Origin: a bacterium
GTDB taxonomy: Bacteria > Patescibacteriota > Minisyncoccia > UBA6257 > WO2-44-18
Direction: 5' to 3'
DNA: 62,857 bases
Assembly (NCBI GenBank): GCA_030689595.1
Contig: JAUYHP010000018.1
Span: 1-62,857 of the forward strand
Shown here: in pieces, positions 1 to 62,857 of the stretch
How the letters are laid out: every line of letters begins with the position of its first letter
Numbering within the stretch: the stretch's first letter is position 1
Program-made: the position numbers and the translations under genes
The notes under the pieces: generated by a model
The model's input: the letters and a program-made list of their open reading frames with translations, nothing else
What the model was told of the DNA's origin: nothing
Databases searched by the model: none

Positions 1-136
1 AACCATCAATCATGATATCTAAACTATATATTGAATATACGGAGGCGCTATCAAACTACATGAAACAAGCTAGAACAATAATTAATCTAATAGGCAGCAC
101 CCACATATTACCTGGGCGCCTCCTATTTCTAACGGG

Positions 137-2155
137 ATGAAACTCATAATAGTAGAATCTCCAACTAAAGCCAAAACCATAGGAAAATTTTTGGGTAAAG
201 ATTATCAAGTCGAATCTTCCTTCGGCCACGTTCGCGATCTCCCAAAAAGCAAACTGGGTATCGATGTCGAAAACAACTTCGAGCCTCATTATATTATTCC
301 CGTAAAAGCCAAAAAGAATGTCACTAAGTTAAAAAAAGATGCCAAGAAATCTGATGGCGTCATATTGGCGACTGACGAAGATCGCGAAGGAGAGGCTATA
401 GCTTGGCATCTCGCCCAAGCATTGGAAATTGACGGCGCTAAGGCCGAGCGCATTGTGTTCCATGAAATAACCAAGACAGCTATTGCCGAAGCCCTTAAAA
501 ATCCACGGCACATCAATCAGGACCTAGTTGATGCTCAGCAAGCACGGCGCGTCTTAGATCGTTTAGTCGGCTATCAACTCTCTCCGTTCCTCTGGAAAAA
601 AGTCGCTCGTGGCCTTTCGGCCGGGCGAGTGCAATCGGTAGCTATGCGCTTAATAGTTGAGCGTGAAAATGAAATAAGAGCATTTAAGCCTGAAGAATAT
701 TGGACCATTATGGCCAGCTTCCTAAACAGCGTGGAGGCAGATTTAGCTAAGATAGACAACGAAACGTTGGATAAATTTGCCATCAAAACTCAAGCCGAAG
801 CAGATAAACTAGTGGCTGATCTCAAGAACCAAAACTTCGCCGTAACAAAAGTAAATAAAAAAACGACTTATAAAAATCCGCTGCCACCATTCATCACCAG
901 CACCCTTCAGCAAGAAAGCGTTAAACGACTTGGCTATTCGTCCAAAAAAACCATGTTTTTGGCCCAACGTTTATACGAGCAGGGTCTAATTACTTATATG
1001 AGGACTGACTCGGTAAATCTATCGCAAGAAGCCCTGGGAGCCGCCAAGGGCTGGCTGGCAAAAAACTATGGCGAAGACTATGCAGCATCAGCCCCTAGGG
1101 TTTTTACCAGCAAATCACGCCTAGCCCAAGAGGCTCACGAAGCCATAAGGCCGACTGATATAAACAATTCTCCTGACAGTATCAAGGACGAAGCTATTAA
1201 AAAAGTTTATCGACTAATCTGGCAAAGATTTACAGCCTCACAGATGCCGCCAGCCAAAGTAGCTGTAACTTCTATCGAGATCCATGCCGGCCAATATACC
1301 CTTAAGACCTCTGGCCAACAGATTGTGTTTGATGGGTATCTTAAAGTCTGGCCACAAAAATTTGCCGAGCGAACCTTGCCAGAATTGAGTGAAGGCCAAG
1401 TTTTAGAATTAGAAGGCATTATTCCGCAACAACATTTTACCGAACCACCGGCGCGCTATAGCGAAGCCGGCCTAATCAAAACCCTAGAAGAATACGGCAT
1501 CGGCCGCCCATCAACCTATGCGCCAATTATTTCAGTTATACAATTGCGCAATTACGCCAGCAAAGAAAAAGGCAGATTTCATCCTACAGAAATCGGTGAA
1601 ATAGTTAACAAAGTTTTAACCGAGCACTTCCCAGAAGTAGTCGACATTAATTTTACCGCCACCATGGAGGAGAGGTTAGACAATGTTGCCGATGGTAAAG
1701 AAAAATGGCAAAAAACTATCAAAGAATTTCACGATCCGTTCGCCAAACACTTAGCGGCTAAGTATGAAGAGGTATCTAAAGACGACGTCATGCCCGAAGA
1801 ACAAACTGACGAAAAATGTGAAAAATGCAGCAAGCCAATGATCATCAAATATGGCCGCTTTGGAAAATTTATGGCTTGTAGCGGATTCCCCGATTGCAAG
1901 ACAACTAAACAATTACCAAAAGCAGCACCAAAATCTACTGGCATTAAATGCTCCAAGTGTAACGAAGGGGAATTAGTTGAGCGCCGCGTCAGTAAGGGCC
2001 GCGCTCGCGGAAAAATATTTTGGGGATGCTCTAAATATCCAGCCTGCGACAATGCTAGCTGGGAAGATCCGACTAAGCCTAAGGAAGAAAAAGAAAAGAC
2101 CCCGAATAAATCGGAGCCTGATGAAAAATCTGAAATCAATAAGCCGTTGTCTTAG
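137..2155 (+). CDS. topA: DNA topoisomerase I
   Basis: 672-aa ORF. Toprim N-terminus MKLIIVESPTKAKTIGKFLG, DEDREGE acidic cluster, active-site YMRTDS, and C-terminal CxxC..CxxC zinc ribbons. Confidence 0.95.
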   Translation: MKLIIVESPTKAKTIGKFLGKDYQVESSFGHVRDLPKSKLGIDVENNFEPHYIIPVKAKKNVTKLKKDAKKSDGVILATDEDREGEAIAWHLAQALEIDGAKAERIVFHEITKTAIAEALKNPRHINQDLVDAQQARRVLDRLVGYQLSPFLWKKVARGLSAGRVQSVAMRLIVERENEIRAFKPEEYWTIMASFLNSVEADLAKIDNETLDKFAIKTQAEADKLVADLKNQNFAVTKVNKKTTYKNPLPPFITSTLQQESVKRLGYSSKKTMFLAQRLYEQGLITYMRTDSVNLSQEALGAAKGWLAKNYGEDYAASAPRVFTSKSRLAQEAHEAIRPTDINNSPDSIKDEAIKKVYRLIWQRFTASQMPPAKVAVTSIEIHAGQYTLKTSGQQIVFDGYLKVWPQKFAERTLPELSEGQVLELEGIIPQQHFTEPPARYSEAGLIKTLEEYGIGRPSTYAPIISVIQLRNYASKEKGRFHPTEIGEIVNKVLTEHFPEVVDINFTATMEERLDNVADGKEKWQKTIKEFHDPFAKHLAAKYEEVSKDDVMPEEQTDEKCEKCSKPMIIKYGRFGKFMACSGFPDCKTTKQLPKAAPKSTGIKCSKCNEGELVERRVSKGRARGKIFWGCSKYPACDNASWEDPTKPKEEKEKTPNKSEPDEKSEINKPLS

Positions 2156-3131
2156 TTAGATGCGGTGGCACAGCACATTCACGTCCGGCTTGCCAAAGAA
2201 AGTAATCCAATTCAACCATTGTTATCACTTTTTTAGATCCTGCCAAACGCAATTCGTTAATCCTATCAAGTAACATCTCCACGGCGTAGATAGTGCCAAG
2301 ACGTATCTCAACTTCTTCGCGACTACCACTGGCTAATTGTTGCCGATGGTCAATCTTGTAGCTCAACCCCCGGTCATAATCTAAAATATTCATAGACCTC
2401 AGGGCATTGGGCACAGCAGCATCAGTAACTGACTTCAAGTTTTCGCCATCTACCAAGGGCTTTAGCGCCTTGCCAGACATTAACGCTCTGCCTTGATACA
2501 TCAAGGCCAACAGATTGGCTCTTTTGTTCAAGTAAAGCCGCACTCGACGCTCTCCAAGGCATTCTATAAATTCCCTATCCAATATAAAGAAATCCGAGCC
2601 GTAGGCTGTTGGGAAAAGACTGCATAATACTTCTACCAAATCGCAAGTTTTATATTTAGCCAATCGTAACAACTTAGCCATATCGTCATCAAAGACCCTC
2701 TTCATGACATCAGCCACTTCGCGAAGATTGCGCCTACGAGCCTCAAGCAACGGCGGCAGCCCATTCATGCCACGCATAAATTGTTCAAAATCTGTCCCAT
2801 CGCCAGTTATTCTCAACATTTCACTAGCTGAAATTCGGCTGTCGCCAAAGCGTCGATAAAAACAATGTCCCATCGCAACAGATCCAGTAAATTCTCTAGC
2901 TCTAAATCTTTCGTAAGGACGGTGAAAATTAGTGAAAGCGAAGTCAACAGCGCAAAGATATGGTAGCCAACTCAAAAAAACCTTATGATCTTTAGGTAAT
3001 ACATTTTCAATCTGCCAATCTGGAATTATAAATTCATGATCTGCTAAAATTTCAGCCCTTCGCTCAATCTCCCCTTCATCAACAGTAACCCATTTGGGCG
3101 TCATCAATTTCTGCAAGTCGCTTAACTGCAT
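2136..3131 (-). CDS. queuosine salvage family protein (DUF2419 / Qng1-like)
   Basis: 331-aa ORF. The C-terminal half aligns by eye with human QNG1/C9orf64: SREEVEIR vs DRQEVEIR, ELDYFLW vs LLDYYLW, terminal PPHLTKTTAY vs PFHRIRCIYY. It converges on topA with a 20-nt overlap. Confidence 0.6.
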   Translation of the reverse strand: MQLSDLQKLMTPKWVTVDEGEIERRAEILADHEFIIPDWQIENVLPKDHKVFLSWLPYLCAVDFAFTNFHRPYERFRAREFTGSVAMGHCFYRRFGDSRISASEMLRITGDGTDFEQFMRGMNGLPPLLEARRRNLREVADVMKRVFDDDMAKLLRLAKYKTCDLVEVLCSLFPTAYGSDFFILDREFIECLGERRVRLYLNKRANLLALMYQGRALMSGKALKPLVDGENLKSVTDAAVPNALRSMNILDYDRGLSYKIDHRQQLASGSREEVEIRLGTIYAVEMLLDRINELRLAGSKKVITMVELDYFLWQAGRECAVPPHLTKTTAY

Positions 3132-3236
3132 TGTTTAGCTACCTCCAAGATATTTTCGATGAACTTGCCGAGATAGCATAAAATCTCCGACTGTTGCCGT
3201 CAACCCCCCTTTCGTTATACATTGAAGAAAAGATGT

Positions 3237-4922
3237 ATGGAAAATTTTAACGAGCTCTTACAGAACAACAACTTTATAAAGAAAGCCCACGAATTCAGCA
3301 AGAAAGCCCACCATGGCCAAAAGAGGAAAAACAGTGAGCCATATTTTAATCATTGCGTGGCAGCAGCCGAATCAGTAGTTAGCTGGGGGCTAGACGAACA
3401 AACGGTTGCAGCCGCACTTTTGCACGACGTAGTTGAGGATACGCCTCATACCCTAGATGAAATAAAGGGGCTCTTTGGTGAAGAGGTGGCCTTTCTGGTC
3501 GACGGCGTTACGAAAGTTGGCATGGTCCGCTATCGGGGCATAGAAGCTAAAGTAGAAAACTTGCGTAAATTTATACTCTACTTAAGCCAAGACATCAGAG
3601 TAATTTTGGTTAAGTTGGCTGACCGACTACACAACATGCGCACGCTGTATGCCGTCCATCCCCAAAAACAAAAACGTATAGCCCTAGAAACTACTGAAAT
3701 CTATGCACCGCTAGCATATCGACTGGGAATGCAAAGATTAAGCGGAGAGCTGGAAGACTTGGCTTTTCCTTATATATATCCACAAGAATACAAATGGCTG
3801 ATTGCCAATGTTAAGGGTCGCTATGAGGAGCGTGAAAAATATGCCCAAAAATTTAAACCGGCCATAGAAACTATGTTGACCGATAATCAGATCGCGCTGA
3901 CAAGAATAGACTCACGAGCCAAGCGCTACGCTAGTTTATATAAAAAATTGTTGCGCTACGACATGAACATTGATCACATTTATGACCTAGTGGCTATACG
4001 CGCTATCGTGCCAACTATAGAAGATTGCTATGCCGCTCTAGGAATAATACATCAGCACTGGCCACCGGTACCTGGACGCATAAAAGACTACATCGCGCTA
4101 CCAAAACCAAACGGCTATCGCAGCTTACACACCGTGGTTTTTGGCCCTGACAATAAATTAACTGAAATACAAATTCGCACAGCCCAGATGCATGATGAGG
4201 CTGAATTTGGTATTGCTGCCCACTTGGCTTATCAACAACAAAAGGGCACTAAAAATTATATTGAGCGCAAAGTTGCGATGGCAGATAAAAAAGAATTGAT
4301 GTGGATCAAGCAATTACAAAATTGGCAAAAGGAATTTACTAATACCGAGGAATTTGTCCAATCGCTTAAAATAGATTTCTTCAAAGATAGGATTTTAGCC
4401 TTAACACCTAAGGGCGAGGTTATCGATTTGCCAGCTGGAGCTACGCCAATAGATTTTGCTTATCAGATTCATAGTGAAATCGGCAGCAGTTGTGTTGGTG
4501 CAAAGGTAAACGGCAAAATAGCGCCTCTAGACGATAAATTAAGCTCCGGTGACATGGTAGAGATCAATGTACAAAAGAGCAAGAAGCCGTCAGCCTCTTG
4601 GTTAGACTTTGTTAAAACCAGTCATGCCAGAAATCATATAAAGGCTGCCCTCAGACAAAGCCCGGATAGCTTTATCAAAGAGCCTCCTAAAAAAACCGAG
4701 CTAAAATTGGCCGTTAAAAATTCTATCGGATTGCTTAAAGACGTAACTGGTATAATCTCCAGGTCTCATATAGATATACATTCAGTTAATACCCAGGGCA
4801 GTGAAAAGGCGCCTATTATCAAGATCGTTATAGATGTCCTGCTAAAGGATAAATTAGAAAAATTGTTGGCTAAACTGAAAAAGTTGAAGGGGGTGGAGAC
4901 GATAACTCATCGTGCTTTTTGA
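3237..4922 (+). CDS. rel: bifunctional (p)ppGpp synthetase/hydrolase, RelA/SpoT family
   Basis: HD hydrolase motifs (HHGQKR, LLHDVVEDT), synthetase core (GYRSLHT), and TGS and ACT-like C-terminal regions. The first ATG is at 3237; the track ORF starts at TTG 3222. Confidence 0.9.
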   Translation: MENFNELLQNNNFIKKAHEFSKKAHHGQKRKNSEPYFNHCVAAAESVVSWGLDEQTVAAALLHDVVEDTPHTLDEIKGLFGEEVAFLVDGVTKVGMVRYRGIEAKVENLRKFILYLSQDIRVILVKLADRLHNMRTLYAVHPQKQKRIALETTEIYAPLAYRLGMQRLSGELEDLAFPYIYPQEYKWLIANVKGRYEEREKYAQKFKPAIETMLTDNQIALTRIDSRAKRYASLYKKLLRYDMNIDHIYDLVAIRAIVPTIEDCYAALGIIHQHWPPVPGRIKDYIALPKPNGYRSLHTVVFGPDNKLTEIQIRTAQMHDEAEFGIAAHLAYQQQKGTKNYIERKVAMADKKELMWIKQLQNWQKEFTNTEEFVQSLKIDFFKDRILALTPKGEVIDLPAGATPIDFAYQIHSEIGSSCVGAKVNGKIAPLDDKLSSGDMVEINVQKSKKPSASWLDFVKTSHARNHIKAALRQSPDSFIKEPPKKTELKLAVKNSIGLLKDVTGIISRSHIDIHSVNTQGSEKAPIIKIVIDVLLKDKLEKLLAKLKKLKGVETITHRAF

Positions 4923-5745
4923 CCAACTTATCAATAAGCCCCTGCAATTCCTCAGAAGAATAAAAAGCAATAGTTATTTTGCCCGTAGCGCCGGTTTTCT
5001 CTAGCTTAACCTTAGTGCCAAGCGCGGCCTCAAGTTCCTTTTGTAATAGTTGAGCCTCTAGATCAACTACTGGCTGATCGACGACTTGGTCTGATGCCAC
5101 CTCGCTCTTTTTAAGTTGATCAATGCGCGACTTAAGATCACGTACGCTCAAACTATTCCTGATTATGTCGTTAAAAAGCATCTGCTGCTTATCTGGCTCG
5201 GCTATCGCCAATAGTAAGCGCGCCTGGCTTTCGCTGATAAGAGACTTGGATACAGCCTCTTGTATTTCAGTGGGCAGATTAAGTAAGCGCACTGTATTGG
5301 CCACGGTCTCGCGGCTCTTGCCAATGCGAGTAGCAATCTCCCTTTGCGTCAGTCCGAATTGATCCTGCAATTTAGCAAAAGCACGAGCTGATTCGATGGG
5401 ATTAAGGTTCTCTCTTTGAATGTTTTCGATGATGGCCAATTCTAATTGCTCTCGGCCTAAGCTCACATTTTTAACAATGGCCGGAATGCGCTCTAGGCCT
5501 AACTTTTTGCAAGCCATGAGCCGGCGCTCACCAGCAATTAAAATATACTCCACTGCCGTGCCAGTGGGGGTTTCCAACTCATTTTTAGAAACGGTTATTG
5601 GCTGTAATAGGCCGAATTCTCGAATAGAAGACGCCAAATCATTCAATGCATCTTCGTCAAAGACTTTTCTCGGCTGTTGTGGATTTGGCTTGATCTTCTC
5701 AACTTCAATCAAAAAAACCGGATTGTGCATTTGCATCTCGCTCAT
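4870..5745 (-). CDS. parB: chromosome partitioning protein ParB
   Basis: ParB N-terminal box (FGLLQPITV, IAGERRLMA) and an HTH (TQREIATRIGKSRETVANTVRLL). The track ORF runs on to 5877 through tRNA-like DNA, so the ATG at 5745 (MSEMQMHNP) is preferred. Confidence 0.9.
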   Translation of the reverse strand: MSEMQMHNPVFLIEVEKIKPNPQQPRKVFDEDALNDLASSIREFGLLQPITVSKNELETPTGTAVEYILIAGERRLMACKKLGLERIPAIVKNVSLGREQLELAIIENIQRENLNPIESARAFAKLQDQFGLTQREIATRIGKSRETVANTVRLLNLPTEIQEAVSKSLISESQARLLLAIAEPDKQQMLFNDIIRNSLSVRDLKSRIDQLKKSEVASDQVVDQPVVDLEAQLLQKELEAALGTKVKLEKTGATGKITIAFYSSEELQGLIDKLVKKHDELSSPPPSTFSV

Positions 5746-5812
5746 AATAAATATCTTATCATAGAATTGAAAAATATGGCTATATAATAGTATAATCACA
5801 AGTACATGATAT

Positions 5813-5863
5813 GCCCGGGTGGTGGAATGGCAGACCTGCCTGCCGGCAGGCAGGCACGCACGA
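5813..5863 (+). repeat. orphan copy of tRNA-Leu(CAA) positions 1-31, interrupted by a 20-nt palindromic insert
   Basis: 5813-5835 is identical to 6125-6147 (23 nt) and 5856-5863 is identical to 6148-6155 (8 nt). The 18-nt perfect palindrome ctgcctgccggcaggcag lies at 5836-5853. Confidence 0.85.
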
Positions 5864-5869
5864 AGACAT

Positions 5870-6124
5870 ATGTACACAATTTATATATTGCAAAGCTTGG
5901 CTAGAAATTATATTTATGTTGGCATGACTAACAATATCGAACGCAGATTAGGGCAGCATCAACAAGGCAAAGCAAAAACCACCAAGGCGTATCGACCATT
6001 TAAGCTGATCTTTACAGAGGAGCGCAATACTAGACAAGAAGCCCGTAATAGAGAAAAATATTTAAAGTCGGGTATTGGCAAGGAATGGATTAAATCGGTG
6101 GTGCTAAAACGACAAGCAACATAA
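5870..6124 (+). CDS. GIY-YIG nuclease family protein (small, stand-alone)
   Basis: 84 aa from ATG 5870. Motif set YIYVGMTNNIERRLGQH...RE..LK fits the GIY-YIG fold. The TAA stop directly abuts the first base of tRNA-Leu. Confidence 0.85.
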   Translation: MYTIYILQSLARNYIYVGMTNNIERRLGQHQQGKAKTTKAYRPFKLIFTEERNTRQEARNREKYLKSGIGKEWIKSVVLKRQAT

Positions 6125-6205
6125 GCCCGGGTGGTGGAATGGCAGACACGCACGACTCAAAATCGTGTGCCGCAAGGCATGAGAGTTCGAGTCTCTCCCC
6201 GGGCA
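6125..6205 (+). tRNA. tRNA-Leu (anticodon CAA)
   Basis: Hand-folded cloverleaf: acceptor gcccggg/cccgggc, anticodon arm cacga-ctCAAaa-tcgtg, long variable arm, and T arm gagag-ttcgagt-ctctc. CCA is not encoded. Confidence 0.9.
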
Positions 6206-6340
6206 CTAGTAGAGACATTTTCAGGATTAGGAAAGAGGAGCGAAGCGCGTGCGAAGTAGGTTCGCGCAAAGTGTATAATTACAGCACCAGAAGCGCACGA
6301 CTTTCGGGTACGGCGCTTTTTTATTCATAAAACTTCCCAA

Positions 6341-6370
6341 TTGTCATCTTTTTATATAACATGGTATAAT
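6341..6370 (+). promoter_or_regulatory. sigma70-like promoter for the tRNA-Leu(TAG)-infB unit
   Basis: TTGTCA (6341-6346), an 18-nt spacer, then TATAAT (6365-6370), about 12 nt before the tRNA. Confidence 0.5.
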
Positions 6371-6381
6371 AAGGCAACTTG

Positions 6382-6462
6382 GGGCGAGTGGCGGAATGGC
6401 AGACGCACTAGCTTTAGGAGCTAGCGCCGCAAGGCGTGTGGGTTCAAGTCCCACCTCGCCCA
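6382..6462 (+). tRNA. tRNA-Leu (anticodon TAG)
   Basis: Acceptor gggcgag/ctcgccc, anticodon arm ctagc-ttTAGga-gctag, long variable arm, and T arm gtggg-ttcaagt-cccac. Confidence 0.9.
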
Positions 6463-6486
6463 CAAAAACTAAATTATTTAATCACT

Positions 6487-7926
6487 ATGGAAAATAAACG
6501 ATCCCCAGTAGTGGTAGTTATGGGCCACGTTGATCATGGCAAGACTGCGCTATTGGATTACATTCGGAAAACTTCGGTTGTAGCTAAAGAGGCTGGTGGC
6601 ATAACCCAGTCTATTGGCGCATATGAAATAAAACACAACGACCAACGCATAACCTTCATTGACACTCCTGGCCACCAAGCCTTTTCCAAAATGAGAGCTC
6701 GGGGAACTAAAGCTGCCGATATCGCTATTTTAGTCGTATCAGCTGACGATGGCGTGAAACTACAAACTAAAGAAGCAATCCAAATCGCCAAAGAAGCTAA
6801 AATACCATTTGTGGTAGCTATAAATAAAATCGACAAGCCTAACGCCGATATAGAAAAAACTAAGAACGACCTCATGAACGAAAGCGTCCTACTTGAAGGC
6901 CATGGCGGCAATGTTAGCTTCCAGCTCATTTCTGCCAAAACCGGCGAAGGCATCGATGAATTATTGGATCTCGTCTTATTAGTCGCTGAAGCGGAAGTAG
7001 CTGATTTATCTTTTGACCCAGATGCACCAACTAAAGGCTTTATATTGGAGTCGCAGATGGACAAACGTCAGGGCATAATTGCCAATGTCATAGTTAAAAA
7101 TGGCACCTTGCGGACCGGCGACGCTATAGCCGCTGGCTCTGCTGGTGGGAAAATAAAAATACTAAGAGATTTCTTGGGAGAAAAGATCAATGAAGCTATC
7201 CCATCCAGCCCAGTTCAAATATTAGGTTTCGATGCGCTACCAGGAGTTGGTGAGCATTTTATGAGTGGGGGCAGCGTCATGCCAACAAAGCCAATAACAG
7301 AAACTCCGAAGCCGATGACTGAAGCGACTTCCGAAGATCAAAACAAGACAACTATCAATCTAATATTGAAAGGTGATGTTTCGGGATCCATCGAAGCATT
7401 GGCTGAAGTGATCAAGAGTTTACCAATTTTAGAAAATGTTGATTTGAGAATCATAAACGAATCCGTTGGAGAAATTAGCGATGGCGATGTAAAGTCGGCC
7501 GTCGCTTCCAAGGCCATAATCATCGGATTTGGTGTAAAAGTTAACAAGGCTGCTGAGAACTTAAGCAAAGCCCAAAATGTGAAAATAATAAAATCAGATA
7601 TAATCTATGAATTAATCAAAGCCGTAGGAGACGAGATGGCAACATCTCAAAGGGGCTACTCCAAGGGTATTCTGGAAATATTGGCCATATTCGGCAAAAA
7701 AGATAATGACAAACAAATCGTTGGCGGCAAAGTAACAGAAGGCGAAATTAGCAATAATGCGACTATAGAAATTGAAAGAAAAGGCGAAATGGTTGGTAGC
7801 GGCAAGATAGTTAATCTACAGCAAAGCAGAAAGGATGCGGCTGTCGTTGCTGCTGGAAACGAATCCGGGCTATTGGTGGCCTCAGACACAGAAATAAAAG
7901 TAGGAGATCATTTGATTTTAAGATAA
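6487..7926 (+). CDS. infB: translation initiation factor IF-2 (short form starting at the G domain)
   Basis: GHVDHGKT, DTPGH and NKID G-motifs. The track ORF start at 6436 is a translation of the tRNA; the ATG at 6487 (MENKRSPVVVVMGHVDHGKT) gives 479 aa. Confidence 0.9.
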   Translation: MENKRSPVVVVMGHVDHGKTALLDYIRKTSVVAKEAGGITQSIGAYEIKHNDQRITFIDTPGHQAFSKMRARGTKAADIAILVVSADDGVKLQTKEAIQIAKEAKIPFVVAINKIDKPNADIEKTKNDLMNESVLLEGHGGNVSFQLISAKTGEGIDELLDLVLLVAEAEVADLSFDPDAPTKGFILESQMDKRQGIIANVIVKNGTLRTGDAIAAGSAGGKIKILRDFLGEKINEAIPSSPVQILGFDALPGVGEHFMSGGSVMPTKPITETPKPMTEATSEDQNKTTINLILKGDVSGSIEALAEVIKSLPILENVDLRIINESVGEISDGDVKSAVASKAIIIGFGVKVNKAAENLSKAQNVKIIKSDIIYELIKAVGDEMATSQRGYSKGILEILAIFGKKDNDKQIVGGKVTEGEISNNATIEIERKGEMVGSGKIVNLQQSRKDAAVVAAGNESGLLVASDTEIKVGDHLILR

Positions 7927-7927
7927 A

Positions 7928-8257
7928 ATGAAGCTTCATCGCACTGAGCGAATAAGTAAATTGATTATGGAATATCTCAACGAGATAATCATCCGCGAGA
8001 TAGAGCTACCGAACGTTATGGCCACCATCACTGCAGTGGATGTAGCCAAAGATCATAGTAGGGCCATAGTTAGGGTAAGCGTGCTTCCATCTGATAAAAG
8101 TGCTGGCGTCGTAAAAACGCTCAATCATACACGTGGCCGACTACAATATCAGCTGCAAAGAAAAATCAATATAAGACCGATGCCTAAGATAATTTTCGAA
8201 GTAGACAAAGGACCTGAACAAGCCGCCGCCGTAGAAAAAGCACTGCTTAATAAATAA
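7928..8257 (+). CDS. rbfA: ribosome-binding factor A
   Basis: 109 aa with RbfA-like sequence (RTERISKLIMEYLNEII...VDVAKDHSRAIVRVSVL). It lies immediately after infB. Confidence 0.85.
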   Translation: MKLHRTERISKLIMEYLNEIIIREIELPNVMATITAVDVAKDHSRAIVRVSVLPSDKSAGVVKTLNHTRGRLQYQLQRKINIRPMPKIIFEVDKGPEQAAAVEKALLNK

Positions 8258-8281
8258 AATGCCCCCCTGTTCCTCTCCATC

Positions 8282-9139
8282 TTACGCTTTGGCGCTATGG
8301 ATGACCATTTGAGGAAATGGAATTTCTATCCCTTCTTTGTCAAAAACAATCTTTAGTCTTTTTCTAAACTCACCAGCAACCTCCCATTGTTTAAGCGGCT
8401 TCGTGTCGCCCAATATCTTTATCATAACAGCCGAGTCGGCAAAATCATTCACGCGCAAAAATTGTGGCGCTTTAGTAATATGTTCTTTCCAAGCTGGGTC
8501 TTCGGCCAGCCCTAGGCCGACTCTATTAACCACAGAAATAACCTGCTCCAAATCAGCACTATAAGATATGCCGATATTAAGATGTATCCTAGAAAACCCC
8601 TTGGAAAGATTGGTTACTTTGGCTATTTCCCCATGAGGTACATGATGGACGTCGCCATCCAGATTGCGCAACGTAGTCATGCGCAATGTGATATCTTCTA
8701 CTGCTCCACAAGTATCACCAAAACAAACCACGTCGCCAATGCGATATTGATTTTCCATTATAATAAACAGACCGCTAATAAGGTCCTTAATTAGATATTG
8801 ACCACCGAAACCGAAAGCTACGCCAGCAATCCCAGCAGCCGCCAACAATGGACCGATGGCCACGCCAACAGATTGCAGGATAGTTAGCGCAGCTATTGAC
8901 CACACTACTACACCCAATGACCCAGAAAAGATTCTAATCAGCGTATCTTCGCGCTTTTTTTCGGCTTCTTTGGGTAAATGCTTATCGGCAACGATAGCTC
9001 TACGAACTAATCTCTCTATAAAAGCTGAGCCGAATCTACGCAGCACATAGGCAACTAATAAAATTACGATTATTTTAAGGCCGTTGTCCAAAAGCCAAGG
9101 GATCAAACTGTCGATGAATTGTGAAAATATATCAGTCAT
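8282..9139 (-). CDS. mechanosensitive ion channel, MscS family
   Basis: Three N-terminal TM helices followed by the MscS beta-domain signature (IMENQYRIGDVV...VEDITLRMTTLRNLDGDVHHVPHGEI). Confidence 0.85.
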   Translation of the reverse strand: MTDIFSQFIDSLIPWLLDNGLKIIVILLVAYVLRRFGSAFIERLVRRAIVADKHLPKEAEKKREDTLIRIFSGSLGVVVWSIAALTILQSVGVAIGPLLAAAGIAGVAFGFGGQYLIKDLISGLFIIMENQYRIGDVVCFGDTCGAVEDITLRMTTLRNLDGDVHHVPHGEIAKVTNLSKGFSRIHLNIGISYSADLEQVISVVNRVGLGLAEDPAWKEHITKAPQFLRVNDFADSAVMIKILGDTKPLKQWEVAGEFRKRLKIVFDKEGIEIPFPQMVIHSAKA

Positions 9140-9255
9140 TGCAAATACTTTAACAGATTTATCGATCTATGGCAAAGCAAAAATATTTAAACGCGGCATA
9201 GATAATCGTTATTAATAAAGCCCCGCTGGTTATGCGGGGCATCTTTTGTGTGAAA

Positions 9256-9438
9256 TTATTGCTTACGAGGAAGCCTGCACTCCGTCAGGCTGGATAACGC
9301 GAAGCATGACGCGGCAAACAACATGGCAAAAACTAGAAACGTAGGAGCATTGCTATGTGACATCACCGCAGACACCAAAACCGATGCCAGTGAGGCTACA
9401 ATATTCATAACAATCATGCTCTTGCTGTAATGAACCAT
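9256..9438 (-). CDS. small hydrophobic membrane protein
   Basis: 60 aa with two TM-like segments. A GAGGAG SD lies 6 nt upstream of the ATG, and a hairpin terminator follows at 9219-9247. Confidence 0.4.
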   Translation of the reverse strand: MVHYSKSMIVMNIVASLASVLVSAVMSHSNAPTFLVFAMLFAASCFALSSLTECRLPRKQ

Positions 9439-9556
9439 ATCTCTCTCCTCGGATTTAATGTGCAGAGAACAATAACTTAATAAGACGATTGCATTACATG
9501 ACCTGGGTCACGTCAACTTCGACAATGCCGACACAAAATAATGTATAATAAATGTT

Positions 9557-10786
9557 ATGCAACTCTTTCATCTATACCACCATCATCATGCCCGGCAGAA
9601 CTACCCATTAAAGCACATCTCTGATTTTTGGCTATTTGAAATATCGGTTTGGTTACACGTAATCGGCAGATCTTTGATAGCAGTATTTATCCCCATCCTA
9701 TTATTAACTTCGGGTTATCCAATCGGTAGCGTCATTATCTATTATCTTATTTTCAACATCTTCGACACTCCATTAAACTTCTTAGCCGATAAATTAACCC
9801 GAAAACTGGGAGCTCGTTTGGTCGTCACTCTGGGCACTCTTAGCGCAGTGGCATTTTTCATAGCATTATCATTTGCCGATCCCGCTAATTCCTATTTTCT
9901 AGTCGCCTTGGCCGCACTCGCTGCTCTATATGATTCCCTCTATTGGGTGTCTCATATGTATATCTTTATAGAAAGCACGCGCGAATCAGATGATAGCGGT
10001 AAATATACTGGTATTTTCTACAGCATTCGTTATCTCGGTAGTCTTATGGGCCCAGCGGTCGGCGCCCTCATCTTGATATTATTTTCCCAACAAGCACTAA
10101 TAGTCGCCAGCGTGGCTATTTTATTGGTTTCTATTATACCGCTGACGAGAATAAAAAAACTACACGACAAACCTCAAGAAAAATTAGTGCCGCTTAAACA
10201 ATTCCTAAACACACCCAATGAAAAGAAAAATTATTTTACCATGTGGCTTTATGGCATACACAAAGCCAATGAGGGTATCCTGTGGCCACTATTCATATTC
10301 TTGCTATTCGGCACCATTAACTCCGTGGTATGGGTGCCGATCATAATATCGGTGAGTAGCATAATTTTTTCCATGATGGCTGGCCACATTAGGCGGCAAA
10401 ATCGAGAACGCATGATTATATTAGGAAGCGGCGTGGTGGCTATGATCTGGATCCTGCGCCTAGTTTTGGAAACACCTATGTTTTATTACGTCAGCATCTT
10501 TATAGTTGGCCTGTTCTCATTGCTGGTTGATGTGCCTTTGGACAGCAATATCGCTCAACGAGCTAAATCAATGGATTCTCTATCGGCTTCAACTTATCGC
10601 AATCTATTTTCTATGTCATCACGCATAATTCTTTTCGGCTTGTTAGCTCTATTGGTCAATGTTTTCAATGTGAGCTTTATGTTCGCCTCACTAAGTCTGT
10701 TTATAGTACTGGCTCTAAACCAAATTTTCATTAGCAAAAGCAGGGTCCCAATCTCAACCATACCAGCCGAAGCAGTGCCAAAATAA
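9557..10786 (+). CDS. multi-pass membrane transporter (MFS-like)
   Basis: 409 aa with roughly 10-12 hydrophobic helices. No catalytic motifs were recognised. Confidence 0.5.
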   Translation: MQLFHLYHHHHARQNYPLKHISDFWLFEISVWLHVIGRSLIAVFIPILLLTSGYPIGSVIIYYLIFNIFDTPLNFLADKLTRKLGARLVVTLGTLSAVAFFIALSFADPANSYFLVALAALAALYDSLYWVSHMYIFIESTRESDDSGKYTGIFYSIRYLGSLMGPAVGALILILFSQQALIVASVAILLVSIIPLTRIKKLHDKPQEKLVPLKQFLNTPNEKKNYFTMWLYGIHKANEGILWPLFIFLLFGTINSVVWVPIIISVSSIIFSMMAGHIRRQNRERMIILGSGVVAMIWILRLVLETPMFYYVSIFIVGLFSLLVDVPLDSNIAQRAKSMDSLSASTYRNLFSMSSRIILFGLLALLVNVFNVSFMFASLSLFIVLALNQIFISKSRVPISTIPAEAVPK

Positions 10787-10901
10787 AAAAATCCCGCCGA
10801 AGGCGGGACTCCGAATTCGTTTGAAAAAATGGGGGGAAATCAGTGGGACGCGCTTTGCGCCACCCATGCGTCCGTCGGTCAAAAGCCAACGAGTCAAATT
10901 C

Positions 10902-10986
10902 TGGTGCCCAAGGCGGGATTCGAACCCGCATGCCTTTCGGCGCTACCACCTCAAGGTAGTGAGTCTGCCAATTCCTCCACCTGGGC
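10902..10986 (-). tRNA. tRNA-Leu (anticodon GAG), CCA encoded
   Basis: The reverse complement folds with acceptor gcccagg/cttgggc, anticodon arm ctacc-ttGAGgt-ggtag, long variable arm, T arm gcggg-ttcgaat-cccgc, and a terminal acca. Confidence 0.9.
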
Positions 10987-11026
10987 CTATGGATATTATA
11001 CCAAGTCCCGACATTATCCGCCGCGG

Positions 11027-11347
11027 CTAAACTCCGAGCTTCTTGCGGGTTTCTTTCTTGGAACGAGAGCGAATGTAATAGATTTTTGAACGGCCAACTT
11101 TTTTAGGCGAACTTATAATTTCTACCTTATCAATCATTGGCGAATGTACTGGATAGACTTTCTCCACCCCAACTCCGGCAACAGTAGAGCGCACCGTAAA
11201 GCTGGCGCCAGATTCGCTGCCGTGTTTGCGTCCCAAAACTAAGCCCTCGAATCTACTTAATCGAGTTTTGTCTTTTTCTTTTATCTTTTCCCATACACGG
11301 ACTTTAGCTCCGGCTTTTATTCTCTTGGCTATTTCTACTGGAATCAT
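11027..11347 (-). CDS. rplS: 50S ribosomal protein L19
   Basis: 106 aa with an L19-like core (RLSRFEGLVLGRKHGSESGASFTVR...GVEKVYPVHSPMIDKVEI). Confidence 0.9.
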   Translation of the reverse strand: MIPVEIAKRIKAGAKVRVWEKIKEKDKTRLSRFEGLVLGRKHGSESGASFTVRSTVAGVGVEKVYPVHSPMIDKVEIISSPKKVGRSKIYYIRSRSKKETRKKLGV

Positions 11348-11404
11348 GGATTTTATAATAATCTAAAGCTGGGAAAGTTGCAATATATACATTATATTAT
11401 GGTT

Positions 11405-12520
11405 ATGCGCCTACTAATGGATGTTCGCGTCTTGGGGAGCGGCTCTGCTTCTGGGATAGAGGAATATACCAGCAATTTGCTAGATAATATTCTAAATAAT
11501 AATCGAGATCACGAAATCTCACTATTTTATAGTGGCCTTAAAAAAAGACGACTAGATTACCAAGTGCCAATAATAGATGTGCTGGCGCCGAATAAGTTTA
11601 TCGATTTAGCCAGCCGATTCTCAAGTTGGTCGCCAATAGATAAAAAGGCCGATGTTGATGTAGTATTCAGCCCACATTTTAATATACTAAACACTGCCTC
11701 GCCGAGAGTCATCACTTTCCACGACCTTTCGTTCCTACATCATCCCTATTTCTTCTCCGCTAAACAGAAAGTTTGGCATTGGCTACAAGACTATCGACGC
11801 CAGGCCCGACAAGCATCAAAAATTATAGCCGTCTCCGAATTCACAAAAAGTGATTTGATAAACTTTTTAGACGTTGACCCCAAAAAGATCTCCGTAGTTT
11901 ATTCCGGAATAAATCAAGATTTCAAAAAATTGCCCGTTGATAACCATCCTCTGATCGAATTCAAAAAGCGCCACAATTTAAATCGGCCCTTCTTTTTATA
12001 TCTAGGCACATTGGAGCCTAGAAAAAACGTTGTTGGTCTGATAAAAGCCTTTGATATATTAAAGTCTAATCCAACTTACAAAGATTTTCAGTTGATATTA
12101 GCTGGCAAACGAGGGTGGCTTTATAGAGACATTATAAAAACATTCAATAATTCGTCGCATAAAAAAGATATTGTCTTCTGGGGCCCAGTAAAAACTGTGG
12201 ATCGTATATTCTTGTATAATTTAGCTATGGCCTTTGTCTACCCATCCTTCTTTGAAGGATTTGGCTTCCCGCCATTAGAGGCACAGGCTTGCGGCTGCCC
12301 CGTAATAACAGCCGATCGCACTTCTTTACCAGAAGTAATCGGCTCGTCGGGAATATTGATAGACCCTTGGCGCATAGCTGATCTAGCTTCGGCCATGGCA
12401 CAAATTAATGATAAAACTAGCTTGCGCCAGGAAATTGTCCAGAAAGGCATCAAAAACTCACAACGATTTAACTGGACTGCAGCTGCTAAAAAAACATTGA
12501 ATATATTAGCCAATGTCTAA
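11405..12520 (+). CDS. glycosyltransferase family 4 (GT-B)
   Basis: C-terminal EGFGFPPLEAQACGCPVITADRTSLPEV motif. The ATG at 11405 is preferred over the track start at 11378. Confidence 0.85.
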   Translation: MRLLMDVRVLGSGSASGIEEYTSNLLDNILNNNRDHEISLFYSGLKKRRLDYQVPIIDVLAPNKFIDLASRFSSWSPIDKKADVDVVFSPHFNILNTASPRVITFHDLSFLHHPYFFSAKQKVWHWLQDYRRQARQASKIIAVSEFTKSDLINFLDVDPKKISVVYSGINQDFKKLPVDNHPLIEFKKRHNLNRPFFLYLGTLEPRKNVVGLIKAFDILKSNPTYKDFQLILAGKRGWLYRDIIKTFNNSSHKKDIVFWGPVKTVDRIFLYNLAMAFVYPSFFEGFGFPPLEAQACGCPVITADRTSLPEVIGSSGILIDPWRIADLASAMAQINDKTSLRQEIVQKGIKNSQRFNWTAAAKKTLNILANV

Positions 12521-14516
12521 AAAAATATTTCTCGACATCAAGCCGCCTAGTGCCTACCTAGAAGATGAGCGCCAGAAGAAGCTGCCGCAAGAATACGCCA
12601 GCTTTAAAAGGCGGATGCGCCGAGTGCAGCGTTGGAAAAATATTAAAATAACCACGCTGGTGTCGTTAGCTATTGTCTTTACGCTCTCTGGCCTATCATT
12701 CGCCCAGGTGCTGCATTTTAAAAACTCGGCCGAAGCGCGCTTAGTTGATATAAAACAAAACTTCCAAGATTTTGGCAAACACCTATCTGAATTTCAACTT
12801 GTTGACGCTGAACAATCATTGATCGAAGCCAGAACTAAAATTCGTAGCCTAGAACGATCAAGTTATGTTGCTCAATTTTGGGGCTTAGCCGTACCCAAGT
12901 TGAAAAATATTGGAACGACTTTTGATGAATTAAATAATTTAACTACATCTCTGGCCAATATAATCGACGACGTCGGCTATCTTAAAGATCAAACGTTTCA
13001 CCTATTAATAAATAATGGCGGCAGTCAAATCATTGGTAAATTAAAAGAGGTAGCCAGCGAATTAGCCCACATCACTAAAATTGGCGACAACCTAGCGATC
13101 GCGGCTACATCCTTTGGCCAGATAGATAGCCAACCACTGCAAATAACTGATGACTTAAATACCGCACAAAGCTTTTTGACCAGCTTGGTAGATTGGCTAT
13201 CTCAAGATCAGCCACAAAATCTGGTGCTACTTTTCCAAAATCCATCAGAAATACGACCGGCTGGTGGATTTATCGGCAGCTATGCCGAAGTCCAACTAGA
13301 CCGCGCTAGTCTAGTGCAATTAAAAGTTGTCGATATCTATGACCCCGATGGCCAGTTGCCAGTTAAAATAGTTCCACCCAAGCCACTACAATCAATAACC
13401 AACACCTGGGGAGCTCGTGATGCTAATTGGTTTTTCGACTTCCCCGCCTCGGCTAGCAAGGTTCTGCAAATGCTTGAGACATCGAAAATATACCAGGAAC
13501 GCGATATTAAGTTCGCTGGAGCTATAGCTCTCAACGTCAATATTATCGAGAGCATCCTAGAAATCGTCGGGCCAATAGAACTGGCTGAATATGATCTAGT
13601 AATTGACGAACATAATTTTCTAGCAGAGGTTCAGCGCGAAGTGGAAGCTGGCGATGACAAAAAAGCTGGCGAGCCCAAGCGGATATTAAAAGTGTTAACG
13701 CCAATCTTTTTCCAGAAAATGGGGGAGCTTGATGACGGCCAAAAACAAGAATTAATGACTATTCTCAAAGACCATCTGACGGCCAAAGATATTATCATCT
13801 ACTTGAAAGATCCGGCCCTAGAATCCCATTTTCGAACACTCGGCTTGGCTGGTGAAGTATTCCAACCAAATCCAGAATTCAGCGGCGACTATTTGGCTGT
13901 GGTTAACGCCAATATTGCTGGCGGCAAAAGTGACGCCTTTATAAAACAAAGCATTAAGCTATCCAGCCGCATAGATAACGACGGGAATGCAAATAATGAG
14001 CTGACCATAAGCCGCCGACATCAAGGCGAAAATCAAAAAGAGTGGTGGTATAAGGCAACTAATAAAACCTATACACAGATTTTGGTGCCGCCAACTGCTA
14101 AGCTAGCATCAGCTGAGGGAGGCAAATTAAGAACTACGTCCAACTATAGCAAGCGTGATTATGAAACTGACCCCGATGTAAAAAATATTGAAGCCACAGC
14201 CAGCTTGATAAAATCTGAAGCCATTGAAGAATTGATGCAATTCGGCAAAAAAACTTTCGCCACATGGTTAGAGGTGCCTGCTGGCGAAGAAAAAAAATTA
14301 GTTATCAATTATAAGGTGGCTGGCGCGCTAGAGGTGAATGATGGCGTGAAATACGCTTTTGTTTTTGATAAACAATCAGGCGTGGAGAGTAATTTAGAAA
14401 TCGTCATCGAAGCGCCACTAGGCTATAAATGGCTTGAAAGCAAATCGGCCTTTTTCACCTATAAAAACAGCGAATTACCGACTAGGGTGATGATAAGTTT
14501 GACATTGACCCGATAA
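12513..14516 (+). CDS. DUF4012 domain protein (N-terminal TM anchor)
   Basis: 667 aa with a single TM near residue 45. The central NPSEIRPAGGFIGSYAEV motif is as I remember it for DUF4012. It overlaps the GT4 stop by 8 nt. Confidence 0.65.
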   Translation: MSKKIFLDIKPPSAYLEDERQKKLPQEYASFKRRMRRVQRWKNIKITTLVSLAIVFTLSGLSFAQVLHFKNSAEARLVDIKQNFQDFGKHLSEFQLVDAEQSLIEARTKIRSLERSSYVAQFWGLAVPKLKNIGTTFDELNNLTTSLANIIDDVGYLKDQTFHLLINNGGSQIIGKLKEVASELAHITKIGDNLAIAATSFGQIDSQPLQITDDLNTAQSFLTSLVDWLSQDQPQNLVLLFQNPSEIRPAGGFIGSYAEVQLDRASLVQLKVVDIYDPDGQLPVKIVPPKPLQSITNTWGARDANWFFDFPASASKVLQMLETSKIYQERDIKFAGAIALNVNIIESILEIVGPIELAEYDLVIDEHNFLAEVQREVEAGDDKKAGEPKRILKVLTPIFFQKMGELDDGQKQELMTILKDHLTAKDIIIYLKDPALESHFRTLGLAGEVFQPNPEFSGDYLAVVNANIAGGKSDAFIKQSIKLSSRIDNDGNANNELTISRRHQGENQKEWWYKATNKTYTQILVPPTAKLASAEGGKLRTTSNYSKRDYETDPDVKNIEATASLIKSEAIEELMQFGKKTFATWLEVPAGEEKKLVINYKVAGALEVNDGVKYAFVFDKQSGVESNLEIVIEAPLGYKWLESKSAFFTYKNSELPTRVMISLTLTR

Positions 14517-14571
14517 GTAGCTACGCTGTCTGTAGGTTTTTGGTCCTTTAAAATAACTCAAGGAGTAGTTG

Positions 14572-14958
14572 ATGAAAAATCAACGAGGATTCAATCTCAT
14601 CAAACTTTTAATTGTTGTGGGCGGCTTAGCGATCATTGCAATAATTGGTTCATTAATAAGCCCCATAAAGTCTAGAGAAGCTGCGAATCTTTCTTCTGAA
14701 ACTGTTGCGACGGCTGTGCATACAACAGTAACTAACGCAGTAGACAGTGCCGAAACTGTTGGCAACAATACTTATATCATCATCTGGCAACACGGCATGC
14801 CTCACAATCAGCGCCAGCTCATCCTGGAAACAATGAGGGCCTTCGAAGAGTCGCATCCAGGTCTGGAAGTTTTAGATTGGCGTGTCGAGACCAAGCAAGC
14901 GGACTATACGAATAGAAAGTTTATTTATGGCCTCTGGGTCCATCATCGCCCACAGTAA
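14572..14958 (+). CDS. prepilin-type N-terminal domain protein (pilin-like)
   Basis: MKNQRG/FNLIKLLIVVGGLAIIAII resembles a class III signal peptide. An AAGGAG SD lies 6 nt upstream of ATG 14572, and a terminator hairpin follows at 14966-14992. Confidence 0.5.
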   Translation: MKNQRGFNLIKLLIVVGGLAIIAIIGSLISPIKSREAANLSSETVATAVHTTVTNAVDSAETVGNNTYIIIWQHGMPHNQRQLILETMRAFEESHPGLEVLDWRVETKQADYTNRKFIYGLWVHHRPQ

Positions 14959-14995
14959 AATTTATCCCCGTCCGCCAGCTGGCGAGCGGGGGTTT

Positions 14996-15763
14996 TTATA
15001 TACTATCCAAAAAAGTTTTCAAATCCTCCGGTAAATCAGCGCCGATCTTTAACCGACTACCACCAGGCGTAGTGAACTCTATCGATTCAGCATGTAAAAA
15101 CTGACGCTCTATGCCTTTGATGTCTCTGCGCCCATAGAGCTTATCTCCTACAATCGGATGCCCGATAGAAATCAAATGCACTCTGATCTGGTGCGTTCGT
15201 CCAGTTCTCGGCGTAACCGAAACCAGAGTGAATTGACCATTACTATCCTTTGGCGTTTTGGAGCCTTGCTCAGTCCCGTCAGATTTAGGGCCAAGATATT
15301 TTACCACTTTATAATCAGTCACTGCCGTCTTAGACATTTTTTGCGAACGCGTACTGCGTTTGGTAGTTCCGCCGACGATTCCTAGCGGCTTATCGATGGT
15401 GCCGGAGCGTTGTTTTATATGGCCATGAACCAGCGCCAGATAAGTTTTAGTGATCTGGCGCGTCTGAAAAAGATTTTTTAAATAGTCAAAAGAGTCCTGA
15501 TTGCGAGCGATGATCATAACGCCCGAAGTATCTTTATCTAATCGATGTACTATGCCCGGACGCACAGCTGGATCGTCGCCAACCACCTGAACTTCCGGAA
15601 AATTCTTAACCAACCAGTCAATTATAGTTGCCTGATCCCCTTTGTGCTTAGTGGGGGCTGGATGTACTAATAAGCCAGCCGGCTTATTGATCACCAGAAG
15701 ATCATCGTCTTTGTATAATATCTCGATATCTATATTAGACATATTGTGCTTATTAAACCTCAT
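14996..15763 (-). CDS. RluA-family pseudouridine synthase
   Basis: HRLDKDTSGVMIIA catalytic Asp motif, plus a C-terminal HQIRVH motif. Confidence 0.9.
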   Translation of the reverse strand: MRFNKHNMSNIDIEILYKDDDLLVINKPAGLLVHPAPTKHKGDQATIIDWLVKNFPEVQVVGDDPAVRPGIVHRLDKDTSGVMIIARNQDSFDYLKNLFQTRQITKTYLALVHGHIKQRSGTIDKPLGIVGGTTKRSTRSQKMSKTAVTDYKVVKYLGPKSDGTEQGSKTPKDSNGQFTLVSVTPRTGRTHQIRVHLISIGHPIVGDKLYGRRDIKGIERQFLHAESIEFTTPGGSRLKIGADLPEDLKTFLDSI

Positions 15764-16110
15764 TGCCCCTTAAAATAGAAGACCCCCGATAGTCATCGGA
15801 GGGCTTCTATAGAGTTAAAGGTTGTCCAGAATAATAGTTGTTGCGGATAGGATATTAGACTGATCGTGAGGGGGTCAATCTACTATCCTTACATCTGATA
15901 TAACACCGGCCCCAAAAGGTTGGTTTCGCGCAATGGCGGTAAATAAAATCCCCCGCCTATGGCGGGGGCTGTATAATTATTTTACTGGCTTGGCGGTGGA
16001 TAGGGCTCGAGCACCCATTGTCTACCGGGCCTATAGGCACGAACGGCTGCTGTGCCTGCAGGGAAATCGTTGTCCCAATAAATAATGCGCAAACTCTGTC
16101 AAGCCAGCAA

Positions 16111-16443
16111 TTATCTCCTCTTAAAATATATAGCTAAAGCACGCCCCAGATCCCTCAAAACTAGCGCACCCAGTCCTAAAACCAAAAGAATAGCTACCTG
16201 CACCAGTGGATTGGTGCCCAAAAAAGCATTGAAAAGATATTTCAAAAAGGCCCAATAGGTTGCATCCCCTAGTTGGCCAATTGCCGCATTTTTTAAAACT
16301 TCGGATACAAAAACTTTATGTGCAAATATTTTTAAACCTAATGCTGCCACCAAAACCTGTACCAACATCAACGGCAAAATTCGGCGCACAAACCAAATGG
16401 CATATATTCTCCAAAATAAACGGCTCTTGATGGTAGGATTCAT
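16111..16443 (-). CDS. small membrane protein, possible anti-sigma partner
   Basis: 110 aa with three hydrophobic helices. Its start overlaps the sigma-factor stop (ATGA). Confidence 0.4.
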   Translation of the reverse strand: MNPTIKSRLFWRIYAIWFVRRILPLMLVQVLVAALGLKIFAHKVFVSEVLKNAAIGQLGDATYWAFLKYLFNAFLGTNPLVQVAILLVLGLGALVLRDLGRALAIYFKRR

Positions 16444-17027
16444 GCTTCGGTACTTATTTTATAAAATAGTTTTTTAGCTCGAAACAATCGCATCTTCAAT
16501 GTCGCAGTAGTAATATCCTCAATCTCGCAAATATCTTTGTACGACTTGTCTTCTAAATAGTATAACCTCAATACCTTGGCTAAATGTTCCGGCATTTTAT
16601 CTATTACTAGCGCCACGGCTGCCTTGGCATCGCTAATATCGGCTAGATCCCGGCCATCTTCACCTGACGGCATCTCATGATGGACTAATGGATCTAAATA
16701 TTCTTCCTTGCCAAATTTCTTTTTCAAATCTTGGTAATGAGTAAAAGAAGTATTCATCAGAATTTTATAGGCCCAGCTTTTGAAAGCAATGCCCGGCTTC
16801 TTTTCAAACTTGTGGCCATATTTATATATTTTAACGAAGGCCTCCTGGACTATGTCCTCGGCCTCCTCTCGGCTTCTGACTACGCCCATAACTTTGCGCA
16901 AAAAAGCGGCCTGATATTTATCAACCAATATAGAAAAATGAGACGGGTCCTTGAGGGACAGCTTCAAAACCTCCTCATCAGGAAGCTCCGAAGCCGAATC
17001 TTGTTTTTTATCTTCAATCTCCTTCAT
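16440..17027 (-). CDS. RNA polymerase sigma factor, ECF/sigma-70 group 4
   Basis: 195 aa with a region 2-like segment (EAEDIVQEAFVKIY) and a region 4 HTH (YKDICEIEDITTATLKMRLFRAKK). Confidence 0.8.
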   Translation of the reverse strand: MKEIEDKKQDSASELPDEEVLKLSLKDPSHFSILVDKYQAAFLRKVMGVVRSREEAEDIVQEAFVKIYKYGHKFEKKPGIAFKSWAYKILMNTSFTHYQDLKKKFGKEEYLDPLVHHEMPSGEDGRDLADISDAKAAVALVIDKMPEHLAKVLRLYYLEDKSYKDICEIEDITTATLKMRLFRAKKLFYKISTEA

Positions 17028-17110
17028 AAATTAATGCCTTGGGATTATATAAAAATCACAATCTCTAATGCCAATAATCTAACACAACTGGCTATGATTG
17101 GCAATTTATT

Positions 17111-17141
17111 AAATAAAAACTCCCGAGTGTTAAGTCGGGAG
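17111..17141 (-). terminator. intrinsic terminator/attenuator in the leader of the ECF sigma operon
   Basis: On the minus strand, ctcccga-cttaaca-tcgggag is followed by TTTTTATTT. It lies 84 nt upstream of the sigma-factor start. Confidence 0.5.
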
Positions 17142-17225
17142 CTCGCTTACCAATAAAAACATGGGCCATGCCTCCTCTAGGCAACTGGTTGTGAAAGGAC
17201 TGCCGAGTTAAATCAACCTTAAGCC

Positions 17226-17253
17226 ATTCTACCACATGGTTTATAATTGTCAA
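17226..17253 (-). promoter_or_regulatory. sigma70-like promoter (minus strand)
   Basis: On the minus strand, TTGACA (17253-17248), a 16-nt spacer, then TAGAAT (17231-17226). Confidence 0.5.
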
Positions 17254-17352
17254 CCCGCTGTGCGCTCAGCGCCCACCGACTCTCTCAATTCAAAGCAACC
17301 ATACTTTACACCTCATATATGATGTTGTTAATCTTTGATAAGGCACATTTGG

Positions 17353-17414
17353 CCTCGACCGAAGCGTCGGCTCTCAATGGTAGAGCGGTCCGATGTCCAT
17401 CGGACCGGTCGGAG
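17353..17414 (+). other. tRNA-like relic lacking a T arm
   Basis: It carries a D-arm-like gctc-tcaatggta-gagc and an extended hairpin ggtccgatg-tc-catcggacc. It shares GCTC..TGGTAGAGCG and GGTCGGAG with the tRNA-Val 28 nt downstream. Confidence 0.35.
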
Positions 17415-17441
17415 CACTTTGTTTGTCTAATATTATGATAT

Positions 17442-17516
17442 GCGCGTTTAGCTCAGTGGTAGAGCGTTTCATTGACATTGAAAAGGTCGGAGGTTCAATC
17501 CCTCCAACGCGCACCA
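17442..17516 (+). tRNA. tRNA-Val (anticodon GAC), CCA encoded
   Basis: 75-nt cloverleaf: acceptor gcgcgtt/aacgcgc, anticodon arm tttca-ttGACat-tgaaa, and T arm ggagg-ttcaatc-cctcc. Confidence 0.9.
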
Positions 17517-17560
17517 AATTGGACTTCGTGATTTTTTGGCCGATTCTTGTCGGAGTATTT

Positions 17561-18922
17561 TTATAGAAGTCTCTCGGGCAATTCGGCGGCTAAGCCAATA
17601 TAGGTAGCTGGCGTTAGTTTATAAAGTCCCGATTTCTCCCATTCGGGGATATTTAGTTCACTGATTATTTTGCCCACAATATCTTGAGTAACTAATTTGC
17701 CCTGCATTGATTTTTTAACATTCTCATAGGCATCGTCTTGACCATGCTTGCGCAAGATCGTTTGGATGGCTTCACCCAATACCTCCCAATGACTATCTAA
17801 TTCTCCATTCAAAAAATTTTTATCAACTTTCAGCTTAGCCAATCCCTTCAATACATTTTTATACGCCAGCAATGAATGTGCCAACGGCGCCCCTTGGTTC
17901 CGTATTACTGTACTATGACTTAAATCACGCTGCATTCTGGAAATAGGTAGGGTTGCGGCCAAATGCCCCAGAACAACATTGGCCATACCTAAATTGCCCT
18001 CGGCATTTTCAAAATCTATAGGATTAATTTTATGCGGCATGGTACTAGAGCCGACGACTCTACCTTCAACAGATTGGATAAATATGCCACGGCTAATATA
18101 TAACCACATATCCCTAACGAGATCGATTAAAATTGTGTTTATTCTCTGGATGGCATGGCAACCTTCGGCTAGAGAATCGTAAGACTCCACTTGAGTGCTT
18201 AATAATTTTGGCTGTAGCCCAAATTGATTAATTAATTTACTACTAAAATTCACCCAATCAATTTTCGGGTGAGCTATGACATGCGCCCCCCAAGTACCAG
18301 TCGCGCCGCTAAACTTGGCCTGCAATTGCAAAGATGCTAACTGTTTAATTTGTCTATTTAATCTTTCAACATAAACTCCAAATTCTTTACCAAGAGTAGT
18401 CGGCGTAGCTGGTTGACCATGCGTCATGGCAAGCATAGCTTGTTTAGCGTGGCGCCTAGCCAGCATTGCTAGCTTTCTATTGACCTTATCAATCTGTGGC
18501 AAATATACTTTAGTAATTGCATCTCGCCAAGCCAAAGAATAACTTATATTATTTATATCTTCCGAAGTCAGAGCGAAATGAACCCAAGTTGTCAGCACAG
18601 CGCAAGAAGTATTCTTGAGCTTATCACGCAAAAAATATTCAATCGCTTTTACATCATGACGAGTGGTGCGCTCAATCTGCTTAACAGCTACTGCGTCGGC
18701 CGAAGAAAAACGAACATAAATATTCCTAAGAGTATTTATATCTTTTTTCGATATTTTTTTAGGTAATTTTAATCTACGATCACAAGCTAGAGCTATCAGG
18801 TATTCCACCTCCACCATCAAACGATACTTAATCAATGCCGCTTCAGAAAAAAACTTAGACAATCCACCTGTTTCCGAGGCGTAGCGTCCATCAATTGGCG
18901 ATATGTTGTTTAAATAGTCCAT
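17561..18922 (-). CDS. purB: adenylosuccinate lyase
   Basis: 453 aa with the fumarate-lyase signature GSSTMPHKINP and an N-terminal SPIDGRY motif. Confidence 0.9.
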   Translation of the reverse strand: MDYLNNISPIDGRYASETGGLSKFFSEAALIKYRLMVEVEYLIALACDRRLKLPKKISKKDINTLRNIYVRFSSADAVAVKQIERTTRHDVKAIEYFLRDKLKNTSCAVLTTWVHFALTSEDINNISYSLAWRDAITKVYLPQIDKVNRKLAMLARRHAKQAMLAMTHGQPATPTTLGKEFGVYVERLNRQIKQLASLQLQAKFSGATGTWGAHVIAHPKIDWVNFSSKLINQFGLQPKLLSTQVESYDSLAEGCHAIQRINTILIDLVRDMWLYISRGIFIQSVEGRVVGSSTMPHKINPIDFENAEGNLGMANVVLGHLAATLPISRMQRDLSHSTVIRNQGAPLAHSLLAYKNVLKGLAKLKVDKNFLNGELDSHWEVLGEAIQTILRKHGQDDAYENVKKSMQGKLVTQDIVGKIISELNIPEWEKSGLYKLTPATYIGLAAELPERLL

Positions 18923-18924
18923 GT

Positions 18925-21668
<2,744 letters not shown>

Positions 21669-21813
21669 AAAATTTATAAATTATTCAGGCCGTCCGCTCA
21701 CACAACAGTTCTAATTATATCACGAAGGGCGACTAGTGGCTGTTAATAAAGACTGGATAAAAAATACCCCCGACAAAATGTCGGGGGGCTATTCACATTA
21801 TTTTCAATCGCTC

Positions 21814-23646
21814 TCAAAAGTCGAACATCAATCCTAGCTGAAACTGATCGCGGTCATAATCGTAATTTTCAAAATTCTGCCAATGATAATAGCCAATGAA
21901 TAGATTGTGACGTCGGCCGGAAACAAACCAACCCACATTACCATCTTCGTTCATGGTGGCGCCAGCATCAACTTGGCCATCTTCGATGTACCAACGATGT
22001 TTAAGGCGCGACTCATCAACTGTCCGATCATTGCCATAAACTTTATACCAATCGAGGCTAAAGAAATTGTCGCCATTATAATAGTAGTCAGCACCTAGTT
22101 GTGGCAAGAATAGATTACGGCCACCTTCAGATATATATTGAATGCCCAGTCGACCCACTACGCCACCGCCTAAGCCTCTCTCGGCCATTATTTTGGGGAT
22201 TAACACTTCTTCATCAGGAGTTCTAATTAGATATAGCGTCGGGTTCAAAATCCAATCTAGGCTTTCAAAATATGTTCCGGCTAAATAACGTTCTTGCTTA
22301 TTATCGCCCCGACCAACAACAGATAAATCCAAATAAGTATTCTTATAACTGACATAAGCACCCGGGCCATCTAGTGATCTTTCGTTAGAGTCATCGATTA
22401 CTTCATATCTTGGCATTACTCGCCAATCATGATCATCGCGCGGCGGAGCCACGCCATTACAGCCAGTAAGGAATAGGCACAAAGCCAACGACACAATAGT
22501 CGTGTTAACTCCTCGCCACTTACCAGAAAGACGACGATAAATATAGATCCAAAGCGCACTAGCTCGCATAATCAGCTGACCGACAGCATAAAATGGATAC
22601 AGAAAAAGAGTCGCTAATGAATTGCGCATCGAAGCCCTACTGCGCAATGACCAGAAAGTAATGGTTTCGAGCGACAGGTATAGAGCATATAACAGTGCCA
22701 CCAATGGCCAATAGCCTACGACCATTAAATAAGCTAGTGAAATAATCTTAAGATGATCGATAGCAATATCCACCACCTGATAGCTCATTTCCATGCGTAG
22801 CCTCCCAGGAATGCCCTTCTTAAACAATAGTTTGATAAAAAGCGGCATAATGCGCCACAAGCCAGGCCACCATTTACCTAGTCGTTGAGTAATCAATGCG
22901 CCCAAACTATCAGGCACATCCGTTTTAACTACCGTAGGAGAAAAAATGATCTTGCCGTCAGCTAATAGCTCAATAGCGGTTCTTTCTAAATCATCACCGG
23001 GGAAAATTTCAGTATGCAGCGGCGCTAATTTCAAAATACGGTCAGTGCGAAATAAGCTAGCAGCACCACTAACACAAGGCACGGTAGCAGTAGCGCCATG
23101 GTAAACGCGTGTTAAATCCATCGCCTTGCGATATTCATGTTTCTGAAAATCGATAAGCATATTCCCCAACCAAGCCCCACGGCGATAATTATCGGCTGGC
23201 ACAATATTAAAAGCACATGCAGTATTCTCGCCGATATGGGGGCTGTGGAAATCTTCACTCAGATATATATCAGCATCAAAAAACATAACATAAGGAGTTG
23301 CCGCCTCCTTGACAGCCGCATGTTGCGCTTGAGCCTTGCTGGTATGCTTTCGCTTGATGACAACAATATCTGGGAAGTGCCACTCGGCCGTTTCAGCAGT
23401 ACCATCACTGCTACCATCATCAACCACAATAATATTCTTGAAATGTCGCCTGATAGAATTAATAGTCGCCACAATGCTATCAATCTCGTTAAGGGTGGTG
23501 ATTATAGCCGTAACCTCATTAAGGTCGAGCCGCTCATCTGTAAATTTTATCCCCCTTGCCATCAATAACTCCCAAGCGGTCTTGCTTGCGTCAATCATAA
23601 AGATTGCCAGCATCAACCATAGCGGCCAGAATTCTAGATATTTCAA
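21814..23646 (-). CDS. processive family-2 glycosyltransferase fused to a lipobox-preceded beta-rich C-terminal domain
   Basis: GT2 motifs VVDDGSSDGT, FFDADI, GDDLERT and QRLGKWW (QxxRW-like), followed by TM helices. LFLTGC is encoded at 22459-22470, then a 214-aa Tyr/Gly/Asp-rich domain ends in LGLMFDF. Confidence 0.7.
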   Translation of the reverse strand: MKYLEFWPLWLMLAIFMIDASKTAWELLMARGIKFTDERLDLNEVTAIITTLNEIDSIVATINSIRRHFKNIIVVDDGSSDGTAETAEWHFPDIVVIKRKHTSKAQAQHAAVKEAATPYVMFFDADIYLSEDFHSPHIGENTACAFNIVPADNYRRGAWLGNMLIDFQKHEYRKAMDLTRVYHGATATVPCVSGAASLFRTDRILKLAPLHTEIFPGDDLERTAIELLADGKIIFSPTVVKTDVPDSLGALITQRLGKWWPGLWRIMPLFIKLLFKKGIPGRLRMEMSYQVVDIAIDHLKIISLAYLMVVGYWPLVALLYALYLSLETITFWSLRSRASMRNSLATLFLYPFYAVGQLIMRASALWIYIYRRLSGKWRGVNTTIVSLALCLFLTGCNGVAPPRDDHDWRVMPRYEVIDDSNERSLDGPGAYVSYKNTYLDLSVVGRGDNKQERYLAGTYFESLDWILNPTLYLIRTPDEEVLIPKIMAERGLGGGVVGRLGIQYISEGGRNLFLPQLGADYYYNGDNFFSLDWYKVYGNDRTVDESRLKHRWYIEDGQVDAGATMNEDGNVGWFVSGRRHNLFIGYYHWQNFENYDYDRDQFQLGLMFDF

Positions 23647-23789
23647 TCGACACCTCTTTCAAAACTAAATTTACTGGGGTTTCAATGAGCTAACCTAGAG
23701 TAACGAATTATTGCTCTTTTGACAACGAATCATAAGCTAGTTTATGATGCCTATAAATAGATCATTAAAAACCAAACAAGGAGTCTGCA

Positions 23790-24641
23790 ATGAAAAGGCT
23801 GGTCATGTGCTTACCAAATAGATTTGACATAACTTATCACCTATCGACTAACCGTTGGATGCAGCCACATATACGACCAAATAAAGAGCTGGCCAACAAA
23901 CAATGGTTTACGCTCTTCACATCTTTATTGCAACGAGCTTCGGTGTTTGTAGCCCAACCAAAAGATGGGCTACCCGATATGGTTTTCGCCGCTAATGCCG
24001 GGCTGCTGTACCGCAACATGGTAATCCTTAGTAATTTTTTCCATGAAGAACGCAGGCGAGAAACAGCAGCTTACGCCAAATTCTTTAGAGAATATTGTGA
24101 TCGCGAAAATGTTTGGGCATTACCCAACGGCGCATTTTTTGAAGGCCAGGGCGATGCGATCTGGCTCGATGATAATAGAATTCTTATAGGCCATGGCGTC
24201 AGAACAAACCTATCTGGCGTAAATAAAGTTGGCAACATCTTGCGAAAATATAATCCATCGATAGAAATCATTCCCTTGCCTATGAAGCCACCCGAACAGA
24301 TCCCAGCCAATGAGCCTCTCTTTTATCATCTCGACACCTGCCTACTCCACCTACCCAAAGCGAAAAGCTTCATGATATATAAAAACGCCTTTCTGCCAGA
24401 GGCAATCGATACATTACATAAACTAGGCAATATTGCGCCGGTAGAACTGGAAGAAGCCAGTCAATTTGTGTGTAATTCATTCGTCGTTGATGACGAGACA
24501 ATCTTCGTGCCATGGATAAATGACCGTCTAAAAATTATTCTAAATAGATTGGGCTATACCAATATTAAAGTTTTTGATATGTGTGAATTTATAAAAGCGG
24601 GCGGCTCCGTGAAATGTCTTATATTGGACCACCAACAATAA
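23790..24641 (+). CDS. amidinotransferase / DDAH-type guanidino-group modifying enzyme
   Basis: 283 aa. The C-terminal AGGSVKCLIL (catalytic Cys motif) is typical of the arginine deiminase/DDAH/amidinotransferase superfamily. Confidence 0.6.
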   Translation: MKRLVMCLPNRFDITYHLSTNRWMQPHIRPNKELANKQWFTLFTSLLQRASVFVAQPKDGLPDMVFAANAGLLYRNMVILSNFFHEERRRETAAYAKFFREYCDRENVWALPNGAFFEGQGDAIWLDDNRILIGHGVRTNLSGVNKVGNILRKYNPSIEIIPLPMKPPEQIPANEPLFYHLDTCLLHLPKAKSFMIYKNAFLPEAIDTLHKLGNIAPVELEEASQFVCNSFVVDDETIFVPWINDRLKIILNRLGYTNIKVFDMCEFIKAGGSVKCLILDHQQ

Positions 24642-24701
24642 TAACAGATCCTCCGATACATATCGGAGGATTTTTTGTTGTAATCTGTTATAATAAAATC
24701 T

Positions 24702-25778
24702 ATGAGTAATAAAGCTATTTTCAAAACAATTAAAAAAGTTATGCCAGCAGTCGTGTCAATCAGCATATCAAAAAGCTTGATTGATATTGAAAAAGAGATA
24801 CCGCCAGAGTTGTGGCAGATGCTGCCATTCCCCGATCATCATTTGGATATACCGGAGTCGGCCATTGATGCTCATGGACGAGTAAAAATCGGTGGTGGAT
24901 CGGGATTTATAGTTAAAAACGACGGCACCATAATTACCAACAAACACGTTATCGCTGATCCACATGCCGAATATACTGTTATCACCGACGACGAAAAGCG
25001 TTATAAGGCCAGAGTCTTAGCGCGCGACCCAATCGATGATATCGCAATCATAAAGATAGAGGGCGCCGAAAAGAACAGCTTCCCAATAGTGGAGCTTGGT
25101 AATTCGTCCAATCTTCAGTTGGGACAGTCTGTTTTGGCAATCGGCAATGCCTTAGGCCTTTTCAAAAACACCGTATCTTCTGGCATCATCTCTGGCCTAG
25201 CCCGATCAATCACTGCCGCACCAGATCCGAAATCACCGATGCAAGAACTCCGTGGGTTAATCCAAACCGATTCCGCTATAAATCCGGGTAATTCAGGCGG
25301 CCCACTAGTCGATCTAGAGACTGGCAAAGCCATCGGCATTAATGCCGCTATTGTATTTGGTGCCCAAAACTTGGGCTTTGCTATCCCAGTTAATGCGGTT
25401 AGACGCGACCTTGAAGATTTAAAAAAACACGGCCACATACGCCGACCCTTGCTTGGCTTGCGCTATATAACACTTGATGAGAACTTAAAAGAAAAAATGA
25501 GATTGCCAGTTGATTATGGCGCGATGATCATGGGCCCAAAACAGATGATGCCGTCCATAGTACCTGGTAGTCCAGCCGATAAGGCTGGTCTAAAAGAAAA
25601 CGATATTATAATTGAATGTGATGGCAAAAGATTGGACCACGGCAAAACCATACAGGACGTCTTGGAAGAAAAGGCGGTTGACGATATGTTGAAATTAAAA
25701 ATTCTACGCAATGGAAAAGAAGTTCATGCCGAGATCAGGCTAGCAGAACGTAAGTTAGCTGAAAAGATCGGCGAGTAA
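24702..25778 (+). CDS. HtrA/DegP-family serine protease with a PDZ domain
   Basis: Catalytic triad context TNKHV, DIAIIK and GNSGGPLVD. A C-terminal PDZ-like region is present (GSPADKAGLKENDII). Confidence 0.85.
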   Translation: MSNKAIFKTIKKVMPAVVSISISKSLIDIEKEIPPELWQMLPFPDHHLDIPESAIDAHGRVKIGGGSGFIVKNDGTIITNKHVIADPHAEYTVITDDEKRYKARVLARDPIDDIAIIKIEGAEKNSFPIVELGNSSNLQLGQSVLAIGNALGLFKNTVSSGIISGLARSITAAPDPKSPMQELRGLIQTDSAINPGNSGGPLVDLETGKAIGINAAIVFGAQNLGFAIPVNAVRRDLEDLKKHGHIRRPLLGLRYITLDENLKEKMRLPVDYGAMIMGPKQMMPSIVPGSPADKAGLKENDIIIECDGKRLDHGKTIQDVLEEKAVDDMLKLKILRNGKEVHAEIRLAERKLAEKIGE

Positions 25779-25896
25779 TTACTGGACAGATAGGATTTAG
25801 CTTACTATACTCTCTTAAAGCTCTTTAACATAAAGCTCGTCGACGGCGAGCCGTGGTGGCACGCTTGTCGGCCAGCTTCATTCGGAGGCTAGCCAC

Positions 25897-26469
25897 ATGC
25901 TGAATAGAATAATAATTCCTTTTATAATTCTTACGATAGCTATCTTCGGAACTATTAGTTGCTCCCATACTGGGGCTGATTATGACGGCAATCAGGTTGA
26001 AGCCGCTAACGAAAACATGGATGATTTTACTGTTTTATCTTCTCATGAGATTACGGTTGATTATTCTCGCTCGACCGAAGATATGTTGGCCGATAACTAT
26101 CATCACTTCTATATGAATGCCGATGTTCCAGGCTTAGGCGGTAACACTGTTGCCGAGGTGACTGTTTATTTAATTGAGTTTAGAAATTATGAATCAATTA
26201 CGACCAGCGATATCCTGGACCGGTTGTCTGAAAAAGGTTATAGATCTGCCAATACTAACGAATTGCTGTTTCTGGACGAGAAATATCCACACTTGCGCCA
26301 AACACATAGCATGGGAGCAGCGCACTACACCGAGGGCGGTATAGTTATCACCGGCGTGGTAAGTTATAATTGGCATTATTGTTTTATCGCCATCATGTCG
26401 GAAAACTATCCCGGAGAGTGGAAAACCGTTCCCGGCTACACCACTACGGTCGTAGCAGTCAAGGAATAA
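25897..26469 (+). CDS. hypothetical secreted/lipoprotein
   Basis: N-terminal signal with FGTISC (lipobox-like), a GGAGG SD upstream, and a bidirectional terminator at 26480-26503. Confidence 0.4.
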   Translation: MLNRIIIPFIILTIAIFGTISCSHTGADYDGNQVEAANENMDDFTVLSSHEITVDYSRSTEDMLADNYHHFYMNADVPGLGGNTVAEVTVYLIEFRNYESITTSDILDRLSEKGYRSANTNELLFLDEKYPHLRQTHSMGAAHYTEGGIVITGVVSYNWHYCFIAIMSENYPGEWKTVPGYTTTVVAVKE

Positions 26470-26511
26470 TAAATACAGCCCGCAAGCTTTAGCTTGCGGG
26501 CTATTTAATTA

Positions 26512-26829
26512 TCATTTCAAGAAACTCTTATCGGGATAGAATGAATCTAACGGCTTCCAAAACTTAGACATCATCTCATTAAGATCTACGCTCTCAAGTA
26601 CTTCGTAGCGCCATTTCCATTCACGACCATTTTTGATATCTTCGTCAGCAAGCCGACTAATCTCGGTTAGCAACTCCTTACGATACTCGTAAACCATATC
26701 AATACGGCGTGACGATAGGAAGTAGCCGATGAGGCAGATGAACGCGATGATGAAAAGCGTGGTAAGGAAAAAACTTATTGGCCAATCGTCCTCCAAGAGC
26801 GGTTCGGGTAATCCTAATATGTTAAACAA
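26512..26829 (-). CDS. hypothetical single-pass membrane protein
   Basis: 105 aa with one TM helix (FFLTTLFIIAFICLIGYFL). No homology was recognised. Confidence 0.35.
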   Translation of the reverse strand: MFNILGLPEPLLEDDWPISFFLTTLFIIAFICLIGYFLSSRRIDMVYEYRKELLTEISRLADEDIKNGREWKWRYEVLESVDLNEMMSKFWKPLDSFYPDKSFLK

Positions 26830-26889
26830 CTATTGCGATTATAACAGCGATATATGTTATTTGTCAAGCATGGGTGAAAATCCAAGAAT

Positions 26890-28680
26890 TTACTCCACCG
26901 TTACTGACTTGGCTAAATTGCGCGGCTTATCTACATCATGTCCGCGCGCAACGCCAATATAATAAGCGAACAACTGAAGCGGCACTATGGACAATAATGG
27001 CGTCAAAGATTCCATCGTTTTTGGGACATAAATAACATCGTCGGCCACAGTTTTAATATTACGATCACCTTGAGCCGCAATGGCTAAAATCGGACCCCCG
27101 CGAGCTTTTATTTCTTCCAGATTAGAAATAACTTTTTCATAAACACGCCCTGGCATAACGATAGCTACAGTCGGAAAGTTTTTATCTATTAAGGCGATGG
27201 GGCCGTGCTTCATTTCGCCCGCGGCATAGCCTTCGGCATGAATATAAGATATTTCTTTTAATTTCAACGCGCCCTCCATAGCGGCCGGATAATTATAGCC
27301 ACGCCCAATATATAAAAAGTTATTATATCTAGCATATTTCCGCGCCAAAGCTTTAATGCTTTTGGATTTTTTGAGTACTGATTCTATTTTAGAAGGGACC
27401 AGCGCCAGCTCTTCTAAAAGTCTCTTGTTTTTTCTAGAGTTTGGCCAATGCAATGATATTAAATTGAGCACGGCTAATTGGGACAAAAATGCTTTGGTGG
27501 AAGCTACGCCAATTTCTGGGCCAGCATGATTATAAACACCAGCCACAGTCTCGCGAGCTATACTTGAACCAACAGCATTAACAATGCCCAATGTTAAGTA
27601 TTTGCGACTGTTGGCCTTGGAAAGAGCGGCTAAAGTGTCGGCCGTTTCACCCGATTGAGAAATAAAAAGTGCGGACGTATTTTTATGTAATGGGCTGCTA
27701 TAATAACGATATTCGGAAGCCAATCTTATCTCAGTTGGTAGATTAGCAAAATCTTCAAAAAGCATCTTACCGATTATCCCAGCGTAATATGATGTACCGC
27801 AAGCCGCAATCTCAAGCCGATTTATCCTAGCTAGTTTTGCCTCCACCGATTCTAGGCCACCTAGTTTAATCAAGTTTTTTTTAGGAAAAAGCCGGCCACG
27901 CAAAGCCGCCCTTACCACTTCGCCACCCTCAAAGATCTCTTTCAACATAAAATGCGGGTAGCCTTCTTTTTGAGCATTTTCTAAATCCATATCCAAACGT
28001 TCAATGCGCGGCCTGACTCGCCCCATCTTGAGTCCATTCAACGAAATTGTTCCCTTTTGGCCATCTTTAAGATAAACAACTCTTTTGACTAGGCCGGCCA
28101 AGGCCGTCGCATCGGAAGCTAAATAATATTCGCCGCGACCGATCCCGACAACCAGAGGGCTACCTAAGCGTGCAAAATAAATCTTATTGGGTTCGTCTTT
28201 ATTTATAACCGCTAAGGCGTAAGCCCCGACTATTTTTTTAAGCGCTTGATCAAAGCCATATTCCTCGATCAGATGCGCAATTATTTCAGTGTCAGTTTGT
28301 GAACGAAAGCGGTGACCCAACTTAGTCAATTGTACTTTGAGCTCTTTATAATTTTCGACTATGCCGTTATGAACCAATGAAATCTCCTTATGACAATCTA
28401 TATGCGGGTGAGCATTGCTTTCATTGGGCACGCCATGAGTGGCCCAGCGCGTATGGCCGATAGCACTAGTAGCCGGCAATGACCTGTGGCCATCAATAGC
28501 CTTCCCTAAGCTATCTAATTTGCCAACTGCCTTTATGACATTAATCCCCAGCTCATCATCGGGGAAATTAAAAAAGGCTACGCCTGCAGAGTCGTAGCCT
28601 CGATATTCTAATTTTTTTAAATTAGCAAAAACTATGGGCAAGCCTTCCTTTTTCCCGATGTAAGCAGCAATTCCACACAT
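26890..28680 (-). CDS. glmS: glutamine--fructose-6-phosphate aminotransferase
   Basis: The Ntn start MCGIAAYIG requires Met at 28680; the track start at 28719 is too long. Two SIS domains and the C-terminal KSVTVE are present. Confidence 0.95.
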   Translation of the reverse strand: MCGIAAYIGKKEGLPIVFANLKKLEYRGYDSAGVAFFNFPDDELGINVIKAVGKLDSLGKAIDGHRSLPATSAIGHTRWATHGVPNESNAHPHIDCHKEISLVHNGIVENYKELKVQLTKLGHRFRSQTDTEIIAHLIEEYGFDQALKKIVGAYALAVINKDEPNKIYFARLGSPLVVGIGRGEYYLASDATALAGLVKRVVYLKDGQKGTISLNGLKMGRVRPRIERLDMDLENAQKEGYPHFMLKEIFEGGEVVRAALRGRLFPKKNLIKLGGLESVEAKLARINRLEIAACGTSYYAGIIGKMLFEDFANLPTEIRLASEYRYYSSPLHKNTSALFISQSGETADTLAALSKANSRKYLTLGIVNAVGSSIARETVAGVYNHAGPEIGVASTKAFLSQLAVLNLISLHWPNSRKNKRLLEELALVPSKIESVLKKSKSIKALARKYARYNNFLYIGRGYNYPAAMEGALKLKEISYIHAEGYAAGEMKHGPIALIDKNFPTVAIVMPGRVYEKVISNLEEIKARGGPILAIAAQGDRNIKTVADDVIYVPKTMESLTPLLSIVPLQLFAYYIGVARGHDVDKPRNLAKSVTVE

Positions 28681-28712
28681 GAGGTTATTATATATAGTAT
28701 AACCCCAAAAAT

Positions 28713-29072
28713 TCAACACTTTGATTCATGACGATTTATAAACTGTTCCGTCTCGTCCAAATTAATTTCTATATGCCCCAATAATCTTTCGACATTATCA
28801 CTACAGCCACCGCCAGTCTTCAAGATATCTCTGACCTTCTGCCGATGATCATCAACCTGCTCAAAACAAATCTCCAACCATTTCCGGTCGAAGCCTACGT
28901 CAGCGACTTTTTCAGATCGATCACGTTGAGCATTATATCTTTCTTCCAGCCCCCACAGTCGTGGCCAAAATTCATCTTTGGCCCTCTTGAAAAATAAGAA
29001 CTTACTGCCGATCACACCGACACGCCACATCACCAAAAAGACAATTATCAGAATGAATAATATGGTCCCCAT
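28713..29072 (-). CDS. hypothetical N-anchored protein
   Basis: 119 aa with an N-terminal TM helix and an AAGGAGGAG SD upstream. Confidence 0.4.
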   Translation of the reverse strand: MGTILFILIIVFLVMWRVGVIGSKFLFFKRAKDEFWPRLWGLEERYNAQRDRSEKVADVGFDRKWLEICFEQVDDHRQKVRDILKTGGGCSDNVERLLGHIEINLDETEQFINRHESKC

Positions 29073-29155
29073 AGGATCTCCTCCTTATCAAAATGCTAAA
29101 ATAATTATTGCGCACCAGCGCAATCTTATCAAGCCGAAAAAACTAAACCCGTGAC

Positions 29156-31573
29156 CTAGACGATAAAATTAATCAACCGATCCTCAACAAAAATTATTTT
29201 CTTAATCTGGCTATCGCCGATCCATTTTTTGACATCTGGCTCTGATAAAGCCGACCTCTCGGCTTCTTCCTGGCTGATCCCGCTGGCAACCAAGATCTTA
29301 CTTCGCAACTTGCCATTAACTTGAATCAATAATTCAAATTCTTCTTCTGCTATCAATTCTGAGTTAAATTTCGGCCATGGCTCCAGATGTATTGATGTCT
29401 TGTTGCCTAAATTTCCCCATAACTCCTCGGCAATATGCGGCGCAAATGGAGCCAGAACCAATAAGAACCTAGTCCAAATCTTCTGGTTAATTTTTTCTCG
29501 CGAAAAACATTCATTTATAAAAATCATCATGGCACTGATGGCTGTGTTAAAAGCCATGCTCTCTATATCCTCGGCAACTTTTTTGACGGTTTTGTGAGCC
29601 AATCTCTCCAAGTCTTTGCCATCTACATCATCGTCCAATTTATCAGTACCAATTTTCCAAACCTTTTCCAAAAACCTGCTGGTACCCAAAATGCCACGCG
29701 GATCCCAAGCTATAGATTGCTCAAATGGTCCCATAAACATTTCGTATAAACGGAGTGCATCGGCGCCAAATTCTTTTACTAAATCATCGGGGTTGATAAC
29801 GTTGCCCTTGGATTTGGACATCTTTACGCCCCCTTCGGCTAAAATCATTCCATGAGAAGTTCGTTTTTTATATGGCTCGGCCACTGGCACAAAGCCCAGA
29901 TCGTATAAAAATCTATTCCAGAAACGAGAGTACAAAAGATGAAGAACCGTATGTTCCATCCCACCGTTATACCAATCAACAGGCATAAAATATTTTAAAT
30001 TATCATTACTGGCAAATTCTTTTTTATTATGTGGATCGCAATAACGCAAAAAATACCAGCTGGACCCAGCCCAATTGGGCATAGTGTCAGTTTCGCGTTT
30101 GGCTGGCCCACCGCATTTGGGGCATTTAGTATTTACCCATTTCTCTATGGCCGCTAGAGGCGATTCGCCGGTATCGGTCGGCTGATATTTTTTTACCTTG
30201 GGCAATTCCACTGGTAAATCTTCTTCTGGCACAGCCACCCAACCTTGTCCTGCGGGATTGTCTAAGGCACATTTTTCGCAATGCACCAACGGAATCGGCT
30301 CGCCCCAATATCGCTGACGAGAAAACACCCAATCACGCAATTTATACTTCACCGTCGTTTTACCGCCAACAAATTCAGTGATGGCTTTTTTGGCCGCTTC
30401 GCTATCCATACCGTCAAACTTTCCGGAATTAGCCAACTTACCACTGCCAATATAGACGCCGCCACTAACCGAACCGCTGTCAATGACTGTTTTTATCGGC
30501 AGATTGAATTTTTGGGCAAACTCAAAATCTCTTTCGTCATGAGCCGGCACAGCCATAATGGCGCCAGTGCCGTAAGAAGCCAAAACATAATCCGCTACCC
30601 AAATTGGTATTTCTTCATCGTTGGCTGGATTAATGGCCTTAATTCCTTTCAGCTCAACGCCAGTCTTTTCTTTCTTCTCTTCCGTTCTTTCTATGTCTGT
30701 TTTTTGAATGGCTTTTTGAATATAGTTGTCGATTTCTTGACGGTTGATTATTGGTAATTTATCACTTGCTAATAATGGATGCTCCGGCGCCACAACCAAA
30801 TACGTTGCTCCAAAAAGCGTATCTGGTCGCGTGGTAAAGGCCTCTATATCTCCATCTACACCTGATAATTTAAATTTCAACAAAACCCCCTCTGATCTAC
30901 CAATCCAATTCTCCTGTTGAATCTTGGCCTGCGGTATATAATCGACATCGTTTAGCCCCTCCAATAATTTATCGGCATACTCGGTAATTCTAATCATCCA
31001 CTGTTCCTTGGTCTTTTTTTCAACCGGTCCACCACAACGGTCACAAACGCCACCTACTGCCTCCTCGTTAGCTAAGCCGATTTTACAACTCGGACACCAA
31101 TTTATCGCTACTTTATCTTTGTAAGCCAAGCCATTTTCAAAAAACTTTAAAAACATCCATTGTGTCCATTTATAATATTCGGGGTCGGTAGTGTTTACCT
31201 CCCTACTCCAATCAAAAGAAAATCCCAATGATTTTAACTGGCGGCGAAAAGTGTCGGTATTCTTTTTGGTGGCCGCCTCTGGAGAAATGCCGGTTTTGAT
31301 GGCATAGTTTTCAGTTGGCAAACCAAAGGCATCCCAGCCGATTGGATATAAAACATTATAGCCCTCCATGCGACGCTTTCGCGAAATGATATCCATAGCT
31401 GTATTGCTACGGATATGACCGATGTGCAAACCATCACCCGAAGGATAGGGAAATTCAATCAATGAATACCACTTCTTTCTACCAGAATCCTGCGCTTCAT
31501 ATATACCATCCTTTTCCCATTGCCTCTGCCACTTAGATTCGATTTTCTTAAAATCGTACTTAGCCATAGACAA
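29156..31573 (-). CDS. leuS: leucyl-tRNA synthetase
   Basis: 805 aa with HIGH (GLHIGHI), KMSKS (VKMSKSKGN), a CP1 editing insertion and zinc-binding Cys pairs. Confidence 0.95.
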   Translation of the reverse strand: MSMAKYDFKKIESKWQRQWEKDGIYEAQDSGRKKWYSLIEFPYPSGDGLHIGHIRSNTAMDIISRKRRMEGYNVLYPIGWDAFGLPTENYAIKTGISPEAATKKNTDTFRRQLKSLGFSFDWSREVNTTDPEYYKWTQWMFLKFFENGLAYKDKVAINWCPSCKIGLANEEAVGGVCDRCGGPVEKKTKEQWMIRITEYADKLLEGLNDVDYIPQAKIQQENWIGRSEGVLLKFKLSGVDGDIEAFTTRPDTLFGATYLVVAPEHPLLASDKLPIINRQEIDNYIQKAIQKTDIERTEEKKEKTGVELKGIKAINPANDEEIPIWVADYVLASYGTGAIMAVPAHDERDFEFAQKFNLPIKTVIDSGSVSGGVYIGSGKLANSGKFDGMDSEAAKKAITEFVGGKTTVKYKLRDWVFSRQRYWGEPIPLVHCEKCALDNPAGQGWVAVPEEDLPVELPKVKKYQPTDTGESPLAAIEKWVNTKCPKCGGPAKRETDTMPNWAGSSWYFLRYCDPHNKKEFASNDNLKYFMPVDWYNGGMEHTVLHLLYSRFWNRFLYDLGFVPVAEPYKKRTSHGMILAEGGVKMSKSKGNVINPDDLVKEFGADALRLYEMFMGPFEQSIAWDPRGILGTSRFLEKVWKIGTDKLDDDVDGKDLERLAHKTVKKVAEDIESMAFNTAISAMMIFINECFSREKINQKIWTRFLLVLAPFAPHIAEELWGNLGNKTSIHLEPWPKFNSELIAEEEFELLIQVNGKLRSKILVASGISQEEAERSALSEPDVKKWIGDSQIKKIIFVEDRLINFIV

Positions 31574-31642
31574 TATAAATTATACATCAAAAATCCCCGG
31601 TGGGAAGCCGAGGATTTTAAATATAATCGGACAAATTGTCGG

Positions 31643-32068
31643 CTATTGCGCCATTTCTTGATTTTGTGGCGCCGCTTTTCCTTTCATCACAAAAGCAACG
31701 ATGGACAAAACAATACCAGCTATAACAACGAGATATAGGCCAATGCCGACGCCACCGCCACCGCCCAATACCTGGAAAATCGGATTATCGCCAACAACAT
31801 TGTTTATATCAACTATCTTCCAAACGCCAATGGCTGCGGCCAAAACGCTCGAAACGATAGCGCCCCAAAGCATCCCACCACGCAATGATTGAGATTTATC
31901 GCCCAACAGAGAAATTATCAATGGGATAGCGAATAGACCAAAAGTTACCCAACCATCTCCTTGCGTGCCGGAAATAGAACCAAGACCCGGGATTGTTGCC
32001 CAAGGCACAAAAGTAGCGGCCATTCCAACGGCAGCTAAAATCAAAATTGTTAATCTTTGTTTATGCAT
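31643..32068 (-). CDS. hypothetical four-TM membrane protein
   Basis: 141 aa, hydrophobic, with a Gly-rich loop (GGGGGVG). A terminator follows at 31590-31618. Confidence 0.45.
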   Translation of the reverse strand: MHKQRLTILILAAVGMAATFVPWATIPGLGSISGTQGDGWVTFGLFAIPLIISLLGDKSQSLRGGMLWGAIVSSVLAAAIGVWKIVDINNVVGDNPIFQVLGGGGGVGIGLYLVVIAGIVLSIVAFVMKGKAAPQNQEMAQ

Positions 32069-32137
32069 TTTTATAATTTAAAACTCTTAAATCCGACCTT
32101 TATTAAATTAAATCAGATGTACTGAATATCAATAGCA

Positions 32138-32767
32138 TTAATAATTAATGGTCTTAAGGAGGGAGTCTATCGCTTTATCAACTTTATCAAAATCATCAGC
32201 TGGGCCCAATGTCATAAGTTGCATAAGTTTGCCACCATTGATTAGAAATATGGAGGCTGTATATCCTTCTAAATCCTCGTCTGGCTGTGGATAGGGCCCT
32301 TCCATAATTTTCGGCCTTGATGCTCTAGTGGCATAGATGATAACTCCTTCGTTGCCGGCATCAATTTCTCCAAGCCATTCAAATTGGCCTGAATCAACAC
32401 TCATAGCTAATGGACTAGCCAATATAAGCTTATGACCCATCTCTAAAACTGACTCCAGCTCACTCCTCTTGTTAAGAGCATCTGGTATATCTACTAGCTC
32501 ATATTCTTCTAGAAATAACTCGGTCGCGTCATAGGCAACAATTATGTATTTTGCAACTTCAATCTCTGACAATGCTGGATATACAAAAACAAATGACGGC
32601 TCTGATATGCCAAAAGAATCATCATAAAGCGACCAGTCTTCCGGCATGCTAACGGTAAAACCATCATTTTTATATTCTACGATATTAATCTCGCCTGACC
32701 CAGAAAATAAAAAGTAACCGGCAACTATCAGAACTACTAAAGATAAACTAATTAATATTTTTTTCAT
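32138..32767 (-). CDS. hypothetical N-anchored/secreted protein
   Basis: 209 aa with an N-terminal signal/anchor (MKKILISLSLVVLIVAGYFLF). Confidence 0.4.
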   Translation of the reverse strand: MKKILISLSLVVLIVAGYFLFSGSGEINIVEYKNDGFTVSMPEDWSLYDDSFGISEPSFVFVYPALSEIEVAKYIIVAYDATELFLEEYELVDIPDALNKRSELESVLEMGHKLILASPLAMSVDSGQFEWLGEIDAGNEGVIIYATRASRPKIMEGPYPQPDEDLEGYTASIFLINGGKLMQLMTLGPADDFDKVDKAIDSLLKTINY

Positions 32768-32870
32768 ATTTCCTACCTCCCTATAAGTTGGTTGATATTA
32801 ACAAACTAGTAATGATTGTGTATGTGTTTTGGTATTTATGCCATTATGCCGCTCTTCTCCAAATAATATT

Positions 32871-33791
32871 TTACTCCAGCCCGGACAATGCTATAGCCAT
32901 CGCCTCCTCTAAAGATATATATGAGCTTGGCACACTGACAGAAACTGGGGCATTATAATCCTTGAAAATTACGACTAGATCAACGACTACCGGCACTGTT
33001 GCTCCAGCTAAAGAAAGCGTTATCTTATAAAGTAATTTATCACTCTTGCCAATCCAGATTTCACCTCCGATAGCCGGCATCACCGCAAACCCCTTATCAA
33101 TGCTGGCTTTGAGCGCGGCTATTTCTTTAGCAGTAAAAGCGCGCGATTGTGCTGTTTGAGTAATTTCAACTAGAAATTTGGATAGTGACTCCGTCTCTAT
33201 TGAAAATTTATAATGATAGACGTCTACTCCGCTGATTTCTTCGTCAGCCAAGACCTCGGTCACCTTAATGATGTCTGAATTCTTCAACGCTTGCTGCACC
33301 TGCTCTTTCTGCTCCTCAGTGTATTGAGTCTTGTAGGCACCGAATTGCTGTAAGTCTTCTAAGCCAAGCTTAATCCATAGCTTATTTAACGCTAAGATGG
33401 ATTCGTAACCAAAAGTTTTGAGCAGACTAGCCGCGCCGGATAAATCGGCTTTTACATAACTAGATCCGCCGGACAACACAAAATCCAAGGCCAAAGAAAG
33501 CGGAAAGCCGCTAGCTGGATTACTGTTGAAAGTAAAGGATGCCTTGCTTTTAATATTATCTGCGTCACTGGTATCGCCAGAGGCAGTGATGACCATAGAT
33601 GCTAACGCCCCACCCCGCAAATCTTTTATCTTCAAATCAACATTATAGGTGGCGGAATTTGTCTCATAAATACTGTCCCACATCTGGGCTATCACCGAAC
33701 TGGGAGATGTGCCGCCTGACCAATAGACACCGACGCCAACGGCCACTACCAATATCGCGATAGCTCCGATGATTATAAATCTTTTAGACAT
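32871..33791 (-). CDS. hypothetical N-anchored/secreted protein
   Basis: 306 aa with an N-terminal anchor (FIIIGAIAILVVAVGVGVYW). Confidence 0.4.
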   Translation of the reverse strand: MSKRFIIIGAIAILVVAVGVGVYWSGGTSPSSVIAQMWDSIYETNSATYNVDLKIKDLRGGALASMVITASGDTSDADNIKSKASFTFNSNPASGFPLSLALDFVLSGGSSYVKADLSGAASLLKTFGYESILALNKLWIKLGLEDLQQFGAYKTQYTEEQKEQVQQALKNSDIIKVTEVLADEEISGVDVYHYKFSIETESLSKFLVEITQTAQSRAFTAKEIAALKASIDKGFAVMPAIGGEIWIGKSDKLLYKITLSLAGATVPVVVDLVVIFKDYNAPVSVSVPSSYISLEEAMAIALSGLE

Positions 33792-33817
33792 ATTATCTAT
33801 TTTTTTATTAATTAATA

Positions 33818-34594
33818 TTATTTAGGCTGGACTCGTACTTTAATATGTATCAATTTCCATTCTTGGCGCTCATATATATAGCCCAGCTCGAAATAAGCAT
33901 CGGCAGTCTCCGAGGGATAATGGCCTTCCAAAACCAACGCCCTATTTGAATCGAACGACGGCGCATCATCAAAGACTGGCTCCACGCCATCAACATAAGA
34001 AAGATCCAATTGATTATCGATAAATGTTTTGAAGGCTGAATTTAGATCAGCAACCGTAAGAGTCTTTCGCCAAAACCTAGATACCGAATCATAGAAATCA
34101 TCAAAATCCCCACCAGCAACAGCATCGGCAAACAAAGCCATGGTGTCGTCGACGAGCTCAATCAAGTCATCATTCGAAGGCATATCTGCTGTAGGCACCT
34201 TTAACGCACCATAGCTGAAATCATTGACCCTCCATTGGTCATCTGCTTTAACGAGCTCATAAACTACATCGGCTGTGAACCCATCTACCGTCACAATCAT
34301 GCCCCTAAGTATAGACTCCATATCTGATGTATCTGCCGAAGCCCATTCAGCATAGTCATATTCGGTGGCCGCCGGTTGATTGTTGAACAGATTCTCCAGC
34401 ACCGATAGTGGCGCCTTGTTTTTGGCGGCGTCAGATAAGCTGTCATAAGCCGCTTGCAAGTCGCCATCTCTCAGCAAAACTAAAAAATCTTCGGCTGCTT
34501 GTTCTGGCCCGCCAGTAGACTTATTGGTCATCGCAACACCAACGACAGCACCCACGACAACCAACGCCACTAAAATTATTATGTATTTCTTCAT
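33818..34594 (-). CDS. hypothetical N-anchored protein, paralog of the next gene at its N-terminal domain
   Basis: 258 aa. After the anchor it shares GPEQ..E.F..L..GD.Q.A.D.LSDA.K with 34608-34976. Confidence 0.4.
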   Translation of the reverse strand: MKKYIIILVALVVVGAVVGVAMTNKSTGGPEQAAEDFLVLLRDGDLQAAYDSLSDAAKNKAPLSVLENLFNNQPAATEYDYAEWASADTSDMESILRGMIVTVDGFTADVVYELVKADDQWRVNDFSYGALKVPTADMPSNDDLIELVDDTMALFADAVAGGDFDDFYDSVSRFWRKTLTVADLNSAFKTFIDNQLDLSYVDGVEPVFDDAPSFDSNRALVLEGHYPSETADAYFELGYIYERQEWKLIHIKVRVQPK

Positions 34595-34607
34595 TCTACT
34601 GCTTATT

Positions 34608-34976
34608 TTAGGCTCCCTTGCCTACTTTCCACTTACCACCCTCCTTCACTAACGGCAATGGGAAAGTTTCCAAGCCAGAGCCAGCTACCGATATATTCAC
34701 GGTTGCCACATCCCCATTAATAACTGCATCGCCAACTATTAGATCGCCTAGTAACCCAAATACACCAAAAACCGTTTTGAATTCCTCTAAGCTACTACCC
34801 ACTTTACCAGCATCTGACAAATAATCATCCCAAGCTGTTTGGAAGTCGCCCGCTTTTACCAAAGCGAAGAACTCTTCTACGACCTGCTCCGGACCTGGAC
34901 CACTAGACGATGACAAGAACCATACTGCCCCGCCAATTACTACCACGACCAATAAACCGATTAATACTTTTTGCAT
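34608..34976 (-). CDS. hypothetical N-anchored small protein (DUF4878-like by feel)
   Basis: 122 aa. The anchor is followed by GPEQVVEEFFALVKAGDFQTAWD and the protein ends VKEGGKWKV. Confidence 0.45.
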   Translation of the reverse strand: MQKVLIGLLVVVVIGGAVWFLSSSSGPGPEQVVEEFFALVKAGDFQTAWDDYLSDAGKVGSSLEEFKTVFGVFGLLGDLIVGDAVINGDVATVNISVAGSGLETFPLPLVKEGGKWKVGKGA

Positions 34977-35117
34977 AATTTATTTAGTTAATTATTAATA
35001 ATACAATTATAGCACTCTCGAGATAATTTGCACTTTTATTTTATACACAACTTGTATTTAGGCAAAATAATGGCGTATAGTTAAGCCATCGGTCGAAATA
35101 ACAATCTAGATAAAAAT

Positions 35118-35309
35118 ATGCCAAATTTTGAAAATCCCGATCGCTCGTTAAATAAAGACGAAGTTGAAAAAGAATTAGATGAAGCTCGCAAAGAAATGGG
35201 AGAGCTACAAGCTAAGGCCGAAAACGGAGAAGAGGTAGACCAACAAAAAATCAAAGAAATAAGAAATAAAATCGATAATTTAAACAGGTTGCTGGGTAGC
35301 GATCTGTAA
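35118..35309 (+). CDS. small charged coiled-coil protein
   Basis: 63 aa, Glu/Lys rich. A clean terminator (aaaaccgcc...ggcggtttt) follows at 35313-35345. Confidence 0.35.
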   Translation: MPNFENPDRSLNKDEVEKELDEARKEMGELQAKAENGEEVDQQKIKEIRNKIDNLNRLLGSDL

Positions 35310-35345
35310 CTAAAAACCGCCACGAGGACTCTCGGGGCGGTTTTG

Positions 35346-36185
35346 TTAAAGCACGCCAAAAACTTTTTTGTTGGTTTCAAAAACAGTAGCCACAACATCA
35401 TCATAATCTATGCCTTTAATCTCGGCCAATTTACGAGCAGTTTCTATTATATAAGATGGCTCGTTACGCCGCCCGCGATATGATGCCGGGGCGACATAAG
35501 GCGCATCAGTCTCCAGCAGAATTCTATCTAGAGGCATACATTTGATGACTTCGTCGTAGTCACGAGCGAAGGTAATGACCCCACCGAAAGTAAAATAAAA
35601 ACCAGCTCCCAATAATTTTTGGGTAACGCCCAAAGAACCTACATAGAAATGAACTATGGGCAATATCTTGAGCTGACTTCTGGCCACCAATAAATCCTCA
35701 TAGGCGTCGTCGCTACCCTTCGACGGGCGACAGTGTATCATTAATGGCTTATTTACTTCATTGGCTATTTGAACTTGTTGAAAAAATATGTCTATCTGTT
35801 GTGACTTATTTTTTAGATTGTCTTCTCTCTCGCCCACTAATCGATAATAATCAAAACCGCACTCACCAACAGCTACCACTTTTGGGTGGGTGGCTAATTT
35901 TTTAAATTCGCTGGCGTCAAATTTTTCTGGTTCAGCGTTAGATTGCTCTTTCTCGTCGTGATGCCAAGTTGTCGATCCAATGTGGGACGGATGGAAGCCA
36001 ACAGCTGCCCAGACATCGTCAGGATATTTTTCAGCTAACTCTATAGCTGACTTTGATGTTGAAAGCTGAGTGCCAACGGCGATCATTTTCACATTAGCTG
36101 ATTGAGCGCGCTTAATAACCTCATCACGATCATTGTCGTAAGCTGGAAAATGGACATGAGTATGAGAATCGAAAATTGATGGCAT
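35346..36185 (-). CDS. TatD-family metal-dependent hydrolase
   Basis: N-terminal DSHTHV motif and the conserved His/Glu/Asp pattern of the TatD family. Confidence 0.9.
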   Translation of the reverse strand: MPSIFDSHTHVHFPAYDNDRDEVIKRAQSANVKMIAVGTQLSTSKSAIELAEKYPDDVWAAVGFHPSHIGSTTWHHDEKEQSNAEPEKFDASEFKKLATHPKVVAVGECGFDYYRLVGEREDNLKNKSQQIDIFFQQVQIANEVNKPLMIHCRPSKGSDDAYEDLLVARSQLKILPIVHFYVGSLGVTQKLLGAGFYFTFGGVITFARDYDEVIKCMPLDRILLETDAPYVAPASYRGRRNEPSYIIETARKLAEIKGIDYDDVVATVFETNKKVFGVL

Positions 36186-36252
36186 AGTGATTATATGACT
36201 CCGGCGTTGCAGCTGGAGCCACTACATCCGATGCATTGTCAGAGCGTCGGGG

Positions 36253-36280
36253 TTGACAGATTTATTGTATCTGCTATACT
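36253..36280 (+). promoter_or_regulatory. consensus sigma70-like promoter of the large GC-rich RNA
   Basis: TTGACA (36253-36258), a 16-nt spacer, then TATACT (36275-36280). Confidence 0.6.
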
Positions 36281-36286
36281 TACCGT

Positions 36287-37003
36287 TATCAACCTAGGAC
36301 TTTGAAAAACATGGATGCTGTAGCCATCATGCCGCAGCTGACGAGGACGCTTCTAAGGGGACGTTTTTCTATCTGCGTGAACCCCTTGATTGCTGCAGCA
36401 TCCACCAATATTGGTCAACTCATGGTCAGAATCGGATAGGCCTTTCAGGTGATCCGACAAAACAGCGCAAGCTGGCGATCAGCATTGACCTCTAGGGCCT
36501 GCACCCGCCTGCCACCACGAGCTTAACCACAGCTCACCTGCGCCGAAGCAGCGGGTGCGGGCCCACCATATTAATAAGGGTCTGTAGTTTAATCAAAAAC
36601 CGCTCCTTAGGGGGCGATGTCGACCTACGAAATCGACCGGACCCACCACCAAAACTTGCCCCACACTTGCCACGCCTAGTCTCACGAGCCAGGGTACGCC
36701 TTGGATGAGCTAGGGCCAAGTGTGGGGCACCAATTCATGCCCCCATCGTCTAAACCTAAGATCTCCGTTATAATATAACGGAGGAATGCAGGTCGTGAAT
36801 CCTGCTGGGGGCTCCAATAAAAGGCGGAGCGAGGGCACAAACGCCCTCGAATTGCACGCGGGCACAGGCGCACTCAAGGCTTCGCCACAACACTGGCGAC
36901 AGCAGTTGGGTGATTGCATCGGAACTCCGAGGGACAGTTCCGCTCTCGCTCCGCCCCCATCACAAGCCTCGATACGTTGGATGACGTATCGAGGCATTTT
37001 TTT
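36287..37003 (+). ncRNA. unclassified large structured RNA candidate (about 715 nt)
   Basis: The region has no credible ORF and is GC-rich relative to its flanks. Long-range helices: 36313-36323/36393-36403, 36495-36508/36551-36564, 36658-36669/36717-36728 and 36823-36833/36945-36955. It is bounded by a promoter and a terminator. Confidence 0.5.
36966..37003 (+). terminator. intrinsic terminator
   Basis: 12-bp stem gcctcgatacgt/acgtatcgaggc followed by a T7 run. Confidence 0.8.
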
Positions 37004-37116
37004 ATTCACTTCTCAATATAAACAATCCCGCGATCGACCACTTGCCCACCATAGTAAAATCTTTTAAGATGCTAGTAGATTTTTGATAATCGATTTCGAC
37101 TCGAAAGGAGAAACAA

Positions 37117-37785
37117 TTGGTGGCCAAAAAGGCTAAACGATACTGGGATCTAGTACTAACTGATTGGGATGGCACTTTGCACGATAGTATGATGCTATAT
37201 TATGGCAGCGCTATTAAAATCTTTAAACATTTTGGCCTAAAACCACCATCTCTCGAAACTTATCGAGAAGAAATCTCCTCTGATTATATGGAGTCATTTT
37301 ATTGGAAAAATGGTGTGCCACGAGATGCACCTATGGATGTGTTAAATAAAATTAACTTCCGGTTTTTCCGCAAGCACTGGAACGAGGCTAGATTGCATAA
37401 TGGGACCAAGGATTTTTTGAGGACTTGTCAAGAATTACAGATACCAGTGGTTATTGTTAGCGCCGGCGCAACTTCAGTCATCATGCATAAATTGGTTGGT
37501 TCTAGAATTAATAATTTCATTGATGATATCAGAGCCGATATCCGTGGCAATAAAACATCTATTCTACAAGAAATTCTTGGGCAACGCGGCATTGCTCCTA
37601 GTAGATCACTATTCATTGAAGATTCTTGTGACGGCATTGAATCCGGAAAAGAAATTGGTATAAAAACAGTTGGCTGTACCTATGGCTTCCACACCCCAGA
37701 GCGCATAATCGCCACCAAGCCTGACCTTGTTATTGATGATGTGCGCCAAATGGTGAACGTCATCAAAAATGGGAGGCTACTATGA
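37117..37785 (+). CDS. HAD-IA family phosphatase (phosphoglycolate phosphatase-like)
   Basis: TTG start with an AAGGAG SD. Motif I is TDWDGTLHDS, motif II VVIVSAG, motif IV FIEDSCDGIESG. Confidence 0.75.
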   Translation: MVAKKAKRYWDLVLTDWDGTLHDSMMLYYGSAIKIFKHFGLKPPSLETYREEISSDYMESFYWKNGVPRDAPMDVLNKINFRFFRKHWNEARLHNGTKDFLRTCQELQIPVVIVSAGATSVIMHKLVGSRINNFIDDIRADIRGNKTSILQEILGQRGIAPSRSLFIEDSCDGIESGKEIGIKTVGCTYGFHTPERIIATKPDLVIDDVRQMVNVIKNGRLL

Positions 37786-38357
37786 AAGCGCTGATAGCTT
37801 TGACTAGTGAACAATTAGGCGGCAAAGAAACTGCTGGTAAATGGTTGATTGAGCTAGCTAAGCAAGATGGTTTTACCGTAAGCCAACATCGTTTTTCCGA
37901 TGTCCTCAATGATATTTTAGCACTACTTGATATTGATAAGACAAGATCGAATCTGCAGCAACTAGCCGCAGCACTTGATGACGCCTTCGGCAAAGGCACG
38001 ATAACCAAAGCTGTGAAAGCTAGGTTCGAAAATGATAATGCCGTGATATTAATTATCGACGGCGTGCGTTGGCCAAGCGATGAGATTATGGTGCGCAATA
38101 TAACTAACTCTATCCTGATCTATATTACCGCCGATCAGCATCTGCGCTGGCAAAGAACGCGCCAACGCTGTCGCAGCGGTGAGGAAAATAAAAGCTTGGC
38201 CGAATTCTGCCAAGATGAATTGGCTAGAACTGAGGTGGATATTCCACAAATTGGTTCTCGAGCTGACATAAAAATAGAAAACAATGGAACGCTTGAAGAA
38301 TTCGATGCTAAAATTGAATCACTCTGGCAAGACATAAAGCGACGCTTCAGATTATAA
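37782..38357 (+). CDS. hypothetical P-loop kinase-like protein (degenerate Walker A)
   Basis: 191 aa with LGGKETAGKW near the N-terminus and an IIDGVRWPSDE segment reminiscent of dNMP-kinase-type folds. Its start overlaps the HAD stop (ATGA). Confidence 0.35.
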   Translation: MKALIALTSEQLGGKETAGKWLIELAKQDGFTVSQHRFSDVLNDILALLDIDKTRSNLQQLAAALDDAFGKGTITKAVKARFENDNAVILIIDGVRWPSDEIMVRNITNSILIYITADQHLRWQRTRQRCRSGEENKSLAEFCQDELARTEVDIPQIGSRADIKIENNGTLEEFDAKIESLWQDIKRRFRL

Positions 38358-38410
38358 ATGACACAACCCCATCAAAATTGATGGGGTTTTTAATATTAAA
38401 ACACAAGCTA

Positions 38411-38439
38411 TTGACATAAAACTATAAGCAAAATAATAT
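38411..38439 (+). promoter_or_regulatory. sigma70-like promoter of the second GC-rich RNA
   Basis: TTGACA (38411-38416), a 17-nt spacer, then TAATAT (38434-38439). Confidence 0.5.
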
Positions 38440-38445
38440 TTCTAT

Positions 38446-38705
38446 GTGGCTTTGCTAGGCGCTCGAGTGCGCATCTAGAGCGTCATAGCAGGGGAGAACT
38501 TCGGTGGACGATAGAGCTCTGTCGCGATCTCGCCCAGCGAGACCGGCAGCCTAGCTAAACAGTAGAGAGCGGCCTGCTCGTATTGCTGCCTAGGTATGCT
38601 GGAGCAACCATCTCTCGGCTAAGCGCTAAACGGCCAACAAGCGCTACCCATCTCCTCTCTTTTTTATATTCTATAGCACCGCTCCCACAAAATGTGGGAG
38701 TTTTT
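38446..38705 (+). ncRNA. unclassified GC-rich small RNA candidate (about 260 nt)
   Basis: ORF-free, GC-rich stretch with local hairpins (e.g. tctcgc-cca-gcgaga at 38528-38542). A promoter lies upstream and a hairpin plus T-run at 38682-38705. No plus-strand gene lies downstream. Confidence 0.3.
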
Positions 38706-40179
38706 ATAATCTAGGGAATAGATTCTCTGCTTTGTTTAGTTTCAATTTCCCAGCAGAGCTCCAAGATATGCCTTGAGTTATCTTTTCGGCTGTTGATGGC
38801 ATAAAGGGCTGCAATAAAGCAGCGACGTTATCTAATATCGTCACGGCATTAAAAATCATCTTTCTCTTGTCGGCATCACCTACATCAGCCGACCAAGGCT
38901 TTTTATCGTTAACATATTTATCTCCACAGCTTATCAATTCCCAGATGCCAGCCAAGGCTTCGTGTAATTTGAACTCTTTTATTTTGAGGCCGACCAATCC
39001 TTTGGCCGCGACAATCTTATCGGCTATTTCTTTATCAATCTCTATTTCTGAAAGTTCCCCTAATTTTTCGCCCAATGTTAAAACGCGCGCTGCAAAATTA
39101 CCTAACCCGTTAGCTAAATCGGCATTATAGCGTTCCTCAAATTTGGCAAAGGTGAAATCGCCGTCATCAGTTGATGGAATTTCACGTAGTAAAAAATACC
39201 GAGTCGCATCCACGCCATATTTTCCAATCACCTCAAAGGGGTCAATAATATTCCCTAAACTTTTAGAAATCTTTTGTCCGTCAATAGTAAAATAGCCATG
39301 TACCAAAATCTTTTTAGGCAAACCAATGCCAGCCGACAACAACATAGCCGGCCAATATATAGAATGAAAACGATTAATGCCCTTGCCGATGACATGGATT
39401 ATCTCATCGCCTTGCTGCCAATATTTTTTGAATGCCCCACCATCATCGGCATAATCCAAAGCGTTGATGTAATTTGATAAAGCGTCAAACCAAACATACA
39501 TCACTTGGCTATCATCGTCAGGAACCGGCACGCCCCAATCTTTAGCGCGCTCACGCGAACGGGAGATGCTGAAATCCTCTAGGCCATCTCGGATAAAAGC
39601 CAACATTTCATTTTTTCTACTTTTCGGAACTATCTTTAATTTATCAGAAGAAATAATATCTTCTAATCGCTTTTGATAATTAGAAAGTCTGAAAAAATAA
39701 TTCTCCTCGGCAACAGATTCCAATGCTTTGCCGGGATGCTCTTCACATTCACCATTTATCAAATCTTTAGTATTCTTAAATTCTTCACAACCCAAACAAT
39801 AGAAAAGCCCGCTGTATTTCTTTTTATATATGTCCTCCGGCCGACACGATCGCCATATTTTTTGGGCACCAGCTAAATGACGCTGGTCAATAGAAGTTCT
39901 AATAAAATCGTTGTTGGAAATATTTAAGTCTTTCAAAAGTTTTTGGAAAATATTAGCGTGCTCGCCTACCCATTTATCAACTGACACGCCAGCCGCTTCG
40001 GCTGCTTGTACATTCTTTAAAGCATTGTCATCAGTGCCGGATACGAAAAAAGCGTCTTGACCATGCTGTCGCGCCCAACGCGCCAAAACATCGGCCTGTA
40101 CAAATTCCAAAGCATGACCGATGTGGGGAGCGGCGTTGACGTAGGGTATTGAGGTAGAAATGTAAAATGTTTTGGCCAT
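38704..40179 (-). CDS. metG: methionyl-tRNA synthetase (short form)
   Basis: HIGH (APHIGHA), KMSKS-like KISKSLGN, and a CxxC zinc knuckle. Confidence 0.95.
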   Translation of the reverse strand: MAKTFYISTSIPYVNAAPHIGHALEFVQADVLARWARQHGQDAFFVSGTDDNALKNVQAAEAAGVSVDKWVGEHANIFQKLLKDLNISNNDFIRTSIDQRHLAGAQKIWRSCRPEDIYKKKYSGLFYCLGCEEFKNTKDLINGECEEHPGKALESVAEENYFFRLSNYQKRLEDIISSDKLKIVPKSRKNEMLAFIRDGLEDFSISRSRERAKDWGVPVPDDDSQVMYVWFDALSNYINALDYADDGGAFKKYWQQGDEIIHVIGKGINRFHSIYWPAMLLSAGIGLPKKILVHGYFTIDGQKISKSLGNIIDPFEVIGKYGVDATRYFLLREIPSTDDGDFTFAKFEERYNADLANGLGNFAARVLTLGEKLGELSEIEIDKEIADKIVAAKGLVGLKIKEFKLHEALAGIWELISCGDKYVNDKKPWSADVGDADKRKMIFNAVTILDNVAALLQPFMPSTAEKITQGISWSSAGKLKLNKAENLFPRL

Positions 40180-40198
40180 GGTAACGATAATAGCTTAT

Positions 40199-41029
40199 TT
40201 AAACCAATAATACTAAACCGCCGGCCAAAGCCAAGCCCATGACAATTTTTATCATAAAATGGGTTTCAAAAAAATAATGACGACCGGAAATAATACCGGC
40301 CAACACCGCAGCAGCCCGTTTGGCCGCCATGGCAATGCTGGGATTGCCCAAACTGATGGCAAATGCCTCCAAGGCTGAAGCTACGCCATGAGAAGCTCCT
40401 TGACCTAAAAATATTTTATGGACTAAAAATTTAAACGGATTTTCTCTGGCGACTAATAGTGACGCAAAAAAGAAATACACCAAGAGAATTAGCGTCACCA
40501 CAATCTGTTCGCCCTCCACCGAATTAAAATTAGTAACGTTATATTTAAATAAAGAGATGGTAATCACGGCGTTAAGCGCCGTAAATAATGCAAAACCTAT
40601 GCCACCGGTTTTGATGATGTGCTTGGTAAGAGCGATAACTACCACCAACAATATTACGCCGATGCCAAACCATTGCCACAATCCGACGCTAAAACCCAAG
40701 AACAAGTCAACCATCAACAGAACCGGGATGGTTAGGTTGCGCACGAAGGCGTAAGTGCTGCGGTCAGCTTTCATAATCGCCCACATCGTTACCTGCAATT
40801 GTACGATCTCTAGAAGAACCCGAGGTATAAATGTCGGCAAAGATGCCGCGGCAAACACAAAGCTGTCACGCACTAAGGCCAAGACTGTGAAAACAATCAC
40901 CGCAAAACACAAATTAATAAAAGCCGCCGTGTAAATGCTTTCTTTTTTATGGACCGTCTCAAACTTTATTATTGAGCCGGATATCTCTTCAATAAAACTG
41001 CCGATTGTGGCGAATAATACTGTAAACAT
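40199..41029 (-). CDS. multi-pass membrane protein (DMT/EamA-like)
   Basis: 276 aa with about 9-10 hydrophobic helices. Confidence 0.4.
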   Translation of the reverse strand: MFTVLFATIGSFIEEISGSIIKFETVHKKESIYTAAFINLCFAVIVFTVLALVRDSFVFAAASLPTFIPRVLLEIVQLQVTMWAIMKADRSTYAFVRNLTIPVLLMVDLFLGFSVGLWQWFGIGVILLVVVIALTKHIIKTGGIGFALFTALNAVITISLFKYNVTNFNSVEGEQIVVTLILLVYFFFASLLVARENPFKFLVHKIFLGQGASHGVASALEAFAISLGNPSIAMAAKRAAAVLAGIISGRHYFFETHFMIKIVMGLALAGGLVLLV

Positions 41030-41061
41030 CGGTTGGTTAGCTAATTAATTAGTAAATTGGT

Positions 41062-41961
41062 TTAATGGATTAATGATTTGATTTTAGCAAGATTTTTCTG
41101 GAATGATTCCCGAGTTTTCGCCTCGAGATTAAGACGCAACAGATTCTCGGTGTTGGACGGACGTAAGCTAAACCACCAATCGCTAAATTCCATTCTCAAT
41201 CCGTCTAATCGCGATATTTTATCAGCTCGTTTTTGATAATTCTGTTCCAGCCCGTGGAGAACGGTCATTTTATCATCAATCTTGAAATTTATCTCTCCAG
41301 AGCAATAATATCGCGGCATCTCATCTATCCAAATAGCTAAATCTACTGGCAGGCTGGCTGCGGCGTTTATGAATTCTATTGCTCCTAAAATACCCGAATC
41401 CCAGACAGCATCACGAAAACGAAAATAATAATGGCCAGAGATCTCAGCACCAAATCTAATCTTCTTCTGCGTCATAAGTTTTTTTACGAAATAGTGTCCG
41501 ACGCGCGAATTAACAACCTTCTTGTCGTCCGCTTTAATGATTTCTCTAGCTAGATAACCATGACGCACATCTAAAACAATTGGCCCTTTGAATCTCTGGC
41601 TTATCAAAGCCGATGTTATGTCACCGCTGACGAATCTTCCTCGGCTATCAAGAAAAAATACTCGGTCACCATCGGCATCAAAGATAGCTCCTAGATCTGC
41701 CTTCCGCCCATGAACGGCCTGTCGCAAATCATTAAGCGCATCCTTGGCCATAGGATCGGGGCCGTGGGCCGGAAACCGCCCATCAGGTTTTTCATTGATC
41801 AAAAATATTTCTAATTTCCCACTAACTAAATTTCTCAATATCTTGATGACTGCCCCAGTAGTCCCGTTAGAACAATCAAAAACTACGCGTAGTTTCCTGC
41901 GCGGCTGTAGGTGCTTTGCCAGAAAATCGACATAAGTTTTGATATAATTCGTCTTAGCCAT
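41062..41961 (-). CDS. phosphomannomutase/phosphoglucomutase, domains II-IV fragment
   Basis: FDADGDR metal-binding loop and C-terminal RPSNTE phosphate-binding loop. It is in frame with 41977-42396, separated by one TAA plus 15 nt. Confidence 0.75.
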   Translation of the reverse strand: MAKTNYIKTYVDFLAKHLQPRRKLRVVFDCSNGTTGAVIKILRNLVSGKLEIFLINEKPDGRFPAHGPDPMAKDALNDLRQAVHGRKADLGAIFDADGDRVFFLDSRGRFVSGDITSALISQRFKGPIVLDVRHGYLAREIIKADDKKVVNSRVGHYFVKKLMTQKKIRFGAEISGHYYFRFRDAVWDSGILGAIEFINAAASLPVDLAIWIDEMPRYYCSGEINFKIDDKMTVLHGLEQNYQKRADKISRLDGLRMEFSDWWFSLRPSNTENLLRLNLEAKTRESFQKNLAKIKSLIH

Positions 41962-41976
41962 GAATAACCTAGTAAC

Positions 41977-42396
41977 TTAATTACTTATTAACTTTTTTAT
42001 ATCCCGTCCACTAATCGGCTTGGCTTTGGCACCAACTACTTTCAAGCCATTGTAATTCTTGGGATTGTGAGAAGCGGTAATCATAATGCCTCCGGTGGAT
42101 TTTAAATGATCTACCAAAAAATAGAGCATGGGAGTTGTAACCTGACCTATGGCCACGGCTTTCGGTTTACCCGCTCCGCTCTCGCTTGAGCGAGGCGAGT
42201 GGGTTTTAGATTTTAGATTGGTTAAAATAGCCTTATATAAACTTGGCGAGCTTAGACGGGCGTCGTAGCCAACCACAATTTCCCCCTTTTTGAAATGTCG
42301 AACCAAGGCCTGCGCTATTTTACCGACTACCTGTTCATTTATTTCTCTTGGGTAAGCGCCGCGAACATCATAGGCCTTAAATATAGTAGGCTTCAT
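41977..42396 (-). CDS. phosphomannomutase/phosphoglucomutase, domain I fragment
   Basis: Contains the active-site serine loop TASHNPKNYNGLK. Confidence 0.75.
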   Translation of the reverse strand: MKPTIFKAYDVRGAYPREINEQVVGKIAQALVRHFKKGEIVVGYDARLSSPSLYKAILTNLKSKTHSPRSSESGAGKPKAVAIGQVTTPMLYFLVDHLKSTGGIMITASHNPKNYNGLKVVGAKAKPISGRDIKKLISN

Positions 42397-42956
42397 AATA
42401 TGTGTGACAAAAAATTATCCCAGCTATTTACTCGGATATGATCAAAGGTAAGCCCACCAAAATTATCAAACCTATCCATTAAAAACCTATTAGGGACGTC
42501 ATTTAGCTTTTCTAAAACACTAGGCTGGTCATCCAAGTAGGCGCCTATATTCAGCTCTTTGGCTTTGATATTTTTATCCTCCGCATGTTCGACGAAAAAA
42601 GAGTTAGCTTCATTAAAATAGTCTGGCCACAATCTATTTTTAATAAGTGCCGCCCTGGCTATGGCTGGATTGCGTCGACGTGAAATCAAAAAACATTCTA
42701 GGCCCAAAGATCTTATCTTAGCCAAACCTTGCTGAGCGCCTTTGACTAGCGGAGAAACTAAATTCAGCGCTGTGTCGCCATAAATACGCTCTCGCAGGAC
42801 ATCAATCACCTCTTTAGGTAAAACACCCTCTATAACGTCTGATTGAGCTTCATTCGGCGATATATTGAAACCCAGATCTCTGGCCACTCTAATCTTTGAC
42901 ACAGTATTGTCTAATATAACTCCGTCCATATCTAGGCCTAATACCAATCTACTCAT
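42393..42956 (-). CDS. HAD-superfamily hydrolase (nucleotidase-like)
   Basis: N-terminal LDMDGVILDN motif I. 187 aa. Confidence 0.5.
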   Translation of the reverse strand: MSRLVLGLDMDGVILDNTVSKIRVARDLGFNISPNEAQSDVIEGVLPKEVIDVLRERIYGDTALNLVSPLVKGAQQGLAKIRSLGLECFLISRRRNPAIARAALIKNRLWPDYFNEANSFFVEHAEDKNIKAKELNIGAYLDDQPSVLEKLNDVPNRFLMDRFDNFGGLTFDHIRVNSWDNFLSHIL

Positions 42957-43054
42957 AATATTAATATAACTCTCAAACGCTAATTTGATAAGCAGATCGT
43001 TTGAATTCTGGTCTATTCGGAGTACAATTTAAGTGACAGCAGATAAATAATAGT

Positions 43055-45160
43055 ATGGCACGCAAAAAATCACGATCTTCATCCAAGAAAAAAGGCCAAG
43101 AATGGGTTAAGCCAGAGACTAAAAAGAGCGTCCTGGCAGTTTTGTTATTCGCCTTAGCATCGGTGTTGATATTGGCCCGCTTTGAACAGGCTGGGCCTGC
43201 TGGTAATTTTATCTACAATGTTCTGGGGCGATTATTAGGTTGGGGCTATTATTTAATCCCGTTTGTCTTTGTGTTGGTGGCGGTTCTGTTTCTAGCCTCG
43301 CATCAGAAGAAACTGATGGTCATGACTTTATTGGGATCTATTCTATTTGTAACTTCGGGCTTAGGCTTGATAGATATAGTTTTTCCAGAAAAAGGAGGCT
43401 TATTAGGCAATATGGCTGGTGCGTTAGAAATGCCATTTGGCTACACGGCATCCATAATATTAGCTCTTAGCTTTGCGCTAGCGTCGCTGCTACTAACCCT
43501 CAATTCTTCTATTCGCCTAAGGCGTCGGCCTGTCGTTGCTGCCAACTCCGGAGGAGACATCTCAACAACTGAAGACGACGTAAGGATTGTTGAGCCGACG
43601 CCGCCGGCTAGGCAGCTACCAGTTGATGTCCCAGAAGAGGAAGGCGGCGAAGATGATGATGAGCCAATAAACGAATCAGCTATGTTAGCTCCGGTCAAAA
43701 AATTATTCAAAACCAAAACAGCCAAATACCAACCAAAGAATTACATTGCACCGCCGCTGTCGTTATTAAAGTCATCCGTAGAAAAGCCTGCCCCTGGAGA
43801 TTTGCGAGCTAATGCCAACATCATAAAGAGAACGCTGGAAAGCTTCGGTATACCCGTAGAGATGAGCGAAATAAACGTCGGCCCCAAAGTAACACGCTAC
43901 ACTCTCAAGCCAGCTGAAGGAGTCAAGATTGCACGCATCACGGCATTGAATTCTGATTTAGCCCTAGCTCTAGCGGCACACCCAATTAGAATCGAGGCTC
44001 CTATCCCGGGCAAGTCACTAGTCGGTATTGAAGTGCCAAATAAATCAGCGGCCATCGTTAGATTAGGTAGCTTGTTGGCTTACCCAGAGTTTACTAACTC
44101 TGGAGCATTAGCCTCTATCCTAGGGCGCGACGTAACTGGCGATCCGATAGTAGCTAACATTGAAAAAATGCCACATATATTAGTAGCTGGCGCCACGGGC
44201 TCTGGTAAGTCAGTGGCCATACATGCTCTAATAATTTCTTTGCTTTACAAAAACTCTCCCGAAACTCTGCGCATGATTATGATTGACCCCAAGCGCGTTG
44301 AGTTATCTATTTATGATAAAATTCCCCATCTTATTACACCGGTCATTACTGATGGTAAAAAAGCCATCGGTGCTTTACGCTGGGCCATTAAAGAGATGGA
44401 GCGTCGCTACGAGACACTCTTAGAGGCCGAGGCCAGAGATATCCAGGGCTACAACAAATCCAACACACCGCCATTGCCATATTTACTATTAGTCATAGAT
44501 GAGTTAGCTGATCTGATGGCAGCTTACGGCAAAGAAATTGAAGGCTCGATAGTTCGCCTAGCTCAAATGGCTAGGGCCACCGGCATCCACCTGGTGGTTT
44601 CTACTCAAAGGCCATCGGTAGAAGTAATCACCGGCCTCATTAAGGCAAATATTACCGCTCGCATAGCCCTACAGGTCGCCAGCCAAGTAGATTCACGCAC
44701 TATTTTGGATACCGCCGGAGCAGAGAAACTCTTGGGCGGCGGCGATATGTTGTTTATCTCTTCCGACTTTTCTAAACCAAAAAGAATACAGGGAGCTTAT
44801 GTATCAGAGGAGGAGATTCAGAAGGTGGCCAAGTTCATAAAAGAAAACAATGATCAACTTCCTGAAGTCGATGATGAAGTGGATTTTGATCAACGGCCCA
44901 ATTTCGAAACACTCTCCAGCGATGACAGCGATGACGAACTATTTGATGACTCAGTGCGCGTTATTAAAGACGCTGGCAAAGCCTCGGCTTCGTTGTTGCA
45001 ACGAAGACTAAAGATAGGCTATGCACGTGCTGCTCGACTTTTGGATATCATGGAAGCTAAGGGCATAGTCGGCCCAGCCGATGGTGCTAAACCTAGAGAA
45101 GTCTATGGCACCGATACATCAGACGACCAATTCGATGATGGGTTCGGCAATGAAGTCTAA
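43055..45160 (+). CDS. ftsK: DNA translocase FtsK/SpoIIIE
   Basis: N-terminal TM helices, Walker A GATGSGKS, Walker B VIDELADL, and a C-terminal gamma winged helix (LLQRRLKIGYARAARLLD). Confidence 0.9.
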   Translation: MARKKSRSSSKKKGQEWVKPETKKSVLAVLLFALASVLILARFEQAGPAGNFIYNVLGRLLGWGYYLIPFVFVLVAVLFLASHQKKLMVMTLLGSILFVTSGLGLIDIVFPEKGGLLGNMAGALEMPFGYTASIILALSFALASLLLTLNSSIRLRRRPVVAANSGGDISTTEDDVRIVEPTPPARQLPVDVPEEEGGEDDDEPINESAMLAPVKKLFKTKTAKYQPKNYIAPPLSLLKSSVEKPAPGDLRANANIIKRTLESFGIPVEMSEINVGPKVTRYTLKPAEGVKIARITALNSDLALALAAHPIRIEAPIPGKSLVGIEVPNKSAAIVRLGSLLAYPEFTNSGALASILGRDVTGDPIVANIEKMPHILVAGATGSGKSVAIHALIISLLYKNSPETLRMIMIDPKRVELSIYDKIPHLITPVITDGKKAIGALRWAIKEMERRYETLLEAEARDIQGYNKSNTPPLPYLLLVIDELADLMAAYGKEIEGSIVRLAQMARATGIHLVVSTQRPSVEVITGLIKANITARIALQVASQVDSRTILDTAGAEKLLGGGDMLFISSDFSKPKRIQGAYVSEEEIQKVAKFIKENNDQLPEVDDEVDFDQRPNFETLSSDDSDDELFDDSVRVIKDAGKASASLLQRRLKIGYARAARLLDIMEAKGIVGPADGAKPREVYGTDTSDDQFDDGFGNEV

Positions 45161-45195
45161 TTGACGCAGACCTAAAAAGAGATTATAAAAAGAGC

Positions 45196-45828
45196 ATGGA
45201 CCGCAAACCTTTAAGCGACATTTTAAAAGAACAGCTAGCCGCCAATGGGCTAGATGCCCATAGATTATCTCAACTGACTGGCATACAAGACAGATATCTT
45301 ACCGGATTAATCGAAGGCGAGACTCAGGCATTGCCTGCCGCTCCTTATGTGCGTGGCTATCTTATTAAAATCGCTAGCCACCTGGAATTGGATGGACTAG
45401 AATTATGGAACATGTTTAAGGAGGAGCAATTAATCAAATCATCAGGAGGCACTGATGCCCTGCCCTCTAACCGTTTCGCTATTAAAAAAACTAACAAAAA
45501 AGTTTTAGTAGGCATAGTTTTAACAGTTGTTGTGGGGGCGTATTTATTATGGAATGTTGGCCACTTAATAGGACGGCCGGAATTGGCCATATTATATCCA
45601 GAGGCCCAAACTTTAATTTCAGACCAAGAAACAGTTACTATAGTTGGGCAAATCGATCCGGCCGATAAATTAATGATTAATTTTGAGGAAGTGCCGGTAA
45701 ACAATAGCGGAGCATTTGAAAAAGAGGTAGAATTAGCCTTAGGCTTAAATAGAATAGAATTCATTGTTAAAAGATTTCTGGGCCGCGAAACTCAAGCTAT
45801 TAGACAGATTATTTATCAACCAAATTAA
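45196..45828 (+). CDS. HTH-domain membrane protein (RodZ-like architecture)
   Basis: N-terminal HTH-like segment, a single TM (VLVGIVLTVVVGAYLLW), and a beta-rich C-terminal domain. Confidence 0.45.
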   Translation: MDRKPLSDILKEQLAANGLDAHRLSQLTGIQDRYLTGLIEGETQALPAAPYVRGYLIKIASHLELDGLELWNMFKEEQLIKSSGGTDALPSNRFAIKKTNKKVLVGIVLTVVVGAYLLWNVGHLIGRPELAILYPEAQTLISDQETVTIVGQIDPADKLMINFEEVPVNNSGAFEKEVELALGLNRIEFIVKRFLGRETQAIRQIIYQPN

Positions 45829-45831
45829 TAT

Positions 45832-46836
45832 ATGACCAAAATAACTAAAGCCAAGAAAGAGGACCGAGAAAAAGATTTAGATAACCTATTATCAACATTG
45901 CAAGATAAATTTGGCGAAGGCGCCATCATGAAGTTAGGCGACTCACGCAAAGTTAACGTAGATGTCGTCCCGACTGGATCATTTTCATTAGATATAGCCC
46001 TAGGCGTGGGCGGGCTACCCAGGGGTAGGGTGATAGAAATTTATGGCCCAGAAAGTTCTGGCAAGACCACTTTAGCATTGAATGTGATTGCTCAATCCCA
46101 GAAAAAGGGCGGCCGAGCAGCTTTCATAGACGCGGAGCATGCCATGGACCCAGAATATGCCCAAAAAATAGGAGTAAAAGTCAAAGAGTTATTGATTTCA
46201 CAGCCAGATACTGGCGAAGAGGCGTTGAACATTCTAGAAAGCTTGGTGCGATCTGGCATAATCGATGTGGTTGTGGTGGATTCCGTAGCGGCGCTTACTC
46301 CCAAAGCTGAAATTGAAGGCGAAATGGGTGCGCAATTTATCGGACTGCAAGCGCGCATGATGTCACAAGCCCTAAGGAAATTGACAGCCATAACTGCTAA
46401 GTCCAATACTATGATAATTTTCATCAATCAATTACGAGAAAAAATCGGCGTCATGTTTGGTAGTCCCGAAACCACTCCCGGTGGTCGCGCTCTTAAGTTT
46501 TATTCTTCAGTGCGCATCGATGTTCGTCGCCAAGCCAAGATTCAAAGAGGCGAAGATATTGTCGGCAATCGAGTCAAGGCTAAAGTAGCGAAAAATAAAG
46601 TAGCGGCCCCATTTAAAATAGCTGAGTTCGATATCATGTACGGAGAGGGCATCCCATATGAAAACGATGTAGTTAACACTGCTATAAAATATGGCGTTAT
46701 AACTAAAGCTGGCGCCAGTTATAGTTTCGGGGGAGAAAAATTAGCTGTCGGCATAGATAATGTAAAAACCAAGCTCAAAGACGACAAGAAGACGCTAGAT
46801 GCTATTGAGAAAAAAATCCTAGAAATAATAAAGTAA
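45832..46836 (+). CDS. recA: recombinase RecA
   Basis: GPESSGKTT Walker A and the conserved L1/L2 loop regions. Confidence 0.97.
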
Positions 46837-46840
46837 AAAA

Positions 46841-46867
46841 CACTCCCGCAAAGCGGGAGTGTTTTTT
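46841..46867. terminator. bidirectional intrinsic terminator
   Basis: cactcccgc-aaa-gcgggagtg is flanked by an A-run and a T-run. It lies between the convergent recA and EEP genes. Confidence 0.75.
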
Positions 46868-46877
46868 ATTAATGAAA

Positions 46878-47615
46878 TTATTCTATTTCTAGAAAAATAG
46901 GTAAGTGATCTGAGACATCACTAGGTAAAACTTGAAAATTCTTTATATGTATATCTGGCGACACCAAGAAAAAGTCCAATTCACGCTTGGGCGCCCAAGA
47001 AGGAAAAGTCGGCTGATTATAATGATTAACTGACCTCAGCTTATTGGTAGTAGCCAGGACAGAAAGCTCGGGCAAACCACCGAAAGTATTAAAATCACCA
47101 GTCAAAATTATTCTTTTTTTATTGGTCTTGAGCAAATTAGATAGTTCGCGAATCTGCCTTTTGCGCACGCTACTCATCAGCGCTAGATGAACTAAAAAAA
47201 GATCTATATCTGGGGCAATAGAGGCCTGCATTACCAAGCGATTAACGCCTTCATTAAGATAGTGGTATTGATGGGCGGCGCTTTCTTCCTTCAGCAAAAT
47301 CGCGTTACAAAAATTTTTAAATACTGGCAATTTTTTTAATATGCTATGTGGACCACTTTTGGCTCTATAAAATACTGTTTTGAAGTCACACTCTTTGGCC
47401 AATGTAGTGATCTGATTAACAAAATTAACTCGATATGATCCGCTTTCGATCTCAGTGAAAGCCGCTACATCAGGATCTAGCTCTTTAACCAATTCAACCA
47501 ATCGTCTGAATGGTTTGGTGCCGGCATAAAGATAGCGCCAACTTTCAACAAAATATTGCCACCAACCCTTGTTGAAGCCGTTACCATAGACTGTATTAAA
47601 AGATAGAATCTTCAT
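46878..47615 (-). CDS. endonuclease/exonuclease/phosphatase (EEP) family protein
   Basis: 245 aa with the C-terminal catalytic SDHLPI motif. Confidence 0.7.
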   Translation of the reverse strand: MKILSFNTVYGNGFNKGWWQYFVESWRYLYAGTKPFRRLVELVKELDPDVAAFTEIESGSYRVNFVNQITTLAKECDFKTVFYRAKSGPHSILKKLPVFKNFCNAILLKEESAAHQYHYLNEGVNRLVMQASIAPDIDLFLVHLALMSSVRKRQIRELSNLLKTNKKRIILTGDFNTFGGLPELSVLATTNKLRSVNHYNQPTFPSWAPKRELDFFLVSPDIHIKNFQVLPSDVSDHLPIFLEIE

Positions 47616-47619
47616 CCCG

Positions 47620-48153
47620 TTAAAATTTATTTATTTTAATGCCCAACCAATACCCGATCAAGTTAATTATTGGATGCAACATTCCGAATATTATTATAGC
47701 TGATAACCAGATGGTCCAGGGCCACCAATGTGCAAAAGCCGTAAAGACTAAAGCTCCTTTTATCCAATCCAGCTGGTCGGCAACCAGCCAACTCTTACCT
47801 GGAGCAATGCTTAGCTGTCTTTTGAAAAAGCTTTTAATCAAATCGCCCACTAATGCGCCGCCGCCCAACAATAGCCCCCATAAAAAAATGTTTATTTGAC
47901 TGTAATCCAAAAAAGACGCGACAACCGGAAATGGCTGCCAATTTTTTTGTACAGCAACAACCACCATGGCCGATAAAATACCAAACACCAAGCCACGCCA
48001 GGTTTTATGATCACCGAAAATTCTCTTGCCAAATAGCTGTCTATTAAAATCAATTGGATAATTTAAGAGCGGAACACGCCCGACTAATACCGGCGCCATA
48101 TTGGCTACGCCGGCCGGCAAGAAAATCCAAACAGCGGCCAACAAAACCTCCAT
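47620..48153 (-). CDS. CDP-archaeol synthase-like protein (CarS / DUF46 family)
   Basis: 177 aa and membrane-bound. FLPAGVANMAPVL...PIDFNRQLFGKRIFGDHKTWRG matches my memory of the CarS signature. Confidence 0.6.
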   Translation of the reverse strand: MEVLLAAVWIFLPAGVANMAPVLVGRVPLLNYPIDFNRQLFGKRIFGDHKTWRGLVFGILSAMVVVAVQKNWQPFPVVASFLDYSQINIFLWGLLLGGGALVGDLIKSFFKRQLSIAPGKSWLVADQLDWIKGALVFTAFAHWWPWTIWLSAIIIFGMLHPIINLIGYWLGIKINKF

Positions 48154-48779
48154 TAGCTTTTCTTATCCATGGTCCGCCAGCGTAATTGTATAAATATGAA
48201 ATAGTAGGCAGCCAAAACGGTAGCTATCACATTAGCTATGCCTAAGCCCGCTAACAACAAATCCACCCTGAAGAATACAGCCAGGAAAAATGGCACGACT
48301 ACAAACGCCTTTAGGTAGCTTAGGCGCGGATATGGACGGATAATCCAATCAGAATCTGAAAACTCCTCTTTCTTTATAGTAGCCAATAAATAAACAATTG
48401 GCATAATAAAAATATTATAGACGATCGTTATCGGCTCAGCTCCTAATTGAAAAAGGCTAAGTACTATAAAGCTGTATATTAAGTGATCTACAAAAATATC
48501 TAAAAACTTACCTCTATCAGATGATTTGTTCTGAAACCTGGCCAGAGAGCCGTCAAAAGTATCTGATATTAAAACCAATAAAATAAATATGGCCGCCGGC
48601 AATTGGGCATAAGCAAACCATGCTAGAAAAATCAGGCCGGCTATCAATCTTAAATTAGTTATAATGTCGGCAGTTAAATGCGCCCTGTCCATCAAGCGCA
48701 ATATAGGTCCATATACCACTCCACGCCATTTTTGTAATCGGACGTTAAGATTATTAAGCCAGTCAGTTGAATTCTTCAT
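48153..48779 (-). CDS. CDP-alcohol phosphatidyltransferase
   Basis: Contains the DTFDGSLAR...GKFLDIFVDHL motif (D-x2-DG-x2-AR...G-x3-D-x3-D). Confidence 0.75.
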   Translation of the reverse strand: MKNSTDWLNNLNVRLQKWRGVVYGPILRLMDRAHLTADIITNLRLIAGLIFLAWFAYAQLPAAIFILLVLISDTFDGSLARFQNKSSDRGKFLDIFVDHLIYSFIVLSLFQLGAEPITIVYNIFIMPIVYLLATIKKEEFSDSDWIIRPYPRLSYLKAFVVVPFFLAVFFRVDLLLAGLGIANVIATVLAAYYFIFIQLRWRTMDKKS

Positions 48780-48799
48780 CTATTAATTATACAACAAGA

Positions 48800-49759
48800 T
48801 TAGATAAGTAGCTGAACCATGCGAGCCACTTTGTCTGAGTCGTGTCTTATCAAACCATATTTTCTGATTAGATTAGATGTTATAGCTGTATATGCCCCCT
48901 GAAGTTTTTCTGGGTTGATATCCACGAATTCTGAACGCTCTTGAACATAAGGCTTAAATCTCATGGTCGATGGCCGAGTCTTATTAACGACAACATAATC
49001 TATAACTTTCTTACCCAAATATTGCTCCAATTCATTCACAAAGTCATGCGCTTGAAAGCCATTAGTTTCTCCGAACTTGGTCATAGTATTCACAAAATAT
49101 ATAACCTTGCCTTTGGTTTTGGCTAAAGCTTCTTTAACCCCACGCACCAACAAATTGGGTATTAAGCTAGTGTAGAGATCTCCCGGGCCAATAACTATGC
49201 CATCAGCTGACATGATAGCCTTTTTGGCTTTGGGGTTGATTGGTGCGGCTGGCGAAAGTCTTATTTTGCTGATTTTTATATTACCGTCATGTTGCGGAAT
49301 GTCGATATTGTTCTCGCCTTTTATGACTTGGCCATCAGCTAATTCTGCTATCAATCTAGTCTTCTCCAATGTCACTGGTATTACCTGACCCTGCACCGCC
49401 AAAATTCTGCTAACTTCATCCACGGCCTTATCAAAGCTACCAGTAATGCGCTGTAAAGCAGTTATCATCAAATTGCCGAAGCTATGCCCCGATAGGCCGG
49501 CGCCCTCCTGAAAGCGATAACCAAAAAGATCTGAAAGTATTTTATTATCAGAAGAAGATAGCGCGATCAAAGCACGCCTGATATCGCCAGGTGGCAATAT
49601 GCCGAATTCCTCCCGCAACACACCCGTAGAGCCGCCGTCATCAGCCATGGTCACTACAGCAGTTAGATTATTAAAATAGTGCTTAAGACCCGAAAGCACC
49701 GTGAAAACGCCCGTACCACCGCCTATAACAACGATTTTTTTGTCAGACTTCGATTTCAT
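48800..49759 (-). CDS. YvcK/CofD-family (UPF0052) protein
   Basis: N-terminal VVIGGGTG motif, 319 aa, with family-typical length and sequence. Confidence 0.8.
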   Translation of the reverse strand: MKSKSDKKIVVIGGGTGVFTVLSGLKHYFNNLTAVVTMADDGGSTGVLREEFGILPPGDIRRALIALSSSDNKILSDLFGYRFQEGAGLSGHSFGNLMITALQRITGSFDKAVDEVSRILAVQGQVIPVTLEKTRLIAELADGQVIKGENNIDIPQHDGNIKISKIRLSPAAPINPKAKKAIMSADGIVIGPGDLYTSLIPNLLVRGVKEALAKTKGKVIYFVNTMTKFGETNGFQAHDFVNELEQYLGKKVIDYVVVNKTRPSTMRFKPYVQERSEFVDINPEKLQGAYTAITSNLIRKYGLIRHDSDKVARMVQLLI

Positions 49760-49771
49760 TCGTATATTATA

Positions 49772-50272
49772 CTATTTTAGACGATATTTTTCAATTAAAC
49801 TTGCAACTATTTTCTGATTATCAATTCCTGCGATGTCTATGCGACAATCAGCGGCTTTTTCATACAATGGCGACCTCTTTTTATACAATGGCCTTAGTCC
49901 TTCGCGCCAACCTATAATGCCGCGAAGTTGGCCCCTATCTTTAAGACGCTTCTCGATTTCGTCTAGTGGCAAGAATAAATAAAATATTTTTGTTTGTTCT
50001 TTGATGGCCTCAATAGCCGCCGAAGAATAAATAATGCTACCTCCAGGAGCAAAAATGGTATTATGCAAATCCAACTCCAGAGCGCATTTTTCTTCTAACG
50101 CCACAAAGGCGTCTTCGCCATCTTCCTTAATTATATTAACCGGAGAACGACCATCTCGGTCGCTAATATAATTATCTAAATCAATAAAATTAAGCGCAAG
50201 CTTTTCAGCTACCAGTCGGCCAATGGTGGATTTGCCTACGGCCGGCATACCAATCAAAGTTAAGCCACGCAT
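49772..50272 (-). CDS. shikimate kinase-like P-loop kinase
   Basis: LIGMPAVGKSTIGR Walker A. 166 aa. Confidence 0.6.
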   Translation of the reverse strand: MRGLTLIGMPAVGKSTIGRLVAEKLALNFIDLDNYISDRDGRSPVNIIKEDGEDAFVALEEKCALELDLHNTIFAPGGSIIYSSAAIEAIKEQTKIFYLFLPLDEIEKRLKDRGQLRGIIGWREGLRPLYKKRSPLYEKAADCRIDIAGIDNQKIVASLIEKYRLK

Positions 50273-50279
50273 CGAATTA

Positions 50280-50462
50280 TTATGATCCGGCGTTTTCGTA
50301 GTCTTTAATAACTTCTTTAAGATATTCTAGGAAATCTGGGTCATCATTGGCCTCTACTAGATCACGCAAATCTTGGACGCTACCCACTTCCACGCCTTCT
50401 AGTATCACCCTTTGTTTTTCGTTCGGCTCTCCTTCAGCCGAGGGCATTTGTTCCATGTTCAT
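50280..50462 (-). CDS. small acidic hypothetical protein
   Basis: 60-aa ORF only. No homology was recognised. Confidence 0.3.
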   Translation of the reverse strand: MNMEQMPSAEGEPNEKQRVILEGVEVGSVQDLRDLVEANDDPDFLEYLKEVIKDYENAGS

Positions 50463-50526
50463 AAGTTAATCATATATCAGACTGCTCTAAATTAAAATCC
50501 CCCGCCAAAGCAGGGGAAAAGAATAA

Positions 50527-51012
50527 TTATTCATCATCGGCAGGGCTGTCTTTTGGCGTTACAAACACCCAGACAGCAGCAGTATAGCTACCAGTGCCAA
50601 CACGATGATTGATCGCTACAACATTAACAATATCCCAATATGTGTTTAGCTCTCGGATGCCGGCCTCTAAGAAGGGGTCTGTGCGTGAGCTGACTCGATC
50701 AGATTCAAAATCTAAAGCCCTCACCGCGAAAAGATGTCCGGGTACCAATGCTTCGATCACATAACCGGGGCCACCCTGGTACGAGGTACTATGTTCGTAT
50801 ACGTCTGGAGAGGGTGAGTCATCTGAATCAACGGTAGAACCATAGTCGGTTGCTGTCATGATTGGAGAATAATCAGTCGACGCGTAAGCTTCGTGGCTTG
50901 CTCCAGTTGTGCTAAACAAATCATTGTCTAGTGTAGTGCCAACATAAACTCCGACAATAAACGATGCGATAAAAAGGGCAACGGCTACAATACTAACTAC
51001 TGCTCGAGTCAT
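50527..51012 (-). CDS. hypothetical N-anchored protein
   Basis: 161 aa with an N-terminal TM helix and a GGAGG SD upstream. Confidence 0.35.
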   Translation of the reverse strand: MTRAVVSIVAVALFIASFIVGVYVGTTLDNDLFSTTGASHEAYASTDYSPIMTATDYGSTVDSDDSPSPDVYEHSTSYQGGPGYVIEALVPGHLFAVRALDFESDRVSSRTDPFLEAGIRELNTYWDIVNVVAINHRVGTGSYTAAVWVFVTPKDSPADDE

Positions 51013-51067
51013 AGCACTTACCTCCTTATGATGGACTTTGCCGAAGTGCTAATGGCAGTATAGCAAT

Positions 51068-51556
51068 TTAGTAAGCTAATACAAGTATGTCGGCCTGACG
51101 ACGGCCAAAGCGCTTGGCATCAGCCCTTTCGGCAAACCAGATATCAACTCGATCACTAAAGCGCCTATGCATTCGGTCTTCCACTACAAAAATCTTATCG
51201 CCAAAAAGTTCGGGTACCATTATCTTAGTGCCGAATGGCAAAAAGTTGGCCGCCACAATTCCATCGCGCACTCTCTTATTTGAGGCGGTAATAAACGGCG
51301 TGTCATCTGTTTGATCTGGCGTAGAAGAATAGGCAGTCAAAGTGACGGTCAAACGCTTAGCTATTAAGGCTGGATGATCGTATAGAGTTGTGTCCCAAAC
51401 CGCCGACTCAAAAGCCGCAGCCACACTCTTGGTCAAATCTGGAGACACGGCTAAACCGGCCTGAAAACTAAGAACATTAAGCACCAAAGCGGCCGAAAGC
51501 AACCTATTGCCAACCGGTTGAATATATTTATGGGTTTTTTTTATTAGATTTTTCAT
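51068..51556 (-). CDS. 3D (Asp-Asp-Asp) domain protein, MltA/Rpf-like
   Basis: Signal peptide followed by TLTAYSSTPDQTDDTPFITASN...VVEDRMHRRFSDRVDIWF. Confidence 0.7.
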   Translation of the reverse strand: MKNLIKKTHKYIQPVGNRLLSAALVLNVLSFQAGLAVSPDLTKSVAAAFESAVWDTTLYDHPALIAKRLTVTLTAYSSTPDQTDDTPFITASNKRVRDGIVAANFLPFGTKIMVPELFGDKIFVVEDRMHRRFSDRVDIWFAERADAKRFGRRQADILVLAY

Positions 51557-51654
51557 ATTAGGAGTAAAAAATACCCCCTACAGGGAGCATTTCTAACTGC
51601 CAAGCATTCTAGCACGTCCCCACATTGACGTCAAGGGGGCTTAATTTCGTAATA

Positions 51655-52866
51655 TTAAGGTCGGCTAAGACGAAGAAAATGTCTCTTGCCTACTTGCAAT
51701 AATATCTCTCCGTCTATCTTTATATTCTCCGTCGGATCGGTTTTTTTAACATCATCTATTTTGACCGCGCCCTGCTCGATTAAACGACGCGCCTCGCTCT
51801 TGCTGGGCGCCAATTCGACTTCTACCAATAAATCTACTAATTGACGCGGCGCACCAGCTAGTTGTTTCATCGGTATATCAGTTGGCTTGTCATGCTCCGA
51901 AAAAATCTTAACAAAATTTTCTTGAGCTTGCTTGGCTCCCTCGACGCCATACAATAACTCAACCGCTGCCGCCGCTATTTTAAACTTAGCATCACGCGGG
52001 TTCATGCCGCCTTCAACCTGCTCTTTGAGCTTGGCGATTTCTGCCATGGGCATTTCGGTAGAAAACTCGGCTAAAGCAAACATGCCAGCATCATCAATGG
52101 CCATGACCTTGCCAAATATATCTTCAGGTGAATCATCTAAATTAATGAGTCCGCCCTCACTCTTGTTCATTAGTTTTTTGTCGGTGGCTGGATTAACCAA
52201 TAACTTAGTGGTCAATACAAATTTTTCTTTATTCTTATATTTCTTTTGCAAATCTCGCCCGACCAACATATTAAATGTCTGATCAGTGCCACCCACTTCT
52301 AAATCAACGTCCATGGCCACCGAATCATAGCCCTGCATCAATGGATACAAAAATTCATGCAAACCGATTGGCTTATCGGCTTTGATTCTTTCTTGAAACA
52401 TATCACGCTGAATCATTTGTTGAACAGTAAAATTTTGCGCCAAACGCACGACATCAGCAAAGCTCATTTCACCCAGCCAGCTCGAATTAAATCTCACCTT
52501 AGCGCCACCCCAGCCAAATTTTATAAACTTAGCGGCCTGTTTTTTAAAAGTTTTAAAGTTGGCTTTAATCTGTTGGCGAGTTAGTGGTTGGCGCGCAGAT
52601 GCCTTATCAGTTGGATCCCCAATTTGAGAAGTAAAATCGCCAATCAAAAATATTATTTCATGGCCTAATTGTTGTAGTCTTTTTAAAGTTAAAAAATTAG
52701 TGGCATGACCAAAATGCAAATGAGGCCCAGTAGCATCAGCCCCAAGATAAATACGCAAACGCCTCCCTGAAAGCAAAGCTTTTTCTAATTCCTCTTTCGA
52801 GGGATAGACCTTATCTATGCCTCGTTCAAGCAACTCTTTTACTAATTCTTTGTTGGTTTCTGGCAT
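51655..52866 (-). CDS. tyrS: tyrosyl-tRNA synthetase
   Basis: HIGH-like HFGHATN, a KMSKS-like KLMNKSEG loop, and a C-terminal S4 domain. Confidence 0.9.
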   Translation of the reverse strand: MPETNKELVKELLERGIDKVYPSKEELEKALLSGRRLRIYLGADATGPHLHFGHATNFLTLKRLQQLGHEIIFLIGDFTSQIGDPTDKASARQPLTRQQIKANFKTFKKQAAKFIKFGWGGAKVRFNSSWLGEMSFADVVRLAQNFTVQQMIQRDMFQERIKADKPIGLHEFLYPLMQGYDSVAMDVDLEVGGTDQTFNMLVGRDLQKKYKNKEKFVLTTKLLVNPATDKKLMNKSEGGLINLDDSPEDIFGKVMAIDDAGMFALAEFSTEMPMAEIAKLKEQVEGGMNPRDAKFKIAAAAVELLYGVEGAKQAQENFVKIFSEHDKPTDIPMKQLAGAPRQLVDLLVEVELAPSKSEARRLIEQGAVKIDDVKKTDPTENIKIDGEILLQVGKRHFLRLSRP

Positions 52867-52878
52867 GAATTGATTTTA

Positions 52879-53874
52879 TCATAAATCAATCAACCTAGTT
52901 AGTCTTTGTTTTATTTTCTGGGCATTCCCATGCTTCAATAGCCCAAAATAAGAATTTATTGTTTCTGACGCAGGGCGTTGCTGTACTCTCTTGAGCATCC
53001 GCCTCTCGGTACTGGTTCGTAAAATTCTATGATCAAGAAACTGTATCCAACCCAAAAAATCCACCCCCGAAGCCACAGTCTTTATAAAAACTTTGTTGGG
53101 GTGTAGGTCTTGGCCCAGCTCCTTTTCTAAGAAATCATCTACTTGTAATCGTATACTTTCCAGCCAGATCCTGTCTTCTGACAAAAAGACAAAGTCATCA
53201 GCATAACGAATATAATGCCTAACTTTCAATTTATGTTTAACAAATTGATCAAATTTATTCATATAGATATTAACGAAGAGTTGGGAAGTTGAATTACCCA
53301 AGGGCAAGCCGACTTCACTTCTGATAGCGAAGCTGCTAACTACTTGCCCCAACAACCACATAGTCTGTTGCTCCGAGATATATTCCCGCAAAATATCCAA
53401 CAAAATTCGCTGATCTATGCTGGCAAAGAATTTTTTGATATCACATTTTAATACCCAGCAGGTCTTAGTGTTGTTTTGGCTAACTTTATAAGTCATGGCT
53501 CTAAAACGGTTTATCGCTCGGTGCGTGCCTTTGTCTTTTCTGCAAGAAAAAGAGTCGGCTATAAAAGTTCGGTCAAAAAACGGATATAATTTTCGGTGAA
53601 TGGCATGATGCAATAATCGGTCTCTAACGCTGGCTTTGTGGATATTTCTAGGCTTGGGATCGCAGATATTAAACGCTTGATAGCTGCCATGCCTATAGGT
53701 ATGATTTACAAGATCAAAATGAAGCGATAGGATATTATCCATCAGACTAAAAGAAAATTCTTGAACGTCACGCCGCTGTCGCTTGCCTTTAATAAATTCT
53801 CGCCAGGCCTCTAGCAAATTTTCTAAACTAACTATATCTTCAAATTTATGAGTCAATTCAATTTTCATAATCAT
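52879..53874 (-). CDS. diversity-generating retroelement reverse transcriptase
   Basis: 331 aa with the RT palm motifs. YADDFVF is present, and LPLGNSTSQLFVNIY matches the DGR-type motif 4. Confidence 0.9.
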   Translation of the reverse strand: MIMKIELTHKFEDIVSLENLLEAWREFIKGKRQRRDVQEFSFSLMDNILSLHFDLVNHTYRHGSYQAFNICDPKPRNIHKASVRDRLLHHAIHRKLYPFFDRTFIADSFSCRKDKGTHRAINRFRAMTYKVSQNNTKTCWVLKCDIKKFFASIDQRILLDILREYISEQQTMWLLGQVVSSFAIRSEVGLPLGNSTSQLFVNIYMNKFDQFVKHKLKVRHYIRYADDFVFLSEDRIWLESIRLQVDDFLEKELGQDLHPNKVFIKTVASGVDFLGWIQFLDHRILRTSTERRMLKRVQQRPASETINSYFGLLKHGNAQKIKQRLTRLIDL

Positions 53875-54243
53875 ATAAAGCCCCCCCCCCGGAGGAAATC
53901 GGAAAATGATTTATCAGTTTTGCAAAAAACGATTGATGCCTACAAACTTTGGCATGGTTTTTTTCAACACCTACCAAAACTCTCTCGCTACGCGCTCGGC
54001 AACAAGATAGATAACCTGTTTTTGGATTTCATAACATCTTGTTACTGGTGGGCTTATGCATCGAAAACCAATAAACAGACAGCTTTCAACAGAGTCAGCA
54101 AAAAGCTAGACATTCTTAAATTGTTTTTAAGAATCGCTTGGGAGATAAAAATCTTGGACACAAAAAAATATGGCCTCCTCTCAATCCCCCTGGCCGAGAT
54201 CGGCAAGATAATGGGGGGATGGAAGAAATCTGCTATAGAATAA
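53848..54243 (+). CDS. avd: DGR accessory variability determinant (Avd, four-helix-bundle family)
   Basis: KKLDILKLFLRIAWEIKILDTKKYGLLSIPLAEIGKIMGGW matches the four-helix-bundle (23S rRNA IVS protein) family. It is on the strand opposite to RT, TR and VR. The start is uncertain: ATG 53848 overlaps the RT start by 27 nt. Confidence 0.75.
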   Translation: MSQFNFHNHIKPPPRRKSENDLSVLQKTIDAYKLWHGFFQHLPKLSRYALGNKIDNLFLDFITSCYWWAYASKTNKQTAFNRVSKKLDILKLFLRIAWEIKILDTKKYGLLSIPLAEIGKIMGGWKKSAIE

Positions 54244-54249
54244 ATGCCG

Positions 54250-54396
54250 TCGCGGACAGCCAAGAAGCGACAGCGATCGTTCCAGTCATCGTCAAACCAG
54301 TTCAGCTTCAGCTTGCGCTTGTCAGCATTGCTGTCGAGATACGGAACGTTACGGTTGCCATTCCTGTTCTGCCAAACCTAGCCGTTGTGTGCAATA
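54250..54396 (-). repeat. DGR template repeat (TR)
   Basis: The 135-nt core 54250-54384 aligns with 54646-54780. All 22 mismatches are at plus-strand T in the TR, which is A in the sense of the target gene. Confidence 0.9.
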
Positions 54397-54560
54397 CGCC
54401 ACCCACGCCACTACTCCTCAAATACTCTCAGAGCTGTATCGGACTCGGAATCTAAAAATTCCTTAATGTATCGCACCGAGGTCATTTATTCTAACTTGGC
54501 CGCCTGCAGCCATAGCCACAAGCTGTTTCGCCTAATTTCAATACTAATACTATCAACTCC

Positions 54561-54596
54561 AATAAAAAAGCCCGCAAAAGCATTGCTTTTGCGGGC
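54561..54596 (-). terminator. intrinsic terminator after the DGR target gene
   Basis: On the minus strand, gcccgcaaaagc-aat-gcttttgcgggc is followed by TTTTTTATT. Confidence 0.7.
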
Positions 54597-54622
54597 AGTG
54601 TCCATTGGTCCTTTGGACTTTG

Positions 54623-54639
54623 GCCCCGCTTAGCGGGGC
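54623..54639 (-). promoter_or_regulatory. GC hairpin immediately 3' of the VR (candidate DGR target-recognition stem-loop)
   Basis: gccccgc-tta-gcggggc spans the stop codon, 7 nt beyond the end of TR/VR identity. Confidence 0.5.
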
Positions 54640-55259
54640 TGGACCTCGCGGACAGCCAAGAAGCGACAGCGACCGTGCCAGACAGCGTCAAACCAGTGCA
54701 GCTTCAGCTTGCGCTCGGCAGCAGAGCCGGCGAGAGACGGAACGCGACGGCCGCCAGCCCCGCTCCGCCAAACCCAGCCGAGAGCAATAATGGAGAATTG
54801 CCTCTGGAGATCGGGGTTGTGTTCGCCGAAGGCGAGCATTTCCCAGATGGTGGCTGGGCGCAGACCTCTTCGCTTGATCTCGGTGATGGCCTGGTCAGAG
54901 CTCATGACACGGTTGAAGTGGATCAGCTCTGGGATGACCTGAACCTTGGTCGGGAAACCAGCGGGCAGATTGAGTGGGAAGTTCTTCTCGTTGATGTCCG
55001 AGTTTACCCAATCATATCTGCCTGCTTGGATCATCTGTTCCAGGGTGCTGGAGTAGTCTACGGTGAGGATGGCGGCCTGTTTGGCGCCATGACGGGCGCT
55101 GATGATGAAACCCACCACTTTCTCACGAAGGCCCTGGTTCAAGTCGAACCGCAAATCCTCGTCGGCACCACCAGCATCGAGTACGGCATTGGCCAAGGCC
55201 TGGAAGGCCTTGAAAGCGGTGCCGAAACTGGACACAAATTCACTCTTTTTTCTGGCCAT
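54630..55259 (-). CDS. DGR variable (target) protein
   Basis: 209 aa and GC-rich. The C-terminal roughly 48 codons are the VR (WVWRSGAGGRRVPSLAGSAAERKLKLHWFDAVWHGRCRFLAVR). It has a GGAGG SD and a consensus promoter upstream. Confidence 0.85.
   Translation of the reverse strand: MARKKSEFVSSFGTAFKAFQALANAVLDAGGADEDLRFDLNQGLREKVVGFIISARHGAKQAAILTVDYSSTLEQMIQAGRYDWVNSDINEKNFPLNLPAGFPTKVQVIPELIHFNRVMSSDQAITEIKRRGLRPATIWEMLAFGEHNPDLQRQFSIIALGWVWRSGAGGRRVPSLAGSAAERKLKLHWFDAVWHGRCRFLAVREVQPR
54646..54789 (-). repeat. DGR variable repeat (VR)
   Basis: See the TR entry. The invariant 27-nt GC-rich end (54646-54672) is a plausible IMH. Confidence 0.9.
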
Positions 55260-55345
55260 TATTGGCCTCCTGTTATGCGGACTGTCTTCTGCTTCGGTAA
55301 CACGCCGAAGGCTAAAATCTGCCGCTACTTAAGGTTCTATTGGAC

Positions 55346-55374
55346 AGTATAGCAGATATTGAATATCTTGTCAA
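55346..55374 (-). promoter_or_regulatory. consensus sigma70-like promoter of the DGR target gene
   Basis: On the minus strand, TTGACA (55374-55369), a 17-nt spacer, then TATACT (55351-55346). Confidence 0.6.
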
Positions 55375-55437
55375 GTGTTCATACTGGTGGGTACCGGAGA
55401 ATAAAAAAGCCCCGCTTAGCGGGGCTGATACTGATTG

Positions 55438-55587
55438 TTAAATCCAATCGTCTCGCGAATTGATATCAATAAGGCGTATTTCTTCGCGATCTTTTTCCTG
55501 AGCGTCTGCGTAGCAATCGCCACACAGCTCCTCCCCAAATCCGCAACAGGCTTCCCGTTCGTTGCATCTGACACACATTTTAAACAT
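55438..55587 (-). CDS. Cys-rich micro-protein (49 aa), not in the ORF track
   Basis: A GGAGGCGAT sequence precedes the ATG. Translation: MFKMCVRCNEREACCGFGEELCGDCYADAQEKDREEIRLIDINSRDDWI. A hairpin terminator follows at 55409-55425. Confidence 0.4.
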   Translation of the reverse strand: MFKMCVRCNEREACCGFGEELCGDCYADAQEKDREEIRLIDINSRDDWI

Positions 55588-55708
55588 ATCGCCTCCTTAT
55601 GGCTGGACCTGAAATAGTAAGGCCAGCACCGCTAAGCGGTGCTGGCACCACAATCAAAACGCCCGAGCATTATAGCACGGGCGCTTCAGATATGTCAAGT
55701 AGAGTAGC

Positions 55709-56305
55709 TTATTTCTTCTTGATAATCTCGTCAACGATGCCGTAAGTCTTTGCTTCTTGGGCGCTCATATAATAATCGCGGTCGCTGTCTTTTTCAATCT
55801 TGGAAAGCGTCTGGCCCGTATGTTTAGCCAAAATCTGATTTAATTTATCTTTGACCTTGATAATGTGGCGCGCGGTTATCTCAACCTCTACGGCCTGACC
55901 TTCGGCCCCGCCCATAACTTGATGGATCAAAACCTCTGAATTAGGCAAAGCAAATCGCTTACCTTTTTTGCCGGCCGCTAACAACACTGCCCCCATTGAA
56001 GCAGCCATACCCACACAAACGGTGGCTACATCTGGCTTAACGTATTGCATCGCATCGTAAACAGCCAAACCGGCTGTCACCGAGCCACCCGGACTATTGA
56101 TATAAAGCTTAATGTCTTTCTTGGCATCTTCGTGCTCCAAAAATAATAATTGCGCTATAACAGTGTTAGCTACCGCGTCACCCACTGGGCCGCCCAAGAA
56201 AATAATGCGCTCTTTTAACAAGCGCGAATAAATATCATAAGCCCGCTCACCATACTGTGATTTTTCAATAACTGTTGGTATTAAATATTGATATTCTGGT
56301 TCCAT
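55709..56305 (-). CDS. clpP: ATP-dependent Clp protease proteolytic subunit
   Basis: 198 aa with the catalytic Ser context GMAASMGA plus conserved His and Asp. Confidence 0.95.
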
Positions 56306-56327
56306 TCCGTTAAAATAATTAAATTAC

Positions 56328-57557
56328 TTAATTTACTTGCGACTCTAGAAATTCAAAAACCTTTCTATTCTGAATCACACCATAACTATAGTCATAATAT
56401 TGCTGACCGTCAATTTTACGCCCACTTTGTGAACTCAATAATTTCAACTCATTTTCTACCTCTTCTTTGGTCGGTAACAGATTCTCTAGTTCAGCAATCT
56501 TATAAATAACTAGATTGCCCAGAACATTATTTCGAGCGCGCTCTTTGAGCTGTGCCTTCAACTCATCATCGCTTTTACCGCTAACGACTTTAGCCAAGGC
56601 TGGATTTTGTTTATAATCCTGAACCATTTTGTCTAGAGTCCTAGCAATCATAATATCCGGCAGTTCGATTTTAGATGCCTTGATGACTTCATCGAGCGTC
56701 TTGGCGCGTAAGCGATCTTTCTCTTTGGTTTCTTTTTCTTGCTTAAGCCCATCAGCAATATTTTTCTTAATATCATCAACGGTTTTAAAATTTGGTCCTA
56801 AAGCCTGCGCCAATTCATCATTAAGCTCCGGCAGTTCACGTTCAAAAACTTGATTTAACTTAACTTTAAAATTGATCTCTTTACCGCGCAATTTGGTATT
56901 CCAATAATCATCGGGTGCTTTGAGTGAAAACTCTAAATTCTCACCGGCTTTGTGATTCTCTATCTGCTCTTCAAAACCAGGCAAGAACTTAGCCTGTCCT
57001 AAAATAAATTTCTCGCCCTTAAAAGAATCAACTTCACTCTCCAAATCAACATCTACTACATCGCCTTTGTGGGCCTCGCGGTCAACAGACACTACCTTGG
57101 CACGCGAGCCACGCAGCCATTCTAAAGAATCTGCAATTTCTTTGTCATCTACTACTGTTTCTTTTTTGTCACTAAATATCTTCTTGGCTATTTTTTTATA
57201 ATCAACTAACTCAACCTCGGGGAAAACAGCTAAAGTGGCTTTATATTTTAGACTCAAATCAGCAGAAGAAGTCACTTCTATTTGAGGCTGATCAATAAAT
57301 GTCCAATTATTCTCTTCTGAGAGCTCGTCTAAGCTCTGGCGGACTGCCTGATTGGCAGCATCGTTAAAAACCTTGTCTTTATCAACGGCTCTATCGGCCA
57401 TCTCTTTTGGAGCAGTCCCAGGACGAAAACCCTTAAGCTGTACGCCGCTTAACGCTTGTTGATAAGCTTGGTCCCAATAAACTTGGAATTCTTTTTGATC
57501 TAAGGAGACCTCTAGCTCTATTTTGGAGCCGGGAAGTTTTTTGATCGATGACTTCAT
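56328..57557 (-). CDS. tig: trigger factor
   Basis: 409 aa with an N-terminal ribosome-binding domain (GFRPGTAP motif) and a central PPIase-like region. It lies upstream of clpP. Confidence 0.85.
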   Translation of the reverse strand: MKSSIKKLPGSKIELEVSLDQKEFQVYWDQAYQQALSGVQLKGFRPGTAPKEMADRAVDKDKVFNDAANQAVRQSLDELSEENNWTFIDQPQIEVTSSADLSLKYKATLAVFPEVELVDYKKIAKKIFSDKKETVVDDKEIADSLEWLRGSRAKVVSVDREAHKGDVVDVDLESEVDSFKGEKFILGQAKFLPGFEEQIENHKAGENLEFSLKAPDDYWNTKLRGKEINFKVKLNQVFERELPELNDELAQALGPNFKTVDDIKKNIADGLKQEKETKEKDRLRAKTLDEVIKASKIELPDIMIARTLDKMVQDYKQNPALAKVVSGKSDDELKAQLKERARNNVLGNLVIYKIAELENLLPTKEEVENELKLLSSQSGRKIDGQQYYDYSYGVIQNRKVFEFLESQVN

Positions 57558-59525
57558 TTACAAGAAGGCTACGATTAATAATGCAACAATGTTGATAACC
57601 TTGATTAATGGATTTATAGCCGGACCGGCGGTGTCCTTATAAGGATCGCCAACCGTATCACCAGTTACAGCAGCTCTATGCCATTCGGTACCTTTGGCAC
57701 CAGCAGACTCAACGTATTTTTTAGCGTTATCCCAAGCAGCTCCGCCAGCTGTCATGGATATGCCCAAGAATAAACCGGCTATAATTGAACCCATCAGAAA
57801 CCCGCCCAAAGCTTCAGCGCCCAACAACAAGCCCACCGCCAATACGGAAACAATAGGCATTAATGCTGGCACAATCATCTGTTTCAATGATGCTTTCGTT
57901 ACGATATCTACTGCGCGGCCGTAATCTGGCTTGGCTGTGCCCTCCATAATCCCCTTGATCTCTCTAAATTGACGGCGAACTTCTTCTACTACTGCCCCAG
58001 CAGTCTGGCCTACGGCCTTCATAGCTATAGATGCAAATAAGTAAACAACGGCGGCCCCTAGGAATAAACCAACCACGACGTTAGGATTCTGTAATTCAAA
58101 GGCGAAGTCCTTGCCAACGATCCCAAGCTCCTCAACATAGCCAGCGAATAAGACCAGAGCCGCCAAACCAGCCGAAGCAATGGCGTAACCTTTAGTTACT
58201 GCCTTGGTAGTGTTACCCACGGCATCTAGCCCATCAGTTATCTGGCGGATCTCCTCGGGTGCATTAGTCATTTCAGCTATGCCGCCGGCATTATCAGTGA
58301 TGGGGCCAAAAGAATCTATAGCCACTATGATTCCTGCTACCGAAAGCATGGCGGTAGCGGCAATGGCAATGCCAAAAATACCAGCCAAAGCATAAGCACC
58401 AAGTATGCCAGCAACAATAACTATAATAGGTAGCGCCGTGGACTCCATGCCAACCGAGAGGCCCATAATAATATTGGTTCCGTGTCCAGATTTTGAAGCA
58501 TCGGCGATGCTACGCACTGGTCGAAACTTCTTGGCTGTATAGTAATCGGTTATCACCACCATCAAGGCGGTTACTGCTAAGCCGATCAAGCTAGCGAAGA
58601 AAATCTCCAAATGATTGATTGGGAAAAAACTTTGAGCCGCAAAATAAAATAAAATTGCCGAAACTACCAATGAAGCTGTTAGCCCCTTATATAGAGCGCC
58701 CATGATGTTTTGGCTCTTGCGTCCTAATTTTACAAAAAATCCACCGATTAAAGATGCCAAAATCGCTAAGCCGCCCAACACCAACGGAAAAGACAATTGA
58801 TCGCCGCTCAAGGTAGCTGCACCCAATAACATAGCCGCCGTTAAAGTAACGGCGTAAGTTTCAAAAAGATCAGCGGCCATACCGGCACAATCACCAACAT
58901 TATCACCTACGTTATCAGCGATAACAGCTGGGTTGCGAGGATCATCTTCAGGTATACCAGCCTCAACCTTACCAACTAAATCAGCGCCGACATCAGCTGC
59001 TTTAGTAAATATACCTCCGCCCAGTCGGGCAAAAACTGAAATCAAACTGGCACCAAAACCCAAACCGATCAAGGCCCTCACATCGCCAGTGGCAAAGAAG
59101 AACCCAGCTACCGACAACAAGGCCAAAGCCACAACCAAAAAACCGGTTACAGAGCCGGCCTGAAATGCTAATGACAAAGCCGAACCCAATCCTTTCTCGG
59201 CAGCTGCCGTAGTTTTAGAATTAGATCGAACAGCTACGTTCATGCCAATATAGCCGGCCACTGCTGAAGCTACCGCACCGATCAAAAAGCCAACTGCGGA
59301 AGTTAACCCCAGAGCAAAATAAATTATTACTAACAACACCACTGCCACTACGGCTACGCTTTTATATTGTCGATTCAAATAAGCCGAGGACCCCTCTTGA
59401 ATGGCTTTCGCGATAGCCTGCATCTTATCATTGCCGGCTGGCTGTTTTCTAAGCCAGAAAATAATATAGACGCTATATAGTATGGTAATCGCAACGGGGC
59501 CAAATATGAGTAGATAGTTATTCAT
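57558..59525 (-). CDS. hppA: membrane-bound ion-translocating pyrophosphatase
   Basis: 655 aa and polytopic, with [18 protein letters not shown] and [17 protein letters not shown] signatures. Confidence 0.95.
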
Positions 59526-59545
59526 ATTGTAATCTTCAAATTAAA

Positions 59546-60880
59546 TTATTCTTCTGACTCTTTCTCTTTCGCCTTTGTTTCTTTTTTACCCTCATCAGCA
59601 CTATCAGCCGCTACTTCAACGTTGCCATCCGGGCTAGCCGGAGCTGCGCCTTCTTCAGTTGGGATAGCGGCGATTCCACCGTCTTGCACTTCCTCCGGAT
59701 GCGCTTGAGAGCGTATATCAATTTTCCAGCCAGTCAATTTAGCAGCCAAACGGACATTTTGCCCGCCCTTGCCAATAGCCAAGCTTAGCTGATCATCTGG
59801 CAAATAAACTCTAGCCTCACGTCGCGGCAAAATCTCCACTCCTTTTACTTTAGCTGGAGACAGCGCATTGGCAATAAATTTAGCTGGGTCATCAGACCAT
59901 TCGATAATATCAATTTTTTCATTACCCAATTCGTTACTCACCGCCATAACTCTGGTGCCACGCTGGCCGACTAAAGAGCCAACTGGATCCACGCCATCCA
60001 TTTTTGAAATAGCCGCAATTTTTGTTCGGCTACCAGCTTCACGAGCCACTTCTTTTATTTCGACGGTCTCATCATTTATCTCGGGCACTTCAAGCGCAAA
60101 AAGCCTAGAAACAAAATTAGGATGGAATCTGGACAAAATAATGCCCGGAATTTTTGTTTCTTGCTGTACGGCCATGACATAAAAACGCATACGCTCACCG
60201 ATACGGTAATGCTCCCCGGGGATAGATTCATTGTAGAACATGATACCGGTGGCACGCCCTAAATCAATATAGATATTGCCACGCTCAAGACGCTGAATGA
60301 TGCCGCTTACGATCTCACCTTCTTTGTGCTGAAATTCAGCCAAGACCGATTCACGCTCGGCTTCGCGCAATTTTTGTAAAATTACCTGTTTGGCAGTTTG
60401 AGCGGCAATACGGCCAAAATCTTCATGAGTTTCTAGTGGAAATTCCAGCTCATCTTCTAGCTTTGCGCCTTTCTTTATTTTCTTGGCCTCGTCTAAAAAT
60501 ATATGACGTGCTGGATTATAGCGTGGCAATAATTCTTCGCCATCTTCCACAACCTCTACTTCAGCTGGGGCCTTTTCGTTCTTCTCAGTGGGCTTGGTGG
60601 TCACAGCTCCGGCATCGCCACCTTCGGCAGCTTCCTCTTCCTCCTCAACTATCCTCACCGTACTTTCATCTACAACAGTCTTAACCTGCCAAAATTTTAA
60701 ATCTCCGCTTTTAACATCAAATTTAGCTTTAATAATTTCGCCTCTCTCGGCGTATTCCTTTTTATAAGCGGCAGCGATAGAAGACTCAATGGCCTCTAAC
60801 ACCTTACTAACATCAATACCCTTTTCTTCCGAAACTTGATCTATGGCGCGCTTAATAGTTTTTAAATCGAACATGCTCAT
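59546..60880 (-). CDS. nusA: transcription termination/antitermination factor NusA
   Basis: N-terminal domain, S1 domain and two KH domains (GQRGTRV, IGKGGQNVRLA). An acidic insertion (EEEEEAAEGGDAG...) and an acidic tail are present. Confidence 0.9.
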   Translation of the reverse strand: MSMFDLKTIKRAIDQVSEEKGIDVSKVLEAIESSIAAAYKKEYAERGEIIKAKFDVKSGDLKFWQVKTVVDESTVRIVEEEEEAAEGGDAGAVTTKPTEKNEKAPAEVEVVEDGEELLPRYNPARHIFLDEAKKIKKGAKLEDELEFPLETHEDFGRIAAQTAKQVILQKLREAERESVLAEFQHKEGEIVSGIIQRLERGNIYIDLGRATGIMFYNESIPGEHYRIGERMRFYVMAVQQETKIPGIILSRFHPNFVSRLFALEVPEINDETVEIKEVAREAGSRTKIAAISKMDGVDPVGSLVGQRGTRVMAVSNELGNEKIDIIEWSDDPAKFIANALSPAKVKGVEILPRREARVYLPDDQLSLAIGKGGQNVRLAAKLTGWKIDIRSQAHPEEVQDGGIAAIPTEEGAAPASPDGNVEVAADSADEGKKETKAKEKESEE

Positions 60881-61079
60881 AATTTATTAATATTTAGTTA
60901 TTTATAAATAGTGGCCGCTCAAGAGCGACCAATCAATATATACATTATAATAGCATAATTCGGCAAATGTCAAGCCCGAACTGATTTTTGAATTGACTAC
61001 GCACTTTTGTAAGGGCCTGTGCATCTCGCTACGCGAGACGACAATGATTAAAGCCCCAACTCTCTCAATAGGTGCGGGG

Positions 61080-61107
61080 TTGACAAATTTTGTGGGTATG
61101 CTATAAT
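61080..61107 (+). promoter_or_regulatory. consensus sigma70-like promoter
   Basis: TTGACA (61080-61085), a 16-nt spacer, then TATAAT (61102-61107). Confidence 0.6.
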
Positions 61108-61157
61108 GTAACCCTAGTACATTGAAGTTCCACCAAAACAAATTTTAGGAGAAGGTC

Positions 61158-61511
61158 ATGAGCACACTCGAAATCATCGCGATCGTCCTGGCCGTGATCG
61201 CCGCGGTCATCTTCGCCGCCAGCAAGCTCATCGCTGGCACGAAGGGCCGCAAGCTCGAGCGGCCCAAGAGCAGCACGGACGTGGTGGAGGGCTCCGAACC
61301 CTCCATTGCGGAGCGGGTGAGACGCCGGTTCCAGCCGACTCCTGCCCGGCAGGAGCTGGTGGCCGCCTTTGGTACGAAGGGTGGGCACGTCCACCGTGGA
61401 CGCGTGGTCCACGGTGGCAGCCACCGCGTCACCATCCAGCTGGATGGTCGTCGCGGCAACAGACAAGTGAAGGTTGGACGCGGGCGGCTGTTGTCGCTCG
61501 TGTCGAGCTGA
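61158..61511 (+). CDS. GC3-rich hypothetical N-anchored basic protein (probable horizontal acquisition)
   Basis: 117 aa with an AGGAGAAGG SD and one N-terminal TM helix. Almost every codon ends in G or C, unlike neighbouring genes. Two hairpins follow (61516-61543 and 61549-61587). Confidence 0.55.
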   Translation: MSTLEIIAIVLAVIAAVIFAASKLIAGTKGRKLERPKSSTDVVEGSEPSIAERVRRRFQPTPARQELVAAFGTKGGHVHRGRVVHGGSHRVTIQLDGRRGNRQVKVGRGRLLSLVSS

Positions 61512-61548
61512 ACCCGCTACGGCGGCCAGCTGGCCGCCGTAGCACCAA

Positions 61549-61587
61549 GCCCCATGAGAATTAAAATTCTCATGGGGCTTTCTTTTT
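61549..61587 (+). terminator. intrinsic terminator
   Basis: gccccatgagaatt/aattctcatggggc stem followed by TTTCTTTTT. Confidence 0.7.
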
Positions 61588-61626
61588 CCAAAAAATTTGG
61601 TAGACTATGCTAAGATTGATTTAGAT

Positions 61627-61698
61627 GGTGCCCATAGTTTAGCGGCAAAACTCCGCTCTGTGGCAGCGGCGTCACGGGTTCGACTCCCGTTGGGCACC
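61627..61698 (+). tRNA. tRNA-His (anticodon GTG) with encoded G-1
   Basis: The extra 5' G pairs with C73. Acceptor gtgccca/tgggcac, anticodon arm ccgct-ctGTGgc-agcgg, and T arm acggg-ttcgact-cccgt. Confidence 0.85.
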
Positions 61699-61872
61699 CA
61701 TTAAAATACGCCTTATAGCACAAAGCTATTTTGGCAAGCCTTTGGCGGTGTTCGAGCTTTTGGGTTTGTGTTGGGTGTTGGTGGGGCTTTTTGTTTTCTG
61801 TGGATAATTTAAGAGTTGACTGCTGTCGGTATATATAATACACTTATGAAGTAATTGCTTGATCGTTTCAAC

Positions 61873-62193
61873 ATGCTTACTAAACAAAAACTAAACTCAA
61901 TTAAATTGAGCCTATCTGATGACGACCGATTGCATCTCATATTCCAGGCCCTAGGAGACCCGGGGAGATTTAAGATATTTAAATTACTTATGGTTAACAA
62001 CGATCTCTGCGTATCAGAAATGGCCAAAGTCTTTAGCATAACCGCATCGGCCGCCTCACAACAGCTCCGCATCTTAGAAAGATTGAACTTGATACGTAAG
62101 CTCCGCGACGGTCAAAAAGTCTGTTATGAAATTAATAAAAAAAACAATTTGATAAAAGGATTAAACAAAATATTAAATAAGTCGACTGAATAA
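61873..62193 (+). CDS. ArsR/SmtB-family transcriptional regulator
   Basis: A winged HTH (CVSEMAKVFSITASAASQQLRILERLNLI). The ATG at 61873 is preferred to TTG 61855. Confidence 0.8.
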   Translation: MLTKQKLNSIKLSLSDDDRLHLIFQALGDPGRFKIFKLLMVNNDLCVSEMAKVFSITASAASQQLRILERLNLIRKLRDGQKVCYEINKKNNLIKGLNKILNKSTE

Positions 62194-62213
62194 TAGCTAA
62201 CAATAAAAATATT

Positions 62214-62456
62214 ATGTCCAAAGTAACAATTTATAGCACGCCCTCTTGCGTCTACTGTAAAATGGCCAAGGCCTTCTTCAAAGAAAATAATGTCGAGTAT
62301 GAAGAAAAAGATGTATCTACCGATGCGGCCGCTCGCGAAGAGATGGTCTCAAAATCAAAACAAATGGGAGTGCCGGTGATAGACATCGATGGCCAGATCT
62401 TAGTCGGATTTGATAAAGCTGGCCTGTCTAAATTATTAAATATCAATCTGGAATAG
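62214..62456 (+). CDS. glutaredoxin-like protein (NrdH/Grx family)
   Basis: 80 aa with a CVYC redox motif and a thioredoxin-fold pattern (GVPVIDIDGQ). Confidence 0.8.
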   Translation: MSKVTIYSTPSCVYCKMAKAFFKENNVEYEEKDVSTDAAAREEMVSKSKQMGVPVIDIDGQILVGFDKAGLSKLLNINLE

Positions 62457-62533
62457 ATTTAGCTACTGAATTAGATATTTACCATGCTGCGAAAAAGATA
62501 AATCCCAATCTAGTAGAGCCAGGCGGTGGTACA

Positions 62534-62770
62534 ATGGTTGGAGAAGCTAGAAAATTCTTAACTCCCGTTATTGGCAGAGCCAGAATAGAAGCCGCCGCAG
62601 GCAATATACCCACTCTTGGTTCATTGAAAAAATCATTGGGCGATAAATATAAGCAGATATTGCCATTCTTACAATTTATGAAAGACCAAACAATTGATAA
62701 AGGAACAAAAATAGCCGTGTTTGAAACACTTAGAGGATTAACTGATGATAATTCGGAGCCTATTCAATAA
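62534..62770 (+). CDS. hypothetical protein
   Basis: 78-aa ORF only. Confidence 0.3.
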   Translation: MVGEARKFLTPVIGRARIEAAAGNIPTLGSLKKSLGDKYKQILPFLQFMKDQTIDKGTKIAVFETLRGLTDDNSEPIQ

Positions 62771-62857
62771 GGACGCCGATAATGCCTATTACTGCCATGA
62801 TGAGGAATAACCCCATCATTATCAAGAAGATAGGCCAAGCCGCAACAATTGCCCATC
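62760..62857 (-). CDS. 3' end of a hydrophobic membrane-protein gene running off the window
   Basis: The minus-frame translation ...WAIVAAWPIFLIMMGLFLIMAVIGIIGVLIE-stop looks like TM helices. The gene is truncated by the window edge. Confidence 0.25.
   Translation of the reverse strand, partial: WAIVAAWPIFLIMMGLFLIMAVIGIIGVLIE

Follow-up and report, generated by a model that had tools for sequence, protein, structure and literature searches.

Between the genes for TatD and a HAD phosphatase, the 62,857-nt stretch of Patescibacteria DNA that we analyzed (the window) carries a noncoding gene of ~715 nt made of seven modules, tRNA-shaped or hairpin, that lie head to tail. We interpret this gene as an operon of tRNA-derived, nondecoding acceptor-stem mimics that has the arrangement of a polycistronic tRNA precursor with encoded CCA and is probably cut by RNase P, a reading to which we assign a probability of roughly 0.55. 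A syntenic counterpart is present in a second genome (GCA_030698695.1, locus L009), where the order TatD-RNA-HAD-MetRS is the same as in the window and the RNA has five modules (labeled with primes here), four of them with N-CCA.

A structured transcription unit without a coding frame

An earlier note on this DNA had described a strongly structured, ORF-less unit of the plus strand. The unit is genuine: positions 36253-37003 (+) hold a real structured RNA gene with a promoter, a terminator, a stable fold, and no Rfam family. Both transcription signals named in the note are present. The near-consensus promoter (36253..36280) consists of TTGACA (36253-36258), a 16-nt spacer with a TG extension, and TATACT (36275-36280), with matches at 11 of 12 positions. 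Transcription probably starts near 36287-36289, and a 5' leader of ~25 nt (36288..36312) ends in ...AAACAU directly before the first G of module A. At the 3' end lies an intrinsic terminator (36966..37003) with a stem in which we counted 13 bp (36966-36995), a 4-nt loop, an A, and a T7 run (folding z = -8.0). The divergent promoter of TatD on the minus strand (36264..36292; TTGATA-17-TACAAT) overlaps the RNA promoter back to back; it belongs to the context of the gene and lies outside the RNA.

The unit is richer in G+C than its surroundings, as the note had claimed from a hand count (0.50-0.60 across 36200-36999 versus 0.38-0.455 in the flanks; 0.432 for the entire window). The plus strand folds at -311 kcal/mol, compared with -232 ± 8 kcal/mol for dinucleotide shuffles (z = -9.8); the corresponding value for the minus strand is z = -5.0. 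We likewise found no credible coding frame: the open reading frames are short, overlap one another on both strands, and have no Pfam matches, and two of them cross the terminator (36786..37067 on the plus strand and 36710..37009 on the minus strand). Protein-level conservation, which the note had proposed as a test, was looked for in the syntenic relative, where these frames are not conserved (best tblastn E = 0.08).

A cmscan search of the region against all 4,227 families of Rfam 15 returned none at gathering score and nothing meaningful at E <= 10, and the result was still null when the searches were repeated with only 89-971 nt searched. In the second genome, Rfam matches are confined to the 3' end of the RNA, over the terminator hairpin. 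ARAGORN at default settings reports no tRNA or tmRNA in the RNA gene. The Rfam and ARAGORN results agree with the motif searches of the note in that this is not an RNase P RNA, tmRNA, SRP RNA, or group II intron; neither is it 6S RNA or a member of another Rfam family.

Tandem modules, encoded N-CCA ends, and likeness to tRNA

Each module starts at a G that follows a single-stranded, mostly A/U-rich spacer of 4-9 nt, and each is closed by a stem of 6-14 bp (module B is the only one below 7 bp) with closing-pair probabilities of ~1.0 in the full-length ensemble (0.77 in module B). Four helices listed in the earlier note were recovered independently as inverted repeats I2-I5 and also appear in the minimum-free-energy (MFE) fold, with pair probabilities of ~1.0. 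The note had read them as long-range helices; although all four are present, they are not long-range contacts inside one big fold, and each instead closes a separate module of 67-133 nt.

All modules lie on the plus strand. Module A (36313..36407) is a 91-nt irregular hairpin with a 12-bp closing stem (36313-36403; I2; closing probability of 1.00), followed by ACCA at 36404-36407, with the CCA unpaired at 0.85. Module B (36413..36494) is a 78-nt branched structure with a 6-bp closing stem (36413-36490; closing probability of 0.77) and ends in UCUA, not N-CCA. This UCUA is one transition away from UCCA. Module C (36495..36568) comprises 70 nt, with a 14-bp closing stem (I3; one G.U pair) around two small hairpins, and ends in ACCA at 36565-36568. 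Module D (36578..36651) is a 67-nt cloverleaf (36578-36644) followed by ACCA and a second CCA (ACCACCA, 36645-36651); its acceptor stem has 7 bp and is followed by UA and a D stem of 4 bp (GUUU/AAAC), a 6-bp arm capped by a UUAG tetraloop stands where an anticodon arm would be, and the T-like stem of 5 bp carries a 9-nt loop. Module E (36658..36732) is a hairpin of 71 nt, closed by a perfect stem of 12 bp (I4; 13 bp with the flanking U-A) and followed by ACCA at 36729-36732. Module F (36739..36816) is a 74-nt cloverleaf (36739-36812) followed by UCCA at 36813-36816. Its acceptor stem of 7 bp (GCCCCCA/UGGGGGC) leads into UC, a D stem (GUCU/AGAU), an arm of 9 bp whose loop has only 3 nt (AAU), a 4-nt variable region, and the T-like arm GCAGG-UCGUGAAU-CCUGC. 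Module G (36823..36959) is a 133-nt four-way junction with a closing stem of 11-14 bp (36823-36955; I5), three inner hairpins, and CCCA at 36956-36959. No direct repeats were found among the modules.

In the module list, assessed by eye, N-CCA directly follows the closing stem in six of seven window modules and in four of five modules of the second RNA; the exceptions are module B and module G', respectively. An MFE-based count that allowed the CCA to shift by ±1 nt left these totals unchanged, and dinucleotide shuffles gave a maximum of 1. The CCA bases in the window are unpaired at 0.7-1.0; in the second RNA, the two C's are unpaired at 0.68-1.0, and the terminal A is at ~0.4 in two modules. 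The discriminator is a purine in 7 of the 10 N-CCA modules, U in F and A', and C in G. The earlier note had remarked on an ACCA after one helix, which is indeed present, but had overlooked its recurrence: N-CCA at six of seven modules, together with the two cloverleaves, points to tRNA mimicry or to a precursor resembling a tRNA operon.

We next consider how specific this layout is. A strict descriptor (G1, a 7-bp stem in which four or more pairs are G-C, a span of 55-165 nt, and N-CCA) matched 26 times in 219 kb: 10 times in the two RNAs, twice in genuine tRNAs, and 14 times at scattered sites. Within the 650-nt region, six matches were observed versus ~0.04 expected. Chains of at least three matches head to tail were absent from 1.0 Mb of unrelated loci, and E. 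coli tRNA operons show the same chain signature. The gene thus has the layout of a polycistronic tRNA precursor, with tandem G+1 starts, acceptor-type helices, N-CCA (mostly RCCA), short spacers, one promoter, and one terminator.

Modules D and F of the window and E' and F' of the second RNA have a 7-bp acceptor stem, U8, a D stem of 3-4 bp, A14, a 5-bp T stem, and discriminator-CCA, in the fold scheme 7-2-4...5-7-N-CCA; modules A, B, C, and E do not and are hairpins or other junctions. A 5-bp anticodon stem with a 7-nt loop is absent from all modules. At the anticodon place, D carries 6 bp with UUAG, F carries 9 bp with AAU, E' carries 7 bp with GCU, and F' carries 5 bp, an internal loop, 4 bp, and AUAA. 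The T-like loops of the cloverleaf modules (UCGUGAAU, CCUACGAAA, CUAGUGA, and UUGA) depart from the UUCRANY consensus, and their D loops lack GG. Lacking an anticodon loop throughout, and in the cloverleaves also a canonical T or D loop, no module of the array can decode, and the elbow contact made by the specificity domain of RNase P may be absent because no T-loop or D-loop consensus survives.

A sequence-only MAFFT alignment of D, F, E', and F' nevertheless places the acceptor and T stems in register, with 97.9% of cells pairing and 8 of 12 pairs changed on both sides (reached in 0 of 500 shuffles; slid controls, 33-46%). A covariance model built from these four modules only and run with filters off (model R1) places the window's five true tRNAs, without exception, right behind its training sequences (28.4-13.3 bits). 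In E. coli, it finds 23 tRNA genes at E < 0.01, all at full length, with the best non-tRNA match at ~13 bits. Module D, which is one of its own training sequences, scores 69.4 bits. Standard detectors do not recognize the modules: RF00005 gave no match at E <= 10, even in the 89-nt search, and scores the modules at less than about 14 bits against a 29-bit threshold, and ARAGORN calls module F a tRNA only at the 80% threshold (-ps80). Calls made by ARAGORN at very low thresholds, inconsistent intron-containing tRNAs and permuted tmRNAs, were disregarded. Together, these results make it highly probable that the gene is an array of tRNA-like N-CCA modules.

Neither a particular tRNA ancestor nor a particular amino acid could be attached to the modules. 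For the D arms, tRNA-Glu is the best match of F, F', and E', whereas module D comes closest to the tRNA-His of the window and to tRNA-Asp of E. coli; we did not adopt a tRNA-Glu origin because the whole-module model scores E. coli tRNA-Gly(UCC), tRNA-Lys, and tRNA-Glu about equally. Nor did the data make a case for a specific aminoacylation identity: G3.U70 occurs in no module, and acceptor sequences and discriminators differ between the orthologues F (U73) and F' (G73), a difference that speaks against one particular synthetase charging them.

A counterpart in a second genome and the neighborhood of the gene

The proteins that flank the gene are 51-67% identical between the window and the second genome. 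Between the two RNAs themselves, no sequence similarity was detected by blastn or tblastn. All 12 closing stems of the two RNAs pair, G+C is raised and a terminator is present in each, and module G' (7748-7845) has the same layout as module G. That the closing stems pair despite the loss of sequence similarity argues for selection on shape.

Upstream of the second RNA, the divergent TatD promoter (7283..7255) has hexamers and spacing identical to those in the window. A counterpart of the RNA promoter, TTGCAT-17-TAAGAT, follows a shared GGGGTTG; it was identified by eye, with 7 of 12 matches, and falls under the scanner cutoff. Just past the -10 box of the RNA promoter, both genomes share TTATCAA because the divergent TatD promoter is conserved. 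We therefore rejected UUAUCAAYC as a conserved feature of the RNA leader, since these letters are the -35 box of the divergent TatD promoter, which does not differ between the genomes. The leader could also pair with N-CC of module F or F', but over 3 bp only, which we regarded as too short.

The RNA gene was found in only two Patescibacteria genomes, and its covariation is thus drawn from modules that are paralogues and from a single pair of orthologues. In more distant relatives, TatD adjoins HAD or MetRS without the RNA gene; two of these have TatD-HAD gaps of 98 nt (L012) and 65 nt (L016) with no RNA. A gap of ~780 nt beside TatD in L005/L006 was considered as a third member and rejected as A+T-rich and unrelated, and the contig of L011, whose TatD is 66% identical, ends 32 nt upstream of TatD. 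A blastn search of phages yielded no homologue of the RNA. A genome scan with an alignment of the HAD protein returned distant HADs only, with both the source genome and the second genome not returned, and metagenome pattern scans with the core of module F and with the conserved double-promoter region gave no match.

Pfam scans of the surrounding genes identified housekeeping functions (GlmS, LeuRS, TatD, MetRS, PGM, FtsK, and RecA), accompanied by several small ORFs without a Pfam match. Genes for RNase P, a CCA-adding enzyme, or another partner were not found near the locus, nor were rsr or rtcB within about ±12 kb or a Ro60-like gene among those scanned with Pfam. The HAD gene, which follows the RNA in both genomes, encodes a generic HAD-IA phosphatase of a rare subfamily (only 2 proteins at E <= 1e-20). 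We rejected a functional link between the RNA and this protein, which is generic and whose distant members (L012, 39%; L016, 35%) adjoin TatD without the RNA. A type III toxin-antitoxin (ToxI-like) array was rejected for the same downstream gene, which occurs without the RNA in relatives, and for the lack of direct repeats.

Proposed processing, alternatives, and known systems

In the model that we favor, a single primary transcript of ~715 nt would carry the seven tRNA-derived modules in the repeating order spacer, G1, stem, stem, N73-CCA, and spacer. D and F retain the core of a tRNA cloverleaf, and the rest are minihelix-like hairpins or larger four-way junctions. Bacterial RNase P requires only an acceptor-type helix and a 3' RCCA. 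Most probably, RNase P would cleave 5' of each G1, exonucleases would then trim the short spacers back to the CCA, and stable RNAs of 67-133 nt would be freed, each with a generic acceptor stem and a free N-CCA end. We modestly favor the view that the modules are cut into separate RNAs by the tRNA-processing machinery.

Because only shape and N-CCA are conserved, these RNAs would most likely act on a factor that recognizes acceptor ends whatever their sequence. Freed modules might serve as a decoy or buffer or as a nonribosomal carrier, and decoy targets could be sequence-blind readers of tRNA 3' ends, such as RNase P, the CCA-adding enzyme, or nucleotidyltransferase or nuclease toxins; any one of these end functions, taken singly, is doubtful. 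At somewhat less than even odds, we tentatively propose that a Patescibacterium with a reduced genome keeps a strongly expressed operon that makes only anticodon-less acceptor-stem mimics, which would be released by RNase P and 3' exonucleases and act off the ribosome as decoys or buffers or as minimal aminoacyl-transfer carriers.

Bacterial tRNA mimicry is known in the form of single domains, as in tmRNA, YrlA, and some leaders. We know of no cellular operon that yields a series of anticodon-less, CCA-tagged tRNA-like RNAs, and a full-text literature search for such an operon found none. If the acceptor-mimic reading is true, the gene would be the first in bacteria devoted to making a set of nondecoding tRNA mimics, and if the modules are released, they would form a pool of generic acceptor ends that could buffer or misdirect any factor that recognizes tRNA 3' ends. 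This matters most in Patescibacteria, with their minimal genomes and host-dependent biology; in the window, CCA is encoded in two of five tRNA genes. The locus also offers a natural test set of minimal substrates for RNase P and CCA enzymes, and, because its sequence turns over fast while its shape is strictly kept, it illustrates how exaptation of tRNA genes can proceed. The chain descriptor of a stem plus N-CCA, combined with a model of the R1 type, could reveal arrays that tRNA finders and Rfam miss.

The transcript might instead stay intact as a long scaffold or sponge whose six single-stranded N-CCA(A/U) linkers bind a protein or a UGG-containing RNA, with the tRNA-like shapes as leftovers. 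We consider this unlikely, if well short of implausible. A short motif does recur in unpaired linkers under a single promoter and a single terminator, and module number and sequence vary across the two genomes while the motif is kept, as in sponge RNAs such as CsrB/RsmZ and CrcZ, which are long, titrate their partners through a short single-stranded motif repeated between stable stems, and vary in repeat number among species; in the CsrB/RsmZ type, CsrA is bound by many GGA motifs in hairpin loops. In those RNAs, however, the motif is GGA or A-rich, whereas here N-CCA stands in a fixed register after a G-started helix and no family model matches. A G start, at least 6-7 perfect closing pairs, and a CCA one nucleotide past the stem constitute a tRNA-processing register that a sponge would not need; the descriptor cannot separate the layout from real CCA-encoding tRNA operons, and the locus has no linked gene for a candidate binding protein.

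That the gene is a decaying pseudo-tRNA operon, now functionless, is very improbable. It would account for tRNA-like modules without anticodon loops, for cloverleaves without T-loop or D-loop consensus, and for a gene present in two genomes and missing from close relatives. Neutral decay would, however, erase what persists here: sequence similarity is gone, yet 12 of 12 closing stems pair and 8 of 12 aligned pairs are changed on both sides, the arms at the anticodon place are perfect hairpins, G+C lies 10-15 points over that of the genome, the fold stands at z = -9.8, and promoter and terminator are kept in both genomes (the promoter counterpart with 7 of 12 matches). The persistence of stems, G+C, fold, promoter, and terminator thus argues against decay.

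Still less probable is an action in cis, either as a giant leader or attenuator for HAD or through transcriptional interference with the TatD promoter, an idea suggested by the back-to-back overlap of the two promoters and by a HAD start 114-116 nt past the terminator in both genomes. The TatD-HAD pairs with gaps of 98 and 65 nt do without the RNA, the 13-bp/T7 terminator stands between the RNA and HAD, the RNA-HAD spacer of both genomes contains a conserved -10-like box (by eye), and interference between promoters would have no use for 700 nt of stable, conserved structure punctuated by N-CCA. Least probable of all is a divergent known RNA (RNase P RNA, tmRNA, OLE, ROOL, GOLLD, HEARO, raiA, 6S, or SRP) or a set of small-protein genes, which the length of ~700 nt, the ornate look, and the short ORFs on both strands would suit but which the null Rfam 15 and default ARAGORN searches and the nature of the ORFs, without Pfam match, overlapping each other and the terminator, and not conserved in the second genome, speak against.

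The earlier note had likened the gene to OLE, GOLLD, and ROOL. It shares with these RNAs a length of 600-800 nt, much structure, raised G+C in an A+T-rich genome, and an obscure function. The likeness does not extend further: models of OLE, ROOL, GOLLD, HEARO, and raiA gave no family match to the window RNA or its counterpart, and the modules of this gene fold independently, one after another along the RNA, with no single nested architecture.

The acceptor-stem mimics that we propose resemble several nondecoding tRNA-like RNAs. The tRNA-like domain of tmRNA, which is matured by RNase P, is also nondecoding and anticodon-less and combines an acceptor stem and a T-like arm with ACCA at its 3' end (PMC3985003). 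In tmRNA, a single domain closes a large RNA that has pseudoknots, a tag frame, and G3.U70 for AlaRS, whereas seven separate modules are found here, with no tag frame, no G3.U70 in any module, and no match to the Rfam tmRNA clan. The bacterial Y RNA YrlA likewise is a noncoding RNA with a nondecoding tRNA-like module (PMC4201824). Unlike the present gene, with its many modules, each with an encoded N-CCA, and no Rfam match, YrlA joins its one domain to a Ro60-binding stem, and its gene lies beside rsr. Outside bacteria, RNase P makes the cut that yields the tRNA-like RNAs of MALAT1 and NEAT1, and mascRNA, menRNA, and viral tRNA-like RNAs receive their CCA posttranscriptionally. The MALAT1 and NEAT1 tRNA-like RNAs are made enzymatically from a longer precursor (PMC9777231). 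Both mascRNA/menRNA (PMC9777231, PMC8457004, PMC6152437) and the gammaherpesvirus tRNA-like RNAs (PMC4337559) are cloverleaf-like and have no decoding role; they come from eukaryotes or viruses, where each precursor yields one unit, whereas the gene described here is bacterial, with seven tandem units and encoded CCA.

For bacterial tRNA operons, RNase P separates the polycistronic transcripts, along with 3' exonucleases (PMC2190699). The P15 loop of its RNA binds the 3' RCCA of the substrate (PMC3299987), and non-tRNA substrates too are cleaved if a 3' RCCA is present (PMC12710915). Although the modules described here are rejected by standard tRNA detectors and several are plain hairpins or 130-nt junctions, CCA-encoding operons such as lysT-valT-lysW... 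and leuZ-cysT-glyW of E. coli share with this gene one promoter, one terminator, and tandem units of G1, a 7-bp acceptor-type stem, and N73-CCA set apart by short spacers.

Organization of the transcription unit

The gap between the TatD gene (35346-36185, − strand) and the HAD-IA hydrolase gene (37117-37785, + strand) contains no credible gene: it holds only short open reading frames that overlap on both strands, two of them crossing the terminator, and none matches a Pfam family. The unit is bracketed by a promoter, TTGACA-16-TATACT (36253-36280), which scores 11/12 and carries a TG extension, and by a terminator (36966-36995) of 13 pairs followed by T7; its G+C content is 0.50 to 0.60, versus 0.38 to 0.455 beside it and 0.432 in the whole window. 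The + strand folds at −311 kcal/mol versus −232 ± 8 in shuffles (z = −9.8), and the − strand gives z = −5.0. The four long-range helices named in an earlier note were found again as inverted repeats with pair probabilities of about 1.0. The RNA matched no known family (Rfam 15, 4,227 families: none at the gathering score, nothing meaningful at E ≤ 10), and ARAGORN at default settings called neither a tRNA nor a tmRNA. The structured, ORF-less transcription unit described there is therefore confirmed, while the single ornate nested fold is not borne out: the minimum-free-energy (MFE) fold consists of seven stem-closed modules in a row, then the terminator.

On the + strand, these are modules A (36313-36403, 91 nt, followed by ACCA), B (36413-36490, 78 nt, UCUA), C (36495-36564, 70 nt, ACCA), D (36578-36644, 67 nt, ACCA and then a second CCA), E (36658-36728, 71 nt, ACCA), F (36739-36812, 74 nt, UCCA), and G (36823-36955, 133 nt, CCCA). 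The first base is G (G1) in 7/7, right behind a single-stranded, mostly A/U-rich spacer of 4 to 9 nt, and a discriminator base plus CCA (N-CCA) lies directly 3′ of six; the end of module B is a single transition away from UCCA. The CCA bases are 0.7 to 1.0 unpaired in the ensemble. Modules A, C, and E are minihelix-like hairpins with closing stems of 12 to 14 bp, and G is a large four-way junction.

The A/B junction (36404-36415, ACCAAUAUUGGU) is a perfect 12-nt palindrome that could form a small hairpin or allow dimerization. Module D begins with GGG, and ACCACCA, a sequence that CCA-adding enzymes put on unstable tRNAs as a degradation tag, is encoded at 36645-36651; the likeness may be coincidence. 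Located 3′ of the terminator, CACTTGCCCACCATAGTAA (37039-37057) resembles the module E 5′ strand (76%) and also the module C end with its ACCA spacer (GCCCACCATATTAA, 93%), and could be what is left of an eighth module, now lost, or a chance match.

In dinucleotide shuffles, never more than one domain end carried CCA by an MFE-based count that accepted CCA within ±1 nt of the end. A strict descriptor (G1, seven pairs with at least four G-C and at most one G.U, a span of 55 to 165 nt, and N-CCA) gave 26 matches in 219 kb on both strands, namely, 6 in the window RNA, 4 in its homologue at locus L009 (GCA_030698695.1), 2 in genuine CCA-encoding tRNAs, and 14 scattered; about 0.04 are expected per 650 nt, versus 6 in the window RNA. 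In another 1.0 Mb, taken from unrelated loci, the descriptor matched 0.2 times per kb and never three or more times head to tail; in E. coli tRNA operons it does give chains. The N-CCA rule is far beyond chance, and as far as this descriptor can tell, the punctuation of G1, closing stem, N-CCA, and spacer is that of a CCA-encoding tRNA operon.

The five genuine tRNA genes of the window lie at 6125-6205, 6382-6462, 10905-10986, 17442-17513, and 61628-61698. Just two (Leu-GAG and Val-GAC) encode CCA, a lower rate than in the modules (6/7); because the other three do not, the organism must have a CCA-adding enzyme.

A counterpart in a second genome

The organism is a Patescibacterium; its best TatD matches (66 to 67% identity) come from sources including the Patescibacteria group and Candidatus Harrisonbacteria. 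The order TatD, gap of ~800 nt, HAD, MetRS was found in one other genome, GCA_030698695.1 (contig JAUYMR010000009.1, identical to Logan contig L004/L010). The L009 gap has raised G+C (0.51 to 0.56), a counterpart of the RNA promoter at the matching position by eye, and a terminator at 7856-7875 followed by T6. Its modules, given primed letters, are A′ (7302-7371, followed by UCCA), CD′ (7383-7540, ACCA), E′ (7552-7646, GCCA), F′ (7658-7738, GCCA), and G′ (7748-7845, UCAU).

The flanking proteins are 51% (HAD) and 67% (TatD) identical, and between the two RNAs no similarity was detected by blastn (lowest E = 0.32) or tblastn (lowest E = 0.08). Despite this divergence, closing stems pair in all modules of both RNAs. 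Direct comparison of F with F′ gives an arm-for-arm match with both-side changes at 5/7 acceptor pairs and 3/5 T pairs, and G and G′ share a layout of closing stem, 4-bp hairpin with a 6-nt loop, long hairpin, and third hairpin. Selection thus acts on shape and N-CCA, not on sequence.

The RNA gene, an insertion specific to its lineage, sits between two divergent promoters. Four loci with TatD at 61 to 63% identity (L001, L003, L007, and L008) carry MetRS, sometimes small genes, and TatD, with no gap; at L012 and L016, whose HAD proteins belong to the same subfamily but are more distant, TatD is 98 and 65 nt away with no RNA between. The TatD promoter, TTGATA-17-TACAAT, is the same in both RNA-bearing genomes (window 36264-36292 and L009 7255-7283, both − strand), and the common TTATCAA right after the RNA's −10 box is its −35 element. 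The two promoters overlap back to back and therefore may compete for RNA polymerase. Phage blastn, a genome scan with the HAD alignment, and two metagenome pattern scans found no third member; the gene is known from two genomes only.

Neighbors with Pfam matches are housekeeping genes (GlmS, LeuRS, MetRS, PGM, FtsK, and RecA), with no mobile-element genes among them; several small ORFs have no match. A 191-aa gene (37782-38357, +) overlaps the HAD stop codon by 4 nt. It has a 42% identical counterpart at L003 (2658-3215, −) with a weak Pfam AAA_18 (P-loop) match; the window protein has no Pfam match and a sole, weak NCBIfam match (PRK08356). L009 lacks this gene, which is thus not linked to the RNA. 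Another candidate small RNA (38413-38705, +) lies in the convergent gap between this P-loop gene and MetRS, with a TTGACA promoter-like box at 38413, body G+C of 0.50 to 0.54, and a terminator-like hairpin and T run near 38681-38705; its fold stability is ordinary (z = −0.4), and Rfam gave no match at E ≤ 10. The window phosphoglucomutase occupies two ORFs (41062-41961 and 41977-42396, −), with domain I apart from II-IV; L009 has a 297-aa gene with domains II-IV (10225-11118), the stretch expected for domain I falling outside the sequence examined. This is either a true split gene or a shared frameshift. The L012 TatD (3877-4902, −) carries two similar ~20-aa insertions (YPHTKRAL...ARYG.GV) in an otherwise conserved protein, which suggests a small repeated insertion element inside the gene.

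tRNA-like cores of the modules

Modules D, F, E′, and F′ fold as cloverleaves: the 7-bp acceptor stem is followed by U8 and one further base, then by a 4-bp D stem with A14 after it, a central arm, 2 to 4 nt of variable region, and a T-like stem of 5 bp, and the acceptor 3′ strand leads into N73 and CCA. In all four, the central arm closes into a hairpin whose loop has 3 to 4 nt, in no case the 7 nt of an anticodon loop, and neither the T-like nor the D-like loops show the tRNA consensus. For these reasons the Rfam tRNA model gave no score on the modules, even in an 89-nt search, and ARAGORN called module F as a tRNA at the 80% threshold only.

In a MAFFT alignment of the four from sequence alone, acceptor and T stems fall in register with 97.9% pairing, and both-side changes occur at 8/12 pairs. 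Because the tested structure derives from the same four sequences, the pairing percentage is biased toward it, but the register comes from the alignment alone. This pairing was matched by 0/500 shuffles, and slid controls gave 33 to 46%. R1, a covariance model trained on these four modules only and run with filters off, ranked all five genuine window tRNAs straight after its training sequences (28.4, 21.6, 18.1, 13.3, and 13.3 bits; next match, 13.1). On E. coli K-12 it found 23 tRNA genes at E < 0.01, every one aligned end to end, with best scores for Gly-UCC (36.1 bits), Lys (29.5), and Glu (28.7).

The D arms were compared with tRNAs of E. coli (27, from NC_000913) and of the window (5): those of F, F′, and E′ (U[C/G]GUCUAA...AG[A/G]AC) are closest to tRNA-Glu, and that of module D (UAGUUUA...AAAAC) to tRNA-His of the window and tRNA-Asp of E. 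coli. These likenesses do not single out one parental isoacceptor. The simplest reading is that the modules derive from tRNA.

Predicted processing and relation to known RNAs

The RNA gene is a + strand transcription unit comprising a chain of very stable modules, some with a tRNA-type core; they lack anticodon loops, and their shape is kept in a second genome. In bacteria, RNase P cuts polycistronic tRNA transcripts apart (PMC2190699). Its P15 loop binds the 3′ RCCA (PMC3299987), the enzyme gauges the length of the acceptor/T helix (PMC4919913), and it also cleaves substrates other than tRNA when they carry a 3′ RCCA (PMC12710915). Given these substrate rules and the module layout, the transcript is most likely cut 5′ of each G1 by RNase P, and the products most likely trimmed back to CCA, which would release six or seven stable RNAs, 67 to 133 nt long, with free N-CCA ends.

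RNAs of this kind cannot decode. Acceptor sequence and discriminator change between orthologous modules (U73 in F; G73 in F′), and G3.U70 occurs in no module, so charging by one specific synthetase is unlikely. What selection keeps is a generic acceptor end; we therefore speculate that the modules serve as a decoy, a buffer, or a minimal substrate for some factor recognizing tRNA 3′ ends whatever their sequence.

The leading alternative is an RNA that works uncleaved, its N-CCA linkers serving as repeated binding sites in the manner of CsrB or CrcZ; the exact CCA register and the G1 rule fit processing better. Neutral decay of the RNA gene is very improbable, given that shape and N-CCA are kept across diverged sequences.

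Among known systems, the RNA gene can be likened to a tRNA operon and to tmRNA (PMC3985003) and YrlA (PMC4201824), which carry single tRNA-like domains, and it resembles mascRNA-type RNAs, which are processed out of long precursors (PMC9777231, PMC8457004). It belongs to none of these: it failed the tRNA tests on the anticodon loop, on the T and D loops, and on the model score, and it matched no Rfam family. Searches of the full-text literature turned up no account of an array of this sort in bacteria or the candidate phyla radiation, and we regard the RNA gene as a variant form of tRNA-like non-coding RNA.
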